Source of the DNA: Eubacteriales bacterium
Lineage (GTDB): Bacteria; Bacillota; Clostridia; Oscillospirales; CAG-272
DNA length: 60,114 bases
NCBI GenBank assembly: GCA_045123255.1
Contig: JBGVIN010000106.1
Location: 1-60,114 of the forward strand
Direction of reading: 5' to 3'
Shown: positions 1 to 60,114 of the stretch, piece after piece
How the letters are laid out: every line of letters begins with the position of its first letter
Position numbering within the stretch: position 1 is the first letter of the stretch
Notes under the pieces: model-generated
Told to the model about the DNA's origin: nothing
The model's database searches: none
Seen by the model: the letters and a program-made list of their open reading frames with translations, nothing else
Position numbers and translations under genes: made by a program

Positions 1-28
1 CTTGAAAAATTAAGCTAAGCTACAAAGC

Positions 29-77
29 GCCAATCCCTCCGTCAGCAAGCTGACACCTCCCTTTGCACAAAGGAGGC
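29..77. repeat. Twin-hairpin REP-like intergenic element, copy 1
   Basis: gccaatccctcc-gtcagc/aa/gctgac-a-cctccctttg/ca/caaaggagg-c; near-identical copy at 2768-2820. Confidence 0.8.
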
Positions 78-167
78 GGGGAAGTGTGAGTTATCCGACA
101 ATTTCAAGGAACTATTAAAAAGGCTTAAAAATCTATAAAAATCAAATCAAAAAACATTTGCAAACGT

Positions 168-196
168 AAAAAGCGCGACACATTGTCGCGCTTTTT
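168..196. terminator. Bidirectional intrinsic terminator
   Basis: aaaaagcgcgaca-cat-tgtcgcgcttttt perfect stem with A and T tracts. Confidence 0.8.
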
Positions 197-275
197 GTTG
201 TTTATAGGTTATAGGAAGGGGTACTCCATCCCGCTTGTTTAATTCGGTTTTATTCACACAGGGCTTGGCAAATGA

Positions 276-1079
276 TTAAATTTTAGAAAAAAGCTCAAGC
301 CCCGATTTTTTCAAAAACCAAGTGATAAACCGCGGGGCGGCTTTGGGGAAGGTGCGGTAAAGAAAGCTAAGCAGTCTTGCGTCCTTGCCAACGACAATTC
401 TTTTCTTGCGCCTTCTTACACGGTTAACTATTTTGCGCGCCACCTTATCGGCATCCGCGCTAAACGAGCGCACTAAACGCGCTTCCTTGCCCGAAATTTG
501 TTGGTTTTTCATTATGTCGGTTTTCACAAAGCCCGGCAAAACGGACGAAAAGCTAATATCGCTTCTTTCACAGGCAAGTGCGGTTGTGAACGCGTTCAAG
601 GCACTCTTTGTCGAGGTATATGTACTCACGCCGCCAAACGGACAAAGTGCCGAGGCGCTTGACACGTTAACGACTGCTGCCCCATCATCAAGAATAGGCT
701 CGATTGCTTTGTAGGCATACGCACAGGAAAGAAAATTGAGTTTAACAATATTTTCAAGCTCGTCGATTTCGGTTTTATCAAACGACTTAAATTCGGGTAG
801 CGCACCTGCACAGTTGATTAAAGCGGATACCTTAATTCTGTTATTTACAAGATAGGAAAAAAGCTCGCCCCAACCGCTTTGCGAGGTAACGTCCAGGGGA
901 TACGGTATAAAGCTCTCGCCAAGCTCCGCCTTTACTTCCTGCAATCTTTCAAAGCCTCGTGCAAGTCCGACAACACGCGCGCCATATCTATTTATAAGAC
1001 AAGAAGCTATTGCTTTTCCGATCCCGCTTGATGCGCCGCTTATTACCACGGTTTTTTCGCGAAGGTCTAATTTTTTCAT
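276..1079 (-). CDS. Short-chain dehydrogenase/reductase (SDR)
   Basis: N-terminal GASSGIG Rossmann motif, NVSS, catalytic YxxxK (YTSTK); ATGA overlap with the upstream gene. Confidence 0.9.
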   Translation of the reverse strand: MKKLDLREKTVVISGASSGIGKAIASCLINRYGARVVGLARGFERLQEVKAELGESFIPYPLDVTSQSGWGELFSYLVNNRIKVSALINCAGALPEFKSFDKTEIDELENIVKLNFLSCAYAYKAIEPILDDGAAVVNVSSASALCPFGGVSTYTSTKSALNAFTTALACERSDISFSSVLPGFVKTDIMKNQQISGKEARLVRSFSADADKVARKIVNRVRRRKKRIVVGKDARLLSFLYRTFPKAAPRFITWFLKKSGLELFSKI

Positions 1080-1786
1080 TTTGATTTGCTCACTCCTCCG
1101 CTAAGAAATCTTATAGCGCGCTCGGGTGCATCCTTTGCATCGTACCACGGCTCGCTATCGTAGCGATAGTCGAATTTTTTGCAAAACCAACTGACGTCTC
1201 CCACCGTTTTTTCCAAAAACTTGTTTTGGACGTCGCAAATATCCTTGTAGAATTCGTCGTATTTGCGCTTGTCAAGCTCCCTGCCCGCTACGTCCATAAG
1301 AAGCGCGTAATGAGGGAGGCAAAAATATTTTTGTGCACGCAATTTTTCTCTAAATCCGCTCTCCTTATCGTAAAGAAGCACGACGGTTTCTATCATTTTT
1401 TCAAAGTGATTGTCAATTCGCTCGCAAATAAAGCAGCTGTTTACTATCTTATCTGCGTTTTTGTAGCTTTTCTTAGCTTTTCCGCCGAAGATAGCGTCGA
1501 AAAAGCCACCGTTTAATTTTCCCTTCACCTCGGGCAAATGGCTCTCTAAAATAAGTGCCAATGAAAGACGGTTATTTTTTTCAAGCATTTTTGAAAAATG
1601 GTCACGGCAGAAGCCCTTTTCGTTCATCAAAATTCTAACGCTTGGCTCCATCATTGACGAGCCGAGCGACATATCAACCTCTTTTTTCTCGAGAGTATCG
1701 TAAATTTTGCAAAGAGGACAGTCACATCCGCCCCTTTGGCAATTTTCAAACGCTTCATTGACGGGAATTGTGTAAATTTGTTCCAT
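1076..1786 (-). CDS. DUF6062-like Cys-rich protein
   Basis: CPLC, MMEPxxR..GFC..H, CFIC and FCLPH motifs resemble the Clostridial DUF6062 family (recognised from memory). Confidence 0.65.
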   Translation of the reverse strand: MEQIYTIPVNEAFENCQRGGCDCPLCKIYDTLEKKEVDMSLGSSMMEPSVRILMNEKGFCRDHFSKMLEKNNRLSLALILESHLPEVKGKLNGGFFDAIFGGKAKKSYKNADKIVNSCFICERIDNHFEKMIETVVLLYDKESGFREKLRAQKYFCLPHYALLMDVAGRELDKRKYDEFYKDICDVQNKFLEKTVGDVSWFCKKFDYRYDSEPWYDAKDAPERAIRFLSGGVSKSK

Positions 1787-1806
1787 ATTTTTTCACCTCG
1801 TGTGTG

Positions 1807-1835
1807 TTGACTTAATTATATTATAATGGTATAAT
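1807..1835 (+). promoter_or_regulatory. Sigma-A promoter for ogg
   Basis: TTGACT-17 bp-TATAAT with extended TG. Confidence 0.7.
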
Positions 1836-1868
1836 TATAAAAGTTCAAGAGTTTTTTAAGGGGGATTT

Positions 1869-2753
1869 ATGTACACTGTAAAAGAATACTCGCTTCAAAA
1901 CAAAATTCCGTACGTACACGTATCTGATATACCAAGGCTCAATATTTACAAGACGTTTGACTGCGGTCAATGCTTTAGGTTCGACCCTGTGTCGAAATTT
2001 GGACATAAATATGAGTTTGGCGGAGTTGCCTTCGGCAAATACGTTGTCTTTGCACAGGACGTTGACACAGAGCTTTTTGTTTACGGTGCAAGTGCAGAGG
2101 ATTTTTCCTCAATTTGGGCAAGCTTTCTATCTCTTGGCGAGGACTACGACAAGATAGATTCCCATATTATAAAAACCGTAAACGGCGAGCATACGTTGCG
2201 CGCAACTGAATATTCAAGCGGTATCAGAATTCTAAGGCAGGACTCTTGGGAAGCGCTTTGCTCGTTTATCATCTCTCAAAACAATAATATTCCCAGAATA
2301 AAGAAAATTATAGCACAAATGTCGGAAAAGTACGGGGACGTGGTTGAATTTGACGGTCAGTCATACTACACCTTCCCTTCGCCCGAGTCACTTTTTTCGG
2401 CAGGTGAGGCGGAAATTTTCGCACTTAAAACAGGCTTCCGCGCAAAATACATACACGATGCCGCATCTAAGGTTTTTGGCGGCGAAATTTCGCTTGATAA
2501 AATAAACGAATGTTCGTTTGAGGACGCAAGTGCTACGCTTTCAAAAATCAAGGGCGTAGGGCCTAAGGTAGCCTCGTGCGCGCTTCTTTTCGGATTTGGC
2601 AAAACGGAAGCCTTTCCCATCGACGTTTGGATAAAGCGCTCGCTTGACAATCACTTTGGCGGTCAGCTTGATATTGGTGCCCTTGGCAAGGCGGCAGGAA
2701 TTTTCCAGCAGTATTTATTTTATTATGAAAGATATAATCTTAGCGTTAAGTGA
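1869..2753 (+). CDS. ogg: 8-oxoguanine DNA glycosylase/AP lyase (OGG1-like, HhH-GPD)
   Basis: FDCGQCFR N-terminus, SFIISQNNNIPRI, HhH motif IKGVGPKVA, FPIDVW. Confidence 0.88.
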   Translation: MYTVKEYSLQNKIPYVHVSDIPRLNIYKTFDCGQCFRFDPVSKFGHKYEFGGVAFGKYVVFAQDVDTELFVYGASAEDFSSIWASFLSLGEDYDKIDSHIIKTVNGEHTLRATEYSSGIRILRQDSWEALCSFIISQNNNIPRIKKIIAQMSEKYGDVVEFDGQSYYTFPSPESLFSAGEAEIFALKTGFRAKYIHDAASKVFGGEISLDKINECSFEDASATLSKIKGVGPKVASCALLFGFGKTEAFPIDVWIKRSLDNHFGGQLDIGALGKAAGIFQQYLFYYERYNLSVK

Positions 2754-2767
2754 GCTTTATTTCATAA

Positions 2768-2820
2768 GCCAATCCCTCCGTCACGGCAGACCGTGACACC
2801 TCCCTTTGCACAAAGGAGGC
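2768..2820. repeat. Twin-hairpin REP-like intergenic element, copy 2
   Basis: Flanks identical to 29-77; first hairpin replaced by gtcacgg/caga/ccgtgac with pairing retained. Confidence 0.8.
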
Positions 2821-2849
2821 AGATTTTACGAAAGATATAATCAAAACAC

Positions 2850-2878
2850 TTGACTTAACTTATACTTTGATATATAAT
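2850..2878 (+). promoter_or_regulatory. Sigma-A promoter for kdgK
   Basis: TTGACT-17 bp-TATAAT. Confidence 0.65.
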
Positions 2879-2910
2879 TTTATTGAAAATATTTATAAAA
2901 GAGGTACGAT

Positions 2911-3936
2911 ATGAAAACAGTATGCTTTGGCGAAATTATGCTCCGCTTAAATCCGGCGGGATACACAAGATTTATTCAAACAGATACATTTGGCGCAACC
3001 TACGGCGGCGGTGAGGCAAACGTTGCGGTTTCTCTTGCTAACTATGGCATTGACGCATCCTACGTTACAAAGCTTCCAAGCCACGAGATAGGTCAAAGCG
3101 CGGTTAACTCACTCCGCAGATACGGCGTTGACACAAGCGACATCGTAAGAGGTGGCGAGCGCGTTGGTATTTACTACCTTGAAACAGGCGCATCACAACG
3201 TCCTTCAAAGGTTATTTACGACCGTGCATATTCTGCTATCGCTCTTGCAAAGCGTTCCGATTTTGATTGGGAAAAAATCCTTGACGGCGCAAATTGGTTC
3301 CACTTTACAGGAATTACACCGGCACTCGGCGGTGAGCTTCCCGAAATTTGCATGGACGCATTAAAGGTTTGCCGTGAAAAGGGCATCACCACAAGCTGCG
3401 ACCTTAACTACCGTAAAAACCTTTGGTCAACAGAGGAAGCAGGCAAGGTTATGGGCGAGCTTATGAAGCTTGTTGACGTTTGCATTGCAAACGAAGAGGA
3501 CGCTGAAAAGGTATTTGGCATAAAGGCGGAAAACACAGACGTTGATGCAGGCGTTGTTAACCACGAGGGTTACAAGAGCGTTGCTTCACAGCTCTCAAGA
3601 TGTTTTGGCTTCAAGCGCGTTGCTATAACACTTAGAACAAGCATTTCAGCAAATGACAACATCTGGGCAGCTATGCTCTACGATGCAAACGAAAACGAAT
3701 ACTACTTCTCACGCTCATATAACATCCACATCGTTGACCGTGTTGGTGGCGGTGACTCGTTCGGCGGCGGTCTTATCTACGCATCACTTATGAACAAGTC
3801 AAGCCAAGACGTAATAGAATTTGCGGTTGCGGCTTCTTGCCTCAAGCACACAATTATCGGCGACTACAACTTGGTTAGCGTAAAAGAGGTTGAAGGACTT
3901 ATCAAGGGCGGCGGAAGCGGACGCGTTCAAAGATAA
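2911..3936 (+). CDS. kdgK: 2-dehydro-3-deoxygluconokinase (PfkB family)
   Basis: FGEIMLRL, YGGGEANVA, GASQRPSKVIYDRA, DLNYR, VDRVGGGDSF. Confidence 0.9.
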   Translation: MKTVCFGEIMLRLNPAGYTRFIQTDTFGATYGGGEANVAVSLANYGIDASYVTKLPSHEIGQSAVNSLRRYGVDTSDIVRGGERVGIYYLETGASQRPSKVIYDRAYSAIALAKRSDFDWEKILDGANWFHFTGITPALGGELPEICMDALKVCREKGITTSCDLNYRKNLWSTEEAGKVMGELMKLVDVCIANEEDAEKVFGIKAENTDVDAGVVNHEGYKSVASQLSRCFGFKRVAITLRTSISANDNIWAAMLYDANENEYYFSRSYNIHIVDRVGGGDSFGGGLIYASLMNKSSQDVIEFAVAASCLKHTIIGDYNLVSVKEVEGLIKGGGSGRVQR

Positions 3937-3948
3937 TTACATAAATTT

Positions 3949-3978
3949 AAGACACAGGGTGTGCCCTGTGTCTTTTTT
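3949..3978 (+). terminator. Intrinsic terminator of kdgK
   Basis: aagacacaggg-tgtg-ccctgtgtctt followed by a T tract. Confidence 0.85.
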
Positions 3979-3979
3979 C

Positions 3980-4008
3980 TTGACAAAAAATTACTCATTT
4001 GATATAAT
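3980..4008 (+). promoter_or_regulatory. Sigma-A promoter
   Basis: TTGACA-17 bp-TATAAT with extended TG. Confidence 0.75.
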
Positions 4009-4030
4009 AAAATTGAAGGGAGATGATAAA

Positions 4031-4507
4031 ATGAGTGAAAACAAATCCATCAAAATGATAGGTCACAAGCAATTGTTTCTTTTCAGTGTGATTAGCTGCT
4101 CGGTGTTTTGCTTGTTCTTTCTCATTCCTGTTTTCTTATCGGATGCACCAATCTTGTTTTTAATTGTGGGACAGGTATCTACCGTACATTACTTTTTAAT
4201 ATATTTTGCCATTTACCACCGCGCTTTTTTCACTGTTAAAATGGACGAAAGCGGTGTAAGTGTCGGAAAAAGAAAGATAAAATGGGAGGACGTTGAGTTT
4301 GTTAAGCTAAAGGAGGTCTCGATAAGAACGAGGCGAAGCTTGCTTCTTTCCAACAAAAAAATCCTTGACTCATACGTATGTATTTTCGGCAAAAACGGAC
4401 GCGACATTCGCTTTGCCGCAAATGCAAAAAGCTACCACGCGCTAAATACCTTTGCCGTTAAAAAATCTCCTCAAATTAAGGAGCTGCTTGATAAAACCTC
4501 TGTATAA
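4031..4507 (+). CDS. Hypothetical membrane protein (two N-terminal TM helices plus basic soluble domain)
   Basis: Start re-called at ATG 4031 after gggag RBS and promoter; two hydrophobic stretches. Confidence 0.7.
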   Translation: MSENKSIKMIGHKQLFLFSVISCSVFCLFFLIPVFLSDAPILFLIVGQVSTVHYFLIYFAIYHRAFFTVKMDESGVSVGKRKIKWEDVEFVKLKEVSIRTRRSLLLSNKKILDSYVCIFGKNGRDIRFAANAKSYHALNTFAVKKSPQIKELLDKTSV

Positions 4508-4510
4508 AAT

Positions 4511-4535
4511 AAAGCACCGATTTTCGGTGCTTTTT
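4511..4535 (+). terminator. Intrinsic terminator
   Basis: aaagcaccga-tttt-cggtgctttt stem and T tract. Confidence 0.8.
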
Positions 4536-4548
4536 CTGTTGGAATTTA

Positions 4549-4633
4549 GATTATACACACATAGTGTGATGATATACAATGCTTTGCATTGATGAAATGC
4601 ACGCTATGCGTGGTGATATGCAACCTTCGGTTG
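4549..4633. repeat. Mini-hairpin array arm (linker RTGAWATR), 4 hairpins
   Basis: cacac/ata/gtgtg, caatgc/ttt/gcattg, cacgc/tat/gcgtg, caacc/ttc/ggttg joined by ATGATATA, ATGAAATG, GTGATATG. Confidence 0.85.
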
Positions 4634-4700
4634 ATTTTATTGTCTTTCATTAAAAGACAATAAAAAACGCGCCCGCTATTGCAGGCACGCCTTTATCAAA

Positions 4701-4797
4701 TTTTACGATGCGAAGCATCTTTTAACGCGAGTATCGCTCATAGCTTGGCTAAGCCAATCATCACGATGCGAAGCATCTTATAACGGTGCGAAGCACC
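4701..4797. repeat. Mini-hairpin array arm (7-nt linker), 5 hairpins
   Basis: gatgc/gaa/gcatc, gcga/gta/tcgc, ttggc/taa/gccaa, gatgc/gaa/gcatc, ggtgc/gaa/gcacc joined by TTTTAAC, TCATAGC, TCATCAC, TTATAAC. Confidence 0.85.
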
Positions 4798-4799
4798 TC

Positions 4800-6173
4800 T
4801 TATCTTTCGTTCATTGGAACGTAGGTCTTACGCTCGCATACGTTTTCGTAGCCGGGACGAATGATTTTTCCGTTTAATAGAAGCTCCTCGATACGGTGTG
4901 CGCTCCAGCCCGCAATTCTTGCAATTGCAAAGAGCGGTGTATAAAGCTCGATTGGCAAATCAAGCATACTGTAAACGAAGCCGCTATAGAAGTCAACGTT
5001 TGCTGAAACGCCCTTATATATCTTGCGCTCCTTGGCAATAACCTCAGGCGCGAGCTTCTCAATAAGCGCACAAAGCTTGTATTCCTTTTCAAGTCCCTTT
5101 TCCTTGGAAAGCTTTTCAACCCAGCCCTTGAAAACCTTGGCACGTGGGTCGGAAAGTGCGTAAACGGCGTGACCCATACCGTAGATAAGTCCCTTACCGT
5201 CGAACACCTCTTTACGCAAAATCTTAGTGAGGTATTCTCTTATCTCGTCCTCGTTTGTGTAGTCCTTTAAGTTCTTTTTGATATTATCTATCATTTCAAC
5301 AACCTTGATGTTAGCGCCGCCGTGACGTGGGCCCTTCAAGGAGCCGAGCGATGCCGCAATCGAGGAATACGTATCCGTACCCGACGAGGTAACAACGTGC
5401 GTTGTGAAGCTTGAGTTGTTTCCGCCACCGTGCTCTGCGTGTAAAACGAGTGCAAGGTCGAGTATTTTTGCTTCAAGCGGAGTAAACTTTGCATCCTTAC
5501 GAAGCATATAAAGAAGGTTTTCAGCAATGGAGAGTGAGGATTTCGGACGTCTTATGATAAGACTTTTCTTCTTTTCGTTATATTCATAGCTTCTGTATGC
5601 GTAAACTGCAAGAAGCGGAAATTCCGAAATAAGCTGCAAGCATTGACGAAGCACGTTTGGAATTGAGGTATCGTCCGCCTTGTCGTCGTATGCGTAAAGT
5701 GTCAAAACCGAGCGTGCAAGAATATTCATCATATCCTTACCCGTTGCCTTCATTATAGAGTCACGCACAAAGTTTTTCGGAAGTGAACGGTACTTTGTAA
5801 GAAGCGTGATAAACTCGTCAAGCTCCTGTTTTGTGGGAAGCTGACCGAACAAAAGAAGATATATCGTTTCCTCAAAGCCAAAGCGGTCGTCAGCGAGGAA
5901 GCCGTTTACAAGGTCATTAATGTTAACGCCACGGTAGAAAAGCTCGCCGTCCTTTGGAATTCTTGTTCCGTCCTCTAAAACGTCGAATGAGTTAATCTCT
6001 GAAATTGCGGTAAGACCTGCAACAACGCCCTTACCGTTTACGTCACGAAGTCCGCGCTTAACGTCAAATTTAACGTATTGCTCAGGCTCAATGGTTGTAT
6101 TTGAAATGCACATTTCAACGTATGAAATATGCTGCTGTGTAACCTTGGTTAGTTCTTTTTTTGCGGTTGGCAT
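4800..6173 (-). CDS. gltA: Citrate synthase (citrate/2-methylcitrate synthase family)
   Basis: LHAEHGGGNNS, GPRHGGAN, GMGHAVY..DPRA, NVDFYSG; start re-called at MPTAK after agggagg RBS. Confidence 0.9.
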   Translation of the reverse strand: MPTAKKELTKVTQQHISYVEMCISNTTIEPEQYVKFDVKRGLRDVNGKGVVAGLTAISEINSFDVLEDGTRIPKDGELFYRGVNINDLVNGFLADDRFGFEETIYLLLFGQLPTKQELDEFITLLTKYRSLPKNFVRDSIMKATGKDMMNILARSVLTLYAYDDKADDTSIPNVLRQCLQLISEFPLLAVYAYRSYEYNEKKKSLIIRRPKSSLSIAENLLYMLRKDAKFTPLEAKILDLALVLHAEHGGGNNSSFTTHVVTSSGTDTYSSIAASLGSLKGPRHGGANIKVVEMIDNIKKNLKDYTNEDEIREYLTKILRKEVFDGKGLIYGMGHAVYALSDPRAKVFKGWVEKLSKEKGLEKEYKLCALIEKLAPEVIAKERKIYKGVSANVDFYSGFVYSMLDLPIELYTPLFAIARIAGWSAHRIEELLLNGKIIRPGYENVCERKTYVPMNER

Positions 6174-6351
6174 ACCTTGCCCTCCCTTGCTTGGATAAAT
6201 TTGCGCCCTTTTGGCGCTATTCACTTTAGCGCTTTAACGCGTTAAAATAAAATATAGTCTATTCTATCATAGATTTGTGAATAAATTGTGAATTTTCAAA
6301 AATAATTTTATTTTTTTATACTTTTTTATGAAATTACGAAAAAACCCGATA

Positions 6352-7080
6352 TCAAAGGGGCTTTTTGGCAATTTGAGAGTTGTTTCTCGGATACGTATTA
6401 GGTGTATTTTTCACCTTTTTTATTATAATTATAGTTCTGTCAAGAATTTCGCCGCCGTCGGTTAAGGTGTAGTCACTTACTGTATCCACCGCTCCGCCAA
6501 GCTTTTCAATTGCCATACGTGCCTCGCTTAGCTCCTCGGGCGCAGTTTGCGATTTCATTGAAATAAAGACGCCACCGATTTTTAGAAGCGGCAAGCAAAG
6601 CTCGCAAAGCACGTTTAGTCGTGCAACGGCACGTGCCGTCACCACGTCAAAGCTTTCGCGATAGTCCTTATCTCTGCCAAGCTCCTCTGCGCGGCGCGAC
6701 GAAACGGACACGTTGTCAAGCCCCAAAAGCTCCGCTGTGCTTTCCACATACTTAACCTTTTTGGCGACGCTATCAACGCCTAAAACAGACACGTCCCCAC
6801 GCAAAATGGCAATAACGAGCGACGGGAAGCCACCGCCGCAGCCGATGTCGCAAAGCTTTGCGTTTTCCTTGATATAAGGCACACACGCGCTTGAATCGAC
6901 AAGGTGCTTGAGTATAACTCCGTCCTCATCCTTTATTGCCGTCAGGTTAAGATGCTCGTTAACCTCTAACATATGCGAGGAAAGCTTTTCTAAAATTTCA
7001 GCATTTTCCTCATTTATTATTCCCCTTGTTACCTCGTTTTTCTCGGCAACCGAAATTAGCTTATTTGTGAAATTGCTCAT
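6352..7080 (-). CDS. rsmG: 16S rRNA m7G527 methyltransferase RsmG (GidB)
   Basis: NLTAI..HLVDS, DIGCGGGFP, RAEE, ARAVA; start re-called at ATG 7080 overlapping the galK stop. Confidence 0.93.
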   Translation of the reverse strand: MSNFTNKLISVAEKNEVTRGIINEENAEILEKLSSHMLEVNEHLNLTAIKDEDGVILKHLVDSSACVPYIKENAKLCDIGCGGGFPSLVIAILRGDVSVLGVDSVAKKVKYVESTAELLGLDNVSVSSRRAEELGRDKDYRESFDVVTARAVARLNVLCELCLPLLKIGGVFISMKSQTAPEELSEARMAIEKLGGAVDTVSDYTLTDGGEILDRTIIIIKKVKNTPNTYPRNNSQIAKKPL

Positions 7081-8360
7081 TAAAGCACCCTTATAGCTCC
7101 GTCGGGTCTTATGCGTAATACGTGGCACGCACCCTTGCCGAACGCGGAGTCAATCACCTCACGGTACTTTTCAACAAGCTCCGTCTTGACGAATGCTTGA
7201 ATAGTGCCTGCAAAGCCGCCGCCGTGAACGCGGTACGCACATTTTTTGCCCGCAAGCACGGAATCAGTTATTGCAAGAGCCAATGAAAGACCCTGCTCCT
7301 GTACGTTTTTGGTTGTAAATACGTTTTGAAGATACATAAAGCTTGAATTGCCCGACTTAATTACAAATTTAAGGAAGCCGTCAACGTCGCCGCTTTTAAG
7401 TGCGCTTGCCTGCTTTGCAACTCTGTCGTTTTCATTAAAGAAGTGGATTGCACGCAATATAGCACGGTCACCGCATTTTTCTCTTAGCACCTGCACGTTT
7501 TCAAGCACGCTTTCCTTGTCAAGCTGTCTTAAATATTCCTTGCCGAAATATTTTGCCACACTCTTCATTTCATATGGAACAGATGCGTAATCTTCGTTTA
7601 AGTCTGCGTGGTTGCCACCTGTGTTTACAATGCAAAGAGCGTAGCCTGCGCCGCTTAAATCGAATGGGATTTTTTCAATAACAGGGTTTTTCGTATCGTC
7701 AAAATCGATATAAACAAAGCCGCCAACCGCGCACGCCATTTGGTCCATAAGTCCGCAGGGCTTGCCGAAAAATACGTTTTCGGAGTACTGTGCCATCTTG
7801 GCAATTTCTACGTTGTCCACCTTGCCGTCGTTATAGAAATGGTTAAGAATATTACCAACCATAACCTCAAATGCGGCAGATGAGGAAAGACCTGAGCCCT
7901 TGAACACGTTTGAGGTTGTATATGCACAGTAGCCACCTGTTTTTGCACCGTAGTTCTCAAAAGCGCGTGACATACCTGCAATCAAAGCGCCCGACTTAAA
8001 ATAGTCCGTCTCTCTTGGCTCTTTATATTCGTTAATGTTAACTGCGTCCTCGTCAAAGCCTTGGCTCTTGATTCTAATCACGCCGTCGTCGGTTTTTGCG
8101 GCAAATGCGATAATGTCAAGGTCTATTGAGCCTGCCATAACCTTACCGTGGTTGTGGTCTGTATGGTTGCCCGAAAGCTCGCTTCTGCCCGGAACTGAGA
8201 AAATTGAGGCTTCAACGTCGCCGTAATTTGACAAAAATTCCTTTGATGCCTCGGCATATCTTTGCTTTTGTGCCTCCACGTTTTCCTTGCCGTAAATTTT
8301 TGCAAGTGTCTCGTTTAATTCACCGTTTTCTATATACTTAATAAGCTCGTTGGTTTTCAT
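7080..8360 (-). CDS. galK: Galactokinase (GHMP kinase)
   Basis: PGRSELSGNHTDH, GSGLSSSAA, CGLMDQ, RVHGGGFAG. Confidence 0.85.
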   Translation of the reverse strand: MKTNELIKYIENGELNETLAKIYGKENVEAQKQRYAEASKEFLSNYGDVEASIFSVPGRSELSGNHTDHNHGKVMAGSIDLDIIAFAAKTDDGVIRIKSQGFDEDAVNINEYKEPRETDYFKSGALIAGMSRAFENYGAKTGGYCAYTTSNVFKGSGLSSSAAFEVMVGNILNHFYNDGKVDNVEIAKMAQYSENVFFGKPCGLMDQMACAVGGFVYIDFDDTKNPVIEKIPFDLSGAGYALCIVNTGGNHADLNEDYASVPYEMKSVAKYFGKEYLRQLDKESVLENVQVLREKCGDRAILRAIHFFNENDRVAKQASALKSGDVDGFLKFVIKSGNSSFMYLQNVFTTKNVQEQGLSLALAITDSVLAGKKCAYRVHGGGFAGTIQAFVKTELVEKYREVIDSAFGKGACHVLRIRPDGAIRVL

Positions 8361-9157
8361 TACTTAATATCTCCTTTAATTTTTATAATTTCTACGTTAA
8401 GCGGCTTGAAGGTATTCCTGTCAAATTCAAAAACCGCGCCGTTTAATTCTATTTCGCCCTCACTGAAATCAAACTTCGAGAGCATTTTTGTTTTTAGCTT
8501 AAAAATAACCGCTTCCTTTTTAACACCGAGGATGCTATCGCACGCACCGCACATTCCAAGGTCGGTTATATATGCACATTTGCCGTCTAAAATTTGCGCG
8601 TCATTCGTTTGCACGTGAGTATGCGTACCGAATGCACATGCGATTTTATCATCAAAATTGTAAGCAATTGCTTTTTTCTCACCCGTTGCCTCTGCGTGAA
8701 TATCAAGCACGCAAAAATCGTACTCACCGCTATTGCGCTCTAGTGCGCGCTCAACCGCCGAAAACGGGCTTTCGTTTGCATCCATATAGGACTGACCGAG
8801 AACGTTTAATACAAGCACGCGCACTCCGTCAACCTTAATCACAGTATCGCCGTGACCCGGGCATTCCGACGGAAAATTAAGCGGACGCAAAATATATTCC
8901 TCGTCGTCAAGATAGGAAAAAACGCTGCTCTTTCTGAAAACGTGATTTCCTGTTGTTATAACGTCAACGCCGCTATCAAAAATAGCCTTGGCGCTAACCT
9001 TGTCAATTCCGTTTGGCTCTGCTGAGTTTTCTCCGTTTGCAATAACCAAATCCGCACCAACCCTTGAGCGCAAGCGCCAAAGATTTTTGGAAAGATACTC
9101 AACCGCGCGCGGACCGACAATATCACCGATTGCTAAAATTTTAAGTGAATTTTTCAA
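8360..9157 (-). CDS. ymdB: YmdB-family metallophosphoesterase (TIGR00282-like)
   Basis: IGDIVG, ANGEN, TTGNH, DIHAEATGEK, GTHTHVQT, ITDLGMCG; TTG start. Confidence 0.9.
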   Translation of the reverse strand: MKNSLKILAIGDIVGPRAVEYLSKNLWRLRSRVGADLVIANGENSAEPNGIDKVSAKAIFDSGVDVITTGNHVFRKSSVFSYLDDEEYILRPLNFPSECPGHGDTVIKVDGVRVLVLNVLGQSYMDANESPFSAVERALERNSGEYDFCVLDIHAEATGEKKAIAYNFDDKIACAFGTHTHVQTNDAQILDGKCAYITDLGMCGACDSILGVKKEAVIFKLKTKMLSKFDFSEGEIELNGAVFEFDRNTFKPLNVEIIKIKGDIK

Positions 9158-9326
9158 AATAGGTTCTTTCTATGCTTCATTTAGATGCCACCAAGCAATA
9201 TTGAACTTGATTTGAAGCGACAAATAAAGACTTTTTTAAGATTTTTATTGAAATTTTTTTGATATAATTATATAATATAGTAAATATGTAAAAATTGCAA
9301 GTACTTTTGACAAAATAGGAGGAAGT

Positions 9327-11189
9327 ATGAAGGACGGATATATTAAGGTTAAGGCAGCTTCGCCAAAGCTCGCGGTTGGCGACGTGTCCTTTAACAAGGA
9401 AGAAATTGTAAAGGAAATCAAAAAAGCGATTAGCGAGGACGTTAAAATTCTCGTTTTACCCGAGCTTTCCTTGACGGGAAAGAGTGCAGGCGAACAGGCT
9501 TTTAGCGGCGTTATACTAAACGCCTCGGAGAAAGCGCTTGAAAACATCAAATTTGCGACACAGGGTAGCGATATTTTGATTTTTGTGGGCGCTCCGCTTC
9601 AGTACAAGGGCGCAAATTATTCCTGTGCGGTTGCAATAAAATCGGGTGAAATTTTAGGCGTAGTTCCAAAGATGGGAAAAATGCCTTATTTTAAGGATTT
9701 CATAAAAATTGGCAGCGAAAAATACCCATTCGGCACAGATTTACTCTTTAGCTGCAACGAAATGAAGGATTTAACTATCGGAGTTGTTGTTGGAGATGCA
9801 GTTACCAACCCCTCCCCCAAGGGATTTTTCCTTTGTGAAAACGGTGCAACGGTCATAGTCAATCTTTCGGGAAGCTACGAGCTTGTGTCAAGTGAGGAAA
9901 TTCGTCGCGCTTGCTTCGTTTCAAAGAGCTACGCAACGAAGAGCGCATATATTGTTGCTAATCCAAGCGAGGACGAGTCAACGACGTCAAACGTTTATGC
10001 CGCACATAATTTGATAGTGGAAAACGGAGATATTTTGGCAGAATCCAAGCCGTTTGAGAAAAAAACAGGCGACTGTGTGTCTGAAATTGACGTTTCTTAC
10101 CTTCGAAGCAAGCGCAACGCAATCGACACGCGTACAGAAGCAATAACCGATATTTCATTCTCATTCAAGCTCCAAAAAACAGCTTTAACAAGAAAAATTT
10201 CCAAAACGCCTTTTTTTCCTGAAGGCAAGGAAGAACTGAAAAAGCACTGTGAAAAGATCCTCACAATGCAGTCACGCTCCCTTGCCAAAAGGTTGACTGC
10301 ATCATATTCAAAGGGAATGGTGCTTGGCATTTCAGGCGGACTCGACTCCACTCTTGCCTTGCTTGCCTGCGTAAAATGCGCAGACTATCTTGGATGGGAA
10401 AGAGAAAAAATCACCGCTATCACAATGCCTTGCTTCGGCACAACGAAGCGCACCAAATCAAACGCAACTGAGCTTTGCCGCGCACTTGGCGTTACCTTGC
10501 GCGAAATTGATATTTTTGAAGCGACACGCATCCATTTTAGAGATATTGGCCACGACGAAAGCGACCACAGTGTAGTTTATGAAAACGCACAGGCAAGAGA
10601 ACGCACGCAAATTTTAATGGACGTGGCTAACTCCCTTGGCGCACTCGTTATCGGCACGGGAGACCTTTCCGAGGTTGCACTCGGTTGGTCAACGTACAAC
10701 GGCGACCATATATCAATGTATAACGTAAATTCCGCGCTTCCAAAGACCTTAATTCGACACGTGGTCGAGCATTTTGCAAAAAATCACGGTGGAGAGGTAA
10801 AGGAAATTCTCCTTGACATTCTTGATACTCCCGTTTCCCCCGAGCTTCTCCCTGCAAAGGAAAACGGAGAAATTGAGCAAAAGACAGAGGACATTGTCGG
10901 CCCGTACGAGCTGCACGATTTCTTCATTTATAATTTCGTTGGCAAAAAATTTGCTCCGTCAAAGATTTACCGTCTTGCTCTATACGCATTCAACGGAAAA
11001 TATGACGGCGAAGTAATCTATAAATGGCTCACGGTGTTTATAAAAAGATTTTTCACGCAACAATTCAAGCGCTCCTGCTCACCCGACGGCGTGCGTATCG
11101 GCTCGGTTTCACTTTCTAAGAATGACTTTAATATGGTGAGTGATTTCTCTTACAAGACTTTTCTTGAAGAATTAGATGAAAACAAGTAA
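9327..11189 (+). CDS. nadE: Two-domain NAD+ synthetase (glutaminase domain apparently degenerate)
   Basis: C-terminal SGGLDST, ENAQARER, TGDLSE, PVSPEL, FTQQFKRS; N-terminal nitrilase fold with PEL but no CED motif. Confidence 0.9.
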   Translation: MKDGYIKVKAASPKLAVGDVSFNKEEIVKEIKKAISEDVKILVLPELSLTGKSAGEQAFSGVILNASEKALENIKFATQGSDILIFVGAPLQYKGANYSCAVAIKSGEILGVVPKMGKMPYFKDFIKIGSEKYPFGTDLLFSCNEMKDLTIGVVVGDAVTNPSPKGFFLCENGATVIVNLSGSYELVSSEEIRRACFVSKSYATKSAYIVANPSEDESTTSNVYAAHNLIVENGDILAESKPFEKKTGDCVSEIDVSYLRSKRNAIDTRTEAITDISFSFKLQKTALTRKISKTPFFPEGKEELKKHCEKILTMQSRSLAKRLTASYSKGMVLGISGGLDSTLALLACVKCADYLGWEREKITAITMPCFGTTKRTKSNATELCRALGVTLREIDIFEATRIHFRDIGHDESDHSVVYENAQARERTQILMDVANSLGALVIGTGDLSEVALGWSTYNGDHISMYNVNSALPKTLIRHVVEHFAKNHGGEVKEILLDILDTPVSPELLPAKENGEIEQKTEDIVGPYELHDFFIYNFVGKKFAPSKIYRLALYAFNGKYDGEVIYKWLTVFIKRFFTQQFKRSCSPDGVRIGSVSLSKNDFNMVSDFSYKTFLEELDENK

Positions 11190-11203
11190 AAGCGTGGCGG
11201 GTT

Positions 11204-11284
11204 AAATGGCGAAGCCAATTTATGAAGGCAGTGCTTTCAATTCGTGTACGTAGTGCAATTTATGATGCGCAAGCATCAATTTAC
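11204..11284. repeat. Mini-hairpin array arm (linker AATTYRT), 4 hairpins
   Basis: ggc/gaa/gcc, gaaggc/agt/gctttc, gtac/gta/gtgc, gatgc/gcaa/gcatc joined by AATTTAT, AATTCGT, AATTTAT and ending AATTTAC. Confidence 0.82.
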
Positions 11285-11288
11285 TAAA

Positions 11289-11314
11289 AAAGCCGATGAA
11301 AACTCATCGGCTTT
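11289..11314. terminator. Terminator between convergent nadE and oadA
   Basis: aaagccgatga-aaac-tcatcggcttt. Confidence 0.75.
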
Positions 11315-11321
11315 AAATTTT

Positions 11322-12725
11322 TTAGTTGCCAAGGTCCTCAACGAATAATTCTCTTACTGCGTTTGGATCCTCTTTTGGCTTTGGATTGTTTCTTTCTGAA
11401 AGGAACTTAGTTGCAACCTGTGGGAAGAGTGCGTAGGAAAGCACGTCCTCGTCGCATTTTGCAAGGTCCTTTGCTTCCTCTCTGTACTTATCAAGCTCAG
11501 GTGCGATTAAGTCTGCAGGACGGCACTCGATAATTTCGTCATCACCGATTGCCTTCTTTCTAACCTCCTCGTTAACCTCGCCCGGAACACGTCCGTACTC
11601 GCCCTTCAAGAGTCCCTTTGACTCCTTAGTTACCATCTTATAGCGTTCGCCCATAAGAACGTTGAATACAGCCTGTGTACCAACAATTTGGCTTGTAGGA
11701 GTAACAAGCGGTGGGTAACCGAAGTCCTTTCTAACTCTTGGCACCTCTTCAAGAACCTCGTAATACTTATCCTCTGCCTTAGCCTGCTTAAGCTGAGAAA
11801 TGAGGTTTGAAAGCATTCCACCCGGAACCTGATAAAGAAGTGTATTTGGGTCAACGTTTAATACCTTTGGGTCAAGTGAGCCTTGCTCCTTGAGCTTTGC
11901 GGCAACGCCACGGAAGTGCGCGGCAGCCTCTGAAAGAGTGCCAAGGTCAATGCCTGTGTCGTACTCTGTGCCCTTCAAGGTAGCTACCATTGCCTCGGTT
12001 GAAGGCTGTGACGTACCGTTAGCAAGTGGGGAAAGCGCTGTATCGATAATATCAACGCCTGCCTGAATTGCCATAAGGTAGGTCATATCGCCTGTACCTG
12101 TGGTGTTGTGTGTGTGAAGGTGAATCGGAACCTTAATTTCCTTTTTGAGCGCGGAGATAAGCTCATACGCATCGTAAGGAAGCAAGAGGTTTGCCATATC
12201 CTTAACACAGATTGTGTCAGCACCGCGGTTTTCAAGCTCCTTTGCAAGCTTTACAAAATATTCAAGATTGTGAACAGGGCTTTCCGTATAGGAAATAGCC
12301 GCTTCAACGTGTCCGCCGTATTTCTTTGTAGCCTTCATTGCCGCTTCAATGTTTCTTACGTCATTGAGTGCGTCGAAGATACGAACAACGTTGATACCGT
12401 TTTCAATTGACTTCTTTACGAACGCTTCAACAACGTCGTCAGCATAGTGCTTGTAACCGAGAAGGTTTTGTCCGCGAAGAAGCATTTGAAGCCTTGTATT
12501 TGGTAATGCACGGCGAAGAGCGCGAAGTCTTTCCCACGGGTCCTCACCAAGGAATCTCATACAGGAGTCGAAGGTTGCGCCGCCCCAGCACTCGAGTGAC
12601 CAGTAGCCTGCCTCGTCAAGTGCCTTACAAGCGGGAAGCATATCCTCAATTCTCATTCTTGTAGCTGCTTGAGATTGATGTGCATCACGAAGTATAGTAT
12701 CTGTAATTAAAACTTTTTTAGCCAT
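11322..12725 (-). CDS. oadA: Oxaloacetate decarboxylase alpha (carboxyltransferase) subunit, no fused biotinyl domain
   Basis: DTILRDAHQS, ECWGGATFD, CVKDMA, HLHTH, QVPGGMLSNL, LVTPTSQIVG; start re-called at MAKK. Confidence 0.88.
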   Translation of the reverse strand: MAKKVLITDTILRDAHQSQAATRMRIEDMLPACKALDEAGYWSLECWGGATFDSCMRFLGEDPWERLRALRRALPNTRLQMLLRGQNLLGYKHYADDVVEAFVKKSIENGINVVRIFDALNDVRNIEAAMKATKKYGGHVEAAISYTESPVHNLEYFVKLAKELENRGADTICVKDMANLLLPYDAYELISALKKEIKVPIHLHTHNTTGTGDMTYLMAIQAGVDIIDTALSPLANGTSQPSTEAMVATLKGTEYDTGIDLGTLSEAAAHFRGVAAKLKEQGSLDPKVLNVDPNTLLYQVPGGMLSNLISQLKQAKAEDKYYEVLEEVPRVRKDFGYPPLVTPTSQIVGTQAVFNVLMGERYKMVTKESKGLLKGEYGRVPGEVNEEVRKKAIGDDEIIECRPADLIAPELDKYREEAKDLAKCDEDVLSYALFPQVATKFLSERNNPKPKEDPNAVRELFVEDLGN

Positions 12726-12819
12726 TTTAATACCTTTCATCTATCTAAGGGTTGACAGATTAAGAGCAAAAACCGTCGATTTTTAAGCCGAGGTATACCT
12801 TAATATGTCGCCCTTTGTT

Positions 12820-14052
12820 TTAACCTACGAGTGAAATAAGCACGCCAGCCGCTATCGCAGAGCCGATAACGCCCGCAACGTTTGGACCCATCGCGTGCAT
12901 AAGAAGGAAGTTTCCTGGGTCTGCCTCTTGACCAACCTTTTGTGAAACACGCGCCGCCATAGGAACGGCAGAAACACCTGCTGAGCCGATAAGCGGATTG
13001 ATCTTTTTGCCCTTTGGCAAGAAGAGGTTCATAAACTTAGCGATAAGCACGCCACTTGCGGTTGCAACACCGAATGCAACGATACCCATTGCGATAATGA
13101 TAATAGTCTTCCATTTGAGGAACGTTGCAGCGGTTGCAGTTGCACCAACTGAAATTCCAAGGAAAATTGTAACTATGTTCATAAGCTCGTTTTGAACTGT
13201 CTTTGAAAGACGCTCTGTTACGCCGCATTCACGAAGGAGGTTGCCGAGCATAAGTGAGCCGATAAGGGCAACTGCATCGGGAACTAAGAGTGCAACGAAT
13301 ATAATAATTACGATAGGGAATATGATTTTCGCCTTCTTAGAAACAGGACGGAGTGAGTCCATTCTAATTTGGCGTTCCTTCTTCGTTGTAAGAAGCTTCA
13401 TGATAGGTGGTTGAATAACGGGAACGAGCGCCATATATGAGTACGCCGCTACCGCGATAGGACCGAGAAGCTGTGGAGCAAGCTTTGACGTAACGAAAAT
13501 AGCCGTTGGGCCATCCGCACCGCCGATAATACCAATTGACGCCGCTTCCTCCATAATGAACTTAATTGGCTCCCAATCAAGCTTATATCCGAGTGCGCCA
13601 ATACCCATAACGCCTGCAAACGTAGCAAAAATACCAACCTGTGCAGCTGCGCCAAGGAGCAAGCTCTTTGGATTTGCAAGGAGCGGACCGAAGTCTGTCA
13701 TTGCGCCAACGCCGATAAAGATAAGACACGGATAAATACCAAGCTTAACACCGAGATAAAGAATATCGATAAGTCCCGGGGCAAAGCCGTCTGTCATAAA
13801 CATTTCCCAATGGATGTGTCCACCCTCAAAAAGAGCCTCGTGGAACACGCCTGCGCCCGGTAGGTTTGTTAAAAGCATACCTATGGCGATAGGCAAAAGA
13901 AGTAGTGGCTCGAACTTTTTAACAATGGCAAGATAGCAAAGCACACAAGCGATAATAACCATTATTATCCACTTCCAGTTGCCGTCAACTATTGATTGAC
14001 CGACACCTGTGCTTTTTAAGAAGTCGAGACACGCATTAAGTACGTTTCCCAT
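12820..14052 (-). CDS. oadB: Na+-transporting decarboxylase beta subunit
   Basis: [49 protein letters not shown]. Confidence 0.95.
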
Positions 14053-14071
14053 CAGAGTCTATGCCTCCGAA

Positions 14072-14428
14072 TTAGTTAAGAGTGCAAAGAACTGTGCCGC
14101 TTTCAACAGTTTGACCTGCTGAAACGTTAACGGATGCAACTGTGCCGTCACCCGCAGCCAAGATTTCGTTTTCCATCTTCATTGCTTCAAGAATCATGAG
14201 AACGTTGCCCTTCTTAACAGCTTGACCGTTTGAAACGTTAACCTTTAAGATTGTACCTGGCATTGGAGCTGATACAGTTTGTGCGCCTGCTGATGCTGGT
14301 GCTGCAGGTGCTACAGGTGCTGCTGCCGGTGCTGGAGCTGCTGCAGGAGCCTTGATATCTGCCTTGTCGATTACTTCAATTGTAATTTCGTATACGTTTC
14401 CGTTAACATTAACCTTATATGCTTTCAT
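14072..14428 (-). CDS. Biotin carboxyl carrier subunit
   Basis: Ala/Pro linker, APMPG, EAMKM biotinylation motif. Confidence 0.95.
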
Positions 14429-14449
14429 TTTTATTTATTCCTTTCAAAA

Positions 14450-14779
14450 TTAACTAACTTTCTTAAATGAGATAACTCGGATAGCGGAAATGTCCGTACC
14501 CTCTTCTTCAGCGATTGCCGCACATACAGCAGCAACAATCTCGCCACGGTTTTCAACCGCTACAGGTGCTGCCACAGGCGCAGGTGCGCTAACTTGTGCA
14601 TTACCTTGCTCTTTCTTCTTTGCGCCACCGTCAAGCAGCTTGTTGCAAATAAAGGTCATAAGCTCAACAAGACCGATTATGCAAGCAAGACCAACAAAAA
14701 CAACCGCTACACCTATCAAGCATACGATTGCCCAGTGAATTTCGCCCTCTGCCGCAAACATTAACATTGAATTGCCCAT
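14450..14779 (-). CDS. oadG: OadG-family (gamma/delta) membrane subunit
   Basis: Single TM helix, Ala/Pro linker, EIVAAVCAAIA C-terminal motif; first gene of the decarboxylase operon. Confidence 0.8.
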   Translation of the reverse strand: MGNSMLMFAAEGEIHWAIVCLIGVAVVFVGLACIIGLVELMTFICNKLLDGGAKKKEQGNAQVSAPAPVAAPVAVENRGEIVAAVCAAIAEEEGTDISAIRVISFKKVS

Positions 14780-15192
14780 TTTTTCACTCCTTTTTGCTCT
14801 TTTGAGTAAGAATATTTTTGCAAAAAAGCTCCAATCTGCAAATCATTTTTTGCATAATCTTGCGTGTTTTTCACACCGCATTTTGAAAGCTCTTTTCCAA
14901 AAACCCCATTCTAACCCATTTTACACTATTGTATCACACATTTTCCGAAAAGTAAAGACTATTATTATATAATAATGTAAAAAATTTGCAAATATCAAGT
15001 AAATTTGATTTTTTATGTGCGAGTTGATTTTTTCTTTTTTCGGTGTTATAATTTATGTAGGTGATGAAAATGAGCAACAATCTTCCCAAAAGGAAAAATA
15101 ATAGACTTAGCCAATTCCATTATAGTAGCGGCTATTCATATTTTATAACCGTATGCACGAAGGATAGAGCGCGTATATTATCGGAAATAACC

Positions 15193-15219
15193 GTAGGGAC
15201 AGGCGTCCTCGACTGTCCG
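15193..15219 (+). repeat. GTAG-type REP inside the RAYT ORF (left)
   Basis: GTAG-ggacag-gcgtcctcga-ctgtcc-g; encodes VGTGVLDCP. Confidence 0.85.
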
Positions 15220-15359
15220 CTGATAAAATTAACGTATTTTGGAGAAATTGTAGATAAATATATAAATCAATTGAATGATTTTTATAAGCACATCTCGGTT
15301 GACCAATATGTAATAATGCCAAATCATATTCATATGTTAATAACTGTACGTGCCGAAAA

Positions 15360-15386
15360 CGGACAGTCGGGGACGCCTGTCCCTAC
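15360..15386 (-). repeat. GTAG-type REP inside the RAYT ORF (right, inverted)
   Basis: cggacagtcggggacgcctgtccctac is the reverse complement of 15193-15219 at 26/27; encodes GQSGTPVPT. Confidence 0.85.
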
Positions 15387-15584
15387 AAGTAAAAACTCCG
15401 TTGTTTCCTCGTTTGTTTCAACGCTTAAACGGTTTTCCAACAAAGAATGCGGCTTCAACCCTTGGCAACGCTCGTTTTACGACCACGTTATAAGAAATCG
15501 GCAGGACTATGACGAAACAAGAAAATATATTTACGAAAACCCACAAAATTGGGATAAGGACGAGCTTTTTTCAATCGACAACTA

Positions 15585-15613
15585 AAAATGCACGGCGAAA
15601 CGCCGTGCATTTT
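15585..15613. terminator. Bidirectional terminator between RAYT and alaS
   Basis: aaaatgcacggcg-aaa-cgccgtgcatttt. Confidence 0.85.
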
Positions 15614-15630
15614 GTTTTTGTTAAATTCTT

Positions 15631-18249
15631 TTATTTATTTAAGAGTGCTTCAACAAGTGCGAGTGCATCTGAGATTTTGGAAATTTCCTTACCGCCGCTC
15701 ATTGCGCTATCGGGACGTCCGCCGCCCTTGCCGCCTGTCACTGCACTAACCTCACGAAGGATGTTTCCTGCGTGTGCGCCGTTTTTAACTGCGCCCTTAC
15801 CGCAAACCGCGATAAAGTTGAGCTTTTCGCCAGAGTGAAGTGCAAATACTGCAACGGCATTTTCGTCCTTGTCCTTAATTACGTCACCGAGTGAACGAAC
15901 CGCATCAGCACCCATATCACCAAGGTCACAGGTGATAACGCTAAACGAGCCAACTTGCTTTGCGCCTGCGATCAGGTCATTTACACGAGAGGACGCCATT
16001 TTGGAGTTAAGAGAGTCAATCTCGCGCTTGAGAGATTTGATTTCCTCGTTAACCGCGCACGCGCGCTTTGCAATATCGTTTACGTTTTGGCATTTAAGCT
16101 CGCTTGATGCCTTTTCAAGGAGATTTTCCTTGTTTTCAAGGAGTGAAAGCACGCCGTAGCCTGTTGTCGCTTCAATTCTGCGTACGCCTGCCGCAACGCC
16201 AATCTCGGAGATAATCTTAAACATACCTGCCTTAGCGGTATTATCAAGGTGAGTACCGCCGCAAAGCTCAGTTGAATAGTCACCCATTTTAACCATACGT
16301 ACAACCTTGCCGTACTTCTCACCGAAGAGAGCCATCGCGCCGTTTTTACGTGCGGTTTCAATATCTGTTTCAAGCGTTTCAACTACCGTACCCGAAAGGA
16401 TTGCTTCGTTTACAAGTGCTTCAACCGCTTTAATTTCGTCCTTTGTGAGCGCTTGGAAGTGTGTAAAGTCAAATCTGCCGATTTTCTCGTCAACGTATGA
16501 GCCTGCTTGCTCTACGTGAGTACCGAGAACCTTACGAAGTGCTGCTTGGAGAAGGTGAACTGACGAGTGGTTTCTTGCAATTGAAGCGCGTCTGTTTCCG
16601 TCAACCTGACAGTTAAGCGTGTCGCCAACCTTTACCGCGCCGCTTGCAATTTTACACATATGAATATATACGCCGTCTGCTTTTTTGGTATCAACGACGT
16701 CGATTTCAACGCTCTCGTTTGAAAGTGCGCCTGTATCGCCAACCTGACCGCCGCCCTCGCCGTAGAATGAGGTTGCATCAAGAACTATCGAGCATTCACC
16801 CTCGCAAGCTTCCTGTACGCTTTCGCCGTTTTCGTCAATAATTGCGATAACCTTGCCGCTTGCGTTAAGTGTGGTGTAGCCCTCAAATACGGTCTTTGGA
16901 AGCTTCAAGGATTTTTCCTTATCCTGCCAGCCGCTGATGTTTGCACGCGCACTTCTCGCTCTTTGCTTTTGCTCCTGCATAAGCTGAGTGAACTTGTCCA
17001 TATCCGTGTCAAGTCCGTTTTCCTCGGCAATTTCGCGCGTTAAGTCGATTGGGAAGCCGAAGGTATCGTAAAGCTTGAATGCATCTGCGCCGTCAAGTGT
17101 GGTTTTGCCGCTTTCCTTTGCTTCCTTAATAAGATTTTCAAGAATTGAAAGTCCTTGGTCGATGGTTGCGTCAAAGCGCTCCTCCTCGAGTGCAAGTACT
17201 TTTTTAATATAGTCTGCCTTTTCTTCAAGCTCGCGGTAGCCGTCCTTGCTTTCGCCTATTGCAACCTCGCACATTTCAACAAGGAACGGGCGCTCAATGC
17301 CAAGGAGCTTACCGTGGCGGCAAGCGCGACGAATGATACGGCGCAAAACGTATCCGCGACCCTCGTTTGAAGGGATAACGCCGTCGGAAATCATAAACAT
17401 TGCGCTTCTTGTGTGGTCGGTGATAACGCGGATAGAAATATCGTTTGATGCATCCGCACCGTAGGTTTTGCCCGAAATTTCGCACACGGTGTCAAGAATT
17501 TTTCTTACCGAGTCAACCTCGAACATATTGTCAACGTCCTGCATAACGCAAGCAAGACGTTCAAGACCCATACCTGTATCGATATGTTTTTGTGCAAGCT
17601 CGGTATAGTTACCGTTGCCGTCGTTATTGAACTGCGAGAATACGTTGTTCCAAATTTCCATGTATCTGTCACAGTCACATCCCGGCTTACAGTCGTCTGA
17701 GCCGCAGCCGTACTTAATTCCGCGGTCAAAGTAAATTTCGGAGCAAGGGCCGCAAGGACCTGAGCCATGCTCCCAGAAGTTGTCTGCCTTACCAAGACGA
17801 ACAACGTGGGCAGGGTTAACGCCAATCTTGTTTACCCAAATATCGTACGCTTCCTCGTCGTTTTCGTAAATCGACGGCCAAAGAAGCTCACCTGGGATTT
17901 CAAGCGTAACGGTTAAAAACTCCCAAGCAAACTGAATTGCCTCCTCCTTGAAGTAGTCACCGAAGCTGAAGTTACCAAGCATTTCAAAGAAGGTGCCGTG
18001 GCGTGCGGTGTGGCCAACTCTTTCAAGGTCAGGTGTTCTTATACACTTTTGGCAGGTTGTAACTCTCTTTGACGGAGGCACAACCTCACCTGTAAAGAAC
18101 TTTTTCATCGGAGCCATGCCCGAGTTTATAAGAAGAAGGGATTTATCGTTATTCGGCACAAGCGAAAAGCTGCCTAAGCGAAGGTGTCCCTTGCTTTCAA
18201 AATAGGAAAGATATTTTTCTCTTAAATCGTTAAGCGATGTCCATTTCAT
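15631..18249 (-). CDS. alaS: Alanine--tRNA ligase
   Basis: TCQKCIR, HGTFFEMLGNFSFGDYFK, IDTGMGLER, NHSSVHLL, ELCGGTH, GGKGGG; start re-called at MKWTS. Confidence 0.98.
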   Translation of the reverse strand: MKWTSLNDLREKYLSYFESKGHLRLGSFSLVPNNDKSLLLINSGMAPMKKFFTGEVVPPSKRVTTCQKCIRTPDLERVGHTARHGTFFEMLGNFSFGDYFKEEAIQFAWEFLTVTLEIPGELLWPSIYENDEEAYDIWVNKIGVNPAHVVRLGKADNFWEHGSGPCGPCSEIYFDRGIKYGCGSDDCKPGCDCDRYMEIWNNVFSQFNNDGNGNYTELAQKHIDTGMGLERLACVMQDVDNMFEVDSVRKILDTVCEISGKTYGADASNDISIRVITDHTRSAMFMISDGVIPSNEGRGYVLRRIIRRACRHGKLLGIERPFLVEMCEVAIGESKDGYRELEEKADYIKKVLALEEERFDATIDQGLSILENLIKEAKESGKTTLDGADAFKLYDTFGFPIDLTREIAEENGLDTDMDKFTQLMQEQKQRARSARANISGWQDKEKSLKLPKTVFEGYTTLNASGKVIAIIDENGESVQEACEGECSIVLDATSFYGEGGGQVGDTGALSNESVEIDVVDTKKADGVYIHMCKIASGAVKVGDTLNCQVDGNRRASIARNHSSVHLLQAALRKVLGTHVEQAGSYVDEKIGRFDFTHFQALTKDEIKAVEALVNEAILSGTVVETLETDIETARKNGAMALFGEKYGKVVRMVKMGDYSTELCGGTHLDNTAKAGMFKIISEIGVAAGVRRIEATTGYGVLSLLENKENLLEKASSELKCQNVNDIAKRACAVNEEIKSLKREIDSLNSKMASSRVNDLIAGAKQVGSFSVITCDLGDMGADAVRSLGDVIKDKDENAVAVFALHSGEKLNFIAVCGKGAVKNGAHAGNILREVSAVTGGKGGGRPDSAMSGGKEISKISDALALVEALLNK

Positions 18250-18295
18250 ATCAAAAATCCTCACAATTTATAGTTAATATATTAAAAACACATAC

Positions 18296-18367
18296 ATTTT
18301 AGCATTATTATATAATTTTGTCAAGAATTATTTATAACTTGACAAAGATAACACTTACGAGTATAAT
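18296..18367. promoter_or_regulatory. Back-to-back sigma-A promoters for alaS (-) and mnmM (+)
   Basis: Minus strand TTGACA(18324-19)-17-TAAAAT(18301-296); plus strand TTGACA(18339-44)-17-TATAAT(18362-67). Confidence 0.75.
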
Positions 18368-18423
18368 TTTTGTAGGGGATAATCTTCTCCAAAAAACGCG
18401 TGCCGACAAAAAGGAGATAAGAA

Positions 18424-18978
18424 ATGACGGATTTACTCACGCTTCAAAAAAGCTTTATACTTGCACACTTAAAAAGTGGTGACAAATGTGCCGATTTTAC
18501 AATGGGTAACGGACACGACACCGCGTTTTTATCAAAGACCGTGGGTGAAGACGGACACGTTTGGGCTTTTGATATTCAGCCGAGCGCGCTTGAAAGCACA
18601 AAAAAGACACTTGAGGTGGAGGGTTGCCCACAGAACTACACCTTAATTAACGACTCGCACCACAACGCAAAAAATTATATTGATGGAAAAATTAAGGCGG
18701 GTATGTTCAATCTTGGGTATTTACCTGGTAGCGGAAACAAATCGCTCACCACAAAGCGCGAAACGACGTTGCCTGCTGTTCAAGGTGCAATTGAAATGCT
18801 TGACTCTGACGGAATTTTGCTAATCGCCGTTTACCCCGGGCACGAGGAGGGCTACCTTGAGGGACTTATGCTTGAGGAATACTTTAAGACGGTTAGCCGC
18901 TTTGAAATGTCAATATCAAGATTTCAAATTATAAACTCACCAACCTCACCGTATTTCTTTATCGTTGAGAAAAAATAG
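18424..18978 (+). CDS. mnmM: Class I SAM methyltransferase, YtqB/MnmM family
   Basis: DFTMGNGHDT, AFDIQ, DSH, MFNLGYLPG, AVYPGHEEG..E match the YtqB-type family; adjacent to mnmE. Confidence 0.7.
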   Translation: MTDLLTLQKSFILAHLKSGDKCADFTMGNGHDTAFLSKTVGEDGHVWAFDIQPSALESTKKTLEVEGCPQNYTLINDSHHNAKNYIDGKIKAGMFNLGYLPGSGNKSLTTKRETTLPAVQGAIEMLDSDGILLIAVYPGHEEGYLEGLMLEEYFKTVSRFEMSISRFQIINSPTSPYFFIVEKK

Positions 18979-19039
18979 TAAAATTCAGACACTCCTTGGC
19001 ACGTTTTCAGTTTTTTTGCCAAGCTAAAGGGAGAAATTT

Positions 19040-20407
19040 ATGATAAATAAAACAGTTGCCGCAATTTCAACCGCACACGGCAAGGGCGGAGTTGCAATAA
19101 TCAGAATAAGCGGTGATGATGCACTTGAAATTGCCAAAAGAGTAATGAAGCTTCGCACGGAAAAAATAGATGCGCGCAAATCCTATTACGGAGAAATTCT
19201 GCGTGGTGGCGAGGTTATCGACGACGGAATTTTAACCTACTACAAGGCTCCGCATTCCTTCACAGGAGAGGACACCTGCGAAATTTGCTGTCACGGCGGC
19301 ATTTACGTAACGGGTGCGGTGCTTGAAGCGGTGCTTGCAGCAGGCGCACACTTAGCAGGCGCGGGCGAATTTACAAAGCGCGCATACATAAACGGAAAGC
19401 TCACCCTTTCACGCGCAGAGGCAATAGGACAGGTTATCGATGCCAAAACAGATGCACAGCTTCGCCTTTCGTCCTCACAGGCAAGAGGCACGCTTTCACG
19501 AAAGATTGACACAATTCGTGAATCTATCCTAAATTGCATTTCGCACGCATACGCAACCATTGACTACCCCGACGAGGATATAACCGATATAGAAATATCG
19601 GAAATCAATAGCTGTCTTGATACGGTAATTAACGAGCTCGACGCGCTTAAATGCTCGTATCACACAGGACGCGCCGTTTGCGAGGGTATAAAGACCGCGA
19701 TTATAGGAAAGCCAAATGCGGGAAAAAGCTCAGTTTACAATATGCTCCTTGGTGAGGATTTGGCAATAGTCACCGATATAGCAGGCACAACACGCGACGT
19801 TATCGAGCATACCGCAAGCGTTGGCGGCGTTACCCTTTCCTTGGCGGATACCGCAGGCATACGCGAAGCAATTGACACGGTTGAAAAAATAGGAATTGAA
19901 AGGGCGCGCAAAAAAATTGACGGTTCAGAGCTTCTTTTGTGCGTATTTGATTCCTCGGAAAAGGAAACGGACGAGGACAGGCTGATTTTAGAGCTTGCAA
20001 GCGGAAAAACCGCAATTGCCATAATAAACAAAACTGACAAAGGGTGCGCTCTTTCAAGTGAATTTATTAAAAAAATTGACAATGGGTGCCACAAAACCAT
20101 ATATACAAGTGCAAAGGACGGAGTTGGACGAGAGGAGCTTGAAAAGGCGCTTAGCGATATGTACCGTCTTGGCGAAATCAATCTTTCAAGCGATGCGGTT
20201 ATAGCCAACGCAAGACAGTTTGCCGCGACAGAAGCCGCCTACGAAAAATCGCTTGATGCAAAGAACGCACTAAGCTTTGGTGCAACTCCCGACATTATTT
20301 GCTTCTCGCTCGAAAGTGCGCTTAGCGAATTAAATATGATTGACAGGCGCGAGGTTAGCGAGGAGGTCGTTTCCGCGATTTTCTCACGCTTCTGTGTCGG
20401 AAAATAA
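19040..20407 (+). CDS. mnmE: tRNA modification GTPase MnmE (TrmE)
   Basis: TVAAIST, SFTGED..E..CHGG, GKPNAGKSS, IAGTTRD, DTAGIR, C-terminal FSRFCVGK. Confidence 0.97.
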   Translation: MINKTVAAISTAHGKGGVAIIRISGDDALEIAKRVMKLRTEKIDARKSYYGEILRGGEVIDDGILTYYKAPHSFTGEDTCEICCHGGIYVTGAVLEAVLAAGAHLAGAGEFTKRAYINGKLTLSRAEAIGQVIDAKTDAQLRLSSSQARGTLSRKIDTIRESILNCISHAYATIDYPDEDITDIEISEINSCLDTVINELDALKCSYHTGRAVCEGIKTAIIGKPNAGKSSVYNMLLGEDLAIVTDIAGTTRDVIEHTASVGGVTLSLADTAGIREAIDTVEKIGIERARKKIDGSELLLCVFDSSEKETDEDRLILELASGKTAIAIINKTDKGCALSSEFIKKIDNGCHKTIYTSAKDGVGREELEKALSDMYRLGEINLSSDAVIANARQFAATEAAYEKSLDAKNALSFGATPDIICFSLESALSELNMIDRREVSEEVVSAIFSRFCVGK

Positions 20408-20419
20408 TTTATAGACAAA

Positions 20420-20633
20420 ATAAATTGTCGTAAAGCGACATGAATTGATGCAAGCATCATAAATTGTGCCTTTGGCACATAAATTGATTGCTCTGCAATC
20501 ATGAAATATTTATTTAATTCATATCATTAGCCGATTCATGCTTTACAGAAGTAATTCATGACCGCAGGTCAATTCATGCCGAAGGCAATTCATGCAACCC
20601 TGTTGCAATTCATGACGCAAAGCGTCAATTCAC
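20420..20633. repeat. Two-armed inverted mini-hairpin array (linker AATTCAT / ATRAATT), 4+5 hairpins
   Basis: Left: gtcgt/aaa/gcgac, gatgc/aa/gcatc, gtgcc/ttt/ggcac, gattgc/tct/gcaatc with ATGAATT/ATAAATT. Right: gctt/tacag/aagt, gacc/gca/ggtc, gcc/gaa/ggc, gcaac/cct/gttgc, gacgc/aaa/gcgtc with AATTCAT. Confidence 0.9.
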
Positions 20634-20649
20634 TCCCAAAGGATTAATT

Positions 20650-20979
20650 ATGGAAAACAAAAGATTTACAAAAAACGACAACGGCTTTATATGCGAAGCG
20701 TGCGGACACGAGGTTTTGCCACTTGGCTACACCTCGCGCAACCACTGTCCGAAATGTCTTGCCTCAAAGCACGTTGATATAATGCCGGGTGACAGGCAAA
20801 ATCCGTGTGGCGGAGTTATGGACGCCATAAAGGTAGAGCCTGACCCCAAAAAGGGCTACATTATCATCCATAAGTGCCGCAAATGCGGAGAAATCAAGAG
20901 AAACCGCGCGGCGCACGAGGCAAAGGTGCAGCCTGACGATATAAAGAAGCTTATCAAGCTTACCGCAGGCAGGCTTTGA
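20650..20979 (+). CDS. RNHCP domain-containing protein
   Basis: F.CxxCG...RNHCPxCLxSxHVD..PGDR..C...HxCxxCG. Confidence 0.88.
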   Translation: MENKRFTKNDNGFICEACGHEVLPLGYTSRNHCPKCLASKHVDIMPGDRQNPCGGVMDAIKVEPDPKKGYIIIHKCRKCGEIKRNRAAHEAKVQPDDIKKLIKLTAGRL

Positions 20980-20984
20980 TAGAT

Positions 20985-21869
20985 ATGAACGAGCAAAAAA
21001 ACGAAAAAGGATGCACCCTGTGTCCGAGAAAATGCAATATTGACAGAAATTTATTGCGCGGTGTCTGTGGCGCTCCCGACGAAATTGTGGTGTCGAAAAT
21101 TATGCTTCACAAATGGGAAGAGCCGTCAATAAGCGGCACAAACGGAAGCGGAGCTATTTTCTTTTCGGGTTGTCCCTTAAAATGCGTTTACTGTCAAAAC
21201 AAAAAAATCAGTCACAAGTGCCGCGGTAAAAAAATAACGGTTAGCGAGCTTGCAAGCGAAATCTTAAAGCTACAAAAAATGGGCGCACATAACATAAATT
21301 TAGTCACCCCCACGCATTACGCCGACAAAATCATCGAGGCACTTTCCTTAATCAAGGGCGAGCTTAAAATCCCCGTGGTTTATAATACCTCCGGCTACGA
21401 AAGCGAGGAGCAAATTGAAAAAATTGCCGAGTACGTGTCTGTTTTCCTAACTGATATAAAGTATTTTTCACCCGACGCCTCTCTCAAATACTCACGCGCT
21501 AAGGACTACTACGTGGTTGCAAAGAGAGCGTTTGCAAAAATGCTTGAAACAGTCGGTACGCCAAAATATGATGAAAGCGGAATGATGATAAGCGGCGTTA
21601 TACTACGCCATTTAGTCTTGCCCTCTCTGCGCCGTGACTCCATTGCGCTTTTAGAGGATATTGCAAAAAGCTTTGACACCTCTTCCTTCGTTCTTTCCTT
21701 AATGAGCCAGTACACGCCCGAGTTTTGCGACGACGGCTTTCCCGAATTAAAGCGCCGTTTAACCACCTTTGAATATAACAGCGTACTTTCACGCGCAACC
21801 GAGCTTGGCTTCACGGGATATATGCAGGATTTTTCCTCGTCATCAACAAGCTTCACACCCGAATTTTAA
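20985..21869 (+). CDS. Radical SAM protein, PflX-like
   Basis: N-terminal CTLCPRKC, HxWEEP, CxxxCxxC (CPLKCVYCQN), NINLVTPTH, RHLVLP; start could be 20976. Confidence 0.82.
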   Translation: MNEQKNEKGCTLCPRKCNIDRNLLRGVCGAPDEIVVSKIMLHKWEEPSISGTNGSGAIFFSGCPLKCVYCQNKKISHKCRGKKITVSELASEILKLQKMGAHNINLVTPTHYADKIIEALSLIKGELKIPVVYNTSGYESEEQIEKIAEYVSVFLTDIKYFSPDASLKYSRAKDYYVVAKRAFAKMLETVGTPKYDESGMMISGVILRHLVLPSLRRDSIALLEDIAKSFDTSSFVLSLMSQYTPEFCDDGFPELKRRLTTFEYNSVLSRATELGFTGYMQDFSSSSTSFTPEF

Positions 21870-21880
21870 TAAAAAAATTG

Positions 21881-21911
21881 CACATCCGCTTTTCCTTTGC
21901 GGATGTGTTTT
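21881..21911 (+). terminator. Intrinsic terminator
   Basis: cacatccgc stem / gcggatgtg followed by tttt. Confidence 0.7.
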
Positions 21912-22070
21912 GTTATATTTAATAAATTTTATATTATATGTTGACAATTTTTTGTTATTGATGTATAATTAGTGTGTATCTTTGGCTATTTACGCCAAAA
22001 CTGATGCAAAAATGCCAAATCGGCAATTGCATTCGGTCTTTTTCAAGTTTATATTGATGGGAGAAAATTT

Positions 22071-25000
22071 ATGAAAAAGCTTCGTGTAAAAATCCTTATT
22101 TCCGTGGCGGTGCTTGCCTTACTGCTCGTTACGGTATTTTCAATAAATATGTTTGCGGGAGAGGAGCACCTAAGAGTTACTTACGTCCACGGCGGAAAAA
22201 CGTTTAGTGACGTATGCACAGTCGGCGGCTCGGTTACCTTGCCAACGCCCAAATCAAAGCTCGGCGGAGAGGTTTTCGGTTGGTATGACTCAAACGGCAA
22301 CTTCTACGAATGCGGTGAAGAGTTTACCCCTGCCAAAAACACAAAGCTCTATTGTGCGGAGGGTGCGGAAATTTCGCTCAGTGCAAGCTTGCTCCGTGCC
22401 GCGAGCGTAGGTTATTCGTACGTTAAGCTCAACTCAAACGTTACGATAGATGAAACAATCAACCTTAAAAACGGTATGCTTTATATTGACCTAAACGGCA
22501 ACAGCTTCACTCTCAACACTGAAACGGACGGCTTTGTCGGCGAGGACTTCGGTCTTATTCTTGCTAACTCATCAAGCAAGAAAGCTACACTTACTCACAC
22601 AGCAGGCGGCGAGGAGGCATTCTCCCTCAACTCCTTTATTTCAGTTGCACCCAATACAACGGCAAACTACCTTACGTATACGGTTGGTAAAAACGTTGCT
22701 CTTTCGGAAAACATGAACCTTGTTTCCGTTAAAACAAACATTTCAAGCTTCGAGGGTGCTCTTCACGTAAATCTCCTTGGCGAGGTTGAGTGTGGAAAAA
22801 TCATTCGAGGCAACGGCTTAAACAATGCTGTTTTCGAGGTGTTCGACGGTGCTAAATTGACAACCGATTGCGAATATTTCTTCGACGACGTTGGAACTAC
22901 TGCTAAAACCGCGGCAACCCTTCTCGTTCACGGCGGTAAATTCTACTTAAACGGCTCAACGAGCTACGGCAACAACACAAATATTTATAAAGCTCTCGTT
23001 TTCGGCGGAAGCTATTCTGTCAACACAACGTCATTCTTCAAACTCGGAAACTACAAATCAACGTTTAACTCATCAACAAATCTTTACGATTTTACAGAGT
23101 GTGCCCACGAGGGTGCGCTTATCGAGCATTCACCCGACTGTACGTCAAGCGTTGCTCTTGACCATTTCTGCAAATATTGCGAAACCGTTTTCAAAAAGAG
23201 CTACCCCAGCGGTGTCGGTCACTCATATTCACCTAAGCTCACTCAGGAAATTGTAAACACTCCCGAAAAAACAGAGCCTGGCTGCTATACACTCACCTGC
23301 ACAAAGTGCGGACATCAAACAATACAGTACACCTATCCCGACCCTGCAACGGTTTACGTTACCGTTGGATTTATAAATGAGGACGGCGAGGAGGAATACA
23401 AGCGCTTCCCGTCAACCGACCTTTACTCCTTCAACGGCACGAAAATCATTTCATTCTCTGCTGACGCGCTATATTACGAGGTTAAGAGCAATAGCGGCTA
23501 CGTTACAGAAAAGAACATTCCTCAAAAGAACGTTTTCCACGTTGAAATTCCGCTTGGCGCAACAGATATTTACGGTGACTCACGAAACAATACCCCGTCA
23601 GGTGTTTTCCTGCGTAACGACCACTTAAAGAGCGTTTCCTTCCCTGTTTCGCTTAAAAACATCAACAAGTACGCATTTTCTATGATGCCTCAGCTCGAAA
23701 ACCTTATCGGTATCGAAAACGTATACGGCACTATCTCCGAATACGCATTCCAACAGGGTGCAGAGTCCAAGCTCGTTATGGACAATTTGAAAATCAATGC
23801 TAAAACCATTGGCTCACAGGCATTTAGAAACATAAGAATGACAACACTTTCCTTTGGTCCTAACGTTCAATCAATCAGCAGTGGCGCGTTCGGTCTTGAC
23901 GCGGGTGTAATTTCAAATATCAAGGAAATTTTCGTTGACGGTAACGTTCTTGAGGAAAAAACTCTTAACGAAGTATTTTCGGCACTCAGAAAGTCAGCTT
24001 CATCAGGTCATCAATTTGACGGTCTTGCAATAGTATTTACAGGACACAACTATTCAGCGGTATCAATCCCTGCTACCTGCGTTGAATACGGCTACGACCT
24101 TCTCACCTGTGACCGTTGCGGCTTCGAGGATAAGAGCAACTTTACAAGCACGTACGCTCCGCACAAATACAAGCCGTACACAAAGCCTGCAACCTGTCAA
24201 GCATTTGGTTACGAGGGCGAAAAATGTGAGATTTGCGAGCATATCAACGTTATAAACGACCTTTACTACGACTACAATAACCACTCATACACATACAAAG
24301 AGGTTAAAATTCCTTTAATTCCGGGTTCTTCAATTTGTGTTGACTCCTACTACACGCTCGGTCAGTGCATATGCGGTCAAGTTGAGCCTGACACCGACGA
24401 GAACAGAAGCGAGGTAATAAATCCGGACGAAAACGCAAAGCACAACGAAAAGGAAACGGTTATCACCCCAAGCACGTGCGGTACTTACGGTCTTAGCAGA
24501 TTTGATTGCAAGGACTGTAAGCAATCAAGAACAGAGGTAACAAAGCCTGTTGGCGCACACACATGGCAATACTTTATTACAACTCCTGCAACCTGTAAGG
24601 AGGGCTCAAAGGGCTACGCACTTTGTGCTGTTTGTGAGGAGAAAAAGGATACCACCTCCCAAATTCCCGACCCTAACGGACACGTTAAAAAGGACGGCGA
24701 CGAGGGTGAGCTCGTTCAAGAGGCAACAACAATTCACACAGGCTCAAGAAAATATTACTGCGCGCTTTGCGGTTTCGAGTTTTACGAGGAAACACCTGTG
24801 CTTGATTCAAGCGAGGAGCCAAACTTCTTTGAAAGAATCCTTGAAAAGGGATTTGTCGGTATATTGATTCTTGTTGGACTTGCAATTCTTGCTTTAATGG
24901 GCGTGCTCCTTATTGTGGGCGTTGTTATGACGATAGTTCTCACCTTCAAGAAGAAAAAGAACAAGTCAAAGGGCTACAAGTTCAAGTTCAATACACTTAA

Positions 25001-25319
25001 AAACGGCTCAGACACAGGCTCTGGCAAGACAATTCAAGAGGAGCTTGCAGAAATGCACATTCTCAACAATGAGCCTGAGGAAATCATTGATCACTCAGCT
25101 AACTTCTCAGCTTATATGGAAGCAATCAGCCAAGTTAACGATGCAACCGCTGAGCTTCAAGTTACCGAAACGGACAGCTTGACAGATGCTGAAAGAAACG
25201 CTTCGTTGCAAGCATATCTCGACGCACTCAAAACAGACTACACAAACACCTCAAGCGCACCGTCCGATAGCGGTAAATCTCTTGCCGAGATGATGGATGA
25301 ATCCTCACCTAAGTTCTAA
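22071..25319 (+). CDS. Large surface-exposed membrane protein (B-repeat-like domain, BspA-type LRRs, Cys-rich repeats, C-terminal TM)
   Basis: N-terminal signal/anchor; TLPTP..F.GWY repeat-like domain; LxxIxxxAF repeats; PxTC..G...CxxC repeats; long hydrophobic helix followed by KKKKNK; acidic tail. Confidence 0.75.
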   Translation: MKKLRVKILISVAVLALLLVTVFSINMFAGEEHLRVTYVHGGKTFSDVCTVGGSVTLPTPKSKLGGEVFGWYDSNGNFYECGEEFTPAKNTKLYCAEGAEISLSASLLRAASVGYSYVKLNSNVTIDETINLKNGMLYIDLNGNSFTLNTETDGFVGEDFGLILANSSSKKATLTHTAGGEEAFSLNSFISVAPNTTANYLTYTVGKNVALSENMNLVSVKTNISSFEGALHVNLLGEVECGKIIRGNGLNNAVFEVFDGAKLTTDCEYFFDDVGTTAKTAATLLVHGGKFYLNGSTSYGNNTNIYKALVFGGSYSVNTTSFFKLGNYKSTFNSSTNLYDFTECAHEGALIEHSPDCTSSVALDHFCKYCETVFKKSYPSGVGHSYSPKLTQEIVNTPEKTEPGCYTLTCTKCGHQTIQYTYPDPATVYVTVGFINEDGEEEYKRFPSTDLYSFNGTKIISFSADALYYEVKSNSGYVTEKNIPQKNVFHVEIPLGATDIYGDSRNNTPSGVFLRNDHLKSVSFPVSLKNINKYAFSMMPQLENLIGIENVYGTISEYAFQQGAESKLVMDNLKINAKTIGSQAFRNIRMTTLSFGPNVQSISSGAFGLDAGVISNIKEIFVDGNVLEEKTLNEVFSALRKSASSGHQFDGLAIVFTGHNYSAVSIPATCVEYGYDLLTCDRCGFEDKSNFTSTYAPHKYKPYTKPATCQAFGYEGEKCEICEHINVINDLYYDYNNHSYTYKEVKIPLIPGSSICVDSYYTLGQCICGQVEPDTDENRSEVINPDENAKHNEKETVITPSTCGTYGLSRFDCKDCKQSRTEVTKPVGAHTWQYFITTPATCKEGSKGYALCAVCEEKKDTTSQIPDPNGHVKKDGDEGELVQEATTIHTGSRKYYCALCGFEFYEETPVLDSSEEPNFFERILEKGFVGILILVGLAILALMGVLLIVGVVMTIVLTFKKKKNKSKGYKFKFNTLKNGSDTGSGKTIQEELAEMHILNNEPEEIIDHSANFSAYMEAISQVNDATAELQVTETDSLTDAERNASLQAYLDALKTDYTNTSSAPSDSGKSLAEMMDESSPKF

Positions 25320-25330
25320 TATAATATCTA

Positions 25331-25361
25331 AAAAGGATGTCACCGTGGTGGCATCCTTTTT
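25331..25361 (+). terminator. Intrinsic terminator
   Basis: aaaaggatgtcacc-gt-ggtggcatcctttt. Confidence 0.8.
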
Positions 25362-25428
25362 CTTGTTAATGAAGAGAGCGCCCGAAATTCAGACGCTCTC
25401 TTTTTTGAAAATTTTATTTGGAGTTATT

Positions 25429-25656
25429 TTATTCCGCCTCTTTTAGAGGAGAATTTGTCTCTGTTTGAGCTTCGTTTTGTGCATCGGTTGAATTTTGCTT
25501 TGTCTTACCCGAATGACAGGAGTCCTTAAATGCACAGCCTGAGCACCCGCAGGAGCAAGAGGATTTGCCCTTTTTCTTGTTGACTATTAGCGAAGCTATA
25601 AGTCCGATAACTACCGCCGCCACGATAATGAGTGCTATTGCTGTTGGTGGATTCAT
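25429..25656 (-). CDS. FeoB-associated Cys-rich membrane protein
   Basis: TM helix, then KKKGKSSCSCGCSGCAFKDSCH; directly after feoB. Confidence 0.85.
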   Translation of the reverse strand: MNPPTAIALIIVAAVVIGLIASLIVNKKKGKSSCSCGCSGCAFKDSCHSGKTKQNSTDAQNEAQTETNSPLKEAE

Positions 25657-25676
25657 CCCTTCCCCCTCCTTTGTTT

Positions 25677-27974
25677 TTATTTATTTGCTTTTTCTTTTTT
25701 TCTGAAAATGCGCTTACACGTGTCGATAATTGAGAATTTCGCAGGCTTGAAAAGCAGGTATAAGAATACCGCAAGCACTAAGAACGCAACCACCGTCCAG
25801 AAGGAGAACGAGCCCCATCTAAATAGTATTCCGATTTGATATGTAACGAGTGATACTGCATAAGCAAGACCCGTCATATAGCCAAGCGTTGCCCACGTCC
25901 ATTTTCTGTTGTTCATTTCATTTTTGATAGCGCCTATTGCCGCAAAGCAAGGAGCGCAAAGCAGGTTGAATATCATAAACGAAATACCCTTTAAGAAGCT
26001 TCCGTCAAAGAATTCGTCAGCCGCCGTTTCAATTCCGCCATCTGCCATTGTGCCTATCGCGCCAACGACCTCCTCCTTAGCAACCAAGCCAAGGATTGTT
26101 GCAACGCTTGCCTCCCAGCTGTCGCCGAAGCCGAGCGGCTTGAATGCAACTGATATAAGCTCACCGAGAACCTGAAGGATTGACTTTGATTTGCATCCGT
26201 TCTCAATAAAGTGAACTCCGTTATGCTCTGTTATTTCATAGCCTATAACGTTACCGTTTTCATCGTAAATCTCGTGTGCGTGAGCGCCGCCTTGAACATT
26301 GCCCTCGCTATCCGTTACGAACGAGCCGTCCTCGTTTACGGAATATTCCGTTGAGTCGGAGCTTTCAAGAGATACGTTTTGACCTACCCAAATAAGCACG
26401 CTTGCTATAAGGATTACAGTTCCTGCGCGCTTAATAAATCCCCAACCGCGGTCAAAGGTCGATTTGAAAACGTTTTTAGCCGCAGGCACGTGGTATTCGG
26501 GAAGCTCCATAACGAATGGGGACGGATGTCCTGCAAACGCCTTGAATTTTTTAAGAATAATGCCCGAGCAAATAACCGCCGCAATACCGATAAAGTACGC
26601 ACCTGTTGAAACGAGCGCGCCGCGCCAGCCTCCACCGAAAAGGTATCCTGCGATAAAGCCGACTATCGGCATTTTTGCAGAGCAGGGAACGAAGCCTGTT
26701 GTCATAATTGTGATTTTGCGGTCATTTTGCTGCTCTATTGTACGGCTTGCCATAATACCCGGTACACCGCAGCCTGATGCGATTAGCATCGGAATAAAGG
26801 ACTTGCCCGAAAGACCGAAGCGTCTGAACACTCTGTCCATTATAAACGCTATGCGCGACATATATCCGCAGTCCTCAAGGAGTGAAAGAAGCAAGAAAAG
26901 AATGAGCATTTGAGGCACGAAGCCAAGCACCGCACCAACGCCGCCTATCGCTCCGTCGGCAATTAAGCCAACAAGCCAAGGAGCGACCTCCATTTTTTCA
27001 AGGAGTGCGGTCACGCTTGGAATAATCCACTCACCAAAGAGCGTTTCATTCATAAAATCCGTAACGAAGCCGCCAACTGAACCGATGGCAATAAAGTAAA
27101 CCGCAAACATAATAAGCGCAAAGAGCGGTATTGCCAAAAATCTATTAGTTACTATTTTGTCGATTTTGTCCGATACCGACATTTTTTCCTTGCCGGGCTT
27201 CTTTTTATCAACCGTTTTCGTTACGTAATCGTAACGCTCGCTTGTGATAATTTCCTCGCTGTCATCATCGTACAGCTTTTCAACGTCGGAAATGATTTTT
27301 TCAATTTTTTCCTTTTTATCACCGACAAGGTCGAGGTGTGCCACGATTTCCTCGTCGCGCTCAAAAAGCTTAACGCTGAGCCAACGAAGCTCATTTTCCT
27401 CTATGTAGGATGATGAAACGATATTTCCGATTTCACTAAGTGCTTTTTCAACCTCAGATGAGAAAATCTTCTTTTTTTCGTGAGTTTTGGCTGATATTTC
27501 AATTGCATTCTCTGCAACCTCACGAATTCCCTTGCCCTTTAAGGCGGAAATTTCCACAACGGGACAGCCAAGTGATTTTGAAAGCTTATTTAGATCAAGC
27601 TTAACGCCACGCTTGGTTAAGACGTCCATAAAGTTAACGGCTATTACCATTGGAATTCCGAAATCGAAAAGCTGCGTGGTTAAGTAAAGGTTTCTTTCAA
27701 GGTTTGTGCCGTCAACTATATTGATAATAGCGCTTGGATGCTCCTCAACGAGATAGTTTCTCGCTACTATTTCCTCAGGTGTGTACGGAGAAAGAGAATA
27801 AACGCCCGGAAGGTCGGTTAAAATAACCTCCTTGTTCCACTTTATTCTACCCTCTTTTTTCTCAACGGTAACACCTGGCCAGTTTCCAACGTACTGATTT
27901 GAGCCTGTAAGTGCATTAAAAAGCGTTGTTTTTCCCGAGTTGGGGTTTCCGACCAAAGCAATCTTAATCGACAT
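25677..27974 (-). CDS. feoB: Ferrous iron transporter FeoB
   Basis: GNPNSGKTT, NWPGVTVE, DLPG, NFMD, GCGVPG, PCSAK, FVMELPEY, APCFA. Confidence 0.97.
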   Translation of the reverse strand: MSIKIALVGNPNSGKTTLFNALTGSNQYVGNWPGVTVEKKEGRIKWNKEVILTDLPGVYSLSPYTPEEIVARNYLVEEHPSAIINIVDGTNLERNLYLTTQLFDFGIPMVIAVNFMDVLTKRGVKLDLNKLSKSLGCPVVEISALKGKGIREVAENAIEISAKTHEKKKIFSSEVEKALSEIGNIVSSSYIEENELRWLSVKLFERDEEIVAHLDLVGDKKEKIEKIISDVEKLYDDDSEEIITSERYDYVTKTVDKKKPGKEKMSVSDKIDKIVTNRFLAIPLFALIMFAVYFIAIGSVGGFVTDFMNETLFGEWIIPSVTALLEKMEVAPWLVGLIADGAIGGVGAVLGFVPQMLILFLLLSLLEDCGYMSRIAFIMDRVFRRFGLSGKSFIPMLIASGCGVPGIMASRTIEQQNDRKITIMTTGFVPCSAKMPIVGFIAGYLFGGGWRGALVSTGAYFIGIAAVICSGIILKKFKAFAGHPSPFVMELPEYHVPAAKNVFKSTFDRGWGFIKRAGTVILIASVLIWVGQNVSLESSDSTEYSVNEDGSFVTDSEGNVQGGAHAHEIYDENGNVIGYEITEHNGVHFIENGCKSKSILQVLGELISVAFKPLGFGDSWEASVATILGLVAKEEVVGAIGTMADGGIETAADEFFDGSFLKGISFMIFNLLCAPCFAAIGAIKNEMNNRKWTWATLGYMTGLAYAVSLVTYQIGILFRWGSFSFWTVVAFLVLAVFLYLLFKPAKFSIIDTCKRIFRKKEKANK

Positions 27975-28233
27975 TTTTCTTTTCCCCCTTCTCGCTCTCG
28001 CTTGACGTCTTTTCTACAAGCACCATTTTTGCGTCGTCCTTTCGTACGCTAAGCTCATAGCCGCGCACCGTAAGCTCAAACGGGTCACCGAGCGGCGCCA
28101 CCTTTCTTACGTAAATTTCAACGCCCTTGGTAATTCCAAGGTCCATAATGCGGCGTCTGATAGGTCCCTCGCCCTCTATTCTGAGCACCTTGACCGTATC
28201 GCCGACCCTTGCATTTTTTAAGGTCATTTCCAC
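27964..28233 (-). CDS. feoA: FeoA
   Basis: RRIMDLGIT.G..I...APLGDP...VRGYELSVR; start GTG 28233 or ATG 28227. Confidence 0.95.
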   Translation of the reverse strand: MEMTLKNARVGDTVKVLRIEGEGPIRRRIMDLGITKGVEIYVRKVAPLGDPFELTVRGYELSVRKDDAKMVLVEKTSSESEKGEKKNVD

Positions 28234-28254
28234 ACCATTCCTTCCTTTGATGGA

Positions 28255-28308
28255 GTTAGTCTTGACTAACTACGCGGTTAGTTTAGCATAACCAACCCGT
28301 TTTGTCAA
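28255..28308 (-). promoter_or_regulatory. feoAB promoter with tandem 16-bp GTTAG-N6-(C/A)TAAC operator palindromes
   Basis: TTGACA(28308-03)-17-TGcTAAACT(-10 at 28285-80); gttagtcttgactaac 28255-70 and gttagtttagcataac 28277-92. Confidence 0.7.
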
Positions 28309-28407
28309 GTGCTTTTTGGAAATTTTTTCGAATTTTTTTATATGTTAAAAAGTCTTAGTTAGATACATCATATGAGTAGTATATTTATAAATAAGAGGAT
28401 TTTTCAA

Positions 28408-28436
28408 TTGACAAAAAATTTTTTAAGGGTTATAAT
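28408..28436 (+). promoter_or_regulatory. Sigma-A promoter for copA
   Basis: TTGACA-17 bp-TATAAT. Confidence 0.75.
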
Positions 28437-28470
28437 ATCCTTGAAGAAAACGGCGGAAGGGGGAATTAAA

Positions 28471-30948
28471 ATGCAAAAATTTAACGTCACGGGAATGAGC
28501 TGTGCAGCTTGCTCGGCTCGTGTTGAAAAAGCAATTTCATCAGTTTCGGGTGTTACCGACTGCTCAGTAAGCCTTTTAACGGGTGAAGCAACGGCAGATG
28601 GTACGGCATCGAGCGAAAGCATAATAGATGCAGTTAAAAAAGCAGGCTACGGTGCAAGTGTTGCAAGCACCCAAACGCTTGAGGATGCGCTATTTCGCGA
28701 TACTGAAACGCCGAAATTAAGAAAGCGTCTTATCATTTCGTCCTGTCTGCTCCTTGTGCTTATGTACTTTTCTATGGGCAGCCACCTCGGCATTATCCCT
28801 GCGTTTTTGTCGAGGGAGTATTTGGTTTTAGCATTTTTGCAGCTTACACTTTCTCTTTCCATAATTATAATAAATAGGAAGTTTTTCATAAACGGAGCAA
28901 GGGGAGTTATAAAGCGCTCTCCAAATATGGACACGCTTGTTTCTCTTGGCTCAGGCATTTCGTTTATTTACAGCCTCGTTATGCTCGTTTTGATGTGCGT
29001 GCGCCACGGCGATGCGGAATTTTTAGAACAAACGCTTCACAAGGGGCTGTATTTTGAGTCCGCCGCTATGATTTTGGTGCTTATCACTCTTGGAAAAATG
29101 CTTGAATCAATTTCTAAGAAAAAAACGACAAGCGCGCTTAAAAATCTTATCAAAATGAAGCCGAAAACCGCACTTGTTTTAAGAGATGGGAAGGAAACGG
29201 AGGTTTCAGTATCGGAAATAAAAATAGGCGATGAGTTTATTATCAAGGCGGGCGGAATTATACCCGTTGACGGATTTGTTATATCAGGGGAAGCATCAAT
29301 TGACGAGTCTTGCCTGACGGGTGAAAGCATACCCTGTGACAAATCAAACGGAACGAAGATTTACGCCTCAACCGTATGTAAATCAGGATATATCGTTGCG
29401 CGTGCCGAGGAAATCGGCGAAAAAACCGCAATTTCAAAAATAATCAAAACCGTGTCGGACGCGCTCGGCACAAAAGCACCTATTGCCAAAATTGCCGACA
29501 CAGTGTCTGGGTTTTTCGTTCCGGTTGTTATTTTAATAGCGATAATTTCAACCGTAATTTGGCTCTTATGCGGCAGTGAATTTGCATACGCGCTTGAGCG
29601 CGGAATTTCGGTTCTCGTTATCAGCTGTCCGTGTGCCTTAGGCCTTGCAACACCCGTTGCTATAATGGTCGGCGGCGGTATAGGTGCAAAAAAAGGAATT
29701 CTTTTCAAGGATGCAGGCAAGCTTGAGCTTCTCGGCAAATGTGAATGGGTGCTTCTTGATAAAACAGGTACAATTACACAGGGTGTGCCCGAAATTACCG
29801 ATATTATCCCCTTTGGTATAGACGAAAACGAGCTTCTTTCATATGCATACACTCTTGAAAAAATGAGTGAGCATCCGCTTGCAAGGGCGGTTATCGACTA
29901 CGCCGAGGAAAATTCCGTTAAATCCTTTGAAATCAGTAGCTTCAAAACTCTTATGGGAAGTGGCGTTTGCGGTGAAATTGACAAAAATACAGTATTCGGC
30001 GCAAGCTATTCGTACACAATTTCAAAAATCGGCGAAAGCAGAGAGCTAAAAGCGCATTTCGAGCGTCTTTCAAACGAGGGAAAAACACCGTTATTTTTCG
30101 TAAAACGCGACACTCCCCTCGGCATAATTGCCGTGCGCGACAAAATCAAGGACGATAGCAGGAGCGCTATCAGCGCGCTAAAGGAAATGGGACTTACCAC
30201 GTCTATGGTGACGGGCGACAACGAAAAAACCGCGTGTGCAATTGCCAAAAGCGTCGGTATAGATCACGTCATTTCGGAGGTAATGCCAAACGAAAAAGCC
30301 GCCGAGGTTACAAAAGCCAAATCAAACGGCAGGGTTATAATGGTTGGTGACGGAATTAACGACGCGCCAGCTCTTGCAACGGCTGACGTCGGTGTTGCCA
30401 TAGGTGCAGGCACGGACGTTGCAATAGATACCGCTGACGTGGTGCTTGTAAAAAGCTCGCTTTCCGACCTTGTTACCGCTATAAAGCTAAGCCGTGCAAC
30501 GCTAATAAACATTAAGGAAAACCTGTTTTGGGCATTCATTTATAACGTTATCGGCATTCCGCTTGCCGCAGGCGCATTTATTGCCGTATCCGGCGGAAAA
30601 CTCACACTTACCCCGATGCTTGGCGCTCTTTTGATGAGCTTTTCAAGCGTAAGCGTGGTTCTAAACGCATTAAGACTAAACTTATTTAACGAAAAGAAGC
30701 ATTATAAGCGCAGAAAAAAGAATATAAAGAAAAAGGAGAAAAGGGAAATGAACGTAATATTAAAGGTTGAGGGAATGATGTGCCCACACTGTGAGGCGCA
30801 CGTAAAGAAAGCACTTGAAGCCATAGACGGCGTATCCTTGGCAGTGGCAAGCCACACAAAGGGCGAGGTTGAAATAACGCTTTCAAAGGACGTTTCTATT
30901 GACGTTTTGAAAAAGACTGTAACCGAGCAGGGATATACCGTAAAATAA
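28471..30948 (+). CDS. copA: Cu(I)-type P1B ATPase with N- and C-terminal HMA domains
   Basis: GMSCAAC, TGES, CPC, DKTGT, SEHPL, GDGINDAP, YN and MxxSS, C-terminal GMMCPHC; start re-called at MQKF. Confidence 0.93.
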   Translation: MQKFNVTGMSCAACSARVEKAISSVSGVTDCSVSLLTGEATADGTASSESIIDAVKKAGYGASVASTQTLEDALFRDTETPKLRKRLIISSCLLLVLMYFSMGSHLGIIPAFLSREYLVLAFLQLTLSLSIIIINRKFFINGARGVIKRSPNMDTLVSLGSGISFIYSLVMLVLMCVRHGDAEFLEQTLHKGLYFESAAMILVLITLGKMLESISKKKTTSALKNLIKMKPKTALVLRDGKETEVSVSEIKIGDEFIIKAGGIIPVDGFVISGEASIDESCLTGESIPCDKSNGTKIYASTVCKSGYIVARAEEIGEKTAISKIIKTVSDALGTKAPIAKIADTVSGFFVPVVILIAIISTVIWLLCGSEFAYALERGISVLVISCPCALGLATPVAIMVGGGIGAKKGILFKDAGKLELLGKCEWVLLDKTGTITQGVPEITDIIPFGIDENELLSYAYTLEKMSEHPLARAVIDYAEENSVKSFEISSFKTLMGSGVCGEIDKNTVFGASYSYTISKIGESRELKAHFERLSNEGKTPLFFVKRDTPLGIIAVRDKIKDDSRSAISALKEMGLTTSMVTGDNEKTACAIAKSVGIDHVISEVMPNEKAAEVTKAKSNGRVIMVGDGINDAPALATADVGVAIGAGTDVAIDTADVVLVKSSLSDLVTAIKLSRATLINIKENLFWAFIYNVIGIPLAAGAFIAVSGGKLTLTPMLGALLMSFSSVSVVLNALRLNLFNEKKHYKRRKKNIKKKEKREMNVILKVEGMMCPHCEAHVKKALEAIDGVSLAVASHTKGEVEITLSKDVSIDVLKKTVTEQGYTVK

Positions 30949-30954
30949 GAATTT

Positions 30955-30986
30955 AGCTCTCAAGCGTATGGCTTGGGAGCTTTTTT
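30955..30986 (+). terminator. Intrinsic terminator of copA
   Basis: agctctcaagc-gtatg-gcttgggagct plus T tract. Confidence 0.75.
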
Positions 30987-31051
30987 CTGAGAAATCCACC
31001 AAGAGTAGATAAAGCTCAACCACCCATCGTGGGGATATAGACTAATTTTAT

Positions 31052-31080
31052 TTGACAAAGCCGTTTAGGTGTGATATAAT
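31052..31080 (+). promoter_or_regulatory. Sigma-A promoter for the DtxR-family regulator
   Basis: TTGACA-17 bp-TATAAT with extended TG. Confidence 0.75.
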
Positions 31081-31121
31081 GAAATCAAATTAAGATAGCA
31101 TTTACAAGGGAGGGCGCGGAT

Positions 31122-31499
31122 ATGATAATCAAGGAATCGGCAGAAAACTATCTTGAATCTATTTTTATGCTTAAAAATCAACTCGGTCGCGTTCGCTCAA
31201 TCGACATTGCAAACGACCTTTCTGTTTCGAAGCCGAGTGTATCCGTTGCTATGAAAAACTTCCGCGAGGAGGGATATATCACCGTTGATGTTGACGGATA
31301 TATCGACTTGACGGAAAAGGGGCTTGAAATTGCAAATCGCGTTTACGAAAGACACGAGGTTATTGCAAAGGCGCTTGAAGCGCTTGGTGTCAGCCGTCAA
31401 ACAGCACTTGACGATAGCTGTAAAATCGAGCACGTTATAAGTGACGAAAGCTTTTCAAAAATAAAGGATTTTCTCAATTCAAAATCAAATAACAAATAA
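31122..31499 (+). CDS. DtxR/MntR-family metal-dependent repressor (no SH3 domain)
   Basis: ESAENYLE, SKPSVS HTH, LTEKG...YERHE, CKIEH. Confidence 0.92.
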   Translation: MIIKESAENYLESIFMLKNQLGRVRSIDIANDLSVSKPSVSVAMKNFREEGYITVDVDGYIDLTEKGLEIANRVYERHEVIAKALEALGVSRQTALDDSCKIEHVISDESFSKIKDFLNSKSNNK

Positions 31500-31517
31500 T
31501 TAAAAAGGAGTGTTTTT

Positions 31518-32372
31518 ATGGACGAAATCTTAAAAACCGACGCTTGCACACTTGAAAACCCAGAAGCGTGCAACGAAAGCGTCGAGGCATCAGCTGAGCA
31601 AGCCGAAGCTACTGAATACTGTGACTGCTGTGCTCAAAAAGAATCCGTAAGTGAAGACGGCGAGCCGAAGGAAAACGTTGTTTCGGTTAGCAAGCTTTTC
31701 AAGGATTACGGCAAGCTTATGGCATTAAACGGAGTTGATTTGTCACTTACATCAGGAAAAATCGTTGGTCTTCTCGGCCCTAACGGCAGCGGAAAGACAA
31801 CTCTTATTAAAATTCTTGCAGGTCTTTTAACAGCAACACAAGGAGAAGCAAAAATTTGCGGCAAGGAAATCGGCGAGGAAACGAAGGCTATCGTTTCTTA
31901 CCTACCCGAGCGTCCTTATTTCGGCTCTTGGATGAGAGTTGAAGAGTGCCTTGATTTCTTTGGCGACTTTTATAAGGACTTCGACCGCGAGCTTGCAGAA
32001 AAAATGCTAATCGACCTTGAAATTGACAAGACAAAGAAGCTTCGTACGCTTTCAAAGGGTACGCGCGAAAAGGTTCAGCTCATTTTAGTTATGTCAAGAC
32101 GTGCAAAGCTATACTTGCTTGACGAGCCTATTGCCGGCGTTGACCCTGCGGCGCGCGACTATATTCTCGAAACAATTATATCAGCATACAACAGAGAGGC
32201 AACCGTCGTTATCTCAACTCACTTAATTTCCGACATCGAAAACGTGCTTGACGAATATATCTTCATTAAGCACGGAAACATCGTTGAATTTGGAAGCGCA
32301 AAGAATTACGAAGAGAAAAACGGCGAAACGCTCGATATGCATTTCAGGGAGGTGTTCAAGTATGTTCGCTAA
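31518..32372 (+). CDS. ABC transporter ATP-binding protein with acidic Cys-rich N-terminal extension
   Basis: GPNGSGKTT, LSKG, LLDEP, STH; aaggag RBS supports the long start. Confidence 0.92.
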   Translation: MDEILKTDACTLENPEACNESVEASAEQAEATEYCDCCAQKESVSEDGEPKENVVSVSKLFKDYGKLMALNGVDLSLTSGKIVGLLGPNGSGKTTLIKILAGLLTATQGEAKICGKEIGEETKAIVSYLPERPYFGSWMRVEECLDFFGDFYKDFDRELAEKMLIDLEIDKTKKLRTLSKGTREKVQLILVMSRRAKLYLLDEPIAGVDPAARDYILETIISAYNREATVVISTHLISDIENVLDEYIFIKHGNIVEFGSAKNYEEKNGETLDMHFREVFKYVR

Positions 32373-33312
32373 ATTATTTAAGCACGATATGAGAAACACA
32401 ATGCGTATTGGCTTACCGCTTCTTATCGGTGCTATCGCGCTTGTGATTTTTGGAATTTTCAATAATCTTTTTGCCTCATTTACACAGGATTTATCGCTAA
32501 AAATGTTTGAATGGACGGTCGACGGCACAATAGACGAGCGATTAGCTGTTGTGCTTTCCATTTTGATATCACTCACCTCAATGATTTCAACCTTCTTTTC
32601 ATCAATAGGCACAATGGTGCTTTCCGCAACCTATATTGCAATGGTTATTATCAACCTTGTAAACTTCTATAAGAACCTCATCACCGACGAGGGATATCTT
32701 ATGTTTACGTTGCCTGTACGCCCTATTGAAATCCTTTCATCAAAGCTTGTAAACGCGTGCATTTGGAATTTTTCCGCATACGTTATCGTTCTTACCGGCG
32801 CATTGCTCCAAGGCGCGCCAACCTATATCCGTGCAATTGCACTTATGATTGAAACGAACAAGGAGCTTGGCTTAGAGGTTGAAATTTGGCCTGTTATTCA
32901 AGAAACGTTTGGAATTTCAGGAATCAACCCAATGCTTCTTGTCCTTATGCTCGTGCTTGCTATCGCGGTTTCAATTTGCATAGTTATTGCAACACCTGCA
33001 TTTATGTTCTTTACAATTTACCTCGGCGGCGTTGTTGCAAAGAAGCACAAGCTCATTGCAGGCGCAGGATTTACGCTTCTCGGCTACGAAATTTACTCAA
33101 TCCTTGAAACAATTATCGCTTTCTTCAGCATCAGCTGTGCCTTGATTCCTGTTTTCTTTGTAAAAAACGTCACAGGTGCTGAAATACTTAACTACGTATT
33201 TATAATCCTTAGCATAATTCTTTCACTTTCAGTAGTGCTACTCATCGCAGCTATCGTTATCTTCTTCATCCTTACCAAGTGGTTAATGACAAAGAAGCTC
33301 AATTTGCCGTAA
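32362..33312 (+). CDS. ABC-2-type permease
   Basis: MFAKLFKHD start with ggaggt RBS, EGYLMFTLPV..ILSSKL motif, about 6 TM helices. Confidence 0.82.
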   Translation: MFAKLFKHDMRNTMRIGLPLLIGAIALVIFGIFNNLFASFTQDLSLKMFEWTVDGTIDERLAVVLSILISLTSMISTFFSSIGTMVLSATYIAMVIINLVNFYKNLITDEGYLMFTLPVRPIEILSSKLVNACIWNFSAYVIVLTGALLQGAPTYIRAIALMIETNKELGLEVEIWPVIQETFGISGINPMLLVLMLVLAIAVSICIVIATPAFMFFTIYLGGVVAKKHKLIAGAGFTLLGYEIYSILETIIAFFSISCALIPVFFVKNVTGAEILNYVFIILSIILSLSVVLLIAAIVIFFILTKWLMTKKLNLP

Positions 33313-33334
33313 TATAAAACACAAGCAAACGTAA

Positions 33335-33366
33335 AAAAGAGCAGGCATTTTTGTGCTTGCTCTTTT
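33335..33366 (+). terminator. Intrinsic terminator
   Basis: aaaagagca-g-gca...tgc-t-tgctctttt. Confidence 0.6.
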
Positions 33367-33412
33367 ACAATATTTAGTTTTTCAAAAAATTTCAAAAATT
33401 TTTATTTTCCTA

Positions 33413-33441
33413 TTGACAAACCGTTTTTTATATGATACAAT
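33413..33441 (+). promoter_or_regulatory. Sigma-A promoter of the tRNA operon
   Basis: TTGACA-17 bp-TACAAT with extended TG. Confidence 0.8.
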
Positions 33442-33463
33442 AAGGTGCGTTGCAGGACAATAT

Positions 33464-33538
33464 GCTGGTGTGGCTCAATGGCAGAGCAGCTGATTTGTAA
33501 TCAGCAGGTTGATGGTTCGACTCCGTTCACCAGCTCCA
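33464..33538 (+). tRNA. tRNA-Thr(TGT)
   Basis: Acceptor gctggtg/caccagc, anticodon arm gctga-tttgtaa-tcagc, TTCGACT T-loop, encoded CCA. Confidence 0.96.
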
Positions 33539-33556
33539 AGTCCTGCAACTTTATAA

Positions 33557-33641
33557 GGGGGATTTCCCGAGCGGCCAAAGGGGGCAGACTGTAAATCTGT
33601 TGTCGACGACTTCGCTGGTCCGAATCCAGCATCCCCCACCA
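33557..33641 (+). tRNA. tRNA-Tyr(GTA), T-loop variant
   Basis: Acceptor gggggat/atccccc, anticodon arm gcaga-ctgtaaa-tctgt, long variable arm, T-loop reads TCCGAAT, encoded CCA. Confidence 0.93.
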
Positions 33642-33675
33642 AAAAATACCGAGAACTCTGTTCTCGGTATTTTTT
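33642..33675 (+). terminator. Terminator of the tRNA operon
   Basis: aaaaataccgagaac-tct-gttctcggtattttt. Confidence 0.88.
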
Positions 33676-33678
33676 TAT

Positions 33679-33845
33679 CCATTGCGAAAGCAATGGCATA
33701 TCATCACGCTTTTGCGTGTATATCATCGCCGAAGGTGTATATCATCAACCGTAGGTTGCATTCTTTCGCAATGATGATATACAATTTCTGCGAAATTGGT
33801 GATATACAAAACTTTGTTTTGATGATATACACGCCTTACGGCGTG
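33679..33845. repeat. Two-armed inverted mini-hairpin array (linker TATATCAT / RTGATATA), 4+3 hairpins
   Basis: Left: ccattgc/gaaa/gcaatgg, cacgc/tttt/gcgtg, cgcc/gaa/ggtg, caacc/gta/ggttg. Right: caatttc/tgc/gaaattg, caaaac/ttt/gttttg, cacgcc/ttac/ggcgtg. Confidence 0.9.
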
Positions 33846-33921
33846 ATTTGGATGCGAGAAAGCGCAAATCTATTGAATAAACTGCTTAGTTGTGATATAA
33901 TACACTTGATGAGGTGATATT

Positions 33922-34269
33922 ATGTCAAAAAATTATTTACTAATATATTCAGAGCAGTTGGCAACTGATATAGAATTGCTTTGCCAAAACATCAATGCTC
34001 CCTCTAATACTCTTTTTCAGATCCGCAAAAGTTCAAGCAGTGTGTATGCGAATATCCGTGAAGCCAATTACGGACAGAGCAAGGCGGATATGCTTTCAAA
34101 ATTCGAAATCGCGCTCAAGGAATGTAGCGAAACCGAAGGCTGGTTACAGTTGTTACATAATGCAAACGGAATAGATGAAGAAACCTATAAAAATCATCGA
34201 AATCTTTGCGGTCGTATAAGACGAATGTTGATTTCGAGTTGTAAGACTTTGAAGGAGAATATGAAATGA
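33922..34269 (+). CDS. Four-helix-bundle protein (TIGR02436 / 23S_rRNA_IVP-like)
   Basis: QIRKSSSSVYANIREA, SKADMLSKFEIALKECSETEGWL family signature. Confidence 0.88.
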   Translation: MSKNYLLIYSEQLATDIELLCQNINAPSNTLFQIRKSSSSVYANIREANYGQSKADMLSKFEIALKECSETEGWLQLLHNANGIDEETYKNHRNLCGRIRRMLISSCKTLKENMK

Positions 34270-34937
34270 AAATTATCTCTTGGAATTGCAATGGTAAATT
34301 TCGAGAAAAATTTCGAGATATTCTTGAATTGGATGCAGACATATATGTTATTCAAGAATGCGAAAACCCCGCAGAAAGTTCTTGTGTTGAGTATGTGGAT
34401 TTTGCAAAAAATCACCTTTGGATTGGCGAACACAAAAGCAAAGGGTTGGGTGTGTTTGCGAGAGAAGGCGTGAGAATGAGGGAGAACGATTGGAAAAAGT
34501 TTTGTTTGAGAAACTTTTTGTCAGTGAACATTAATAACAGTTTTGACTTAGTTGCAGTTTGGGCTTGTCATCCTTATATCGAGGAATATTATATTTATCA
34601 AAGTATTAATATTGTCAACTATAATGAAAATACCATCATAATTGGTGATTTTAACAGCAATGCAATTTGGGATAAAAAGCACCACTCTCGAACACACAGT
34701 GCTATAGTGCAACAACTTAATGATATTGGAATTAGCTCCGCATATCACTACTCTACTAACGAAGTGCAAGGAAGCGAAACGGCACCTACATTCTATTTAT
34801 ATCGCCATTTTGACAAACCATATCACATAGATCATTGTTTTACGGCGGCAAAAAACATACATAGTTATCATGTCTTGAACAGTTTGCATTGGCTTGAAAA
34901 ATCAGACCATATGCCGATATTGTTAAAAACTAAATGA
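34266..34937 (+). CDS. Endonuclease/exonuclease/phosphatase (EEP) family protein
   Basis: ISWNCNG, IQEC, IGDFN, HIDH, SDHMP; ATGA overlap with the four-helix-bundle gene. Confidence 0.9.
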   Translation: MKIISWNCNGKFREKFRDILELDADIYVIQECENPAESSCVEYVDFAKNHLWIGEHKSKGLGVFAREGVRMRENDWKKFCLRNFLSVNINNSFDLVAVWACHPYIEEYYIYQSINIVNYNENTIIIGDFNSNAIWDKKHHSRTHSAIVQQLNDIGISSAYHYSTNEVQGSETAPTFYLYRHFDKPYHIDHCFTAAKNIHSYHVLNSLHWLEKSDHMPILLKTK

Positions 34938-35065
34938 ATGCGTATTGTTCACGCACCTTTTTTGTGGTTTACGGTTGTGCCTTTAGGTGTCAGCCCCTCC
35001 TCTTGATTTATTATCGTATTTGTGATATAATTGTTTCATAAGCCTAAATAAAGAAAGGAAAGGTT

Positions 35066-36367
35066 ATGAAAAAGCGACTTTCTCCAAAATTTTTATTGGC
35101 GCTCACGCTCTTTAGCCTTATCGGGCAGGTTGCGTGGGTTGTCGAAAATATGTATCTAAACGTCTTTATTTACAATATGTTCTCTGCTGACGCGGGTGCA
35201 ATTTCCTTAATGGTTGGCGCAAGCGCAGTAAGTGCCGCACTCACAACCGTTTTTATCGGCGCACTATCCGACAAGATAGGCAAGCGCAAGGTCTTTATGT
35301 GCGGCGGATATATCCTTTGGGGTGTATCTATTCTTGGCTTTACGCTTCTTAGGGTTGATATTCTCAAAGCTATATTCCCGTTTGCAAGCGCGGCTGTGCT
35401 CGGCGTTGCATTTACAGTTGCCCTTGACGTTATTATGACGTTTTTCGGCTCAAGCGCAAACGACGCCGCGTTTAATGCGTGGCTGACGGACTCAACGAGC
35501 GAATCAAACCGTGGCACAGCAGAGGGAATAAACGCAATGATGCCTCTTGTGGCTATTTTGGCGGTTTTCGGCGGCTTTATGGCGTTTGACCTTACCTTAC
35601 CACGTAGCTGGACAATAATATTCATTATCATCGGTATTGTCGTAATTTTAGTTGGTATTCTTGGATTTTTCATCATCAAGGAGCCGAAATTAGAGCCTGC
35701 CAAGGAAGGCTATTTTAAGACGGTTATTTACGGCTTTTTGCCAAGCACAATTAAAAAAAGCCCAAGCCTGTATCTGTATCTTTGCGGTTTTATCATTTTC
35801 AACATCGCAATTCAAATCTTTATGCCGTACTTAATTATTTACTACGAGCGCTCGCTCGGAATGGAAAATTACGTTTTCATTATGGCGCCCGCAATAATAA
35901 TTGCATCGGTTGCTACGGTGCTTTTCGGCAAGCTTTACGACAAGCGCGGCTTTGTCCTTTCCTCGTCAATTTCGATTGGACTTTTAGCGCTCGGCTTTTT
36001 GACGTTGTTTATTTTCAAGCACACCGTGCCCGTCTTTATCGGCTCACTCCTTATGATGTCGGGTTACCTTGCGGGAATGGCAGTGTTCGGCGCAAAAATC
36101 CGTGATTTAACTCCACTCGGCAAATCGGGAATGCTCCAGGGCGCACGTATTTTCTCGCAGGTTTTAGTCCCCGGCATTGTCGGCCCGTTTATTGGCAAGC
36201 TCGTGCTTTCAAATGCCGAGCAAATAGAAAACAGCGACGGCACTTATTCATTTTTACCGAACGAATATATCTTCCTCGCCGCCCTTGTCACTACTATAAT
36301 CCTTGCTATATACTTAATTATACTTTTCGTTGTAAAAGCGAAGCGTAAAAAAGAACCTCGAAAATGA
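35066..36367 (+). CDS. MFS transporter
   Basis: About 12 TM helices, GALSDKIGKRK motif A, GKLYDKRG repeat. Confidence 0.88.
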   Translation: MKKRLSPKFLLALTLFSLIGQVAWVVENMYLNVFIYNMFSADAGAISLMVGASAVSAALTTVFIGALSDKIGKRKVFMCGGYILWGVSILGFTLLRVDILKAIFPFASAAVLGVAFTVALDVIMTFFGSSANDAAFNAWLTDSTSESNRGTAEGINAMMPLVAILAVFGGFMAFDLTLPRSWTIIFIIIGIVVILVGILGFFIIKEPKLEPAKEGYFKTVIYGFLPSTIKKSPSLYLYLCGFIIFNIAIQIFMPYLIIYYERSLGMENYVFIMAPAIIIASVATVLFGKLYDKRGFVLSSSISIGLLALGFLTLFIFKHTVPVFIGSLLMMSGYLAGMAVFGAKIRDLTPLGKSGMLQGARIFSQVLVPGIVGPFIGKLVLSNAEQIENSDGTYSFLPNEYIFLAALVTTIILAIYLIILFVVKAKRKKEPRK

Positions 36368-36376
36368 GGTTCTTTT
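36349..36376. terminator. Bidirectional terminator between MFS and NERD genes
   Basis: aaaagaacctc-gaaaat-gaggttctttt overlapping the MFS stop. Confidence 0.7.
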
Positions 36377-37267
36377 TTAATATGCGTTTTTTTCCTTGCC
36401 GAATATTATTCTATCAATTCCGCTGAGCGTTAATTCTACCACGCCATCGGTTGTTAACGCCTTGATTTTTTTGTTCTCAAAGGAATAAGCCTTAGTCGTA
36501 CCGTCTTGGTAGTGAAGCACCGCTGTGTCGCTCGTATAATTGTGAATTACATCCATATACCAAGCACCCTGTGTCGCAAAATCGAGTATTGCAACCGCCA
36601 AAAGTTGTTTTCTTGTGCCGAAAATTCCCGAGCCTATAATTCTGTCGGCAGGGCGCAGCTCATTAAAAAATTTCGTTGACGCTTGACTTGTCGGCTTGCT
36701 TTCTCTTTCGATATAGTCAACTAAGTCCTCTATTCTGTCAAAAACAGGGCTACCCTCACTCACCCTTAGTGAATCGTTCTCTTCAATATAAACAACGCCG
36801 TTTATATAGACGTGTCCCGTCATATTCTCTTTAAGAAGCGAAATTGCACGTCTTATCTGTCTTATCGGCGACTTAAAATATTTGGTGTGAATTTCACCCG
36901 TATATGGGTCGCGCTTATGCTTTACAAACCCGTCCTCGGTTTCGTAAACGTCACCCTTCCAGCTCTTTATTTCAATGGCAAAAAGTGAGCCGCGATAAAG
37001 AAGCATACAGTCAATTTCCGCGTTTCCGTTTTCATTTAATATTATTATATTGGTTTTTATTTTCGCCTCAGGCAAAAGTGAAATAATATCATTGACCGCT
37101 TCGCGTTCGCCGAGCGTGCCGTAAATTTGCGCGTCGCTAAGTGGGGAAATATCCACCCTCTCTTTTTTTCGCGCATTATGGATTTTTCTGTCCTTTCTTC
37201 TTACCTCGCGCTTTTGCGAAAGCTCGAAAAAAATCTCCTTTATTTTTGCAAATAGATTTTTCAGCAA
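36377..37267 (-). CDS. NERD (nuclease-related) domain protein
   Basis: GTLGE, EIDCMLL, AIEIKSWKG, SPIRQ: PD-(D/E)xK-like NERD pattern; TTG start. Confidence 0.75.
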   Translation of the reverse strand: MLKNLFAKIKEIFFELSQKREVRRKDRKIHNARKKERVDISPLSDAQIYGTLGEREAVNDIISLLPEAKIKTNIIILNENGNAEIDCMLLYRGSLFAIEIKSWKGDVYETEDGFVKHKRDPYTGEIHTKYFKSPIRQIRRAISLLKENMTGHVYINGVVYIEENDSLRVSEGSPVFDRIEDLVDYIERESKPTSQASTKFFNELRPADRIIGSGIFGTRKQLLAVAILDFATQGAWYMDVIHNYTSDTAVLHYQDGTTKAYSFENKKIKALTTDGVVELTLSGIDRIIFGKEKNAY

Positions 37268-37308
37268 AGAAATCCCCCCCTATATCAGCTCACAATTTTG
37301 TAAAATTT

Positions 37309-37339
37309 AAGCCTCGGAAAGCAGAATCCGAGGCTTTTT
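37309..37339 (-). terminator. Terminator after rny
   Basis: aagcctcgga / tccgaggctt stem. Confidence 0.7.
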
Positions 37340-37368
37340 GTGTAAAAATTTATGTGGGTCTTACCCTA

Positions 37369-38928
37369 TTATTTTGCGTAGTCAACTACGCGGCTCTCAC
37401 GAATGAGGTTAACCTTGATTTGACCAGGGTATTCAAGCTCGCTTTCGATTTTCTTGACGATATCACGGGCAACGAGTGCCATTGTTTCGTCCTTAATCTG
37501 CTCAGGCTTAACCATAATTCTGATTTCTCTGCCCGCTTGAATTGCAAAGGTCTTTTCAACTCCGTTAAAGCTATTGGCGATTTCCTCAAGCTTTTGAAGT
37601 CTTTTTATGTAGTTTTCAAGGTTTTCACGTCTTGCGCCGGGTCTTGCCGCAGAAATTGCATCTGCCGCTTGAACTATTACCGCAATAATTGTTTGTGCCT
37701 CAACGTCGCCGTGGTGCGCCTCAATTGCGTGAATAATTTCCTTTGATTCCTTATACTTCTTAGCAACGTCAACACCAATCTGAACGTGTGAGCCCTCAAT
37801 TTCTGCGGTAAGCGCCTTACCGATATCGTGTAAAAGACCTGCACGCTTAGCAAGGGTAACGTCTGCGCCAAGCTCTGCTGCCATAACACCCGCTAAGGTA
37901 GAAACCTCTATTGAGTGTGTAAGCACGTTTTGACCGTAGCTCGTTCTGTACTTTAAGCGGCCAAGGAGCTTAACAAGCTCGTTGTTAAGACCGTGAACGC
38001 CTGTTTCAAACGTAGCCTTTTCGCCCGCCTGCTTAATTGAAGCCTCAACCTCGCGGCGTGCCTTTTCAACTGTTTCCTCAATTCTTGTCGGATGAATACG
38101 TCCGTCGGAGATGAGCTTTTCAATTGAAAGACGTGCAATCTCGCGTCTAACCGGGTCAAAGCCCGAAATTGTGATAACCTCAGGAGTATCATCAATAATA
38201 AGCTCAACGCCTGTGAGATTTTCAATAGCGCGCACGTTACGTCCCTCGCGTCCGATAATTCTTCCCTTCATTTCGTCGTTAGGAAGTGCAACAACTGAAA
38301 TCGTTGCCTCGGAAACGTGGTCTGCGGCGCATCTTGCAATTGCAAGTGAAATAATGTTCTTTGCCTTTTTGTCTGCCTCGTCCTTAAATTGCTCCTCAAG
38401 CTCGATAAGCTTTTGCGCCTGCTCATGCTTTACCTCGTCCTCAAGCTCCTTAACAAGTGATGCCTTAGCCTCCTCTGCTGAGTAGCCTGAAATCTTTTCA
38501 AGCAATTTAATTTGTGTTTCGTGTGATTGTGCTAATTTTTCTTTAAGCTCGTCTGCTTCCTTAATCTTACCTGCTAAGGTTTCTTCCTTCTTTTCTATGG
38601 CATCAACCTTGCGGTCAAGATGTTCTTCTTTGTTAGCCAAACGAGTTTCCTGTCGGTTTAATTCTGTGCGGCGCTCCTTAACCTCGCTCTCAAGCTCCTT
38701 TCTTGAAGCCATGATTTCCTCTTTAGCCTCAAGCAAGTACTCCTTGCGCTTGGTTTCTGCCGCTTTAATTGCATCCTCAAGAAGCTTCTTTGCCTGTGCT
38801 TCAGCTGAGCCGATCTGCTTTTCGGCTGTTGCTTTTCTGATAATAATGCCGAGAACGACACCTACTACCGCAAAGACAGCTGCACCAATTACGGCTGCTC
38901 CAATGAGAACCCAATGCAACCAATCCAT
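37369..38928 (-). CDS. rny: Ribonuclease Y
   Basis: N-terminal TM, coiled coil, KH ([10 protein letters not shown]), HD (LLHDIGK), RPGARRE. Confidence 0.97.
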
Positions 38929-39160
38929 TTTCTTTTCCTCCTTCTAAGATTTTCCTATGTGAAAGGCGATGGTTAGCCGAAACCAACCAAACCAAATTTC
39001 TACACATTATAATTTTATAATATATGCGTGTCAATGTCAAGAGAAAAAACAAAAATAATTGGCGCGTGCGTGAAATATTTATATTGACACGTGAATAAAT
39101 ATAAATTATAATAATCTTGTGGCGCAATATTTTCCATATTTGCGCCGAAGGGCGGTATTT

Positions 39161-39652
39161 ATGAAGCTACACGATATTAAAAATTTCAATTTCACAAGCG
39201 AAATCGGTAAGGGTGCGCTTTTATCCGTTGTGCGTCCAAGCGGCGAGGTCAACACAATGACCGTTTCGTGGGGTCAGGCAGGAGTTCTTTGGAACAAGGA
39301 CGTTTGCACCGTTTACGTGCGACCCACGCGCTACACATACGGCTTTTGCGAGGAAGCGGAAATATTTACTCTTTCGTTTTTAGACGAGGGCAAAAAGGAC
39401 GTTTTATCCTTCTGTGGCACAAAAAGCGGCAGGGACGTGGACAAATTTGAGGCGTGCGGCTTAAAATACGCAATCAAAAACGGTGCTTGCATTTTAGACG
39501 ATGCAGGGATTACACTCGTATTAAAAAAGCTCTACGCACAAAATATGACGTGTGATTGCTTCACCGACACATCTCCGCTTTCAAATTACAAGGCGGGCGA
39601 TTTTCACAGGATATATACCTGTGAAATTACAGACGTTTTAGAAAAAATTTAA
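39161..39652 (+). CDS. Flavin reductase-like FMN-binding protein
   Basis: NTMTVSWG, VYVRPTRYT, FTLSF, CGTKSGRDVDK, H.IY; start re-called at MKLHD. Confidence 0.85.
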   Translation: MKLHDIKNFNFTSEIGKGALLSVVRPSGEVNTMTVSWGQAGVLWNKDVCTVYVRPTRYTYGFCEEAEIFTLSFLDEGKKDVLSFCGTKSGRDVDKFEACGLKYAIKNGACILDDAGITLVLKKLYAQNMTCDCFTDTSPLSNYKAGDFHRIYTCEITDVLEKI

Positions 39653-39670
39653 CAAAGGCAGGAAACAAAA

Positions 39671-41854
39671 ATGAAGGATGCAAGATGGATAACCCACAAA
39701 AGTGCAGGTGCGAGTGATAACGCGACCTACTATTTTAAGAAAACGTTTACGCTTGATGCTGTTGGCGAGTCGCTTTTTGAGATTAGCGCACAGGCAAGAT
39801 ACAAGCTTTTTATAAACGGTGAGTTCGTTTGCTGCGGTCCTTGCAAGGGCACGCGTGAAAAAACGTATTTTGACGCAGTTGACGTAGCTCAATATTTAAG
39901 AGTTGGCGAAAACGAAATCTTCTGCGAGGTTTTGCAGCTCGTTTCCGACGATATGCAGGGCAAAATGTCCCCAATTGAGGGCGTTTTAAGAGTTGGCGCA
40001 TTGCTCCTTACCTGCGAGCTTAACTGTGGCTCATTCCGTCTCCAAAGTGACGAAAGCTGGCTCACCGCCAAAGCGCCCGTTAAGCACGAGAGCGCAAGGA
40101 GCTGCTACTCCGCCGCAACGCACGAGCTTTACGACTCTACGCTCAATATCGAGTGGGAAAACGCAAAGGTGCAAACAGGCGTTTCAAACGCAGAGGTTGA
40201 CCACTACTGGTGGGGATGCACAAACAAGTGCTTCCTTCACGAGCGTCCTATTCCCATGCTCGACTTTGCCGATAAAACGGATATTGTAAAGTATGACGGT
40301 GATTTTTTTGAGGCAGACTATTTAACCTTCGGCTTCCCAACCTTCAAGGCAAGCGGCAAGGGAAGGGTGCGCCTTTACTACTTTGAATGCTTCACCGAAA
40401 TTCAAGGCAAGACAAACAACGACCGTACCGACCGTTCCCTTGACTTTACAAAGGAAATGTATGACGAAATAACAGTTAACGGAGAGTGCGAATTTACGCC
40501 TTTCTGGTTCAGATGCTTCCGCTTTATTAAGCCTGAAATTACGGGGGACGTGTCCATAAAGCTTGAAAAAATGGTCGAGGTTAACTACCCGATGTTCCCA
40601 CGCACAGACTACGATTTTGGACGCGATGACGACAACAAGCTTTGGGATATAAGCGTGCGCACGCTTCAGCGCTGTACACACGAAACGTATGAGGATTGCC
40701 CGTTCTACGAGCAGCTTCAATACTGTATGGACACCTCGACGCAGATGGTATTTAACTATCAGCTCACCGACGATGACCGCTTGGCAAGAAAGGCGATGGA
40801 CGATTTTGCCGCATCTCAGCTCGCAAACGGACTTATGCCGTCAAGAACTCCAAGTGTAGGCGACCAGCACATTCCAACGTTCCAATTCTACTTTATTTTT
40901 ATGGTTTACGCGCACTATACTCGCTTCGGTGACACGGAGCTTGTAAGAAAGCATCTTCGTGCCATCGACGGCGTTTGCGAGTGGTTTACAAACCATATAA
41001 ACGACGACGGCGTTGTCGGTCAAAGCAAATATTGGAACTTTGTTGACTGGGCAACTCCTTGGGGATACGTTGAAAACGAAAACGACGGCGGCGTGCCTGT
41101 TGGCGTTCACGGTGGCGTTATTGGTCTATACAACCCGATGATGGCGTACTTTTTACAATGTGCCGCTAAATTAAACGCGGTATGTGGCAGATGTGACGTA
41201 GCTGATGAATACCTTGCTACGGCAGAAATGCTAAAGAAAAACACGGTTAAATTCTTCTGGGACAAGGAAAAGGGACTGTTTGCTGACAACATTGACCACA
41301 CAAAATACTCACAGCATATGCAAGCTTGGTGCGTGCTTAGCGGCACAGCAACGGGCAAGCGTGCAAAATTCATAATGAAGAATTCGCTTAACCTTGAAGC
41401 AAAGGCTACATATGCATTTGCATACTTCTACTTCCGCGCACTTGAAATTTGCGGCATGTACGACAAGACCAAGGAAATGATGGACTCATATAGAGGACTG
41501 TTGAAGCTAAATTGCACAACCGTTCCCGAAACGCCGACCTATTCAAGAAGTGACTGCCACGCTTGGGGCGCGCTTGCAATTTACGAGTTTAGCGCAACCG
41601 TGCTTGGCGTTCGCACCTATGACGTAAACGAAAAATCCGTATCGATAAAGCCATATATCAAGGGCAGAAAATACGCCAAGGGTACTGTCAATTCCATAGC
41701 AGGCGAAATCTCCGTTTCTTGGAAAAAGGCGGGGGGAGTGTTTGAAATTACCGTTGAAAGCGAACAGGACAAGGTTAAAAAATACATAACTCTTCCAAAC
41801 GGACAGGAGCTTGTTACAACAAAGAAAAAAGCAACCTACAAATGCAACGTTTAA
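39671..41854 (+). CDS. Alpha-L-rhamnosidase (GH78-like)
   Basis: ISAQARYKLFING..GP, TYEDCPFYEQLQY..D, WNFVDW, SDCHAWG. Confidence 0.8.
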   Translation: MKDARWITHKSAGASDNATYYFKKTFTLDAVGESLFEISAQARYKLFINGEFVCCGPCKGTREKTYFDAVDVAQYLRVGENEIFCEVLQLVSDDMQGKMSPIEGVLRVGALLLTCELNCGSFRLQSDESWLTAKAPVKHESARSCYSAATHELYDSTLNIEWENAKVQTGVSNAEVDHYWWGCTNKCFLHERPIPMLDFADKTDIVKYDGDFFEADYLTFGFPTFKASGKGRVRLYYFECFTEIQGKTNNDRTDRSLDFTKEMYDEITVNGECEFTPFWFRCFRFIKPEITGDVSIKLEKMVEVNYPMFPRTDYDFGRDDDNKLWDISVRTLQRCTHETYEDCPFYEQLQYCMDTSTQMVFNYQLTDDDRLARKAMDDFAASQLANGLMPSRTPSVGDQHIPTFQFYFIFMVYAHYTRFGDTELVRKHLRAIDGVCEWFTNHINDDGVVGQSKYWNFVDWATPWGYVENENDGGVPVGVHGGVIGLYNPMMAYFLQCAAKLNAVCGRCDVADEYLATAEMLKKNTVKFFWDKEKGLFADNIDHTKYSQHMQAWCVLSGTATGKRAKFIMKNSLNLEAKATYAFAYFYFRALEICGMYDKTKEMMDSYRGLLKLNCTTVPETPTYSRSDCHAWGALAIYEFSATVLGVRTYDVNEKSVSIKPYIKGRKYAKGTVNSIAGEISVSWKKAGGVFEITVESEQDKVKKYITLPNGQELVTTKKKATYKCNV

Positions 41855-41885
41855 TATAACAAAGATATAAAATCAAGGAGAAAAA

Positions 41886-42260
41886 ATGAAAATAGCACTT
41901 ATTGCACATGACAAGAAAAAATCAGATATGATTGACCTTGCAATAAAATACAAGGACACACTCGCATTACATACACTCTACGCAACAGGAACAACTGGCA
42001 CACTCGTTATGGGAGAAACAGGTCTTACCATTAACCGTATGAAGAGCGGCCCTCTCGGCGGCGACCAACAAATCGGCTCAATGGTAGCTGAGGGAAAGCT
42101 TGACCTTATCGTTTTCCTTCGCGACCCACTCACATCTCAGCCCCACGAGCCTGACGTAACCGCGCTCCTTCGTCTTTGCGACGTTCAGTCAATTCCGCTT
42201 GCAACGAACGTGAAGAGCGCAGAAATCATGCTTAATGCTCTTTCAAAAAATGAAATTTAA
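41886..42260 (+). CDS. mgsA: Methylglyoxal synthase
   Basis: [41 protein letters not shown]. Confidence 0.97.
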
Positions 42261-42269
42261 ATAGAAATT

Positions 42270-42297
42270 AAGCCCTTGGTTTTTCCGAGGGCTTTTA
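42270..42297 (+). terminator. Terminator of mgsA
   Basis: aagcccttgg-ttttt-ccgagggctt plus T tract. Confidence 0.7.
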
Positions 42298-42318
42298 ATT
42301 TTTGCAGAACGCAATTGA

Positions 42319-42348
42319 AAAAGACACTGACCGCGGTCAGTGTCTTTT
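42319..42348. terminator. Perfect 30-bp palindrome / terminator
   Basis: aaaagacactgaccgcggtcagtgtctttt. Confidence 0.75.
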
Positions 42349-42367
42349 CATTATTATTTATTGTTTA

Positions 42368-42399
42368 TTATTTGTTATTGTTTCTGCGTTTGTTTTCGC
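42368..42399 (-). repeat. Duplicate of the jag 3' end (ENKRRNNNK*)
   Basis: Matches 42511-42548 except for one 6-nt unit deletion and one substitution. Confidence 0.8.
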
Positions 42400-42403
42400 C
42401 CCT

Positions 42404-42479
42404 GCCTCCTTCCCCGAGGGAGGGGGACCGCAACGTACAAGCAATCAACCACGTATTGTTTTGTAAGCGGTGGAAGGAG
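42404..42479. repeat. Degenerate twin-hairpin REP-like element (opposite orientation to 29-77) with expanded loop
   Basis: gcctcctt..gggagg-gg-accgc[35 nt]gcggt-ggaagga parallels the reverse complement of 29-77. Confidence 0.6.
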
Positions 42480-42505
42480 AAAGCCGCCAGAACTTGGCGG
42501 CTTTT
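42480..42505 (-). terminator. Terminator of jag
   Basis: aaagccgcca-gaact-tggcggcttt. Confidence 0.8.
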
Positions 42506-42510
42506 ATCAC

Positions 42511-43464
42511 TTATTTGTTATTGTTATTGTTTCTGCGCTTGTTTTCGCAGGTGATAACAATCTTGCGGTTATCATCATAACCAACAGAGTGAGTTGAAAC
42601 ACCCTCGATTGATTGAACCTCGGAGTGAATAATCATTCTCTCATATGGGTTCATTGGCTCAAGGAGAACGTTTCTTTGATACTTGAGAGCCTTTGCTGCC
42701 ATTCTTCTTGCAAGTGCGCGAAGTGTAGCTTCTCTCTTTTCACGGTAATTTTCAATATCGATAATTACTCTTACGTATTCCTTATGCTCGCCCTCGCTCT
42801 TTCTTGCCAAGCAAAGGTTTGAAAGGTATTGAAGCGCGTCAAGCATTTCGCCTCTATGTCCGATAAGGCTTGGTGCATCCTCGCCCTCAATTGTGATAAG
42901 GCGTGGAACAAAGCCGTTTTCGTTAACTGTCATATCTGCCTTAACCTCACAGTTGAAGCCGATATCACGAATGAAGCCTGTAAGGAAGTTAACCGCAAGC
43001 TCCTTTTCCTTAAGAGTAACGTTGATTTGCTCTTCCTTTTCCTCAATTGTAGGAATTTTATCCTCAGCTTGCTTTGGAGCAGCTTGCTTTTGTACCTTAT
43101 TTTCCACCTTTACCTCAGGCTTGCTTTCAGCCTTTGGTGCTTGTGGCTTTTGGTTGTTTTGCTTTTGCGGTTTGTTTTCAGGCTTGTTCTCTGTCTTTGG
43201 TGCAGGAGCTGCCTTTTGAGCCTGTGGCTTTTGCGGTTGCTTGTTTTCAACCCTTGGCTTTTGCTCCTTTTGAGGCTTGCGCTCAGGCTTACCGTCATCT
43301 ACGATAACCTTGATTTCCGCAGGCACTCTGCCGATACCCAAAAATCCCTTTTTGCCGGGGTTAAGAACCTCGATGGAAATTTCGCCAAGGGATGAGTAGA
43401 TTTCGTTTGCCTTAGCATACGCTTCCTCTACTGTTTTGGCGGTTAGTGTAAATTCACTTTTCAT
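42511..43464 (-). CDS. jag: RNA-binding protein Jag/KhpB/EloR
   Basis: Jag_N (KTVEEA..KKGFLGIG), low-complexity linker, KH (LIGHRGEMLDALQ), R3H (ERMIIH). Confidence 0.95.
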   Translation of the reverse strand: MKSEFTLTAKTVEEAYAKANEIYSSLGEISIEVLNPGKKGFLGIGRVPAEIKVIVDDGKPERKPQKEQKPRVENKQPQKPQAQKAAPAPKTENKPENKPQKQNNQKPQAPKAESKPEVKVENKVQKQAAPKQAEDKIPTIEEKEEQINVTLKEKELAVNFLTGFIRDIGFNCEVKADMTVNENGFVPRLITIEGEDAPSLIGHRGEMLDALQYLSNLCLARKSEGEHKEYVRVIIDIENYREKREATLRALARRMAAKALKYQRNVLLEPMNPYERMIIHSEVQSIEGVSTHSVGYDDNRKIVITCENKRRNNNNNK

Positions 43465-43487
43465 ATTAAATTGTTTCCTTATAGATT

Positions 43488-44585
43488 TTATTCATCGTCG
43501 TCTATATGGTGAAGCGACTTATATGGCTTTGCTTCTCCACTGTTATAAACGATATCGGGACGCTTGCTTTGTCCCTTTTTAGATTCCTTCATTTCCTTTT
43601 CAAGCGCCTTCAATTCCTCTTCTGTGTAGTTTGGGAGCTTGATAGCCTTTGAAAGAATAAATTGCTGAAGCATTGAAAGAAGTGTTCTGAAAATCCAGTA
43701 AACACCGATTGCGGCAGGGAACGTGAACGTAAAGAAGAACGTCATAAGTGGCATTGTCCACATCATAATCTTCATTGAGTTCATAGCACCGCCTGCGGCA
43801 GCGTTTTGCTGTTCCTGACCTTGTGGGTTGAGCTTCTTTGTTAAGAACTGTGAAAGGTACATAAGACCAAGGTTGATAACGGGGATAAGAAGCAAGAACC
43901 AAAGACCCTTGAAATCTCCAAACGCGGAGAATGGCTGCTCGCCAAGGTTTTGTCCGAAGATTGATACGTTTGGAATGTTGTCAAAGCGGCTTGTAAGATA
44001 GTATAACGCCTCACTTGCCTGTTCCTTGGTTACAGACACCTTATCGGTGCTGAACTGTGTAATAACAGCATCGAGAGTTTCGCTATCCATGCCCTTAATG
44101 AGGTTTGAAACGTAAACCTCCTTTGCGGATTTTGGAAGTGAATATACAAGCTCGCCAGCTTCGTTTTTGAAGTTTTCAAAGCAAGCAACGATGTTTGCAC
44201 ATACTGCCTTCGGAATACCGCCTACAAATTGCATAGGTCTTACAACAACCTGGTAAAGTGGGAAAATGATAATGAGCTGCAAAAGCATAGGCAAGCAACC
44301 CTTAAGTGGGGAGTAGCCCTCCTTTTGGTAAAGCTCCATTATCTCATTTTGCATTTTTTGTTGAGTTGCACGGTCAGTTCTGCCCGCGTACTTCTTACGA
44401 ATGATGTACTCCATTGGGCGCATCTTTGCTTGCTTTACCATATTCTTTTGTTGGATGATACCAAATGGGCAAAGCAAAATCTGCATTGCAAGTGAGAATA
44501 TCAAAAGTGCTATAACATAGTTATTTGATATCATATAGCAAAGCTTCAAGACCCAACCGAACGGAATTGCTAATAAATCCATCAT
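43488..44585 (-). CDS. yidC: Membrane protein insertase YidC/Oxa1
   Basis: QNEIMELYQKEGYSPLKGCLPMLLQ, PAAIGVYW; start re-called at MMDLL. Confidence 0.93.
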   Translation of the reverse strand: MMDLLAIPFGWVLKLCYMISNNYVIALLIFSLAMQILLCPFGIIQQKNMVKQAKMRPMEYIIRKKYAGRTDRATQQKMQNEIMELYQKEGYSPLKGCLPMLLQLIIIFPLYQVVVRPMQFVGGIPKAVCANIVACFENFKNEAGELVYSLPKSAKEVYVSNLIKGMDSETLDAVITQFSTDKVSVTKEQASEALYYLTSRFDNIPNVSIFGQNLGEQPFSAFGDFKGLWFLLLIPVINLGLMYLSQFLTKKLNPQGQEQQNAAAGGAMNSMKIMMWTMPLMTFFFTFTFPAAIGVYWIFRTLLSMLQQFILSKAIKLPNYTEEELKALEKEMKESKKGQSKRPDIVYNSGEAKPYKSLHHIDDDE

Positions 44586-44586
44586 A

Positions 44587-44967
44587 TTAGTTGTTTTCTC
44601 CTTTATTTTCCGCTTGCGCGGTACATTCAGCAGCCTCACAAGGAGGTTGACTGTCTGCCTCTGACTCCGTATTTTTGGGGTTTTCATCACAAAAATCGCA
44701 GTCATCCTCTGTCTGCTCGTATGAATTTTCGTAGCGTACACGCTTGAATGTAAATTTTTCAGGCACAGGGTCGTAGCCACCTCGGCAAAACGGATTGCAT
44801 CTGAGCAGCCTGTATGCACTAAGAAGCGTGCCCCTTATCGCACCAAATCTTGTAATAGCCTCCATGGCATATTCCGAGCAGGTCGGAGTAAAGCGGCACG
44901 AGGGCGGCAAGATAGGCGATATTATCTTTTTGTACGCCTTTAGAAAGAATAATAATATCCTCTTCAT
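44587..44967 (-). CDS. yidD: Membrane protein insertion efficiency factor YidD with acidic tail
   Basis: [34 protein letters not shown]. Confidence 0.95.
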
Positions 44968-44971
44968 ACTT

Positions 44972-45346
44972 TTAGGGTATCATATTTAGAGACTTAAACG
45001 CTCTTTCCATATCGAGCGCAACGTCTGTGCTTTTGGCAAATACGCATGAGCCCTTTGCCACGAGGACAATTAAATTGCCCTTTTTGATTTCGAGATTTCT
45101 CTCCGCTTGTCTTAATCCCTCACGCAAAATTCTTTTCACCCTGTTTCGTACGTGAGCCTTACCGATTTTTTTGGAAACCGTAAGTCCCACACGGTTAACG
45201 TATTGCTTGTTTGGGTGTGCAAGCATAAGCTTTTTAGCTTTAAGGTCACGCAAAACGTAAACTATTACGTGCTTGCCAACGAATTTTTGTCCCTTTGCGT
45301 AGGTTTTCGAGTATAAGTGATTTTCTCCGATTGCAATATGCTTCAT
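44972..45346 (-). CDS. rnpA: RNase P protein component
   Basis: [25 protein letters not shown]; start re-called at MKHIA. Confidence 0.95.
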
Positions 45347-45480
45347 AACCGCTTCCTCCGTTTTGTAAACTTTTACATTTACTGCAGGCAAATCCCTGCA
45401 CCTTTTACCATCACGATTACTAAATTTTCGCTGTTTTTATCAGCAAAATAACTTTTGACAATAAATTGTCAAGATATTCA

Positions 45481-45522
45481 AAAAATGAAAAATCGGGACC
45501 GCACAAATAGATGCAGTCCCGA
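45481..45522 (-). terminator. Terminator-like hairpin between rpmH and rnpA
   Basis: tcgggac-c-gca / tgc-a-gtcccga stem followed on the minus strand by a T-rich tract. Confidence 0.55.
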
Positions 45523-45545
45523 ATCTAAAGCATGCGCAATTTGAA

Positions 45546-45680
45546 TTAGTAAGTAAGTCTTGCTCTGCCTTTAGCGCGTCTTCTCTTCAAAACCTTTCTG
45601 CCGTCAGCAGTTTTCATTCTCTTTCTGAAGCCGTGCTCTTTTTTTCTTTGGCGTTTCTTAGGTTGGTAAGTTCTTAACAT
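45546..45680 (-). CDS. rpmH: 50S ribosomal protein L34 (not in the ORF track)
   Basis: Hand translation [44 protein letters not shown]; aggaggt RBS. Confidence 0.97.
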
Positions 45681-45765
45681 ATTAGCACCTCCTTGTTTCA
45701 AATTGGAAGTCGTAATGAATACGCAATCTGAAATTTGTTATCTCGAATCCTTTAAGACAAGTAAT

Positions 45766-45794
45766 ATTATACACACGCACCCCTCATTTGTCAA
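45766..45794 (-). promoter_or_regulatory. Sigma-A promoter of rpmH
   Basis: TTGACA(45794-89)-17-TATAAT(45771-66) with extended TG. Confidence 0.75.
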
Positions 45795-45850
45795 GTGTTT
45801 TTTTCGGCAAATGTAGTTTTTTGTTTTCTTCGTGTGCTTTTTGCAGCTTG

Positions 45851-47929
45851 TCAACGTTTTGTCTTTTTTTCGTTTTTTCGGGGGGAGTGTCTGTTTTTCG
45901 GGGTATTTTTCGCTGGTTTTGCTCCCTTTGTCTGTCCAAAATCTTTTGAAAATTTCTTTGAATTTTTTGTGTTTTTAGGTGTATTTTTTGTGTCGCGGTG
46001 CGAATTTTTTGCATTTTTTGAATTTTTGCTTCCGCCGCCGCTTCCCTTTTTCGCACCTACTTCCTTAGTGTCCTTCTTCGCGTTTTTACCCGTTTGATTT
46101 ATACCAAAACGAGTGTTTTCCGCGCCGATGCGCATATCGGGCTTAACAAGACAGTCACCGCCGAAGCCTATCAAATCCTCGCGTCCTGCCAAGACAAGTG
46201 CTTCTCTTACAAGATTTCTGTTTTCAGGCTTTTTGTACTGTAAAAGCGCCCTTTGCATCAATTTTTCTCGGTAGTCAGTCGGGCAATATACGCTTTTTCC
46301 GTCAAGCGGATTTATTCCCGTATAGTACATAACTGTCGATGCCGTGCCGGGGGTTGGATAGAAATCCTGCACCTGCTCGGGATTTAATCCTATGCTCTTT
46401 AAGTAGAGCGAAAGCTCAACCGCATCAGACGGTGTGCTACCCGGATGCGAGGACATAAGATACGGAACTATATATTGCTCAAGCTTATATTCTCGGCAAA
46501 GCGCAAAATATTTTTCGCGGAATTTATCGTAAACCGCCACGCTCGGCTTACCCATGCATCTGAGCACGTTGTCCGAGCAATGCTCGGGTGCAACCTTTAG
46601 CTGTCCGCTAACGTGGTCGCGCACTAATTTTCTAAAAAACGCATCGCTCTTATCGTAAACCATATAGTCAAAGCGAATACCCGAGCGAATGAATACCTTT
46701 TTTACCTTAGGAAGCGATTCAACCGCCTTCAAAAGGTCTATGTATTCGGAGTGGTCAACCTCCAAATTTGGACACGGGGTCGGGGCTAAGCACTTTCTAG
46801 ACGTACAAACGCCATCCTTTAATTGCTTTTTGCAGGCAGGATAACGGAAGTTTGCCGTTGGACCTCCTATATCGTGAATATAGCCCTTAAAATCACTCAT
46901 TTCGGTGATGATTTTCGCTTCTTCCACAACGCTTTCTATGCTACGCGAGCGTACGCTTCTGCCTTGGTGAAAGGCAAGAGCGCAGAAGTTACAGCCACCG
47001 AAGCATCCGCGGTTATGCGTAATTGAAAATTTAACCTCGCTAATAGCAGGCACTCCACCCTCTTTTTCGTACACAGGGTGGTACGTTCTTACATACGGAA
47101 GACTATAAACCTTGTCAAGCTCTTCTCTTTCAAGCGGATAAGCGGGTGGGTTTTGAACGAGCTTTTTTTGGTCGTAATACTCAACTATCGCCTTTCCGTT
47201 TATTGCATCTTGGTTCTTGTACTGTATGCCAAACGCGCGTGCGTATTCACGCTTGTCCTCTTTTATTTTATTAAAGTCAAATTCTGCCGCTATCGGGAAA
47301 TGCACCTCATCCTCGCGTTTGCAAAGATATACGCATCCGCGCTCGGCACGAATTTTCTTTATCGGTACACCCTTATCAAGCAAGGTGGCAAGCCTTAAAA
47401 TAATCGACTCGCCCATACCGTACGTCAAAATATCGGCACGTGAGTCAACAAGCACGCTCCTTCTGATTTTGTCATCCCAGTAGTCGTAATGTGCAAAGCG
47501 TCTGAGTGACGCTTCAATACCGCCTATAATAATAGGCACATCCCCGTACGCCTCTCTTATTCTGTTACAGTAAACTATTACCGCGCGGTCGGGGCGATTG
47601 CCCATTTTTCCACCCGCGGAATAGTAATCATACGAGCGCCTTTTCTTTGAGGCGGTATAATGTGCCACCATCGAGTCAATATTACCCGCACTAACAAGGA
47701 AGCCGAGTCGCGGTCTTCCAAAGCGCTTAAAATCCTCGCAGCTCTTATAATCGGGCTGAGCAAGGAATGCAACTCTAAAGCCTGCGTTTTCAAGCACTCT
47801 TGTGATAATTGATGCGCCAAAGGACGGATGGTCAACGTACGCATCGCCGTTAACGTACACAAAATCGACCTCGTCCCAGCCACGAGATAGGCATTCATTT
47901 TTCGTTATCGGTAAAAACTGATTTTCCAT
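45851..47929 (-). CDS. YgiQ-family (UPF0313) radical SAM protein
   Basis: GDAYVDHPSFG, DSMVAHY, RGCFGGCNFC, KVAPEH, QDFYPTP; basic low-complexity tail. Confidence 0.92.
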   Translation of the reverse strand: MENQFLPITKNECLSRGWDEVDFVYVNGDAYVDHPSFGASIITRVLENAGFRVAFLAQPDYKSCEDFKRFGRPRLGFLVSAGNIDSMVAHYTASKKRRSYDYYSAGGKMGNRPDRAVIVYCNRIREAYGDVPIIIGGIEASLRRFAHYDYWDDKIRRSVLVDSRADILTYGMGESIILRLATLLDKGVPIKKIRAERGCVYLCKREDEVHFPIAAEFDFNKIKEDKREYARAFGIQYKNQDAINGKAIVEYYDQKKLVQNPPAYPLEREELDKVYSLPYVRTYHPVYEKEGGVPAISEVKFSITHNRGCFGGCNFCALAFHQGRSVRSRSIESVVEEAKIITEMSDFKGYIHDIGGPTANFRYPACKKQLKDGVCTSRKCLAPTPCPNLEVDHSEYIDLLKAVESLPKVKKVFIRSGIRFDYMVYDKSDAFFRKLVRDHVSGQLKVAPEHCSDNVLRCMGKPSVAVYDKFREKYFALCREYKLEQYIVPYLMSSHPGSTPSDAVELSLYLKSIGLNPEQVQDFYPTPGTASTVMYYTGINPLDGKSVYCPTDYREKLMQRALLQYKKPENRNLVREALVLAGREDLIGFGGDCLVKPDMRIGAENTRFGINQTGKNAKKDTKEVGAKKGSGGGSKNSKNAKNSHRDTKNTPKNTKNSKKFSKDFGQTKGAKPAKNTPKNRHSPRKNEKKTKR

Positions 47930-48043
47930 TTTCCATCTCCTTTATAAAGCCCGTTGTCCTTTAGCGTATCGCGTCGCTTTTTTGCACCCTTGGCGTATTT
48001 TTTCAAGCTACAGGCTACGCCATTTAATCTTTAACGCTTGCGT

Positions 48044-48073
48044 AAAAGCCTTCCCGAGGGAAGGCTCTTTTTT
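48044..48073. terminator. Terminator after the DUF1292 gene
   Basis: agccttccc-ga-gggaaggct with flanking A and T tracts. Confidence 0.7.
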
Positions 48074-48124
48074 CTCGTTTTTGTGGGGGAAGTGTCTAAA
48101 TTTGACACATTTCCGCTATTTTTA

Positions 48125-48412
48125 TTATTCATCGTCCTCGTCGAACTCGTCGTCAAGCTCGGCTAAAACCTCGTTAGCAACAAGCTCGTTATCAACGTAC
48201 GTTAAGGAGTCCTGCTCCTCGTCGATAAAGAACACGTATGCCTCGTTTGCATCAAGGCTATCGTCTGCCAAAACCGCGTATGCGCCGTGGTCCGTTTCAA
48301 CAACGGCAATTTGGTTAAGCTTATATGTTTTTCCGTCCTCACCAACAATTTCGATAGGCTCGAAGTTTTCCTCGTCAAAAAGACGGTCAATGTATCTGTC
48401 GTACTTTTTCAT
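48125..48412 (-). CDS. DUF1292-like small acidic protein
   Basis: I.IVGEDG..., YAVL, very acidic, about 95 aa; start re-called at MKKYD. Confidence 0.65.
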   Translation of the reverse strand: MKKYDRYIDRLFDEENFEPIEIVGEDGKTYKLNQIAVVETDHGAYAVLADDSLDANEAYVFFIDEEQDSLTYVDNELVANEVLAELDDEFDEDDE

Positions 48413-48413
48413 A

Positions 48414-49751
48414 TTATTCCTCACTTAAATTTGTTTCCAATGATGAAAATCTCGTATACTGTCCGTACCAAGCCATTTTAACCGTACCAAGACCGCCGTG
48501 ACGGTTCTTTGCCACGATAACGTCAACCTGATTTGCCTTATCGGGGTCCTTTCCGTAGTAGTCACGGGAAAGGAAGATAACCATATCGGCGTCCTGCTCG
48601 ATAGAGCCCGAGTCACGAAGGTCAGAAAGCATTGGTTGTCTTTCCTTTTCCTTTTCAGTTCCACGGGAAAGCTGTGAGCAGGTGATAACAGGCACGTCAA
48701 GCTCCATAGCAAGCTTTTTAAGTCCTCTTGAAATGTCGGCAATTTCGTTTACACGCGAGCCGTCCTTTCTTGACTTCTCACTTTCCATAAGCTGAAGGTA
48801 GTCAATTACAACCAAGCCGAGATTTTTAACACGTCTTAGTTTCGCCTTCATGCCCGTGATTGATACGTCGGTTGTATCATCGATATAAATATTCGTTTCC
48901 GAAAGCTGAGAAACAGCGTTTGCCATGTTGTCCCAGTCACGCGCCTCAAGCTTACCTGTGCGAAGCTTGTGCGATTCAATTGCCGCCTCGGATGAAATAA
49001 TTCTCGAAACGAGCTGCTCGTTTGACATTTCGAGTGAGAAAATACAAACGGCTTTTTTTGATTTTTTTGCAATATTCGTTGCAAGGTTCAAGCAGAATGA
49101 GGTTTTACCTACACCCGGACGTGCGCCAACGATAATTAAGCTACCCTTGCCAAGTCCGACAAGCACGCTGTCAAGGTCGCCAAAGCCTGTTTTAACACCC
49201 GTTGCCTCGTCGCCCTCCGCCTCTTGAAGCTCATTTAGGCGGTTATAGGTTTGGTGAATAACGTCTCTTATATGCACAAAATCTCTTTTTTCGTTCTTTT
49301 GTGCAATCTCAAAAACCCTTTGCTCGGCAAGGTCAACGATGTTTTCTACGTTGTCACCCTCGGAGTATGCATCCTTTTGAATAGCGTCGGACGCCTCGAT
49401 AAGACGTCTTAAAATGCTCTTGTCGTAAACAATCTTTGCGTAATCCTTTGCGTTTGCGCTCGACGGAATAATATCGACAAGAAGCTTGATATAGGAGCGT
49501 GCCGCCGCCTCGTCCTCGTATACACCGTTTGAAACGAGAGCGTTAACGAGAGTTATTACGTCAATGGGCTTCGACTGAAACTTAAAATCATACATTGTGC
49601 CGAAAATCTCTCGGTGGATTTCAAGGTAGAAATCGTCCGCCTTGACAATCTGCGCGATATCGTCAAAGCATTCGGGGTCAATAATAACCGAGCCAAGCAC
49701 GCTTTGCTCCGCATCGAGCGAATACGGCATTTTCTTTTGTAAAATATCCAT
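48414..49751 (-). CDS. dnaB: Replicative DNA helicase
   Basis: PYSLDAEQSVLG, GARPGVGKT, FSLEM, IDYLQL, SQLSR, DLRDSGSIEQDAD, KNRHG. Confidence 0.98.
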   Translation of the reverse strand: MDILQKKMPYSLDAEQSVLGSVIIDPECFDDIAQIVKADDFYLEIHREIFGTMYDFKFQSKPIDVITLVNALVSNGVYEDEAAARSYIKLLVDIIPSSANAKDYAKIVYDKSILRRLIEASDAIQKDAYSEGDNVENIVDLAEQRVFEIAQKNEKRDFVHIRDVIHQTYNRLNELQEAEGDEATGVKTGFGDLDSVLVGLGKGSLIIVGARPGVGKTSFCLNLATNIAKKSKKAVCIFSLEMSNEQLVSRIISSEAAIESHKLRTGKLEARDWDNMANAVSQLSETNIYIDDTTDVSITGMKAKLRRVKNLGLVVIDYLQLMESEKSRKDGSRVNEIADISRGLKKLAMELDVPVITCSQLSRGTEKEKERQPMLSDLRDSGSIEQDADMVIFLSRDYYGKDPDKANQVDVIVAKNRHGGLGTVKMAWYGQYTRFSSLETNLSEE

Positions 49752-50197
49752 TATTTTTCAATTACCATTACGGTAACCTTTCCGGTAATTTCTTGGTAAA
49801 GCTTTGCGTCAATTTTGTAAGTGCCGTATGATTTTATCGGCGCGTCAAGCAAAATTTTTCTCTTATCGATTTCCAAGCCGAATTGGCTCTTTAATGCTTC
49901 GGCAATATCCTTTGCGGTAACCGCGCCGTAAAGACGGCCCTCACTTCCGCCCTCAACCGCGAGCTTTACAATAATGCCCTCAAGCTTTGAGCTAAGCTCC
50001 TTTGCCGCTTCTCTTTCAAGCTCTATTTTATGAGCCTCCGAGCTTTTTTTGTTCTTAATATCATTTATTGCCTTGGCATCGGCAGGGATTGCAAGCTTCT
50101 TTGGGAAAAGAAAGTTTCTTGCATATCCCTCGGAAACCTCAACTATATCGTTTTTCTTGCCTTGTGCCTTAACGTCCTGTAAAAGTACTACCTTCAT
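49751..50197 (-). CDS. rplI: 50S ribosomal protein L9
   Basis: [23 protein letters not shown]. Confidence 0.98.
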
Positions 50198-50199
50198 AA

Positions 50200-52200
50200 T
50201 TAATCCTGTGGATTGATATAACCATCAATCGCTTCCTTTAGCTTAAATAATGTATCTGCAACGCCCGTGCCCTTAACCTGCGCACCTGCTGCGTCGTAAC
50301 GTCCGCCGCCGTTTAGCTTTTCGAGAATGAGCTGAACGTTCACTGTGCCGTTTGAGCGAGCGGAAATGTGAACCACGTTATCAATTTGCACAAGCACGAA
50401 GGATGCTGAAACGTCCTCAAGCCCAAGCAAATTATCTGCGACCTTAGCCGCCATTATTCTATCGGAATTATCCTTGCCGTTTGGATTTAGAGCAATTGCC
50501 ATACAGTTACGGTAAATCTCAATCTTATCGCCGAAGGATGCTTCCTTTCTGTATTCTTGAATGTTTGATTTGAAAAGATCCTGTACGTTTTCGTACGATG
50601 CGCCGTTATCTCTTAAATACATAGCCGCCGCGTGTGTTTTCGTGCCTGCGCCCTTTGTAAAGTGCTTTGTATCAAGCAAAATACCTGCATAAAGCGCGTT
50701 TGCCTCGGCGGAAATCGGCTGTGAAAGGTGAAGCCCCTGCTCCAAAATCTCGGAAACAATCTCGCTGGCACTTGATGCCGAGGTTTCGATATAGGAAATT
50801 ATCGGCTCCTTTTCGTATTCCGCGGTCTTACGGTGGTGGTCAATAATAATCACGTTATCAACCATTCTCGCAATATCCTTGGACTCAAACATATTGATAT
50901 TGTTAACGTCAACGATGATAAGAAGCGTGTCCGCCTTAACGAGGTCCAGACCCTTCGAGGAGTCAACGAATACGTTTTTATATTCCTCAATTCCATCAAA
51001 ATGCTTGAGCATCTTTTTAACGTTAATGTCCTTAAAGTTTGTAACAATGTTTACCTTAGTGCCGCAGAATTTAACCAAGCGTGCCATGCCGACAGATGCA
51101 CCGAGTGCGTCGTAGTCGGGGAATGCGTGCGCCATAATAATAACGTTTGATGACTTGGCAATTCTCATCGCAAGCTCGTTTGCAACGACACGTGCGCGCA
51201 CCTTAGTTCTCTTTTGAACGGCATTCGTTCTGCCGCCGAAGAATAAAACCTCGTCCTCAAGCTTAACAACCGCCTGGTCGCCGCCACGTTGAAGCGCCAT
51301 ATCAAGTGCAATATGTGCAAGCTTTTCCTTTTCCGCAAGGCTTGCCTCAGCCATTTTAGCAACGCCTATCGAAAGCGTTACAGGCACGCTGCCGCTACCC
51401 AAGCGAATATCTCTGACCTTATCAAGAATTGAAAAGTTGTCGCTAATAAACTTGTCAAGGTCCTCCATATTAAAAATGGCAACGTATTTGTCCTTTTCGT
51501 ACTCCTTAATAATGCCGTTTACGGATTCAACAGAGGAGCGCACGATTTTTTCAACCTTAGCCGCGGTCTCGCGGTATTGCTCCTGCTCGAACTGAAAGAG
51601 TGCGTCAAGATTGTCAACAACAATGTATGCAACAATCTTTTCCTTGTCGCGCTGAAGCTTTTCAAGCTCTGCCTGCTTTGTTATATTTGATAAATAAAGA
51701 AGATAGTATTTCTCGCTTGGAGTGTCTATTTTCGTTTCCTCAACCAAATAAGCTTCGCCGTTTAATTCAACGCGGATTTCCTTTTGCTTTTTGCCGCTAT
51801 GCTGTGTAAAATCATACGGAAAAATCGTGTTAATATTTGCACCCAGTGTCTTTTTTGCACCGATTTGGCTTGCGCTAAAGCGGTTAACCCATACGATTTT
51901 GTGATTTTCGTCACAGATAAACGCAGGCTCGTTTGCGTAATTTACCTTATCGTACATTACGTTACCAAGCACAGGACCCTTCTTTGCACCGTCGTGTGTC
52001 CTTTTTTTACCTGTTACCGAGGTGATAACACCAAAAATTATTGCAAACGATACGTAGAGGGAAACGCACGCGGTTATAATAGGAAGCTCGTATCCGCCAA
52101 GCCTTGAAACAAGCACGCCTGCAAGCACGATATCGGCAAGTGCAAGAAGGGGAAGCAGAACAAACATAGCTATTCCTCTAAATACATTTCTTTTTTTCAT
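50200..52200 (-). CDS. gdpP: c-di-AMP phosphodiesterase GdpP/YybT
   Basis: Two N-terminal TM, PAS-like region, degenerate GGDEF (RGGDQA), H..PDYD, IDHH, GGG DHHA1; upstream of rplI. Confidence 0.92.
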
Positions 52201-52370
52201 AAAAATTCCTCCTCAAAAGAGTTTTATGTAAGGAAGCGTGAAAGCGCTCCGTTTTCCGTCAATCATAAACAAATAAAGCACGCGCATATAGGTGTGCGTT
52301 TAGATGTATAGTATATTATAACAGAAATTTCTATTTTTGTAAAGTATTTTATTATAATATTGTTTTTTAC

Positions 52371-52399
52371 TTGCAAGCGCGCGAATTTTGTGATATACT
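52371..52399 (+). promoter_or_regulatory. Sigma-A promoter of pth-mfd
   Basis: TTGCAA-17 bp-TATACT with extended TG. Confidence 0.6.
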
Positions 52400-52413
52400 T
52401 TATAAAAATGCAC

Positions 52414-52660
52414 GAGGCTGTCGCATTAGCGACGCCTCTTTTTAGGGGATAGTGAAATGAGTGCAGAAGGCGTGAACTCGTACACGTCGGCGTACTTAGT
52501 ACGGTAGAGTGCGAGGTCGCGTCTAAAAAACAGACACAAAAATGAAGAGAACTTGCATTTTTTGCAAGTTCTCAACAATATACCGCTTTGAAATCAATAT
52601 ATATTATGGTTTTAGACGAGAATGTGTCTGTTTTTGTTCTGTGCTTATTGCAACAGCCCC
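52414..52660. mobile_element. MITE-like / structured non-coding element
   Basis: Imperfect terminal inverted repeats gaggctgtcgcattagc ... gcttattgcaacagcccc, with nested internal inverted repeats. Confidence 0.5.
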
Positions 52661-52708
52661 TTTTGCGCGTTACAAGCAATTTAGCTATTAAAATTTCAAG
52701 GAGATACT

Positions 52709-53341
52709 ATGGCAAGCATATTTGACCTTTTTAAGAAAATTGAAAAAAGCGAGAGCCAAGCACCGATAACGAAAATTATCGTCGGACTCGGTAATCCCGG
52801 TGAAAAATATACCTATACAAGACATAACGCAGGCTTTTTGGCTATCGACTATATTACTCAAAAATACGGCGTCAAGTGTGACAGAATTAAGTTCAAGTCA
52901 CTTTGCGGCGAGGTAACCATTGGCGGTGTGCGCGCGCTTATTATGAAGCCGCAAACCTTTATGAACCTATCGGGTGATGCTGTGCGTGAGGCATCAGAGT
53001 TTTACAAAATCGCGCCCGAGAACATAATTGTTATCTCGGACGATGCTTCGTTTGACGTTGGCAAGCTCAGAATAAGAAAAAGCGGAAGCGCGGGCGGCCA
53101 CAACGGCTTAAAAAACATTATCGAGCGCTTATCAAGCGATAAGTTTCCAAGAATCAAGCTTGGTGTCGGACAAAAGCCACACCCCGACTACGATATTGCA
53201 GATTGGGTGCTTGCGCGCTTGCCAAAGGAGGAGGAGCCTAAATTTTTCTCGGTGCTTGAGGAAGTGCCAAGCATACTTACGCTCATGCTTAAGGGCGAGA
53301 TAGATAAGGCCATGTGTGATTTTAACGGTATCTCGAAATAA
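52709..53341 (+). CDS. pth: Peptidyl-tRNA hydrolase
   Basis: VGLGNPG, TRHNAGF, KPQTFMNLSG, SAGGHNGLK. Confidence 0.97.
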   Translation: MASIFDLFKKIEKSESQAPITKIIVGLGNPGEKYTYTRHNAGFLAIDYITQKYGVKCDRIKFKSLCGEVTIGGVRALIMKPQTFMNLSGDAVREASEFYKIAPENIIVISDDASFDVGKLRIRKSGSAGGHNGLKNIIERLSSDKFPRIKLGVGQKPHPDYDIADWVLARLPKEEEPKFFSVLEEVPSILTLMLKGEIDKAMCDFNGISK

Positions 53342-53350
53342 GAGGTCTAT

Positions 53351-56300
53351 ATGGAAAACAATATAATTAACGGCGCAATACGGTATAGCTCTCAGTACCA
53401 AAAGCTTATCAAACGCTTTGACGAGCTTTTTGCCAAGGGAGAAAATCTGCCACTGCTTGTTGACGGTGTAAGTGACGGCGCGATATATTCGCTTCTATTC
53501 TCACTTACCGAGGATATTAAGAAAAGGACGAAATCTCCGCTTCTTATTTTAACAGGTGAGGAGCGCCGTGCGAACAAGCTGAACGAATATCTTAAAAAAA
53601 GCGGAATAAAAAGCGAATTTTATCCCGTACGCGATTTTAACTTTTATGATATTACCGCCTCTCACGACGTCGAGCATGAGAGGCTACGCGTGCTTTGCGG
53701 CATAATAACAAACGAAATAGATGCAGTAATTACCACCCCCGACGCGCTCACACAGTACACAGTACCGAAAAGTGTGCTTGAAAGCGAAATATTATCTATA
53801 AAAACTGACACTTCCCTTGACATTTCAGATTTTTGCGCTAAGCTTTTTAATATGGGCTACACAATAACCGACGCGGTGGAGGGCCCTGGTCAATACGCTG
53901 TACGTGGCGGAATAATAGACGTTTTCCCGACCAAGTGTGAGTATTTTGCAGACAAAAAGGCAATAGATGCACAAAAGCCGATAAGAATTGAGCTTTTCGG
54001 TGATGAAATTGACAGAATGGCAACGTTTGATATTGAAACGCAGAGAATGGACGAAAAAATCACCTCGTTCAAAATCACTCCGTCAAGAGAAATTGTTGCA
54101 AACGGTGAGCAGCTCAAAAAAATTGAGAGTGAAATTGAAGCACTTCTCGACCTTGCAACGGGGGAAGAGTCAATTAAACGATTAAACAGTGAGCTTTTAG
54201 CTATAAGACAGGGTGGCTATTCCCATTCCTTCTTTGACAAATATATCTCTTTGATTTATCCGCAAAAAAACTCACTTATTAACTATTTTAGCGACACCTC
54301 CTCGCTCATAATCTGTGACACCAACGGCGTTAAGGCAAAGGCGAAGGACGCACAAGCATATGAAAACGAAATTGTAAAGGGACTGCTTGAAAGCTCACTG
54401 CTCCCCTCAAAATACGCAGATTTTCGCGCCCCTGTGTCAATAATTGACAATTTTTCAAAATCTCATCAAACGATAAATATCGACACTTATATAATGTCGC
54501 GCTTCGATAAGGAGGGTGGGCTGTACCATTTTAACACAAAGGGCACGTCATTTGCAAACCACTCCGTCAGTGTTATACGCGACGACCTTGAATATTTCAC
54601 GAAAAACGGCTATAAAACAATTCTCGTTTGCGGCGGAGAGCAAGAGGCTAAGGGTACGATAAAATCCCTTCTCTCACTTGATATTCCCGCACGTGCATTA
54701 CTAAAAAAGGACAACTCCATAGAAAGCTTACCCGAAGGCGTTGTTTCAGTAATTAGCGACACCTTCCCTGAGGGATTTGAAATTCCCGAGGCTAAGCTAT
54801 CAGTAGTCGTACTTTCATCAAAGCAAACAAAGGAAAAGAAAAAGTCGTTCAAAAACAAGATTTTTGAAAAGAACGCAGGTGAGAAAATCCTCTCCTCCGC
54901 TGACTTGAACGTCGGTGACTACGTTGTTCACGTTAGCTACGGTATCGGTAGATATCTCGGTATACAGAACCTTCTTGTTATGGGTGCATACCGCGACTAT
55001 ATAACAATTCAGTACGCAGGCACGGATAAGCTTTATTTACCCGTTGACCAGCTTGATATGGTTGCAAAATATATCGGTGCCGGCTCGCTCGACGGTGACG
55101 TCAAGCTTTCAAAAATGGGTGGGGCTGAATGGAAAAAATCCACACAGCGTGCAAAATCCTCTGCAAAGGATATGGCAAAGGAGCTAATCGACCTTTACGC
55201 ACGCCGCCAAAGAATAGAGGGACACGCATTTTCGGGCGACTCACTCATTGAGGACGAGTTTGCCGCATCCTTTGAGCATGAGGAAACACAGTCACAAGCA
55301 TTTGCTATAAACGAAATTCTTAACGATATGCAAAAGCCGTACCCTATGGACAGAGTGCTTTGCGGTGACGTTGGCTACGGCAAAACCGAGGTTGCGTTCC
55401 GCGCCGCTATGAAGGCGGTTGCTGACAACAAGCAGGTTGCTATTTTAGTACCAACCACAATCTTGGCAATGCAGCATTACCAAACCGCGGTATCAAGATT
55501 TGCCGGCACGGGTGTCAATATTGGAATGATTTCAAGGTTCAGAACCGCAAAGGAGCAAAGCGCAACGCTCCGCTCACTAAAACGCGGTGACCTTGATATT
55601 ATCATAGGAACACACAAGCTTCTTTCCAAAAGCATTGAGTTTAAGGACCTCGGTCTTTTAATAATCGACGAGGAGCAGCGCTTTGGTGTTGCTCAAAAGG
55701 AAAAAATCAAAAACGCCTGGCCCTGTGTCGACGTTTTGACTCTTTCTGCCACTCCTATTCCGCGTACGCTTAGTATGGCAATGGGCGGAATTCGCGACCT
55801 ATCAATACTTGAGGAAGCGCCCGAGGGCAGAGTTGGCGTTCAATCCTACGTGCTTGAGCATGACGTAAATTTATTAAACGATGCAATAAAGCGAGAGCTT
55901 CACCGTGGGGGACAGGTTTTCTATCTGCAAAACGACACAAGCAAAATTTACCACACCGCAAGCGCACTTCAAGCCGCCTTTCCCGACGCGCGTATAGCCG
56001 TCGGTCACGGTCAAATGGACAGGGAGCAGCTTGAGAAAATTTGGCAAGAGTTGGTGCTTGGCGAGATTGATATTTTAGTCAGCACAACTATTATAGAAAC
56101 GGGAATAGATATTCCCAACGCTAACACCTTGATAATAGAAAACGCAGACAGAATGGGACTTTCTCAGCTTCACCAAATCAGAGGCCGTGTTGGCAGAAGC
56201 CACCGCCGCGCCTATGCGTTTTTCACATACCGTCGCGGTAAGGAAATTTCAGAAATTGCCGCTAAAAGGCTAAACGCAATTCGTGATTTTTGTGAATTTG

Positions 56301-56917
56301 GCGCAGGCTTCAAGATTGCTATGCGCGACCTTGAAATAAGAGGTGCGGGTAATTTACTTGGAAGCGAGCAGCACGGACACCTTGACGCCGTCGGATACGA
56401 TTTATATATTCGTCTGCTTAATGAAGCGGTGCTTGAGGAAAAGGGCATTTACAAGGAAGAAAAATACGAAACTAAGATTACTACGGTTAGCGACGCATTC
56501 ATCCCTCAAAGGTATATTCCGTCAGCTTCACAAAGAGTGGAAATTTACAAAAAAATCGCACATATCGCGACATGCGAGGATAAAGGTGACGTAGAGTGTG
56601 AATTAATTGACCGTTTCGGTAAAATTCCGAACGAAACGAAAACCCTTCTTTCGATAGCTATTATAAAATCATACGCCGCTCGTGCGAGGATGAAAAAGGT
56701 TGAGCATTTAAAGGGTGAAATTCGTTTTTATCCGGAAATCGCACACTTACCCCTTCTTGTTGAAATTTCAAGATATGACCGCGAAAGCGTTTCAGTCTCA
56801 GGTGTAGGTCGCGTGCCTTATATTTCGGTTAAGCTTGCACAAGGCGAGGAAATACACACAAAAGCGATAAAAATGCTCGAATTTTATCTTGATAAATCAA
56901 GCGAGCTAATAAAATAA
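53351..56917 (+). CDS. mfd: Transcription-repair coupling factor
   Basis: RGGIIDVFP, GDYVVH..GIG, GDVGYGKTEV, DEEQRFG, QIRGRVGR, RDLEIRGAGN. Confidence 0.97.
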   Translation: MENNIINGAIRYSSQYQKLIKRFDELFAKGENLPLLVDGVSDGAIYSLLFSLTEDIKKRTKSPLLILTGEERRANKLNEYLKKSGIKSEFYPVRDFNFYDITASHDVEHERLRVLCGIITNEIDAVITTPDALTQYTVPKSVLESEILSIKTDTSLDISDFCAKLFNMGYTITDAVEGPGQYAVRGGIIDVFPTKCEYFADKKAIDAQKPIRIELFGDEIDRMATFDIETQRMDEKITSFKITPSREIVANGEQLKKIESEIEALLDLATGEESIKRLNSELLAIRQGGYSHSFFDKYISLIYPQKNSLINYFSDTSSLIICDTNGVKAKAKDAQAYENEIVKGLLESSLLPSKYADFRAPVSIIDNFSKSHQTINIDTYIMSRFDKEGGLYHFNTKGTSFANHSVSVIRDDLEYFTKNGYKTILVCGGEQEAKGTIKSLLSLDIPARALLKKDNSIESLPEGVVSVISDTFPEGFEIPEAKLSVVVLSSKQTKEKKKSFKNKIFEKNAGEKILSSADLNVGDYVVHVSYGIGRYLGIQNLLVMGAYRDYITIQYAGTDKLYLPVDQLDMVAKYIGAGSLDGDVKLSKMGGAEWKKSTQRAKSSAKDMAKELIDLYARRQRIEGHAFSGDSLIEDEFAASFEHEETQSQAFAINEILNDMQKPYPMDRVLCGDVGYGKTEVAFRAAMKAVADNKQVAILVPTTILAMQHYQTAVSRFAGTGVNIGMISRFRTAKEQSATLRSLKRGDLDIIIGTHKLLSKSIEFKDLGLLIIDEEQRFGVAQKEKIKNAWPCVDVLTLSATPIPRTLSMAMGGIRDLSILEEAPEGRVGVQSYVLEHDVNLLNDAIKRELHRGGQVFYLQNDTSKIYHTASALQAAFPDARIAVGHGQMDREQLEKIWQELVLGEIDILVSTTIIETGIDIPNANTLIIENADRMGLSQLHQIRGRVGRSHRRAYAFFTYRRGKEISEIAAKRLNAIRDFCEFGAGFKIAMRDLEIRGAGNLLGSEQHGHLDAVGYDLYIRLLNEAVLEEKGIYKEEKYETKITTVSDAFIPQRYIPSASQRVEIYKKIAHIATCEDKGDVECELIDRFGKIPNETKTLLSIAIIKSYAARARMKKVEHLKGEIRFYPEIAHLPLLVEISRYDRESVSVSGVGRVPYISVKLAQGEEIHTKAIKMLEFYLDKSSELIK

Positions 56918-57024
56918 GCTACATTTTTGCAAAAAGCTGAAAAACTCACACTTTCCCCGCCATTTTAATAAAAAAACAATACAGTCAATTATTTTTGACG
57001 CAAATAAACAAAAGGAGATTTACT

Positions 57025-58266
57025 TTGAAAAAAACAATTTGCCGCACCCTGTGTCTTTTATTCTTAGTAATTTTGATAATCCCATCTTTAACCGCCTGCA
57101 AAAATAAAAACGTTATGTACGAGCTTGGAGATTATCAAATAACAGAAAAGGAATACAATTATTTAATGGGAATGTTCAAAAAGAAGGTGCTTGTTCAATT
57201 TGACTCTTCCCTCACCGATGATAGCTTGGATTTGGAAATTTCCCCAGGTGTTAAGCTTGGTACGTATCTTGAAGCGAGATACCGCGAGGGCTTTGAGCAA
57301 ACCTTGATTTCTCTTTTATACTCACAGTCCCTGTTTGATGAGCTTGGTCTTTCGCTAACAGACGAGGAAAAGAGCCATATAAACGCCACAGCAACCGCCG
57401 TAGTTGCATATTACGGCAACTATAGCCTGAAGGAGTTCAATAAAATCGCCAAGCAATACGGCTTTGACGACAAGGCAATGCGCTCCGTTTACGAAATGCA
57501 ATATAAGGAAAACAAGCTTCGCGAGCATTTGCTTGGCAAAAACGATTCCAATATTCAGGAAAGCGACAGAGAATCTTATTACAGATACGCATATCTTCGC
57601 TACCAAACCTTGATAGTCAATACACTTTATAAGCTACACACAGATTCAAACGGTGAGGTTAAGTTCCTTTTGCTTGACGAATACGAAAAGGCAGAAAAGG
57701 AGCGTCTTGTATTAGAGCTTCGCGAGCTTCTTGTTAATAAAAATATGGATTTCGACTATATTTTATTAAAGGAAGACAAGAACCTATCCTATATGGAGCT
57801 TTGGGAAAAATATTCAGACGATAAATTTTACCCAAGCGGTCTTTATGAAAGCGCAAACCCCGATGCCGAGCAGCTTAATAACTCCAACGTTCTCTCCGCC
57901 GCTTACCAAAGCAAGCCAGGCGAGGTGAAGGTTGTTACCGCAAAGCGTTATTTCGAGGGGGACTCCTCACTTGAAGGCGAGGACGTGACCATAAAGCCGG
58001 GCGACTATTTTGAATACGGCTCTATTTTCGTACAACGCCTTGAGCTTGATAGCGGCGCGTATGACAGACGCGAAAGCGAAATTTTCTTCGGAGAGTCATT
58101 TGAAGCAGGCGTTGCAAATCACGCGTATTTCAAACATCTTGAAAAGCATCAAAACTCGCTCCCATACGAGGTAATGGTTTCTTCAAGAGTAAACAATTAT
58201 ACCTTTGCATCAGTTAAAGCAAACGAGCTTGACTACTACTATTTTTCAAGCTCTGACGAAAAATAA
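57025..58266 (+). CDS. Putative lipoprotein (possible PrsA/SurA-like foldase)
   Basis: TTG start 7 nt after aaggag, lipobox LTAC; the position after mfd is where PrsA-like genes often sit; no PPIase motif seen. Confidence 0.6.
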   Translation: MKKTICRTLCLLFLVILIIPSLTACKNKNVMYELGDYQITEKEYNYLMGMFKKKVLVQFDSSLTDDSLDLEISPGVKLGTYLEARYREGFEQTLISLLYSQSLFDELGLSLTDEEKSHINATATAVVAYYGNYSLKEFNKIAKQYGFDDKAMRSVYEMQYKENKLREHLLGKNDSNIQESDRESYYRYAYLRYQTLIVNTLYKLHTDSNGEVKFLLLDEYEKAEKERLVLELRELLVNKNMDFDYILLKEDKNLSYMELWEKYSDDKFYPSGLYESANPDAEQLNNSNVLSAAYQSKPGEVKVVTAKRYFEGDSSLEGEDVTIKPGDYFEYGSIFVQRLELDSGAYDRRESEIFFGESFEAGVANHAYFKHLEKHQNSLPYEVMVSSRVNNYTFASVKANELDYYYFSSSDEK

Positions 58267-58277
58267 AAAAATATGAT

Positions 58278-58313
58278 AAAAGAGCGATGGACAAAACCCA
58301 TCGCTCTTTTTTT
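58278..58313. terminator. Bidirectional terminator
   Basis: aaaagagcgatgg / ccatcgctctttt. Confidence 0.85.
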
Positions 58314-58365
58314 ATGAATTAAAAACTCACACCTGTGCGCCTTTTTCGGCACCCTGTGTCGATTA

Positions 58366-59274
58366 TTAATGTTTCCAATCGTAAGGAGTTACCTGATATA
58401 CGTAGTAATTAAGCCAGTTTGAATAAATCAAATTAGCAACGGAATACCAGTTTGGCACAACCTTGGTTTTTTCCTCGTCCTTAAAGTAGTTTTCGGGTGG
58501 GTCGATGTCAAGACCCTTGCCAAGATCGCGGTAATATTCGTTTTTCAAGGTGTCCTTGTCGTACTCCATATGACCCATTAAGAAAATACGTCTGCCATCG
58601 CGTGAGCGGACAACCGATGCACCTATTTTGTCAGAGCCTGCAAGAATGAGAAGGTCGTCAACTGCACGAATCGCTTCAATATCAACGGTTGTGTGACGGG
58701 AGTGTGGCATATAAAACTCTTCGTCGGTTCCCTTCAAAATCGGGTCAAAATTTACAAACTTTTTGTGCTTAAAAACTCCAAAAAGCTTCTTTGGCAAAAT
58801 TTCCTTGTTTAATCCGTAGTAGTAATGAAGTGCCGCCTGCGCGCCCCAGCAAATAAAGATTGTGCTTTGAACGTTTTTGTTTGCAAAATCTAAAATTTCG
58901 GTAAGCTCGTGCCAATACTTAACCTCTTCGAACTCCATCATTTCAACAGGCGCACCCGTAATTATCATTCCGTCAAAGTTTTGATTTTTAACCTCTGAAA
59001 AGGTTTTATAAAATCTTTGAAGGTGACCAAGCGGCGTGTGCGTGCCAACATAGCTCTCCGTGCCGATAAGTGTAACCTTAATTTGTAGCGGTGAATTTGA
59101 AAGAAGTCTAATTAGCTGAGTTTCGGTTTCGATTTTCGTTGGCATAAGATTAAGAATTGCAATTTCAATAGGACGAATGTCCTGTGTCATCGCTCTTTGC
59201 TGTGTCATAACGAAAATATTCTCGCTAAGAAGTGTGTTGTATGCAGGAATGTCCTTTGGAATAATAATGGGCAT
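58366..59274 (-). CDS. metA: Homoserine O-acetyltransferase (MetA/HTS fold)
   Basis: ILNLMP, TGAPVE (Glu at the acyl-specificity position indicates acetyl), ICWGAQA, PHSRH, GHMEY. Confidence 0.93.
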   Translation of the reverse strand: MPIIIPKDIPAYNTLLSENIFVMTQQRAMTQDIRPIEIAILNLMPTKIETETQLIRLLSNSPLQIKVTLIGTESYVGTHTPLGHLQRFYKTFSEVKNQNFDGMIITGAPVEMMEFEEVKYWHELTEILDFANKNVQSTIFICWGAQAALHYYYGLNKEILPKKLFGVFKHKKFVNFDPILKGTDEEFYMPHSRHTTVDIEAIRAVDDLLILAGSDKIGASVVRSRDGRRIFLMGHMEYDKDTLKNEYYRDLGKGLDIDPPENYFKDEEKTKVVPNWYSVANLIYSNWLNYYVYQVTPYDWKH

Positions 59275-59317
59275 TTCTTTCTCCTTTATTTATAAAATTG
59301 CCGACCCTGTGTCTATT

Positions 59318-60114
59318 TTATACTCTATCAAGAGCGTTTTTAAGGTCTGATATTATATCGTCTGCGTTTTCGATACCAACCGAAAGACGAACCAAGTTAT
59401 CCTTAATTCCTATCGCTTCAAGGTCTGTGCTTGAAAGCTGACGGTGTGTGGTTGAAGCAGGGTGAAGAACGCAGCTGCGGCTATCTGCAACGTGAGTTAC
59501 GATAGCTATCATTTCAAGTCCTTCCATAAACTTAGATGCTTTTTCGCATCCGCCCTTAACGCCAAAGCTCATCATACCGCCCTGTCCGTTTGGCATATAT
59601 TTCTTTGCAAGCGCGTTATATTTATTGCTTTCAAGTGATGGATGAAGCACCCAATCAACCTTTGGATGGTTAGCAAGGAACTCTGCAACCTTCTTTGCAT
59701 TTTGGCAATGTCTTTCCATACGAAGTGCCAATGTTTCCATACCTAGGTTTGTAAGGAATGCGTTTTCAGGGCTCATTATTGCACCGAGGTCACGCATCAT
59801 CTGAACTCTGCACTTAACGCCAAACGCAGTTTTACCAAGGCTTGCATATACAAGGCCGTGATAGCTTTCGTCGGGTCTTAAAAATTCCTCATAACGGTTT
59901 GTCGCGGTGAAATCGAAGTTACCACCGTCAATAATGCAGCCACCAAGTGCAACCGCGTGTCCGTCAAGATATTTTGACGATGAATAAATTACAACGTTCG
60001 CGCCAAAATCAAGCGGACGGCAAAGCACAGGAGTAACAAGTGTGTTATCTACCATAAAAAGAACCTTATGGCGCTTTGCAATTCTTGCAATCTTCTCAAA
60101 ATCAAGCACAACTA
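59318..60114 (-). CDS. metY: O-acetylhomoserine sulfhydrylase, 5' end outside the window
   Basis: VDNT, SSSKYLDGH PLP lysine, RDLG..SP.NAF, HPASTTHRQL, LVRLSVGIE. Confidence 0.88.
   Translation of the reverse strand, partial: VVLDFEKIARIAKRHKVLFMVDNTLVTPVLCRPLDFGANVVIYSSSKYLDGHAVALGGCIIDGGNFDFTATNRYEEFLRPDESYHGLVYASLGKTAFGVKCRVQMMRDLGAIMSPENAFLTNLGMETLALRMERHCQNAKKVAEFLANHPKVDWVLHPSLESNKYNALAKKYMPNGQGGMMSFGVKGGCEKASKFMEGLEMIAIVTHVADSRSCVLHPASTTHRQLSSTDLEAIGIKDNLVRLSVGIENADDIISDLKNALDRV

Follow-up and report, generated by a model that had tools for sequence, protein, structure and literature searches.

Small four-helix-bundle (4HB) proteins of the S23p/Avd family have been met in several settings. 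Intervening sequences that bear an open reading frame (ORF) are present in 23S rRNA, as in helix 45 of Coxiella burnetii and in Leptospira (PMC4990558), while elsewhere the family has been called Avd-like (PMC10053308), its genes have been located inside cas loci (PMC3936711) and it has been linked with CRISPR adaptation modules (PMC10910872). Weinberg et al. (2010, PMC2864571) catalogued Gut-1, an array of short hairpins on a constant linker, as a non-coding RNA that stands alone; in passages of their main text no partner gene is named for it. The closest described relatives of the cassette considered below are the S23p-bearing intervening sequences of 23S rRNA. To our knowledge the PF05635 family has no known catalytic role, and we know of no member for which sequence-specific binding has been demonstrated. 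No account of a pairing of arrays with such proteins was found in the literature searchable here.

The window (the whole stretch of DNA analysed, 60,114 nucleotides) contains a two-armed array of mini-hairpins directly upstream of a gene for a protein of this family. The parts of this locus, with the tRNA gene behind which they lie, are the following.

33557-33641, + strand: tRNA-Tyr(GTA), the host gene (ARAGORN; Rfam tRNA, 48.7 bits)
33641-33676, acting in both directions: bidirectional intrinsic terminator, a perfect 16-bp palindrome (33641-33656 / 33660-33675)
33679-33845: two-armed hairpin array
33873-33901, + strand: sigma-70-type promoter, TTGAAT-17-TATAAT with TG extension, between the array and the 4HB gene
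33922-34269, + strand: 4HB protein gene, 115 aa (PF05635 / TIGR02436, S23p/Avd family)
34266-34937, + strand: cargo gene of the endonuclease/exonuclease/phosphatase (EEP) family, 223 aa (Pfam PF03372, 26.7 bits)
34939-34990, + strand: terminator-like hairpin, the right border

The terminator palindrome, with an A-run before it and a T-run after it, is the first part of the cassette, and at the other end of the 4HB gene the ATG of the cargo gene overlaps the stop codon (ATGA). Homology with the closest relative, G014, ends at 33645 and resumes at 34991; in G014, whose empty site is only partly clean as a comparison in that the tRNA pair is inverted and another gene inserted, the MFS gene is 94% identical, a plain terminator follows tRNA-Tyr and the segment 33646-34990 is missing. 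These borders define a cassette of 1.35 kb whose left end directly follows the CCA of tRNA-Tyr. A duplicate of the tRNA-Tyr 3' end was not found downstream of the cassette with up to 4 mismatches allowed in 22 nt. Among the neighbours Pfam recognises an EEP-family gene, an MFS transporter and a NERD-domain gene, and no integrase in the flanks of the cassette. ARAGORN and Rfam gave no rRNA in the window, where at gathering level only two tRNAs match. Each cassette has one array, upstream of its 4HB gene and none after the cargo, and by word count the window holds no further copy of the word downstream of the cargo gene. With the promoter 3' of the array, transcription of the gene in this clade begins beyond the array, which is thus no part of its leader.

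What the initial annotation had described as four hairpins with YATATCAT linkers followed by three with RTGATATA linkers matches the sequence of 33679-33845 base for base, and is set out here element by element.

33679-33696, + strand: hairpin H1, ccattgcgaaagcaatgg, read from the sequence
33697-33758, predicted folding strand +: left arm, three words with hairpins H2, H3 and H4
33697-33704: left-arm word catatcat (CATATCAT)
33705-33718: left-arm hairpin H2, cacgcttttgcgtg
33719-33726: left-arm word tatatcat (TATATCAT)
33727-33737: left-arm hairpin H3, cgccgaaggtg, with a G.T pair on the + strand
33738-33745: left-arm word tatatcat (TATATCAT)
33746-33758: left-arm hairpin H4, caaccgtaggttg
33759-33773, + strand: centre, cattctttcgcaatg, 15 nt
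33774-33845, predicted folding strand -: right arm, three words each followed by a hairpin (H5-H7)
33774-33781: right-arm word atgatata (ATGATATA)
33782-33798: right-arm hairpin H5, caatttctgcgaaattg
33799-33806: right-arm word gtgatata (GTGATATA)
33807-33821: right-arm hairpin H6, caaaactttgttttg
33822-33829: right-arm word atgatata (ATGATATA)
33830-33845: right-arm hairpin H7, cacgccttacggcgtg

The spacers are palindromes of 11-17 nt, the constant unit measures 8-12 nt, and at the centre the orientation flips, the right-arm words being reverse complements of the left-arm word. Because the stems start with CA and finish with TG, the constant unit can be read as the 12 nt TGTATATCATCA. The centre does, as had been claimed, match the H1 core in reverse complement but for one missing G: 33680-33690 and 33763-33773, the last 11 nt of the centre, form an exact 11-nt inverted repeat with 100% complementarity, so placed that the 5' arm and loop of H1 (33680-33690) can pair with the centre as an alternative to the H1 hairpin. 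The two distances given earlier also stand, the array (33679) beginning 3 nt past the end of the terminator palindrome (33675), with 76 nt (where about 75 had been reckoned) between the array and the 4HB ATG at 33922.

The 4HB protein matches PF05635 with 68.1 bits (cut-off 33.8), TIGR02436 with 76.4 bits (cut-off 24) and PDB entry 2rld with E = 1e-15. Its predicted model (pLDDT 89) has four helices and gives TM values of 0.88 to 2rld (BT_0352), 0.83 to 2gsc (Xcc0516) and 0.77 to Avd (4dwl; also 8ub7), sequence identity to the last being ~14%. For all three solved relatives the PDB entry holds five chains, and in 8ub7 Avd is inside the ribonucleoprotein reverse-transcriptase complex of a diversity-generating retroelement (DGR). 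Neither Pfam nor PADLOC yielded a nuclease or recombinase match for the 115-aa protein, and no PADLOC defence-system model matches it or the EEP protein. Over 73 orthologues dN/dS is 0.03 (median dN 0.044, median dS 1.35), and the gene is by this measure under strong purifying selection; such a ratio with dS saturated marks the product as a working protein and no decaying passenger. Recent horizontal spread as the cause of the 87-95% amino-acid identity of relatives from different families was rejected on the same saturation of synonymous sites.

How general is the arrangement? A protein search gave 465 relatives, and the best 79 loci, all from different species, are those with 87-95% amino-acid identity. 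In 63 of these best 79 of 465 the order is 3' end of a stable RNA, terminator, H1, left arm, centre, right arm, promoter and 4HB gene. In the same best 79 the cassette comes after one or other of at least 18 tRNA species or tmRNA, and near-identical terminator alleles recur after up to 7 different stable RNAs, from which it follows that the terminator travels with the array and cassette, not with the tRNA. An extended -10 is present at 50 of 74 related loci, and the full promoter pattern at 46 of the 74. In most of the best 79 of 465 loci the 4HB stop and the start codon of the following ORF share bases (ATGA or GTGA), and what fills this slot is highly variable: 42 unrelated gene clusters in 72 loci drawn from the best 79 of 465, among them lipoproteins, small membrane proteins, GNAT acetyltransferases, a nucleotidyltransferase, MazG, NUDIX, a WapI-like immunity protein and DUF4275. 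The EEP-family cargo of 34266-34937 is found at none of the best 79. At 4 loci the remnant of a tRNA 3' end is found beyond the 4HB gene, at a distance of 666-900 nt.

At one locus (L010:3900-4230) a second cassette follows the cargo of the first, again as terminator, two-armed array, promoter and another 4HB-like ORF. Its array, with GTGAAAT words (ATTTCAC/GTGAAAT type), is a true Gut-1 match at 64.6 bits. Cassettes can thus stack, and Gut-1 would on this evidence be the array of one 4HB clade. The array of 33679-33845 itself was rejected as a Gut-1 RNA: a permissive Rfam search gave RF01706 scores of 18.4 bits (33693-33768, - strand) and 16.5 bits (33772-33854, + strand), far below the gathering threshold of 50, with assorted miRNA and snoRNA models rejected likewise.

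Enrichment of such arrays beside TIGR02436-family genes, for which the initial annotation had proposed a test against control regions, is pronounced. In this genome all four TIGR02436 genes have a two-armed array directly upstream. In 28 relatives, with an array defined as at least 2 forward and at least 2 reverse copies of one 6-mer within 300 nt upstream, arrays precede 48 of 59 4HB genes (81%) as against 39 of 302 controls (13%), the controls being other genes at the same loci; with at least 3 + 3 copies the figures become 29/59 and 6/302. The word-count statistic was adopted after a first hairpin-chain detector had missed about half of the arrays visible by eye; arrays missed by the stricter hairpin detector are mostly recognisable by eye. 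Within the window it also holds that only the 33679-33845 array adjoins a TIGR02436 gene, the array at 20426-20630 preceding an RNHCP-domain gene. Across a phylum-wide sample, period-7 tandem repeats stand ahead of 4HB genes: the 95th percentile of control windows is exceeded at 14 of 27 loci, as against 10 of 241 controls. Some 4HB genes of other Bacillota with GGTTAGA-type heptamers upstream are inside 23S rRNA genes (L156, L162, L163, L175), and one with such heptamers is inside an RNase P RNA gene (L166), which extends the intervening-sequence habit to another stable RNA.

It is not adjacency alone that is seen; word and protein vary together. The four 4HB arrays of this genome have the words YATATCAT, YATATCAC and TYATCAC/GTTATGA, with GTGATATR/YATATCAC at the 4HB gene of contig C40, which follows a methyltransferase-like gene, and TYATCAC/GTTATGA at that of C42. 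The 4HB protein tree follows the word, with sister clades one base apart (ACTTCAC, CTTCATT, CATCATT, ACATCAC, ATTTCAC), and several cassettes with different words can be present in one genome, as in G013. The pattern YATATCAY-N9-20-YATATCAY occurs 166 times in this genome; among relatives with a 4HB gene 19 of 28 have at least 5 hits of the word pair, and 13 of 13 without one are at background (0-3 hits). This co-variation makes it probable that the array is bound by the adjacent 4HB protein. A paralogous cassette behind tRNA-Cys (C47:19424-19988) is alike in array architecture and promoter, and is probably decaying, its 4HB gene being interrupted by TAA in frame and a cargo gene being absent.

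The explanation preferred here, to which we would give a probability of roughly 0.58, is that array and 4HB protein are a cognate pair, the protein reading the words displayed between the hairpins and the resulting nucleoprotein complex serving the cassette. The array would be the cis-acting front half of the cassette at 33646-34990, itself composed of bidirectional terminator, two-armed array, sigma-70 promoter, 4HB gene and translationally coupled variable cargo. Its mini-hairpins would act as compact spacers that display the 8-12-nt word (TGTATATCATCA) three times in each orientation, to which a presumably pentameric, Avd-like 4HB protein (five chains per entry being what its solved relatives hold) would bind, array and protein forming a specific complex. 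The word may be recognised single-stranded or as duplex. As to what the complex is for, control of the adjacent promoter and/or marking of the cassette for copying behind stable-RNA genes seem most plausible.

Several considerations weigh against the pairing. Co-inheritance of linked DNA could explain the co-variation of word and protein with no binding at all. In this assembly, which is 93% complete, the array types CAATTCATG and TGAAAT have no cognate 4HB gene, and six relatives have many YATATCAY arrays and no detected 4HB gene of the YATATCAY clade. At C40 and C42 the array abuts the ribosome-binding site, whereas in the clade of the gene at 33922 a promoter intervenes between array and gene, and with spacing that differs so among clades one mechanism may not fit all. 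Finally, arms that fold on opposite strands are explained simply neither by a single transcript nor by plain duplex binding.

That the array is no accident of composition is clear. The exact word is present 5 times in the 60,114-nt window against 1.0 expected, 4 of the 5 within the array, and in none of 100 shuffles are 5 copies reached; the array folds as RNA at -70.9 kcal/mol versus -38.7 +/- 4.0 for shuffles (z = -8.1), and as DNA with z = -8.7. These word counts and fold energies exclude a chance origin. Hairpins are formed by 116 of 122 distinct spacers in the best 79 of 465 related loci, where 96.7% of stem positions are Watson-Crick, and of the non-canonical stem pairs, read on the YATATCAY strand in the genome and the best 79 of 465 loci, 36 are G.T versus 4 A.C. 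This bias implies that one strand is selected to fold, which for the array of 33679-33845 is + in the left arm and - in the right. In other word clades non-canonical stem pairs are few, and the bias is accordingly a result for the YATATCAY arrays. At 38 of 64 loci the 11 nt of H1 and centre stay complementary, by way of 4-5 alleles that co-vary.

Folding is also where the best surviving alternative, itself unlikely, makes its case. On this alternative no protein reads the words; the arms would pair through them in a read-through transcript, as in the processing stem of an intervening sequence, and RNase III would cut there and free the tRNA from the cassette mRNA. The predicted RNA fold does pair all three word pairs (z = -8.1), the position of the cassette is always after a stable-RNA gene, 4HB genes of the phylum-wide sample occur within genes for 23S rRNA and RNase P RNA, and the same protein family is encoded by 23S rRNA intervening sequences (PMC4990558). 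However, with a perfect terminator before the array and a promoter after it little RNA is expected across both arms, and these are both upstream of the ORF instead of flanking it. The excess of G.T over A.C has the hairpins of the two arms folding on opposite strands, impossible for one RNA, and a word that is specific to the clade and uniform within the array is left unexplained.

Arrays of this kind are not confined to 4HB genes. The 2.0-Mb genome has ~40 arrays with a YATATCAT-type word, and 141 hairpin/linker arrays, whatever their word, are picked up by a generic detector, versus 15 in the shuffled genome. Two-armed architecture is shared by ten arrays, 9 of them directly after a tRNA gene and terminator (tRNA-Tyr, Met, Leu twice, Cys, Pro, Arg and Gln, the Arg module being in tandem duplicate); the tenth, on C123, is at a contig end with a T-run and ATCCA lead-in as in the others. 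The tandem duplicate (contig C6:14466-14933) comprises the terminator and two-armed array behind tRNA-Arg with a ~270-bp period, and a T-arm-like remnant (gggttcaaatc) follows each copy. An insertion signature is seen on contig C9, where 26 nt of the tRNA-Gln 3' end recur exactly, 11 nt past a solo array. The two-armed array at 20426-20630 of the window, with words CATRAATTG and then CAATTCATG, is between mnmE and genes for RNHCP-domain and radical-SAM proteins and adjoins no 4HB gene; a 4HB clade with the word CAATTCA is present in relatives (L088, L112, L121) and absent from this assembly with its ~13 such arrays. Also in the window are a one-armed ATGATATA-type array directly after a terminator (4555-4633) and, after it, a second array (4690-4800) with TYATMACG words, the type of the C42 4HB gene. 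For the one-armed arrays the strand that folds is locally the richer in C in 24 of 30 cases (binomial p = 0.0014, the loci being non-independent). A simple 3'-UTR RNA role was not adopted for them, as they have no orientation preference (20 sense versus 22 antisense downstream placements).

Could these dispersed copies mean that the array is one copy of a dispersed REP/BIME-like palindrome that owes its mobility to a RAYT/IS200-type Y1 (HUH) transposase, with a 4HB neighbour only because both settle in permissive tRNA flanks? We regard this as quite improbable for the cassette. It accords with the ~40 same-word arrays being scattered in intergenic DNA, mostly downstream of genes, and with strand-specific folding like that of single-stranded-DNA transposase substrates. 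The genome has 6 PF01797 (Y1 transposase) matches, which include three paralogous RAYT-like proteins of 167-178 aa with weak matches and HIH and Y motifs, encoded in the window at 15061-15585 and at C9:~180-476 and C2:~9750-9974, the C9 copy having GTAGGGGCGATTCACGAATCGCCC REP elements on both sides. There are ~106 GTAGGGG sites, and of 35 one-armed YATATCAY runs 11 have an inverted GTAGGG(G)-type REP in fixed orientation no more than 70 nt from their start, where genome-wide there is about one REP site per 10 kb; the order is REP palindrome, CCCCTAC, ~5 nt, AATCA and array (e.g. C2:5480-5990, C10:17180-17330). Yet at two-armed arrays no REP is adjacent (0 of 14 arms), the units have no REP-defining GTAG head, the word co-varies with the 4HB clade, and there are 4HB genes away from tRNAs that have their own arrays, C40 after the methyltransferase-like gene and L084 after gyrB-/recF-like gene ends.

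For the one-armed copies next to REPs the position is different. Their layout suggests that composites of REP and array may be moved by RAYT, and a REP/RAYT vehicle may have spread these copies. REP-adjacent one-armed arrays together with RAYT-like genes point to a vehicle for them other than the 4HB protein, and leave unproven the suggestion of the initial annotation that the pair at 33679-34269 is an ‘autonomous’ version, if this is taken to mean that the protein mobilises the arrays. That suggestion finds no support in Pfam or PADLOC, where the protein has no nuclease or recombinase match, nor in the genome, which is without a reverse transcriptase, and is disfavoured too by the array types that have no cognate 4HB gene and by the REPs at 11 of 35 one-armed runs.

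The weakest candidate, and a very improbable one, is that the array is a recombination site (attC-like or att arm-type) for a trans-acting recombinase that inserts the cassette and exchanges its cargo, the 4HB protein being at most an architectural helper: for all that the tRNA/tmRNA 3' ends where the cassette is placed are targets classically used by tyrosine integrases, that tRNA 3'-end sequence recurs 11 nt past the solo array on C9 (26 nt, tRNA-Gln) and 666-900 nt downstream of the 4HB gene at 4 loci, that the cargo slot is hypervariable and that the array, like integron attC, is structured yet variable in sequence, no recombinase was recognised in the 42 cargo clusters (translations inspected; 10 Pfam-scanned) or adjoining the cassette here, an att core matched to one tRNA leaves unexplained the identical terminator and array modules behind 7 stable RNAs, and the junction is the mature CCA end, not the gene interior.

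If array and 4HB protein are indeed a cognate pair, two orphans would explain each other: the S23p/Avd-like 4HB proteins outside retroelements, and hairpin/linker repeats of Gut-1 type. The pairing predicts that each 4HB clade binds its own word, and the presence of several word/protein pairs in one genome provides built-in controls for specificity. The expression slot is itself unusual, a constant leader gene, subject to very strong purifying selection, whose stop overlaps the starts of dozens of unrelated cargo genes, and the cassette bears on how uncultured gut Clostridia acquire and express accessory genes. There is a practical side for annotation as well: hairpin arrays break assemblies, and repeat finders may mistake them for small CRISPR arrays. 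A far broader proposal can be put forward tentatively, and in its full form it is rather doubtful. PF05635 4HB proteins, orphans of thousands of genomes that have been known in two guises only, Avd and the ORF of rRNA intervening sequences, might be sequence-specific readers of words, and with their arrays might constitute a previously unrecognised kind of cassette which settles at the mature 3' ends of stable RNAs without a recombinase of its own; its promoter and start/stop-overlapped slot for exchanged accessory genes would make it an integron-like display platform, and Gut-1 would be one of its arrays.

Against systems already described the cassette can be placed as follows. CRISPR has direct repeats of ~23-50 nt, unique non-palindromic spacers and cas genes nearby; here there are a constant unit of 8-12 nt, palindromic spacers of 11-17 nt and an orientation flip, and no cas family has a Pfam match among the neighbouring ORFs, so a CRISPR array was rejected. 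An integron has an integrase gene beside attI and cassettes that each end in attC, and was rejected as the locus has no flanking integrase and no array after the cargo. In iteron arrays of the parC/ParR type, short repeats are clustered ahead of the promoter from which a small oligomeric protein is expressed, and this protein binds them cooperatively. The cassette has a like cluster before the promoter of its small, presumably oligomeric and putatively binding protein, but its spacers are selected hairpins with strand-specific G.T pairs, its arms are two and inverted, it has no partition ATPase and its site is chromosomal, behind tRNA genes. Like the array, REP/BIME elements (REPINs) are palindromes scattered between genes which fold on a single strand and come in arrays, and this genome has RAYT-like genes. 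The array units, by contrast, begin with CA and end with TG, with no GTAG head and a constant word outside the stem; their stems are variable and their linker constant, where in REPs the reverse holds; and the two-armed cassette has no flanking REP, its words tracking the 4HB clade.

With DGRs there is the likeness of protein, a four-helix-bundle fold of TM 0.77 to Avd, whose entries hold five chains and which in 8ub7 is part of a ribonucleoprotein complex. Unlike a DGR, the cassette has no template/variable repeat pair and no adjacent reverse transcriptase; no PF00078 match was found in the whole genome, and a retroelement reading was rejected on that ground. Gut-1, as the main text of PMC2864571 describes it, is like the array in its short hairpins on a constant linker and its origin in gut metagenomes, and differs from the array of 33679-33845 in its word. 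The likeness is greatest to the intervening sequences of 23S rRNA: an S23p / PF05635 protein, a small insert at a stable-RNA gene, two mutually complementary arms, and an apparently selfish element without a recombinase of its own. There are differences, however. The cassette is after the CCA end of a tRNA instead of inside an rRNA helix (25 or 45), and both of its arms are upstream of the ORF (33922) where bracketing inverted repeats would be in an intervening sequence. Those arms are strings of word and mini-hairpin and not a plain inverted repeat, and the cassette has its own terminator, its own promoter and a second, variable gene.
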